A stretch of 20,000 nucleotides of DNA from Chiloscyllium plagiosum (lineage: Eukaryota). Below are positions 1 to 20,000 of the stretch, piece after piece; the stretch's first letter is position 1, and each line of letters opens with the position of its first letter. Both the position numbers and the translations under genes were made by a program. The notes beneath the pieces were generated by a model, which saw nothing but the letters and a program-made list of their open reading frames with translations, made no database searches and was not told where the DNA came from. The stretch is taken from positions 3,404,475 through 3,424,474 of the forward strand of contig NC_057751.1 in NCBI RefSeq assembly GCF_004010195.1, in the 5' to 3' direction.

Positions 1-207
1 GCATCCGAGGAGTAGGAGAATAGACATTTCACGCATAAGCTCTTCATCTGGAATGTTGGGGGTGGGGTGGTGAAGGGGGCTGAGGGATAAATAGGAGCGT
101 GGGGGTGGAGCTGGGGGCAATAAGTCAGTGGGAAAGGTGGAGCAGATAGGTGGGAAAGAAGATGGACAGATCAAGAGGACAGTGACCTGCAGTCCTCACT
201 TTGTCCT
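1..207 (-). mobile_element. Penelope-like element pLTR fragment (runs off window start), followed by a short opposite-strand copy of the element's 3' tail at 187-207
   Basis: 1-55 aligns by eye with 5654-5708 and 19692-19746. 187-207 (ctgcagtcctcactttgtcct) matches the + strand tail at 10401-10420. Confidence 0.75.
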
Positions 208-1547
208 AGAAGGGAAAGTTCTCCAAACTAAACAGTGCTATCTGCATTTACTCACCTTACCAGTTACCACTGTACTTATTCTTTCCCCATCTGTCAAAGC
301 CGAGTGTTGTGAGATCTGAGCTCCTGTATGTGCACATGTACAGGAGTACCAATCTTGATACTGGCCAGCTGATGGTGGTGAATGGATATTCCTGTGAAAA
401 TCCTCCCACTTCATATTGACAGAAAACATTTTGTCTGGCAGTCATGTCTCTTCCTTGTTCTCTCCCTGACCGAACAGCAGAGTTTTCCAGGATTCAAGTG
501 TTATAATCATTACCGTGAAGTAATTTACATATTATAACATAACATGGGGTGGATGTAGGTCTCTAATTATATGGTTAATATGAAATCCATTTTGTAAGAA
601 ATAAGCCACCTCCATTCCCATGGCAAAACAGTCTGCTGTGGGAAACAGCAGCCACAGTCTCAGCACTTGACAATTCACAGTGATTGTTGCAGGAGTAACT
701 CTTTCAGTAAAAGCAAGAAAACAGACAATAATTCCTGGAAAGGTTCCTTGCTTAATATACAGATAAGCGGCTCGTTAGACCTCAAATCCCATGTGAGGTG
801 GCTCATGGTTCAGTTCAGGATCAAAACTTGTCAGTGATTCACGAATGCTTTCCCAAGGTTTTGATGGATATGTGATGGAACGTGAGTTCGGCATAAACCA
901 GTATTTTAAGTAAAAAACATCTGCTGTGACCTTTTTCTTCAGGAGAGGTGGAAGGTTTCTCTTTGAGTCCTCCCTCACATAGAATGTAATGAATGATTCA
1001 AAAAGAGGAATATTGGCTCACGAAAGACAGATTATTGGAACGTTTTCACTGACCTGAGCATTGGGGAATATTTTCCATTTCTAGGAAGTATTTCAAACTT
1101 AACATTACCTTAGCAGCAGGGAGCAGTTCTGACTGAACTGCTCCCTTCCCTTTCTGGGTGAATCAAGTATGTCAAAAGTTCACATTTTGTCAAATTATCA
1201 TGATGTGCCTTTTGTGCAATCCCACCATTTCACACTGACTCGTGGTGTGAGGTTGAGGCTCCATGTTTAATTTGGAGATCATTCCCCTCCCTGCTTCAGG
1301 ACTTGTATTTTTAAAAAAAAGTAAATTTAACTAACCTGATATATGCCACACTATTAAACATAAATAACATGTTTTATGACCTTTGCATTCACTCTTAGCT
1401 TTTGAAATAGTTATTTAGCAATGTGAGAAGAAGGGCAATTCTTCTCACAGCAAGGTTCCAGACAACTCTGGGCACCCAAACCTTGTATTTTATTGTGGAT
1501 ATTTCTCCTGTCACATTCACTTGTGTTACAGTATTGTACATGAACCC

Positions 1548-1574
1548 CACACACACACACACACACACACACAC
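1548..1574. repeat. (CA)n microsatellite, about 13 units
   Basis: Uninterrupted CA run read directly. Confidence 0.97.
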
Positions 1575-3712
1575 TGTCATAAAACTTGTTTGTTTTAATT
1601 AACAAGCCTTGGGAAATTATAACTCATGAATTTGAAAAGGTGATAATGTTTTTTTGGAAAAGTGATTTAGAAGTGATGTCCAAGGTATTGGGCAAGAATT
1701 TGGCTTGACTGAAATGTCTTTGTCTGATTCTTGTGGCTTAAGGTGGTCTGTTTGAATTGTTTCATGAGACAACTTGCTTGTAATTGAATCAAACACATCA
1801 ACAATGATGAATCAATTGCTGACCACGTCATGTTGTTGCTCATGAATTCGCATTTTGACCTGTACACTTGGAAATAGACAAGCAATTGTCAACTTGTTTC
1901 CCAGTCAGGTTTATTTTAGTGGAAGAATTTATCTTTTTTTTCATTTAATCTCTCAGAAATTGCTTTCCTTTGTTATTCAAATTCCCAGTTATGTTATCAC
2001 AACCAAAGTATTGTCTATTGAAGTCAATCATGAACCCTTTAAACTAGAAACTTGATTACAGAGTATGAATCTCAGAATCTTTTCTGAAAGATTTTCACAT
2101 TATGCTGAGCGGCAGTATTGGGAATTTGCTTTAATTTCTGTCTTTATTTTGATGAACAGAACTCACACTGTGCACAAGAAATCACATCTTTACGAAACAT
2201 GCAAGATGACATTTGAAAACAAGTGGAATCTACGTAAATGGCAAAGGGCTAATTGGACAAGTAGAGGCAAACACAGTGCAGCTTGGCCGAGTGACATTTT
2301 ACCAGAGGCTATGTTTCAAACTGGGATAAACTTTCTTTTAAAAAGATATATATTCTATGTACTCTGAAAGGCAATTTGCATGCTTTCTGCATCAGTCATC
2401 TTTCAGGCTACAGCAATCCGAATGAAATGTCAAAGCAGCACATATTCCACAAAGCTATGACATTTTCTCATTAGAAAAGGTGGATAAGATCCCTTCGTCA
2501 TAATGAGCATAATTCAATGACAATATCCTGCAAGGTCCAAGCACACAGTCTCCACAATGCTGTATTTTATCTGAGTTTTCTTTTTGTTGCTTGCACAAGT
2601 GAGTACTTGTGCTGCACATGACAAGGGGTCAGCCTAAGTCTCTGGAAATGGGTTTGCGTGATGAAAGCTTTGTTAGATTTAAATACGATATTCATTGACT
2701 CATTTCACTCTGGCAACAGTTTGCATTGGGACTGAAAGTGATGATGCAAGCCTGTCACTTCTGCTTGCAGCCTGATCTTGTCTCCCAGCAAGGGTTTGTC
2801 GCTGCAGCCAGACGGGCTGTCAGTGCGCTCCTGCTTTCGCTGCACTCCTCTGTCTCACCATTGGCTGGATTGAGAAAAGCCTTCAGTGAAATTCCTCGAA
2901 AGTTCCTTCTCGGGTTCATCCAGCAACTGAAGGTTTTGGTCAGTGCGGCCTCTCATCTTGTGGTTGGTAACCTGGTGGATGTTGGTACAAGCAACTTTAC
3001 CCTTGTTGCCAGGTTTGCAGTGATCACCAAAGTACCTTACAAACCCAGCATTCCAGTCTCACTCAGCCGAAGCAGTCAGAATCTGCTTGATTTTAAAATT
3101 CTGTCTCAAACCCAAGGCTGTGCCAAAGACAGCAATGATGCTCCACACTGATTCACATTAGTGTAACCATTTGTAGTAATTCAATCGTGTACAAGAAGAA
3201 TCTTCAGTGCAGAAGTAGCTGTTGGCTGTTCAGCCTATTGGAAAATAGGCAAACTGCACTCAGGAAAATTCCAACCAGCTATTACACAGCTCAGCTAACC
3301 ATCAGTGCTTGTCCTTGGGTGTAGTAGTTTGTGGTAACATTCTGTTATCTGACAGAGTTGTTAGAAGAACTGCAAAAGCAGCACAATGCTACAGCACACG
3401 AATCCCCTTAAACATCTTGTGGCTGTACACATTTACGGATTACTCATTTAATATTGTGCAGGCAATCTGACTTAAAATTCATGCCCGTGTGAGCCACTGT
3501 TTGCAAACCTTACTATCTGCTGCCAGTCTTGAGTTGAATCTTGGTAAACCCTATCCATTTTCAGTTTCCCAGGTCAATGTTTTTGATGGAAACAAACTCT
3601 ATTTCTTCATCTCTTTGTGATTGCCAAACACAAACATAAGGTGGTGCATGCCTGACTCACCTTCTTTCTCCCCACCAACCCCCTCACCCCACCTACAAAT
3701 TGTTCAAAATGC

Positions 3713-4343
3713 TTTTATTAATATAAAGTTTTATTGAAAAAGGGATTTTTAAATAATACAACAAATCCAAAACAATACAATGCAAAACAGTTCAAAGAAA
3801 AAACCACAGAACTGCACTCATATACAAATATGTATATGTAAAAGAAAAAAGGACCAACAAAATAAATAAGCAGAAACTAATAACTAACAACTAACTAATA
3901 AATAATAACATGGTGTAGCGAGACAAAACAATAGCTCTCAACCAGTGAGAGCATTAATTTATACATATTCAAATGTTCATCATTCCTCCTCTCTGGGTGT
4001 TGGATTCATGAAACACAATTGTTATGGCAGTATAAAAGCCCTTATGAGCGTGGCAGACAAATCTGTGACCAGGTAGTCCAAAAAGGGCCGCCACGTCTTC
4101 CAGAAATTCTCCGTTTTATGGTGCACCATATTTGGAAGAAAATCCAAAGGGGTATGCACGCTTGACCCCTGGGGCATTTTCAGACACCCAACACAGCAGA
4201 AAGCTTTTTCTTGCAGAGGAAGTCAGGATATTGATAAGGTTTTTTTATGCGCATCAAAAGGAAGTACACCAGCCAGGCCAAGAACAAGAGAGACCAGGTC
4301 CATCTCCGCTTCTGTCCCTGAGATTCTCTCTACTTCACCTACC
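3713..4343 (-). mobile_element. L1-clade LINE 3' fragment (ORF2 C-terminus plus T-rich 3' UTR), degenerate
   Basis: Minus-strand translation gives NILTSSARKSFLLCWVSENAPG...LDFLPNMVHHKTENFWKTWRPFLDYL, resembling the ARKxILLxW / FxKxWxPF C-terminal motifs of fish L1 ORF2. AATAAA on the minus strand near 3714 and 3730. Confidence 0.7.
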
Positions 4344-4345
4344 AC

Positions 4346-4451
4346 ATGGGTCTGGGTGGGTTACTCTTCGGAGGGTCGGTGTGGACTTGTTGGGCCAAAG
4401 GGCCTGTTTCCACACTGTCGGGAATCTAATTTAATATAGGTAATCTAATCT
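4346..4451 (+). mobile_element. 3' end of HE1-type SINE (or partner CR1) with (ATCTA)n-like tail
   Basis: Closely matches the SINE 3' end at 15677-15760; ends ...gaatctaatttaatataggtaatctaatct. Confidence 0.8.
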
Positions 4452-4521
4452 ACCAATAAAAGCTAACACACTGTATGCCTTCTTAACAACTTTATCCACC
4501 TGGGTGGCAACTTTCAGGGTT

Positions 4522-5262
4522 CTATGTACATGGACACCGAGATCTTTGCTCTTCTACACTTCCAAGAATCTTACCACTAGCCCAGTACTCTAAATTCCTG
4601 TTGTTCCTTCCAATGTGAAATACTTCACATTTTTCCACATTAAACTCCATTTGCCACCTTTCCGCCCAGCTCTGCAGTTTATCTATGTCCCTCTGTAACC
4701 TGCAACATCCTTCAGCACCATCCACAACTCCACCGACTTCAGTGTCATCTGGAAATTTACTAACCCATCCTTCGACGCCCTCATCCAGGTCATTTATAAA
4801 AATGACAAACAGCAATAAATCCAAAACAGATCCTTGCGGTACACCACTATTAACTGAACTCCAGAATAAATATTTCCCATCAAACACCACCCTCTGTCTT
4901 CTTTCAGTGAGCCAATTTCTGATCCAAACCGCAAGATCACCCTCAATCCGGTGCCTCTGTATTTTCTGCAATAGCCTTCCGTGAGGAACCGGATCAAATG
5001 CCTTACTGAAATACATATACATCGCATCAACCGCTTTACTGTCATCCACCCGTTTGGTCACCTTCTCAAAGAGCTCAATAAGGTTTGTGAGGCACGACCT
5101 ACCCTTCGCAAAATCGTGTTGACTATCCCTAATCAACTTATTCCTTGAGGAATGATTATAAATCCTATCTCTTCTAATCCTTTCCAAAACTTTGCCCACA
5201 ACCGAAGTGAGGTTCACTGGTTTATAATTACTCGGGTTGTTGCTACTCGCCTTCTTGAACAA
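4522..5262 (-). pseudogene. Reverse transcriptase domain remnant of the CR1 ORF2 (246-aa open stretch)
   Basis: Recognisable non-LTR RT motifs; the catalytic box reads FPDD instead of FADD and DFSKAFD reads YFSKAFD; frame broken on both sides. Confidence 0.9.
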
Positions 5263-5611
5263 AGGGACAACATTTGCTATTCTTAGTCTTCCGGCATTAT
5301 TCCTGTAGACAATGACAATATCGAGATCAAAACCAAAGGCTCTGCAATCTCCTCCCTGGTTTCCCAGAGAATCCTAGGATAAATCCCATCCAGTCTAAGG
5401 GGACTTATCTGTTTCATACTTTCCAGAATTGCTAACACCTCTTCATTGTGAACGTCAATCCCATCAATGACCTGTATCTCAGTATTCTCCTTGACAACGT
5501 TGTCTTTTTTCTGTGTGAATACTGATGAACAATATTCATTTAGCGCCTCTCCTATCTCCTTGGACTCCAAGCACAACTTCCCACTACTATCTATGACTGG
5601 CCCTAATCTTA

Positions 5612-6127
5612 GATTCGAGAGTGTGGTGCTGCAAAAGCATAGCAGGTCAGGCAGTATCTGAGGAGCAGGAGAATAGACATTTCAGGCAAAAGCCCTTCAT
5701 CAGGAATGAAGCTGGAAGCTGAGGGGGTGGAGAGATTTGGGGGTGGGGGTTGGTGGGGCTGGGGGGAAGGTAGGTGAGAGTGCGAGAGGTAGATGGAGAT
5801 GGGGGTAATGATGATAGGTCGGAGGGAGAGTGGAACAGATGGGTGGGAAGGAATATCGGCAGGTCATGAGGGCGGTGCTGAGCTGGAACTGGGGGGATGG
5901 GAAATGAGGAAACTGGTGAAATCCACTTTGATGCCATGGGGTTGGAGGGTCCCAAGGCAGAACGTGAGGCTTTCTTCCTCCTGGCGTCGGGTGGACAGGG
6001 CATGATGATGGAGACGGCATGTCCTTGGCAGAGTGGGAGGGGGAGTTGAAGTTTTCGGCTACAGGTCAGTGCGGTTGGTTGGTGTGGGTGTCCCAGAAAT
6101 ATTCTCTGAAGCGTTTTGCAAGGAGGA
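5612..6127 (-). mobile_element. Penelope-like element 3' fragment (end of GIY-YIG endonuclease region + pLTR), with 10-bp TSD
   Basis: CCTAATCTTA at 5602-5611 and 6128-6137. Minus-strand translation LLAKRFREY...PVAENFNSP/HSAKDM...RRQEEESLTFCLGTLQPHGIKVDFTSFLIS resembles the PLE GIY-YIG C-terminus. Decayed hammerhead at 5672-5707. Confidence 0.85.
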
Positions 6128-7215
6128 CCTAATCTTACCCTTCTTTTATTCCTGACATACCTGTAGAAATATTTGGGGTTTTCCTTGATCCTACTTGCCA
6201 AAGATTTCTCCTGTCCCCTCCTGGCTTTTCTTAGCTCTCTCTTTAGGTTCTCCCTCACTAACCTGTAACTTCCAAGTGCCCTAACTGAGCCTTCACATCT
6301 CATCTTTACAAAAGCCTCCTCGTTCTTCTTGATGAGATTCAACTTCTTCCCTCACTCGACCACTTCCTCCCTGCCTGACGGGTGCATACTTATCAAGGAC
6401 ATGCAGTAGCTGTTCCTTGAATAAGCTCCACATTTCAATTGTGTCCATCCCCTGCAGTTTCCTTCCCATCCTTTGCATCTGAAATCTTGCCTAATTGCTT
6501 CATAATTGCCTTTCCCCCAGCTTTTACTCTTGCCCTATGTTACATACTTGTCCTTTTCCATCGCTAAAGGAAACATAACCGAATTGTGGTCATTATCACC
6601 AAAGTGCTCACCTACCTCCACTTCTAACACCTGGCTGGGTTCATGACCCAATACCAAACCCAATGTGGCCTCGCCCCTTGTTGGCCTGTCCACATACTGT
6701 GTCAGGAAACACATGGGACAAAAACTGACCCATCTAAAGTACTTGAACTATAGCGATTCCAGTCAATATTTGGAAAGTCAAAGTACCCCATAACAACTCC
6801 CCTGTTAGTTTCGCCACTATCCAAAATCATCTTTGCTATCCTTTCCTCTTTATCTCTGGTACTATTCTGAGATCTGTAGAAAACTCCCAACAGGGTGACC
6901 TCTCCTTGGCTGATTCTAACCTCAGCCTATACAACCCCAGGAGACGAATCCTCAAACGTCCTCTTTGCCACTATACTGTCCTTGATTAACAATGCTTCAC
7001 CTCCCCCTGTTTTACCATCTTCTGAAACATCTAAATCCTGGAACCTGCAACAACTGTTCCAGTCACTGTTCTATCCATGTCTCCAAAATGGCCACAACAT
7101 CAAAGTCTCAGGTACCAATCTATGCTGCAAGTTCACCCACTTCACTCCAGATGCTCTTGGTTTTGAAGTAGACACACTTCAAACCCCCTTTCTGCTGAGC
7201 GGAACACTCCTGTGA

Positions 7216-7697
7216 TCTTAGAGTTATAAGAGATGTACAGCATGGAAACAGATCCTTCGGTCCAACCTGTCCATGCCGACCAGATATCCCAACCCAAGCT
7301 CGTCCCACTTGCCAGCACCCGGCCCATATCCCTCCAAACCCGTCCTATTCATATACCCATCCAAATGCCTCTTAAATGTTGCAATTGTACCAGCCTCCAC
7401 CACATCCTCTGGCAGCGCATTCCATACATGTACCACCCTCTGCGTGAAAACGTTGCCCCTTAGGTGTCTTTTATATCATTCCCCTCTCACCCTAAACCTA
7501 TGCCCTCTAGTTCTGGACTCCCCGATCCCAGGGAAAAGACTTTGCCTATTTATCCTATCCATGTCCCTCATAATTTTGTAAACCTCAATAAGGTCACCCC
7601 TCAGCCTCTGACGCTCCAGGGAAAACAGCCCCAGCCTGTTCAGCCTCTCTCTATAGCTCAAATCCTCCAACCCTGGCAACATCCTTGTAAATCTTTC
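7216..7697 (-). mobile_element. CR1 LINE 3' end (ORF2 C-terminus and 3' UTR), 5'-truncated
   Basis: MLPGLEDLSYRERLNRLGLFSLERQRLRGDLIEVYKIM...TRGHRFRV and VHVWNALPEDVVEAGTIATFKRHLDGYM are typical CR1 C-terminal motifs. Confidence 0.93.
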
Positions 7698-8767
7698 AAC
7701 TGCTCAGATTCTCACGGTCTCCCAAACATAGCTTTGGCAGAGGTGTAGAAGCATATTGTACAAATGTTCACCTCTCACATCTGGTTGACTCAATGGTGAA
7801 TGGCTCAGTGAAATGGAAGAAAGGAAGTTTGCTTTAACAGACTAAACAGTCAATTTAGGTTGAATAAATATGAAAGGGCAGGATTGTAAGCCTGCTCATT
7901 CATTGACCTTGATTTACAGTGTTGTTTGCACTGGTTGTGGCTGGACATCTTCAACAGTAAGAACACCCGCTACATCAAGCACCAATCAGACACTAAAGAT
8001 CTGACCAGAAGCTTTGTCAACTTATCAAGTGCCTTGTCAGTGAAGTCCCTCCTCACGTGAAGCTGCAAGTCAATAAAAAAAGGCAGCCACTGGGAGTTGG
8101 ACTGAATTGAAAGAAGCCCAGGCTGCGCAGCTGTTCGCACTTACACCAGTGAGTAAAATCTGCGAGTGTTTGGAGGAATCGTGGGGTGGCGGTTGTGAGG
8201 AGAGAGGTGTCGGTGGGTTGGAAGCTGAGCTCCTTGGTCCCTTATCTGTGACCTATAATTGCCCCCACTGTTTGCTGTTAGCACAGAATCCACTTTTTTC
8301 ACCTACAGGGGAAGGAAGGTAATTGGAGCAGTTGTGGGTTGAGGCTCTTAAGTTGTCATGAATTGACTACATAACAGATTCAAAAACTGCTGAAACAAGA
8401 TATATTTATCAAAGCTTAATTTCAGAAAAACCTGCAGTTAACTGTCAGTCATTATTAACTTGTACTTTGCTGAATGTTTTGACATGAACAATCAGAATCC
8501 ACTTAACGACCAATCAGCCCTTTCCTCTTGACTGGTACAAATGTTTTTTTACCGTTCAATTGATAAAATGTTCATTCTGGATCGCTACAAAAGGCAATTA
8601 ATTAATGCTACTCCCCTGCAATTTTCTCATCGATCTGCAATCTTTTCTCTTTTCAAGTACTTATCCAATGATCTTGAAACCATATTCTTGACTTCACTCC
8701 TCTCAACGTCCGCTACACTGGAGATACAATTCAGGTTCCCATCTCCCTGCTCAACGAGCAAATCTCT

Positions 8768-8796
8768 CCCCCCGCCCCCCCCCCCCCCCCCCCCCC
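8768..8796. repeat. Poly-C tract (C6-G-C22)
   Basis: Read directly. Confidence 0.95.
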
Positions 8797-9712
8797 TTTC
8801 CCTCCAGGATGTTGGTACCCCTCTGGAGTGTATATTTTCAAGGAGAAAATCTTTGAGAAATGTTGTTTGGGCACTTGGAACTGCCAGCCGCTGTCACATG
8901 CAGCATCTTCCCTCATCCTAACCTGAACCCTTTCGTTCAGAAATGAATGGTGAAAACTCCCATTTCTCACCTGTGTTTAGTTGCAGAGGGACCCAATGAA
9001 GAACCAGCCACCATCACCCCAAATTGACTGAAGCATGTCCTCCCAAATCTCAGAGTTGTTTTTCTGAACTACCAAATGCTCAGCCTCCCTTGTCAGTCAG
9101 TCGGAGGATTAAACTCAACTCGACCCTCTTGCCGACTGCAGCTGAATACCAGTTGCTAAGCTGCATTCCCACCTTCCCATCTATTCTTAACTTGAAAATA
9201 CATCACTGAAGTGGACAGGATAAAATAAAAAGATAGCAAGTTTGTTCTTTTCATGTTAGTGTAGAATTAAATCCTAAAAGTAACAGCTTAAATGCCTTTA
9301 TACCAGTCAGGAAAAGCATAATATTGATTATTTCGTCTTTTGAAGACAGTATCCCCGACTTCATTCTGACTTGACATAAAAAGCTGAACGATAACACAGT
9401 GACTCACCATGAGTAGTGTCATGGGCAACATTAATAAAATGGTGACATACTCTCTCTAGTCGATTGTGTCTTTTTCATTAATGAACATGTGCAGAAGGAA
9501 AGACTTTCATTTTCATATCACAATGCTTTCTAACCCATGCAGTAGCTATTGAATTGTAGTCACAGTTGGCAACAAGGGAGATAATTAACACGGACAAAGC
9601 TGCCAGTGTAATGATGATTGTCTCATCTCTTCTGAAATGTTGCCCGAGGAAGCAGTGTTCTCCAACTGCTGCCTGCTCTTTGAAGGAGTGTGATGGAATT
9701 TTCTCAGGCCAC

Positions 9713-9823
9713 ATGGATATGGGCCAGGTGCTGGCAGGTAGGACTAGATTGGGTTGGGATATCTGGTCAGCATGGACGGGTTGGACCGAAGGATCTGTTT
9801 CCTCGCTGTACATCTCTATGACA
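9713..9823 (+). mobile_element. Short CR1 3' UTR fragment
   Basis: Reverse-complement match to about 7228-7332 (ggatatgggccaggtgctggcagg...ttggaccgaaggatctgtttcc...gctgtacatctct). Confidence 0.88.
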
Positions 9824-9899
9824 CCTGAGAGGGAAAATAGAGTTGAAACTTTATTGCTGGAACAGCACAGCAGGTCAGGCAGCATCCAGGGAACAGGAG

Positions 9900-9935
9900 A
9901 TTCGACGTTTCGGGCACAGGCCCTTCTTCAGGAAT
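9900..9935 (-). ncRNA. Minimal type I hammerhead ribozyme motif (mirror copy)
   Basis: Exact reverse complement of 10292-10327. Confidence 0.8.
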
Positions 9936-10291
9936 GAGCAGAGAGTGTTCAGCAGGAGAAGATAAAAGGTAGGGAGGAGGGACTTGGAGGAGGGGAGTTG
10001 GAAATGTGATAGGTGGAAAGAGGTCAAGGTGAGGGTGATAGGTCGGAGTAGGGTGGAGGCGGAGAGGTCAAGAAGAAGACTGCAGGTCAGGAAGGCCTTC
10101 CTTGAAGAAGCTCTCTGCCTCTCTCTAACCGCCTTCCTGACCTGCAGTCTTCTTCTTGACCTCTCCGCCTCCACCCTACTCCGACCTATCACCCTCACCT
10201 TGACCTCTTTCCACCTATCACATTTCCAACTCCCCTCCTCCAAGTCCCTCCTCCCTACCTTTTATCTTCTCCTGCTGAACACTCTCTGCTC

Positions 10292-10327
10292 ATTCCTGAA
10301 GAAGGGCCTGTGCCCGAAACGTCGAAT
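10292..10327 (+). ncRNA. Minimal type I hammerhead ribozyme motif in PLE pLTR
   Basis: ATTC (stem I) CTGAAGA (core) A GGGC-ctgt-GCCC (stem II) GAAA C GTC (predicted cleavage after 10323) GAAT (stem I partner). Stem III is reduced to self-complementary ACGT. Confidence 0.8.
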
Positions 10328-10739
10328 CTCCTGTTCCCTGGATGCTGCCTGACCTGCTGTGCTGTTCCAGCAATAAAGTTTCAACTTTGATCTCCAGCAT
10401 CTGCAGACCTCACTTTCTCCAGGGAAAATAGAGCCCCAGTCTAATGTTTCACGTAAACTGACATTTGCAACAGTGCGGCACGCCCTTCCACCAAGCTCTA
10501 GCTATCCTGCACCAGCTGTTGATGAATTGATCCCAGGCATCATCTGAGAGCTGCCCTCGGACTTTCCCTCTGCATACTGTCTGCTGAGGGTGGAGTTTAA
10601 GTCTGTGTGCTCTCACTCTGAGTGCAGTGTGTGTCTGAGTGATTCATGGTGCTGCCTACTCAGTGATAAGCCTGGTTTGACATTTACATGTTCCTGATGT
10701 TAATTGGTGGACAAGCTTCCCACTTCCTGGGCCCTCAAT

Positions 10740-10922
10740 CTGTTATCTCAGCACCTCTCGTATCTCTTTTTTAAGCTGTGCCTTGAAGTTGACCTCTTGG
10801 ACCAAGCTTTGGGTTACATGTCGCACTGTAGCTGAGTGTCAAATCTTGTTTAACAACTGCTTCTGTGAAGCATCGTGAGGCACTTTACTATGCTCCAGGT
10901 GCTAGTTAAACGTGGGTTGTTG
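10740..10922 (+). mobile_element. Old L2-type LINE 3' end, degenerate
   Basis: ctgtgaagcatcgtgaggcactttactatgctccaggtgctagttaaacgtgggttgttg resembles the L2-type terminal motif (tgtgaagcgccttggga...aaggcgctatataaatg) with a (ttg)n tail; from memory. Confidence 0.5.
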
Positions 10923-13017
10923 GAACTACAGGCACCGTCTTGGCAGTCTGTGTCCCACTGGCTATGTCTGTACATCAGTAAGTGAGGGTTTCCACTGTGC
11001 TCCAAGTCTGCATTTATTTAGGATTGATGAGTAGTACATTCTTTATGAGCCTGCCCTGGAGTGTTCATTTCATTCAGCGAAGGGAAACAAAATGAGACAG
11101 TCATCACATGTTGGCTGCTGTCCAATGTATTTCATCATTGCTCTTTTACTTTATATTCCACCTCCAGTCCAAGAGCTGTGACAGAGTTACCTCCGGTCCT
11201 CCCTCACTTCGGTTTCAATGGTTTCTCCAGAAGTGAGTCACATTTAATCTTTACAAAGTGGATTGATATTTGAAAATTAAACAAGAATATAAAGTCAAAA
11301 CCAAAAAAAAACAAACTGACATCATGCTTCTTCATGAAATAAACCTTGGGCTTAAAGGCCAATGGGTAAGTTCCTTTCAGGGAACTTCTGTGAGGAAACT
11401 TTGCCCATGTGTAGGTGCTCCTGAAGAGGACACAGTCAGCGAAAGCAATCCAAAATCAGAGATCAGAATCCACATCAGGCAGCTGGGGGAATTCATTGAA
11501 TTTCAGAGAAGGAGCAGTCTTCTCCATGCTGTCAGTAAATCATTTCTTTGGGATGGATGCCCAGTGACAGGGCTTGCCTGATGAATTATCCTCAGTTAGT
11601 GGAAACAGATTGCCCCCGGAAGTGGTCTGGGCGCAATTCCAGACATTTGCTGTCCTTCCAGCTTTCAGCTGCCCGACACCTTCATGTTGACCTAACAATA
11701 CGGGTCTCAAATTGTTTCACAAAGCAGAATTAAGGAGTGCAATTTGCTCATACCACTTTGGCTGTATTGCTCAATGGTTTCTTGGAATTTTTCTATGATT
11801 TCACACAAAATAGGTTTGTGTTTAGCAACTGATGATTTGAGCAAAGCCACGCAAGTGGAGTAGGTAAAGCTGTTTGTACTTGTTCCTCTGAGATTTTGCC
11901 AAGAATGAATATGTATCAACATTTCTGGTCAATACAGCATTGATTTACTGCTCTTCTTGCACCCTGTTTGAGGGTTGAAATGGGAATGTAGTTCAATTTC
12001 TGATCCTGCAGTTTTGACACTGGTGAGGTAAAAGAGAAAGAGAATGGGTTATCTGATCAGTTTTCAGTTGCTTTGCCATCATGTTTGTTCCACGTGGTAA
12101 GAGATTGGATCCTTTCATCCAATTACCCCATGACTGCTGGGTCTCGACTTGTAATCGGAACTGAGCCAGGTGTAACCAGGCCCTGGTCAGAAGTTTGGTT
12201 CAAAGACTAATCCATCAATTGTGCTCCCTACCCCACTTGAGGGATGGGGAATGTTTTCTGTCTCTGTCTGGCTCTCACTCTGGCTGTTACTTTCCCTGTC
12301 TTTCTTAGTCATCCAGCCACCTGAGCGAACAGTCAACCCCTTTATGGAACACACCATTCCTGGCCAAACAACCCAACTACTTTGCAAATGTGTTCAGGGA
12401 AAGAAATGTTTGCTATTGGTGCAGTGTGGTTGATATGTGACTCCAGACTCTCAGCAGTGTGATTGGCTGTCACCTGCCTGCTGAAATGACCCTGCACCTC
12501 TCTTATTTGAAGCAACTGTATAATTGTATACAGTAATCACAAAGACTTCAGTAGTTCAAGAGGGGATTTCACCGCCGCCTTTGCAAGGATGTCTGAATTC
12601 ATTTTGAAATGGAGGTTGCTCCTTCTGAGAAGCTGACATCCGTGTTCAGGCAACTGCTCGTCAAACTTACCTCTGCACTAAATTCTTCCCTTGTCATTGT
12701 GTGAATTCATTCCAAAGGTTGTGTAATTTTACAACGGCAGTAGTTTGAATGACCAGGGGTAGGCTGGAATGTGATGGAAACATGAAAATAAAAAATATGA
12801 AAGTGGAATTATTGAGTTTTAAATTGCTGATTTCATAACCACAAACAGGTAGGAATTAGTCCTGGCTAATACTATAGACCAGTGTGGAATATATGTCGGT
12901 TATAAGGATCACCTGAGTGGGAAAACAGAGTAAACTGTTCCTTCCACTGCAATGTTTTGTCTGTTACAGATATTTGTCAAGTATCTGCAACAAATTTTTT
13001 TTCTTCCTTTATGAGAT

Positions 13018-13914
13018 GGAAGAGGGAGTCGAAGGGTGGGTCAGTAAATTTGCAGACGATACGAAGATTGGTGGAGTTGTGGATAGTGAGGAGGGCTGTT
13101 GTCGGCTGCAAAGGGACTTAGATATGATGCAGAGCTGGGCTGAGGAGTGGCAGATGGAGTTGAACCCTGTCAAGTGTGAGGTTGTCCATTTTGGAAGGAC
13201 AAATGAGAATGCGGAATACAGGGTTAACGGTACGGTTCTTAGTAAGGTGGAGGAGCAGAGGGATCTTGGGGTCTATGTTCATAGATCTTTGAAAGTTGCC
13301 ACTCAGGTGGATAGAGCTTGTAAGAAGGCCTATGGTGTATTAGCGTTCATTAGCAGAGGGATTGAATTCAAGAGTCGTGAGGTGATGTTGCAGCTGTACA
13401 GGACCTTGGTAAGGCCACATTTGGAGTACTGTGTGCAGTTCTGGTCGCCTCATTTTAGGAAAGATGTGGAAGCTTTGGAGAGGGTGCAGAGGAGGTTTAC
13501 AGGATGTTGCCTGGAATGGAGAATAGGTCGTACAAGGATAGGTTGAGAGTGCAAGGCCTTTTCTCATCGGAACGGCCAAGGATGAGGGGTGACTTGATGG
13601 AGGTTTATAAGATGATCAGGGGAATAGATAGAGTAGACAGTCAGAGACTTTTTCCCCGGGTACAACAGAGTGTTACAAGGGGACATAAATTTAAGGTGAA
13701 GGGTGGAAGGTATAGGGGGGATGTCAGGGGTAGGTTCTTTACCCAGAGAGTGGTGGGGGCATGGAATGCGCTGCCTGTGGGAGTGGCAGAGTCAGAATCA
13801 TTGGTGACCTTTAAGCGGCAATTGGATAGGTACATGGATAAGCTCGGACAAATGTTCGGCACAACATCGTGGGCCGAAGAGCCTGTTCTGTGCTGTATTG
13901 TTCTATGTTCTATG
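13018..13914 (+). mobile_element. CR1 LINE 3' portion (RT C-terminal half to tail), 5'-truncated, relatively young
   Basis: EEGVEGWVSKFADDTKIGG...RPHLEYCVQFWSPH...LERVQRRFT; one frameshift near 13500; RFFTQRVVGAWNALP; (TTCTATG)2 tail; TATGAGAT at 13010-13017 and 13911-13918. Confidence 0.95.
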
Positions 13915-14092
13915 AGATAGGGGTGTTACTGGCTGGCCAGTATTTGTAACTTTTGCCCAGTTAGCCTTGACAAGGTGGTGGTGAGCTGCCTTCCCGAACC
14001 ACTGCAGTCCATGTGCTGCAAGTTAAACCACAGTGTCATTCGGGGGTGGAAGATCTAGTGACACTGAAGGAATGATGATTTCTTTTCAAGTC
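13915..14092 (-). mobile_element. Old LINE 3' end remnant (CR1/L2 group), host of the CR1 insertion at 13018
   Basis: ccttgacaaggtggtggtgagctgccttcccgaaccactgcag is the reverse complement of a weaker copy near 12547-12590, showing it is repetitive; family assignment from memory. Confidence 0.45.
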
Positions 14093-14180
14093 TGCACTGC
14101 TGAAAGCAAAGACAAAAAGACAGAAAAAAAGACATGGCCAGCAATGGAGTCTGTCATCGTAATGGATGACAGAGCTCTTG

Positions 14181-14302
14181 GCCTTCAGTTGTTGAACTCA
14201 CTGCTGACTCCTGAAGGCTGTCAGGTGCCTCAGTGGGAAATGAGATGCTCTTGCAGCTTGTGTTGCACTTTGTTGGAACACTTCAGGCCCAGGATGGAAA
14301 TC
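14181..14302 (-). mobile_element. Degenerate PLE GIY-YIG C-terminal coding remnant (second family)
   Basis: Minus strand reads ISILGLKCSNKVQHKLQEHLISH*GT*QPSGVSSEFNN, comparable to EEESLTFCLGTLQPHGIKVDFTSF in the 5.6-kb copy. Confidence 0.6.
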
Positions 14303-14419
14303 TAAACATTGAGCAAGACAGAGCAATTGGAGAATCAGACTCTGTCTTTCAACCCTCTTGTCGAATAAAACAAATCCAAGCCCTTGTCTGGTTGGCTGTG
14401 CACTCAGCAGAACAGACCT

Positions 14420-14709
14420 GTTTTCCTCTTTTCTCATTTGTCATTTACACCTATCTTCTATCTCAATCTTTCCTTTACCACCATTAACACTCCCTTTGTC
14501 TTTTACTCTGTTGACCCTCACCCCCTGTTCCACTTGTCCTCCACTCCATCGGTCTATAGCATAAAAATCACTATTTTCCAGCTCTGAGGAAGTGACATCG
14601 GACTTGAAACATTAATTATGTTTTTCACTCCATTGATTGTGCAAGAGTAGTTTAGTTTCACCAGCATTTTCTGTCTTTATTTCTGATTTCCAGTGTCTGC
14701 AGTATTTTG
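14420..14709 (+). mobile_element. Degenerate PLE pLTR (second family) with decayed hammerhead-like motif at about 14581-14616
   Basis: Pyrimidine-rich tract, then CTGAGGA-A...GAAACATT, then ccagcattttctg...gatttccagtgtctgcagta, paralleling ccagca...gatctccagcatctgcag at 10367-10406. Confidence 0.55.
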
Positions 14710-15438
14710 TGATTGTCTGAGTGAATCAGTGTGTTTGGTTTGGTTTGTTTTTTTAACAACCTTATTAGACTGTATTGCAACCTTTTCTGACTTGGGTATT
14801 TATACTTGCAGGTCTGGTTTTTTGCTGTGCATTTTTGAGATGATTATTTTCCGATTAATTTGTCACCACTTGGTTCTCTTCCCAAAATGTAATACCTTGC
14901 AATTAGCAACTTTGAACTAATATTCCAATGATTCCCATTCTACACGTTTGTTCATGTCATCTTGAAATCTTTTGAAATGTTCTGTGTTTTGATTATTGCC
15001 CCAAACATTTCGGTGAGAGGTTGCAGTTTGAATCATATGCCTCTTGCTTAACAGTGCAGGTAGATAACATTTTCTTTGCACACTCACATTTGTTGGCTCA
15101 TCTTTTTGTTTGTGTGCGTGGTATTTACACGTGAATAGCTTTAACTTCTGATTGGTCGACAATGCAAAGGGGTGCTGAAGGCAAGTTGGTTGCAAGCCTT
15201 GGTTATCCAGTCAGTCCCAAACTCTTGAGGGTGTGGGCTGGTTTTACCTTTGGGAGTCGGTGGTCTTGGACACAAACCACCTTGTTGATTCCTGTTGGTA
15301 CTGGACCACAAAACTCTTTCAGACCCCATGAATACAAGCCGCCTTTGAATGACATAACCTTTCTGTAAGCCCAACTGTCTGTGCTGGCTTTTCTCCCTCT
15401 CCTTTGATCATGGAACCAGGGTGTGGAAGTGGCATTGA

Positions 15439-15768
15439 GGGGCGGCACCGTGGCTCAGTGGTTAGCACTGCTGCCTCATAGTGCTAGCGTCCCGGGTTCG
15501 ATTCCTGCCTCGGGCGACTGTCCGTGTGGAGTTTACATGCTCTCCCCGTGTCTGCGTGGGTTTCCTCTGGGTGCTCCAGTTTCCTTCCACAGTCCAAAGA
15601 TGTGCAGGTTAGGTGGATTGGCCATGCTAAATTACCCATAGTGTTAGGTGCATTCATCAGGGCTAAATGTAGGGGAATGGGTCTGGGTGGGTTACTCTTA
15701 AGCAGGTTGGTGTGGACTTGTTGGGCTGAGGGGTCTGTTTCCATACTGTCGCGAATCTAAAAAAAAAA
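15439..15768 (+). mobile_element. Full-length tRNA-derived SINE, HE1-like (V-SINE superfamily)
   Basis: A box TGGCTCAGTGG (15451-15461), B box GGTTCGATTCC (15495-15505), central V-domain-like gtgtggagttt...tctccccgtgtctgcgtgggtttcctc, CR1-like 3' end, A tail. Confidence 0.92.
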
Positions 15769-16984
15769 GATAGTGAACAGCAGAACAGGCTCCAGAGGCG
15801 ACATAGCCTTCACCTGAGAGAATGTTTCTTTTCCTGCTGTGAATATTCCAAGTTGACAGCTGCTCCTGGAAAATCTTGTTCCACATTGTTTTGCTTATTC
15901 ATTGTTCTTCCATGTTTCCCTTTCCTACTCAGCTGCCAATTGTGCTGCTTGCCATAGTGTTCTGGAGTCTTGCATTCTAGACATGACTGGGCCAACACAC
16001 ATGGGCTTCCGTACCATTGCATTTTATCTTTTATCTCCCTTTATTGGACCTGTCCGGCTGATCGGAAATGTCTTTGATGCTGATGGTGAGGAGATTCTTG
16101 TCTCCTCTTTCTCAATGGCCAAGTTTCAATGTGTAGAGCAAATAAACAGTTTCAAACACCCAGTATCTTTTGGCTACACACACAGATATTTGATTAGAGC
16201 ATTGGTAATTTATCTCCATGTCTCTTCATCCTTGTTTAGTCAACTCCCAGCTTCTGACTGCATTACTTCACAGGGAGTTTCATTTGCTGTTTGATCCTCC
16301 GTTCATTTTGTCATTCCAAGTGAATCTGTTCTTGTGTTTGAGACACGGTGACCTTTGCCCATCTCTGACTGACAAACTGTGCTTGCCTGAAAATCCAGCC
16401 TGCCTACATTGCTGTTTTGGCTTTCCACATACTGAGTCTTCCTTTGAGTTTGGAGATTAGCCGATATCGGCGACTTCCTAAATACGCGCCTCTGTACAAT
16501 CTGATGTTTGTTTATAGTTCCCAGCCATTTCCTGTTGATTATAAGTTAATCAGTCTGCTTCTTCATTTTGTCATCTGCAGATCTCCTTGATCTCTTTATG
16601 GACGTTCTTGCTCACGTCCCTCCTGCCACAAGGTTATTGAATGAGCAGAAGCTGCACAAGAATTTGTGTGTTGACTTACTCAATATTTTTCAGCAATTGG
16701 TTTTATCTGCAGCCTTGACATTCCATAGACACATTCACTGTCACATAAACAGGGCAGCTTTTGAACTTTAAAAGACTGTATCTCTCTGACTTTACTGGGT
16801 TCCATTTTATCATTATTTGCTCTTGCGCTGATGACCAAATGAATATTCACAAATCAACCTTGTTCTTTCAATTTTGATCTGTTATACTCTTGTTTGTTGG
16901 TTTGGGTAAGGATGCTATTTGACCTTTTATACTGGCCGGGGTACCACTTGGTATAAAGAACACGTGTGAAGTTAGGGCAAATGA

Positions 16985-17340
16985 AGGCAAGTGATATGTT
17001 GGCTGCAATTACAGAAGGGTTTGAGTACAGGAGCAAAGTTGCACTGCAGTTGGGTTATTGTGTGCAGTTTGGTCTTTTGACCCAAGGAGAGACGTATTGA
17101 GACAGAGGGAGTGAAACATAGGTTGACTCAACTGATTCCTGGGATGGCGGGACTATCTTATGAGGAGAGATTGAGGTGAATCCTCAGAGTAAAGGGCATT
17201 CTATTTTGCATTGAAATGAGGAGGAATTTCTTCACCCAGAGAGTGGTGAGCCTTTGGGCTGTGCAGTTCCAGTCATGGTGTAGATTTGAAACATGGATTG
17301 CGATCATTGTAGGTATGGAAAACATCAGGGCCATGGGAAA
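16985..17340 (+). mobile_element. Old, internally deleted CR1 3' fragment
   Basis: tttgagtacaggagc, tattgtgtgcagttt, tatgaggagagattg and aggaatttcttcacccagagagtggtg parallel the 13.3-13.8 kb CR1. Confidence 0.75.
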
Positions 17341-17579
17341 TGATGTTGAGTGGTAGAGTAGTCAGGAGTGACTGATCAGCCCACTCCTTAGCTATTGATG
17401 TGTGCTGCCAGTAACCTGTTTCCACACTGAGGGGTTATCAGGAACACTCTAAGAGTAGCTGCTTAGACTTGGAGTCACTCTAAAAATTTGGAACGGGATC
17501 GATCGTTTTTGTTTGGTCAGGAACTTAGGAGGTGTGAACCCCATATAGAAAAATGAGCTGAGAGAGATCATTTGCTGAG

Positions 17580-18010
17580 CTTCACCAGGTGAGAGTGGCC
17601 TACAGTGAAAGGCTGGGAAAGGTGAGCTGAAATGTGTTGGTGTTTAGAACAACGAGAGGTCATGTGTCTGAACTTGTGAGCATTCCGTAGAGGCTTGATG
17701 GAGTTAACACTGAGATTGGTTTCCCTGGCTGGGAAATTGAGAACACAGGGATCCTGTTTGAGAAGAAAGGATAGTCACTGATGTCTCCGATAAGGAGGAA
17801 TTAACACATGCTCGCACATACTCTCACTCTTATTTCTCTACCCCGAGCAATGTGTGCATTCCTTCACTGAATATATTTAAGGCTGGGGTAAACAGAGTTT
17901 CAGGCCCTCTGGGAACTGAGGGAGACGTCAGGAAAGCAGGTTTGTTGCAAAATCTCCTATAATTGTACTGGTTGGCAGATCAGGCTTAAGAAATGGAATG
18001 CTCCTGCTTT
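17580..18010 (+). mobile_element. Highly degenerate CR1 3' fragment
   Basis: Order of weak motifs (ttcaccagg, tttagaacaacgagaggtcat, tttccctggctgggaa...agaac, aggaggaatt, atatttaaggctg) follows the CR1 ORF2 end. Confidence 0.55.
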
Positions 18011-18218
18011 CATGTAAGTGGAATGGTACAGTTTGCTTTGAGGTGCTGAACAGCTTCCTTCCTCATGCTCTGAAATTAGCAAAGGAGGCTGAGCATGATT
18101 AATTTGTTCACTTTATTTTGAACGCTCTGCATGTTCAGGTTTTTACTGTGGCCTTGTCTGACTCTGGCCTTTGAAGCCTCTGCCTTTCCCGACCCCAGCC
18201 TCAAATATATTCACAGTC

Positions 18219-18308
18219 AAAAGTCACACAACACCAGGGTTATAGTCCAGTGGGTTTATTTGAAATCACAAGCTGCCAGAGTGTAGCTCCTTCATCAGGT
18301 GAAGTCAC
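18219..18308 (-). mobile_element. Short PLE pLTR-like fragment (third family) with decayed hammerhead motif at 18266-18302
   Basis: Minus strand: TCAC-CTGATGA-A-GGAG-ctaca-CTCT-GGCA-GCTT-GTGA, then AATAAA. Stem I (TCAC/GTGA) and the 5' core are intact; GAAA is mutated. Confidence 0.55.
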
Positions 18309-18311
18309 TTC

Positions 18312-18705
18312 CGGGATGTTTTTTCACTGCAGCGCAGGATATTGAGTGGTGACCTTACAGAGGTGTACAGATAAGGTGAATGACAGGTGTCTTTTCCCTA
18401 CGACGGGGGATTTCAAGACTTGGAGGAGGATACTTTAAAGGTGAGAGCAAAAAGCTTTAAACGAGACATAAGGGGCAACTTTTTTTACACAGCGAGTGAT
18501 TCATGTGTGGAATGAACTTCCAAAGTAAGTGTTGGATGTGGGGACAGTTAGAGCAATTAAAAGACATTTGGATAAGCACATGAATACGCAAGGTTTAGAG
18601 GGATATGGGCCAGGAGCAGGCAGGTGGGACTAGTTTACTTTGGGATTTTGGTCAGCATGGACTGGTTGGGCCAAAGGGTCTGCTTCTGTGCTCTTTAACT
18701 CTGAG
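18312..18705 (+). mobile_element. CR1 LINE 3' end, degenerate
   Basis: ggtgaccttacagaggtgtac, aggggcaacttttttacacag, gtgtggaatgaacttcc, aaaagacatttggat and gagggatatgggccagg match 7216-7697 in reverse complement. Confidence 0.88.
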
Positions 18706-18760
18706 TTGTAGCCTTCAGTGTGAGCACCTCCCTCTACGTGCTCTCCATGATTCTGTCAGC

Positions 18761-18920
18761 TCAGCGGACACTGCACAATGTGTCCAGCCTTTGCTGCAAC
18801 TCTGAAACACAGCCTCCCAGGAGCTGCAGCTGGAGACACTTCCTGCACACATGCTGGTCCCAGGCCCTGGAAATATTCCCAGTTTCCCATGTGGAGCAGG
18901 GTGAGCACACCACGATTTTA
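18761..18920 (-). mobile_element. CR1 ORF1 N-terminal zinc-finger/leucine-zipper remnant
   Basis: VVCSPCSTWE...HVCRKCLQLQLLGGCVSELQQRLDTL: a CxxC...CxxC pair followed by heptad leucines, as in vertebrate CR1 ORF1. Confidence 0.7.
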
Positions 18921-19616
18921 AACTCTTCAACCCTTTCAAATTGAGCCTTTTGGAAGATGGTTAAGACCAAATAATATCCGTTTCTCCTGGGCCCTTCTTT
19001 CCTGTGTCTTGTCACTACAGAATACAACCCTGAGAAAGTACAAACTAAACTAAGACCTTACAAAGTATTAGTGATAAAAGTCACTATTTCCTAATCAGCT
19101 CTGTCCTTTGGCCTGTACTTCTGCAGCAGGATGAGACACTGTTCCTTCTGGATCTGTGCTGTTTTGCAAGTGATTTGTTTGTAATTGTCACTGATTCCTT
19201 GTTCCAACATCTCTATCCATCCAATCAAGTTTTCACCCAGTTATCCCTTCACTGACATAGAACCACCATCTGTTCTCTCATTGCATTTGGTGACAGACAT
19301 CCTTGAACAGAACAGTACATGCATAGATGCTAACAGATAATTGCAGTGTATTACAGTGGTGCAGAAAGGGAAACCCAGGCCCTTTGATCCATATGAGATT
19401 TTGTAGCACTAACTAATCTCGTAACTGAAGTAGTTGTACCTAGGTACCTTTGTATCTAAGTGGGTTATGGACCAGGCCAGACCCCCCAAATGTTTCAAGA
19501 ATTTAGCCCACGCCCTAATTTTGCTAGTTGTGGATGTGGGTTTGCTCGCTGAGCTGCAAAGTGCATTTTCAGATGTTTAGTCACCATACTTGATAAGACT
19601 AGATTAGATTCCTCGA

Positions 19617-20000
19617 GGAGAAAGTGAGGACTGCAGATGCTGGAGATCAGAGCTGAAAATGTGTTGCTGGAAAAGCGCAACAGGTCAGGCAGCATCCAAG
19701 GAACAGGAGAATCGACGTTTCGGGCATAAGCCCTTCTTCAGGAATGAGGAAAGTGTGTCCAGCAGGCTAAGATGAAAGGTAGGGAGGAGGGACTTGGGGA
19801 GGGGCATTGGAAATGCGATAGGTGGAAGGAAGTCAAGGTGAGGGTGATTGGCCGAAGTGGGGTGGGGGCGGAGAGGTCAGGAAGAAGATTGCAGGTTAGG
19901 AAGGTGGTGCTGAGTTCGAGGGATTTGACTGAGACAAGGTGGGGGGAGGGGAAATGAGGAAACTAGTGAAATCCGAGTTCATCCCTTGTGGTTGGAGGGT
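19617..20000 (-). mobile_element. Penelope-like element 3' end (pLTR with tail; continues beyond the window into the endonuclease ORF)
   Basis: Highly similar to the reverse complement of 10131-10420 including the tail; 19950-20000 translates on minus to TLQPQGMNSDFTSFLIS. Confidence 0.88.
19710..19745 (-). ncRNA. Minimal type I hammerhead ribozyme motif, core intact
   Basis: Minus strand: ATTC-CTGAAGA-A-GGGC-ttat-GCCC-GAAA-CGTC-GATT. Confidence 0.75.

What the first reader, a model, noticed from the sequence alone, without database searches (positions are those of the whole stretch)
9830..10433. Perfect 256-bp palindromic PLE insertion with 13-bp TSD, 34-bp tail and a hammerhead on each strand
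Seen: arms 9841-10096 and 10131-10386 are reverse complements with no mismatch found, around a 34-bp spacer; a 34-bp unpaired tail follows (10387-10420); AGGGAAAATAGAG flanks both ends, its last AG overlapping the left arm. No RT or endonuclease sequence is included. Established: PLEs often carry an inverted truncated pLTR and a 30-40 nt 3' extension. Inference: one very recent event made a non-coding, MITE-looking unit. Any read-through transcript would contain one sense ribozyme but could fold into a 256-bp hairpin that sequesters it and is a Dicer/ADAR substrate, possibly silencing the family. The DNA could extrude a cruciform.
Basis: partly seen in the sequence, partly recalled or inferred. 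Interest (0 to 1): 0.78.

Follow-up and report, generated by a model that had tools for sequence, protein, structure and literature searches.

The report
Polymorphic mirror-image Penelope insertion
This mirror-image stretch is a real, recent insertion of the tail end of a very common jumping gene (a Penelope-like element), absent from some other individuals and one of likely thousands of similar back-to-back inserts in this genome, so it is ordinary as an object; it was likely made by copying the element's RNA from both sides of one DNA cut.

Summary
The coordinates are exact: 256/256-bp arms, 34-bp spacer, 34-bp tail, 13-bp duplication, a minimal hammerhead on each strand. Contigs of two other samples carry the empty site with one copy of the 13-mer, so the duplication is a true TSD and the insert is polymorphic. 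It belongs to a young RT + GIY-YIG Penelope-like family with a Neptune/Nematis-type linker. A 26-mer of its 3' end has 19,009 exact matches; 48 of the first 100 sit in tail-out pairs. In 24 of 24 pairs one arm ends at the tail end and the other 24-35 nt earlier. The spacer is the start of the element's ORF. One junction is unique in the assembly, so this is not an amplifying mini-element; the other recurs in three differently built inserts. The layout, including opposite-strand hammerheads, is published. Likely mechanism: twin priming from both nicked strands at the two initiation sites. No read spans the interior, and I found no evidence of transcription or silencing. The scan has noted this kind of insert many times, here and in other genomes. 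Verdict: new member of a known kind, low interest.

The parts
9830..9842 (+). Left copy of the 13-bp target-site duplication; last 2 nt also fit the inverted arm (microhomology)
   Evidence: single copy at the empty site
9841..10096 (-). Inverted, tail-less copy of the PLE 3' UTR (family positions -34 to -289, tail end = 0)
9900..9935 (-). Minimal hammerhead motif, minus-strand copy (core 9931-9904; limits mirrored from the plus copy)
10089..10102 (.). 14-bp palindromic inversion junction with a 2-nt GC overlap; an 8-nt word is shared by the ORF start and the ORF end; the same junction is in 3 other loci
10095..10127 (+). Spacer = start of the PLE ORF (positions +40 to +72 behind the tail of a tandem copy; codons 2-11)
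10128..10140 (+). Last three codons and stop of the PLE ORF; blunt junction at 10127/10128, unique in the assembly
10131..10386 (+). Direct copy of the PLE 3' UTR (right arm), identical to other young copies
10292..10327 (+). Minimal hammerhead motif: 4-bp helix I, CUGAAGA, extra A, 4-bp helix II, GAAAC-GUC with no helix III; predicted cut after 10323 (family position -97)
   Evidence: features as in PMC4209133; no Rfam hammerhead hit
10387..10420 (+). 34-nt PLE tail, on this arm only
10421..10433 (+). Right copy of the target-site duplication

Best explanation
This is a single, recent, polymorphic insertion of the 3' end of a young endonuclease-bearing Penelope-like retrotransposon, likely made by twin priming, in which both strands of one staggered cut each start a DNA copy of the element's RNA. 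Shown: the insert, its 13-bp TSD, the empty allele, the family, the source of each segment, and the rule that one arm ends at the tail end and the other about 34 nt earlier. Inferred steps: (1) the element's protein nicks both target strands 13 nt apart; (2) one 3' end primes at the tail end and copies 293 nt; (3) the other primes at the second initiation site about 34 nt upstream, helped by 2 nt of pairing, and copies about 255 nt; (4) one copy picks up about 32 nt of the ORF start, by a template jump or because its template already held that junction; (5) the two copies are joined at short or no homology and filled in. The product has no ORF and is predicted to be inert: either transcript would carry only one minimal hammerhead, which needs a partner and would be paired away in the hairpin.
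For: Empty allele in samples S2 and S4; S1 consistent but letters not shown. Family ORF with RT motifs, CX5CxxC linker and C-terminal GIY-YIG. 24 of 24 tail-out pairs taken in order from contig C1 have one end at 0 and one at -24 to -35; none has two tails or none (about 1e-8 if ends were independent). The -26 to -35 end is also the free 3' end of 6 of 16 unpaired matches, so it behaves as a start site, not a fold-back stop. TSDs of 12-17 nt in 18 of 24 pairs. In vitro, an anole Poseidon protein cleaves and extends both strands, starts at two sites that bracket the tail, and is predicted to be a dimer (PMC11167929, parts 1-2 of the text read). In 7 of 13 inverted pairs the arms differ at 5 or more sites, with alleles that recur in other loci, which points to separate copying events.
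Against: The in-vitro work is on a Poseidon element, not this clade, and does not address inversions in the parts I read. The window's own arms are identical and equal the reference haplotype, so they cannot tell twin priming from fold-back, or one RNA from two. Arms share all variants in L108 and L030b, which fits one template or fold-back. Arm differences and shared junctions could be gap-filling products of this N-rich assembly: in the 27 loci with one common junction, 12 abut N runs, only 7 show a TSD and 5 break the one-tail rule. The left junction has a 14-bp palindrome, the feature that PMC3846280 reads as self-priming. No laid contig spans the interior; the filled right junction rests on one contig of S3 with only about 24 letters on the element side, under the tool's 31-letter bridging limit.
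Confidence: 0.7

Rival explanations
1. Self-priming (fold-back): one DNA copy folds at the junction palindrome and copies itself, giving the second arm; published for PLE inverted repeats as self-priming on an antisense template.
For: 0 mismatches between arms; 14-bp palindrome at the left junction; L108 is a spacer-less 264-bp palindrome whose arms share 6 variants; PMC3846280 Discussion.
Against: Does not explain why the second arm stops at -24 to -35 in 24 of 24 pairs, a place also used as a free end. The spacer is ORF-start sequence, not the loop next to the arm. Arms differ by recurrent alleles in 7 of 13 pairs (assembly caveat).
Confidence: 0.13
2. The insertion is real but its interior, as assembled, is partly an artefact: the arms were collapsed to one sequence or the gap was filled with a junction from other copies.
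For: 101,977 contigs with many N gaps at these repeats. The left junction is shared with three loci whose arms carry -246T, -189G and -99A, alleles absent from the window's arm. The 27-locus junction class looks mosaic. No laid contig spans the interior.
Against: No N in the window; TSD exact and confirmed; the right junction is unique, so not borrowed from another assembled locus; the one-tail rule is kept; the same assembly holds arms that differ.
Confidence: 0.12
3. A non-autonomous, MITE-like palindromic unit that spreads as such.
For: The left junction occurs in 4 loci. A different junction occurs in 27 loci, 9 of them with the same inverted-arm haplotype, so some palindromic layouts may be re-copied.
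Against: The right junction has 1 exact match in 3.56 Gb. The three other loci with the left junction are built differently, carry the tail on that arm and share alleles that the window lacks. A 13-bp TSD with asymmetric ends fits retrotransposition, not a DDE-type MITE (recalled).
Confidence: 0.03
4. The palindrome is a functional hairpin-RNA locus that silences the family.
For: Any read-through RNA is predicted to form a 256-bp duplex; PLE small RNAs are reported in a rotifer and Drosophila (PMC3846280).
Against: Polymorphic, absent from sampled haplotypes of at least two individuals; one of thousands of such hairpins; no host exon found among 29 ORFs; the family has 19,009 exact-match ends.
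Confidence: 0.02

Closest known systems
Inverted-pLTR insertion units of endonuclease-bearing PLEs (Pen2a_Av of Adineta vaga, PMC3846280; general scheme in PMC8557442, Fig. 2 legend)
   Same: Inverted 5'-truncated copy at the 5' end, 30-40-bp tail on one end only, whole unit flanked by a TSD, palindrome at the inverted junction.
   Different: No ORF between the arms, only its first and last codons; arms of 254-256 bp still identical; insertion shown to be polymorphic.
Minimal hammerheads of metazoan PLEs (PMC4209133)
   Same: Core without helix III, short helix I, extra base before helix II, palindromic 15.2-16.2; pairs on opposite strands about 100-700 bp apart are described there (here about 365 bp).
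   Different: Helix II is 4 bp here, not the 7-8 bp of the Schistosoma motifs; cleavage not tested.
PAc, anole Poseidon element in vitro (PMC11167929)
   Same: Two start sites bracketing the tail; both target strands cut and extended; hammerhead not needed for insertion.
   Different: This family has the linker Zn-finger absent from Penelope/Poseidon, and its hammerhead and tail lie upstream of the ORF start codon; inversions were not addressed in the parts read.
LINE-1 twin-priming 5' inversions (recalled, not read)
   Same: Second target strand primes a second DNA copy; join at 0-3 nt microhomology; TSD kept.
   Different: L1 inversions use non-overlapping parts of one RNA; here both copies cover the same 3' region and so make a palindrome.
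Non-LTR retrozymes (bioRxiv 10.64898/2026.07.22.740005, passages)
   Same: Non-coding, hammerhead-bearing, derived from PLE termini.
   Different: Retrozymes are head-to-tail tandems; this is a single head-to-head unit. A precise ORF-less direct junction had 0 matches.

Membership tests
Endonuclease-bearing Penelope-like element | Parent element has one ORF with PLE-type RT and C-terminal GIY-YIG endonuclease with CCHH motif | tested here: met
   470-aa open stretch of L085 with RT motifs, IYCxxC...YIG core; Pfam RVT_1 and GIY-YIG hits, both just under cut-off; 93 homologues at E<=1e-20. No single full-length copy recovered (N gaps).
Endonuclease-bearing Penelope-like element | Pseudo-LTRs in tandem or inverted arrangement | tested here: met
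   Tail followed directly by the next unit in tandem copies; inverted arm in 10 of 30 best matches.
Endonuclease-bearing Penelope-like element | Optional 30-40-bp tail on one end | tested here: met
   34-36 nt here; 24 of 24 pairs have it on one arm only.
Endonuclease-bearing Penelope-like element | TSD around the whole unit | tested here: met
   13 bp, single at the empty site.
Endonuclease-bearing Penelope-like element | Hammerhead motif in the pLTR | tested here: met
   against the description in PMC4209133; activity not tested.
Neptune or Nematis clade | CX2-5CxxC linker between RT and endonuclease (absent in Penelope/Poseidon, PMC8557442) | tested here: met
   CNRRRCNTC at residue 318 of the L085 stretch.
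Neptune clade | Placement in an RT tree with named reference elements | not tested
   No clade-labelled references among the homologues; Neptune is preferred over Nematis only because Neptune and Poseidon were the vertebrate groups in bioRxiv 10.64898/2026.07.22.740005.
MITE or amplifying non-autonomous unit | Several dispersed copies of the same unit | tested here: not met
   Right junction 1 match; left junction 4 matches in differently built inserts.
Non-LTR retrozyme | Head-to-tail tandem monomers with hammerheads in one orientation | tested here: not met
   Head-to-head layout; no such array in the window.
Hairpin-RNA (endo-siRNA) locus | Transcript across both arms and small RNAs from the stem | not testable with these tools
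   One RNA run, about 2% read, gave 0 reads on the right flank, which the tool calls no test.

The most novel reading that the evidence does not exclude
Penelope palindromes are built by one dimeric complex that must use both initiation sites, one per target strand, often on two different RNAs; and rearranged or palindromic copies are themselves transcribed and hand their inversion junction on to new inserts. The window's left junction would then be inherited from such a source, and the junction found in 27 loci would mark a self-propagating palindromic sub-family.
Probability: 0.3. Interest if true: 0.5.

Novelty: new member of a known kind. Interest (0 to 1): 0.2.

Why it matters
As an object it matters little: the layout is published and the genome holds thousands. 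It is a usable presence/absence marker, since empty alleles exist. As a group, the sister inserts bear on an open point named in PMC8557442, how PLEs make inverted units and one-sided tails: the strict one-tail rule links the two in-vitro start sites to the two target strands and gives a direct test. Four searches of the held library listed no paper that states this twin-priming model for PLEs; subscription journals and supplements were not seen, and the scan's own earlier notes already propose it.

Tried and rejected
Rfam gave only below-threshold hairpin (miRNA-type) matches and no hammerhead family; these reflect the palindrome. No RNA holder was listed for the stretch, and 0 reads of run X21 lay on 10403-11000 with about 2% of the run read: no test of expression. 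The first lay was swamped by other copies inside the arms and could not check the interior. Co-folding two hammerhead copies gave no clear dimeric ribozyme fold; not used. A precise ORF-less direct junction at the shared 8-nt word: 0 matches. Truncation at the ribozyme cut site as a sign of cleavage in vivo: not seen; 27 of 48 inner ends lie at -122 to -130, the 5' edge of the motif, and 2 of 48 at -90 to -100. A full-length autonomous copy was not recovered from 10 longer stretches. Whether the 27-locus junction is biology or gap filling could not be settled. No tree was built. Host gene context: 29 ORFs of 90 aa or more gave two RT hits and one weak low-complexity hit; short exons would be missed. 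The host species was not determined; 'shark-like' comes from earlier scan notes only.

Full report
Observation. The description is exact. The arms 9841-10096 and 10131-10386 match as reverse complements at 256 of 256 positions, the spacer and the tail are 34 nt each, and the 13-mer occurs only at 9830-9842 and 10421-10433. The window has no N. A hammerhead core lies in each arm, on opposite strands. Rfam lists no hammerhead family here, only below-threshold hairpin matches. The motif fits the minimal type of PMC4209133 (parts 1-2 of 4 read): no helix III, 4-bp helix I, an extra base before helix II. Below, family positions count from the tail end (window 10420 = 0).

The TSD is real and the insert is polymorphic. 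Four samples from two studies were laid. In runs X2 (S2) and X6 (S4) the contig of the right flank continues left of 10421 for 56 and 37 letters; the 30 letters shown are window 9800-9829. That is the empty site with one copy of the 13-mer. X1 (S1) has 37 unlaid letters at the same place, not shown. One contig of X7 (S3) runs from the tail into the flank, with about 24 letters on the element side, below the tool's 31-letter limit for a bridge; S3 could also be the source of the assembly. No contig spans the interior.

The family. The window lies in a 3.56-Gb assembly of 101,977 contigs. The right arm and tail have many 99-100% matches. [quoted passage not shown] PMC8557442 (passages) gives the linker to Neptune and Nematis and not to Penelope/Poseidon; I built no tree. 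A 26-mer next to the tail has 19,009 exact matches.

Anatomy. The right part, 10128-10420, is the last three codons, the stop, the 3' UTR and the tail (-292 to 0). The left arm is the same UTR inverted, -34 to -289. The spacer is not foreign: 10095-10127 equals positions +40 to +72 behind the tail in tandem copies, the first codons of the ORF. An 8-nt word is shared by the ORF's start and end, which makes the left junction a 14-bp palindrome with a 2-nt overlap. The right junction is blunt.

Is it a mini-element? No. The right junction has 1 exact match in the assembly. The left junction has 4, but the other three inserts (L073-L075) are built differently, carry the tail on that arm, and share -246T, -189G and -99A, which the window lacks. 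They look like daughters of one rearranged source. The window's left junction was then either formed again at a hotspot (several unrelated breakpoints fall at -287 to -298) or inherited with a template switch close to the junction. I cannot choose between these.

How common is the layout? Of the first 100 listed matches of the 26-mer, 48 form 24 tail-out pairs under 1 kb and none forms the opposite inverted pair; scaled up, about 4,500 pairs, a rough figure from 18 Mb of one contig. I fetched all 24 pairs and 16 of the 52 other matches. In 24 of 24 pairs one arm ends at 0 and the other at -24 to -35; 18 show a TSD of 12-17 nt; 12 have identical arms over their overlap. The anchor requires both arms to reach -35, but two tails or no tail could have been seen. 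Of the 16 others, 10 end at 0 and 6 at -26 to -35. Most arms are short, so the window's is at the long end, yet 32 loci have long arms with a small gap, and L108 is a 264-bp perfect palindrome with no spacer. Among the 30 best matches of the right arm, 10 have an inverted arm.

Mechanism. PMC11167929 (parts 1-2 of 4 read) shows that a Poseidon protein cuts and extends both target strands, starts at two sites that bracket the tail, and does not need the hammerhead. The one-tail rule follows if each strand of one staggered cut primes at one of the two sites and the two copies are then joined. This step is inferred. The published alternative is self-priming (PMC3846280, passages and Discussion read). 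It fits the identical arms and the junction palindrome, but not the fixed stop at about -34 or an ORF-start spacer. In 7 of 13 inverted pairs the arms differ at 5 or more sites, with alleles that recur elsewhere; in L030b and L108 they share all variants. So one-template and two-template events may both occur; the window is uninformative. Inner ends cluster at -122 to -130 (27 of 48), not at the predicted cut at -97, which suggests an RNA 5' end or an RT stop there and gives no sign of ribozyme cleavage.

A caution from a sister class. 27 of the 32 long tight palindromes share one junction. Their inverted arm has a non-A base at -261 in 25 of 27, the direct arm in 0 of 27, against 382 of 2,000 genome-wide; 9 share a full inverted-arm haplotype. 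This could be a re-copied palindromic source. But 12 of 27 abut N runs, often at the same positions, only 7 show a TSD, and 5 break the one-tail rule, as gap filling through a repeat graph might produce. The same doubt applies, more weakly, to the arm comparisons above and to the window's interior.

Function. A read-through RNA is predicted to fold into the full hairpin and bury the sense hammerhead. Each strand holds only one motif, and a single minimal motif showed no cleavage in PMC4209133. No host exon was found among 29 ORFs and the RNA lay was no test. With thousands of like hairpins and empty alleles in the population, a special silencing role has no support. In yeast, breakage at inverted repeats falls sharply for spacers above 8 nt (PMC8053094, passages), so a 34-nt spacer argues against easy cruciform formation; this is an extrapolation.

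Known or new. The inverted arm, one-sided tail, TSD and junction palindrome are described for Pen2a_Av (PMC3846280) and for PLEs in general (PMC8557442); opposite-strand hammerheads 100-700 bp apart are in PMC4209133. Searches listed no paper stating twin priming for PLEs; I saw those listings, not all texts, and no supplements. Earlier notes of this scan describe the same kind of insert and the same model in this and other genomes; my reading was entered before I saw them, and they are not independent support. Verdict: real, ordinary, a new member of a known kind; interest 0.2.

Noticed in passing
L161-L187 (27 loci, e.g. L177 = G000:C18:1354139): 27 palindromic inserts share one identical inversion junction (-287/-298) with strongly arm-specific alleles; either a re-copied palindromic source or assembly gap filling.
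   Followed up: partly
L017, L071, L090, L098: A second shared junction (inverted arm ending at -290, 34-nt insert, then -199) with shared alleles -265G and -246T; likely daughters of one rearranged source.
   Followed up: partly
L073, L074, L075: Inserts with an antisense piece of the ORF start joined to the 3' UTR; all carry -99A, which changes the hammerhead's G16.2, yet were retrotransposed with TSDs, in line with the ribozyme being dispensable.
   Followed up: partly
L066:2282-6259 and L067:1982-6075: Two dispersed copies share 3,081 bp at 99.97%: ORF 5' part, about 3 kb that does not match this family's RT-endonuclease (one 27% endonuclease-like piece), then the last 136 nt with hammerhead and tail; different flanks. 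A chimeric or host-capturing non-autonomous PLE.
   Followed up: partly
L108 (G000:C3:61528853): Spacer-less 264-bp perfect palindrome with TSD whose arms share six variants; a better cruciform candidate than the window's.
   Followed up: partly
L121-L160: Most 5' ends fall at -122 to -130, just upstream of the hammerhead, as do the upstream pLTRs of tandem copies; may mark the RNA start.
   Followed up: partly
L070, L071 (ORF 5' region): The ORF carries a 36-bp in-frame tandem repeat of variable copy number, where many assembled copies break into N gaps.
   Followed up: no
window 1-55, 5627-5950, 19617-20000: Older, diverged PLE 3' ends (about 69-88% to the insert) with hammerhead cores at -5703-5676 and -19741-19714.
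   Followed up: no
window 9715-9817: The insert landed about 12 bp behind a repeat 3' end that recurs at 7229-7331 and 18601-18702; LINE-type RT fragments lie at 4525-5373 and 12917-13543. CR1-like by recalled resemblance only.
   Followed up: no

Follow-up and report, generated by a model that had tools for sequence, protein, structure and literature searches.

What might a hammerhead ribozyme do if it cannot close its own third stem? The question is raised by 36 nucleotides (10292-10327, plus strand) within the window, the 20,000-nt stretch of contig NC_057751.1 of Chiloscyllium plagiosum that was analysed. The in vivo role of the hammerheads of Penelope-like elements (PLEs) is still called unclear in the accessible part of PMC8557442. 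Stem I pairs 10292-10295 with 10324-10327 (4 bp) and leads into CUGAAGA (10296-10302) and an extra A at 10303; stem II (10304-10307 with 10312-10315) has 4 bp and a 4-nt loop, and is followed by GAAA (10316-10319) and CGUC (10320-10323), with cleavage predicted after C10323. A minimal hammerhead is what these letters spell: the CUGANGA + GAAA + NUH core, stems I and II, an unpaired A10303 between positions 9 and 10.1, and G10304-C10315 as the G10.1-C11.1 pair. Stem III is reduced to the palindrome ACGU (15.2-16.2) at 10319-10322, with no loop 3. Since only two bases, CG, lie between A15.1 and U16.1, a monomer cannot close this stem, as the original prediction had held; its description of the core, stems I and II, the extra A and the ACGU stem III also agrees with a re-reading of the sequence. 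It had further likened the extra A to that of a viroid hammerhead. The A is present, but the analogy is unnecessary, as an extra nucleotide is standard in PLE minimal hammerheads according to the available text of Cervera and De la Pena 2014 (PMC4209133). Could such a motif arise by chance? A descriptor made of the core, 4-bp stems I and II and paired 15.2/16.2 matched twice in the window and in none of 1,500 order-1 Markov windows of matched composition. A mirror hammerhead, intact, occupies 9900-9935 (minus strand), its reverse complement being identical to 10292-10327. A search with hammerhead models had been proposed as a check, and an Rfam scan of the window gave no hammerhead match at E<=5. 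The scan otherwise returned only hairpin-type miRNA models, all under their gathering scores, because the 256-bp inverted repeat described below forms a hairpin.

How did the motif get there? It belongs to a 578-bp insertion (9843-10420), a head-to-head stub flanked by 13-bp target-site duplications (9830-9842 on the left, 10421-10433 on the right). The right arm (10128-10420, plus strand) is the 5'-truncated 3' end (pLTR) of a young Penelope-like element with 99-100% identical copies on many contigs; the left arm (9841-10096, minus strand) is an inverted copy of 10131-10386, 100% identical over 256 nt, and lacks the 34-nt tail that comparison of copies reveals on the right arm only (10387-10420, plus strand). 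Tails of 30-40 bp are described in the available parts of PMC8557442 and PMC11167929, and the insertion thus combines the inverted pLTR, the one-ended 30-40 bp tail and the target-site duplication by which PLEs are recognised. At the head-to-head joint lie 33 nt from the beginning of the element's ORF (10095-10127, plus strand), captured via a GCCTTCC microhomology; they correspond to +40 to +72 past the pLTR end, with the ATG at +38, and are present in the natural copy L225. The right arm also carries AATAAA (10372-10377, plus strand), which occurs in the young subfamily only and is absent in older ones. Some RNA reads (run X21) carry poly(A) shortly past 10383-10386, and given these reads and the young-subfamily AATAAA, host transcripts may use copies of the element as polyadenylation signals.

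Can the ribozyme act at this locus? The plus strand of the window has no family core besides this motif, and hence no same-sense partner for it. The mirror copy had been set aside from the outset as antisense and no possible partner, and rightly so: in the minimum-energy fold of the inverted repeat, the mirror arm pairs with the whole motif, which is predicted to be buried in a 256-bp duplex in read-through RNA. Nor is this a non-LTR retrozyme, which has at least two same-sense tandem units with hammerheads, whereas the window copy is an inverted, head-to-head pair. We regard it as a dead-on-arrival stub whose ribozyme is unlikely to act at its own locus. The surroundings are rich in older repeats. 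Other, older copies of the same element lie at 3-55, 5604-6140 and 19617-20000 (minus strand); at 19694-19746 the core is complete and stem I has a U-U mismatch, and near 5700-6065 there is a decayed GIY-YIG-like frame with no Pfam match. Decayed RT-bearing LINE fragments, presumably CR1/L2-like, and SINE-like repeats are found at 4346-5373, 7229-7750, 12917-13920, 15488-15760 and 18320-18700, and the insertion itself sits shortly after the 3' end of one LINE/SINE-like repeat (9715-9817).

In the 3.56 Gb of genome searched, the 35-mer 10293-10327 has 10,133 exact copies and a downstream 25-mer anchor has 19,180, each with a reversed control of 0. The 290 nt around the motif find 99-100% matches on many contigs, and the 30 best loci of that search all share the 3' end equivalent to 10420. 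Longer copies extend upstream into GIY-YIG (PF01541) and RT (PF00078) domains, both above Pfam cut-offs, which bears out the initial assignment to a minimal type I hammerhead of a PLE pLTR. Their order was pieced together from one locus running from the RT into the linker (L153) and two running from the linker into GIY-YIG (L013, L022), no single intact RT + GIY-YIG copy being present among the loci inspected. The linker CNRRRCNTC of all three fits the CX2-5CxxC motif between RT and endonuclease that the accessible text of PMC8557442 names as that of Neptune, and to judge by this motif the element is a young Penelope-like element of Neptune type. Where copies continue past 10420 the ORF begins 38 nt later, so the ribozyme belongs both to the 3' end of an upstream copy and to the 5' leader of the copy that follows. 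No intact source with two pLTRs appeared within 1.5 kb either side of 30 of the 182 pLTR-ORF junction loci, 30 of the 51 ORF-start loci and 30 RT/linker loci. In L203 and L223 a C-rich minisatellite (PPPRSVTTPNPA repeats) lies in the 5' part of the ORF; long copies stop there, and this may explain the absence of full-length copies among those seen.

If a monomer cannot cut, what could? Two 36-mers can be drawn as a double hammerhead whose stems I both form between the molecules, as does a 4-bp ACGU helix. At a predicted -13.1 kcal/mol this fold does not outcompete two monomers (-14.2) or a misfolded duplex (-18.3), as would be expected if the motif needs help, and the pairing probability of stem I in longer contexts is only 0.01-0.16. 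A second substrate half-site (CGUH-GAAU), with which stem III might close in cis, was found nowhere outside the motif in the four natural ORF pieces scanned. The available text of PMC4209133 reports that single minimal hammerheads of Schistosoma mansoni did not cleave, while dimers and trimers cleaved weakly. Work of Frangieh et al. 2024 (PMC11167929) on PAc, a Poseidon element of Anolis carolinensis, adds in its accessible part that the PAc ribozyme cleaved only with protein present and that cleavage was dispensable for insertion in vitro. By analogy with these papers, dimer cleavage of the present motif is plausible. Are same-sense partners available? A same-sense core lies within 700 nt for 4 of 60 sampled arms that have a core, three of the four at one locus. 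Same-sense tandems are spaced 224 nt apart in L168/L169 and L215 and 461-633 nt apart in L200, L215, L222 and L225; tandems make up only a small part of the family, which has 182 exact pLTR-ORF junctions but 19,180 anchors. The same 224-nt unit with an identical ORF-start-to-pLTR junction recurs in L031, L168/L169 and L215 (contigs C1 and C19) and partly in L188, and five pLTR-ORF junctions lie 194-224 nt apart on C8 near 24.158 Mb. This recurrent tandem may be a mobile retrozyme-like unit with same-sense hammerheads.

Does cleavage then shape the copies found in the genome? The ends of the first 100 arms at anchor sites on contig C1 were mapped, the sample taking in arms that start no later than 10361. 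Their 3' ends fall on two fixed points 34 nt apart, 10420 (57 arms) and 10386 (35 at 10385-10387), with 8 elsewhere. Their 5' ends lie before 10286 in 16 arms, at 10286-10297 in 52, at 10298-10319 in 19, at 10320-10328 in 5 and further downstream in 8, and none lies at 10324, the first base after the cut. Genome-wide, an identical two-letter flank test was applied to three positions that are all preceded by TC in the element, and it counts 1,642 junctions at 10292, 107 at 10324 and 183 at the control position 10329. There is hence no excess at the cut site either in the 100 arms or genome-wide, and most copies begin where stem I begins. This edge is fuzzy (10290-10298), and paired arms are not independent.

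The original prediction looked to cleavage of two same-sense copies, and in its fullest form this reading holds that the retrotransposed RNA owes its ends to cleavage of tandem-pLTR dimers. Same-sense tandems do occur in the family, dimer cleavage has been reported for other PLE hammerheads (PMC4209133, available text), and RNA re-ligated or circularised after cleavage would appear uncut in long copies. The junctions speak against it: they show no surplus at 10324, and the excess of G considered below is located at 10292. Tandems are also few, and in PAc the ribozyme mutants still insert and RNA-seq reads never began or ended at the cut site, as far as the accessible text of PMC11167929 goes. 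That cleavage makes the ends is therefore unlikely.

What, if not cleavage, sets the 5' end? The letter preceding A10292 was counted by hand in the first 100 of 634 rows, chosen so that base -1 was not the element's C and base -2 was C or T: G occurs 58 times, A 19 and T 23. Leaving out 34 rows with element-derived flank, G is still found in 33 of 66. Against a background of 0.248 the excess has p = 2e-12 (58/100) and p = 9e-6 (33/66). The surrounding TCATTCC (10290-10296, plus strand), singled out by the 5' junction peak and the G excess before A10292, is initiator-like, and we take it to resemble the initiator consensus YYANWYY. In L1 and SVA an untemplated 5' G is the accepted signature of a copied cap, according to the available text of PMC4859970. 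From these features of the sequence we infer that A10292 is the first base of the element RNA, preceded by a cap-like G, and since copies end at 10292 with an excess of G, the short ones likely derive from uncut, capped RNA starting at stem I. A spliced 5' exon before stem I, of the kind known from D. virilis, was considered and dropped, the flanks before 10292 having no sequence in common. No peak of starts or ends was seen at any position with the RNA reads of raw runs X21 and X22 (X22 had no reads placed) or with contig runs X6 and X1, and in the single run placed, 70-92% of reads continue into unlike sequence. A literature search, with one key paper and some supplements outside its scope, found no report of a cap or of PLE insertion ends at the ribozyme, and none describing an extra G at PLE 5' junctions.

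The same edge might instead be a stop or fold-back of the RT set by structure, or reflect self-priming on an antisense template, and not be an RNA start at all. Many junctions are palindromic or joined by microhomology; self-priming of this sort has been proposed for rotifer PLEs (PMC3846280, accessible part); a G at -1 could pair with C10328, lengthening stem I by one pair; and arm lengths, which are matched within pairs as described below, are also compatible with fold-back synthesis. At 10292, however, the RT would be leaving the structure and not entering it. The 5' edge is the same in solo copies without inversion, and some solo copies end at 10386. A longer fold-back would predict GGAG before A10292, which is not seen in the 12-nt flanks listed, and the G excess remains in rows with unrelated flanks. 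As the origin of the edge this explanation is quite unlikely, and fold-back or antisense self-priming explains part of the junction pattern.

How could two arms be made from an RNA that would begin at 10292? In 24 of 24 head-to-head pairs one arm is long-ended (10420) and the other short-ended (10385-10396), and arm lengths are matched within pairs (3 long/long, 21 short/short, 0 mixed). Duplications of at least 9 bp flank 32 of 55 insertions ending at 10420, against 0 of 55 controls. The origin of each inverted insertion from two independent RNAs is weakened by the matched lengths in all 24 pairs. Paired long and short ends together with matched lengths fit what the available text of PMC11167929 describes for PAc, where both target strands are nicked and extended, two internal RT starts define the tail, and uncut RNA is the main insertion substrate. 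Carrying this mechanism over is an analogy, as PAc is a Poseidon element and the linker here is of Neptune type; the PAc ORF moreover starts at stem II, while that position lacks an ATG in the young family, whose ORF begins 38 nt past the pLTR end.

The reading we prefer, and to which we would give a probability of roughly 70%, is that the minimal hammerhead is the 5' tip of a capped element RNA, that it cuts only as an RNA pair, probably aided by protein, and that the RNA is copied into the genome mostly uncut. Pol II would start at about A10292, so that the capped RNA begins with the first base of stem I. The element's protein would nick both target strands, and the RT, primed from them, would start inside the RNA at 10420 and 10386, at least 38 nt before the ATG of the ORF. 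Each cDNA would run through the uncut ribozyme to the 5' end of the RNA, giving stubs of 128 or 94 nt, which would be inserted singly, or head to head when both survive. The window copy is one of the less common long ones (16 of 100 arms); their template presumably continued upstream of the ribozyme as a tandem or read-through transcript or as re-ligated RNA, three sources that sequence alone cannot separate. Natural insertions from a different clade would lend support to in vitro work in which uncut RNA was the main insertion substrate. They form a large genomic read-out, with ends at the first base of the ribozyme and a cap-like G, not at the cut, and with two fixed RT starts, and they offer a single exact base, 10292, for cap mapping.

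What would the ribozyme be for in an RNA that is mostly copied uncut? As the first 36 nt of a capped RNA it could be a switch triggered by pairing, dimer cleavage decapping and silencing the RNA where it is crowded, or making a circle that lets the RT reach the ORF. Linear capped RNA would yield only stubs of 94-128 nt because the RT starts just downstream of the cap. We put this forward tentatively, as possible though not probable; if it is true, the ratio of stubs to long copies in the genome records how often the ribozyme fires. Variants at 10308 and 10330 are fully linked (20 versus 208 copies), a test for recombination across the cut site, a possible trace of circles, that had no source with unlike pLTRs to draw on.

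Alternatively, the motif may no longer cleave at all and be kept as a promoter, a protein-binding site or an RNA-pairing element. The predicted folding is weak, Naiad PLEs thrive without hammerheads (PMC8557442, available text), and the dispensability of cleavage for PAc in vitro points the same way. What does conservation say? In 223 young and 56 older copies from the fetched loci, with columns classed by eye and stem I omitted, none of the 23 columns of the core, extra A, stem II and stem III has an inherited change, while N7, loop II and the 3' flank have 14 such columns among 64 (p = 0.017). The extra A is invariant in 223/223 young and 56/56 older copies. Conservation had been proposed as a test among young copies; the core is indeed conserved across subfamilies, but the young copies alone give little power because they are nearly identical. 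Stem I is less constant: older subfamilies carry another base at 10326, which in the commonest of them leaves a U-U mismatch, and some older copies pair the stem through other letters. Invariant columns could also reflect constraint on a promoter or on protein binding. A motif that has ceased to cleave is nevertheless very unlikely, as all catalytic positions and stem II are fixed while N7 and loop II vary, and the core is also kept by unrelated hammerhead families at the same loci, which have other stems and the palindrome AGCU. The C3/G8 mutants of PAc, in turn, lose and then regain cleavage as expected of a ribozyme (PMC11167929, accessible text).

How new is all this? The motif itself is of a kind already published, its extra nucleotide, palindrome and opposite-strand twin all being in the literature. 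With the metazoan PLE minimal hammerheads of PMC4209133 it shares, as far as the available text describes them, the type I core, a stem I of 4-5 bp, the extra nucleotide between 9 and 10.1, G10.1-C11.1 and the palindromic 15.2-16.2, as well as an occurrence mostly as single copies in truncated elements and as opposite-strand pairs 100-700 bp apart; in the accessible part of the supplement, motifs from cichlids and lamprey likewise have CUGAAGA followed by one further nucleotide, and CGUC. It differs in that stem II has 4 bp here and 7-8 bp in S. mansoni, in that the family is very uniform, judging by its exact copies, and in that insertion ends and a probable cap are placed at the first base of the ribozyme here and not in the available text of that report. 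An inverted 5' copy 34-37 bp shorter, a palindromic joint, a target-site duplication and an Inr-like pLTR motif are shared with the PLE insertions of PMC3846280 and PMC8557442 (accessible parts), whereas only two pLTR pieces and 33 nt of ORF start are present here. The animal non-LTR retrozymes (bioRxiv 10.64898/2026.07.22.740005, available text) have short tandem units and type I hammerheads from PLE pLTRs, and the present family makes some tandems of 200-300 nt. With full-length insertions of L1 and SVA (PMC4859970, available part) the likeness lies in the extra G at the 5' junction, read there as a copied cap; these belong to another class of retroelement, and the capped end here would lie only 94-128 nt from the RT start.

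Two further hammerhead families were seen in the same genome. The second (L227-L256), with 4,412 exact matches of a 28-mer, has AGCU as its palindrome and CUA as its cut triplet; its copies also occur as inverted pairs and seem to have two 3' ends. Of 30 copies, 16 end at or near the 5' side of the ribozyme, as judged more loosely and by eye in a sample in which cut-site ends are undetectable. The third type, present in few copies, has a longer stem II (6-7 bp) and an ACGU palindrome.
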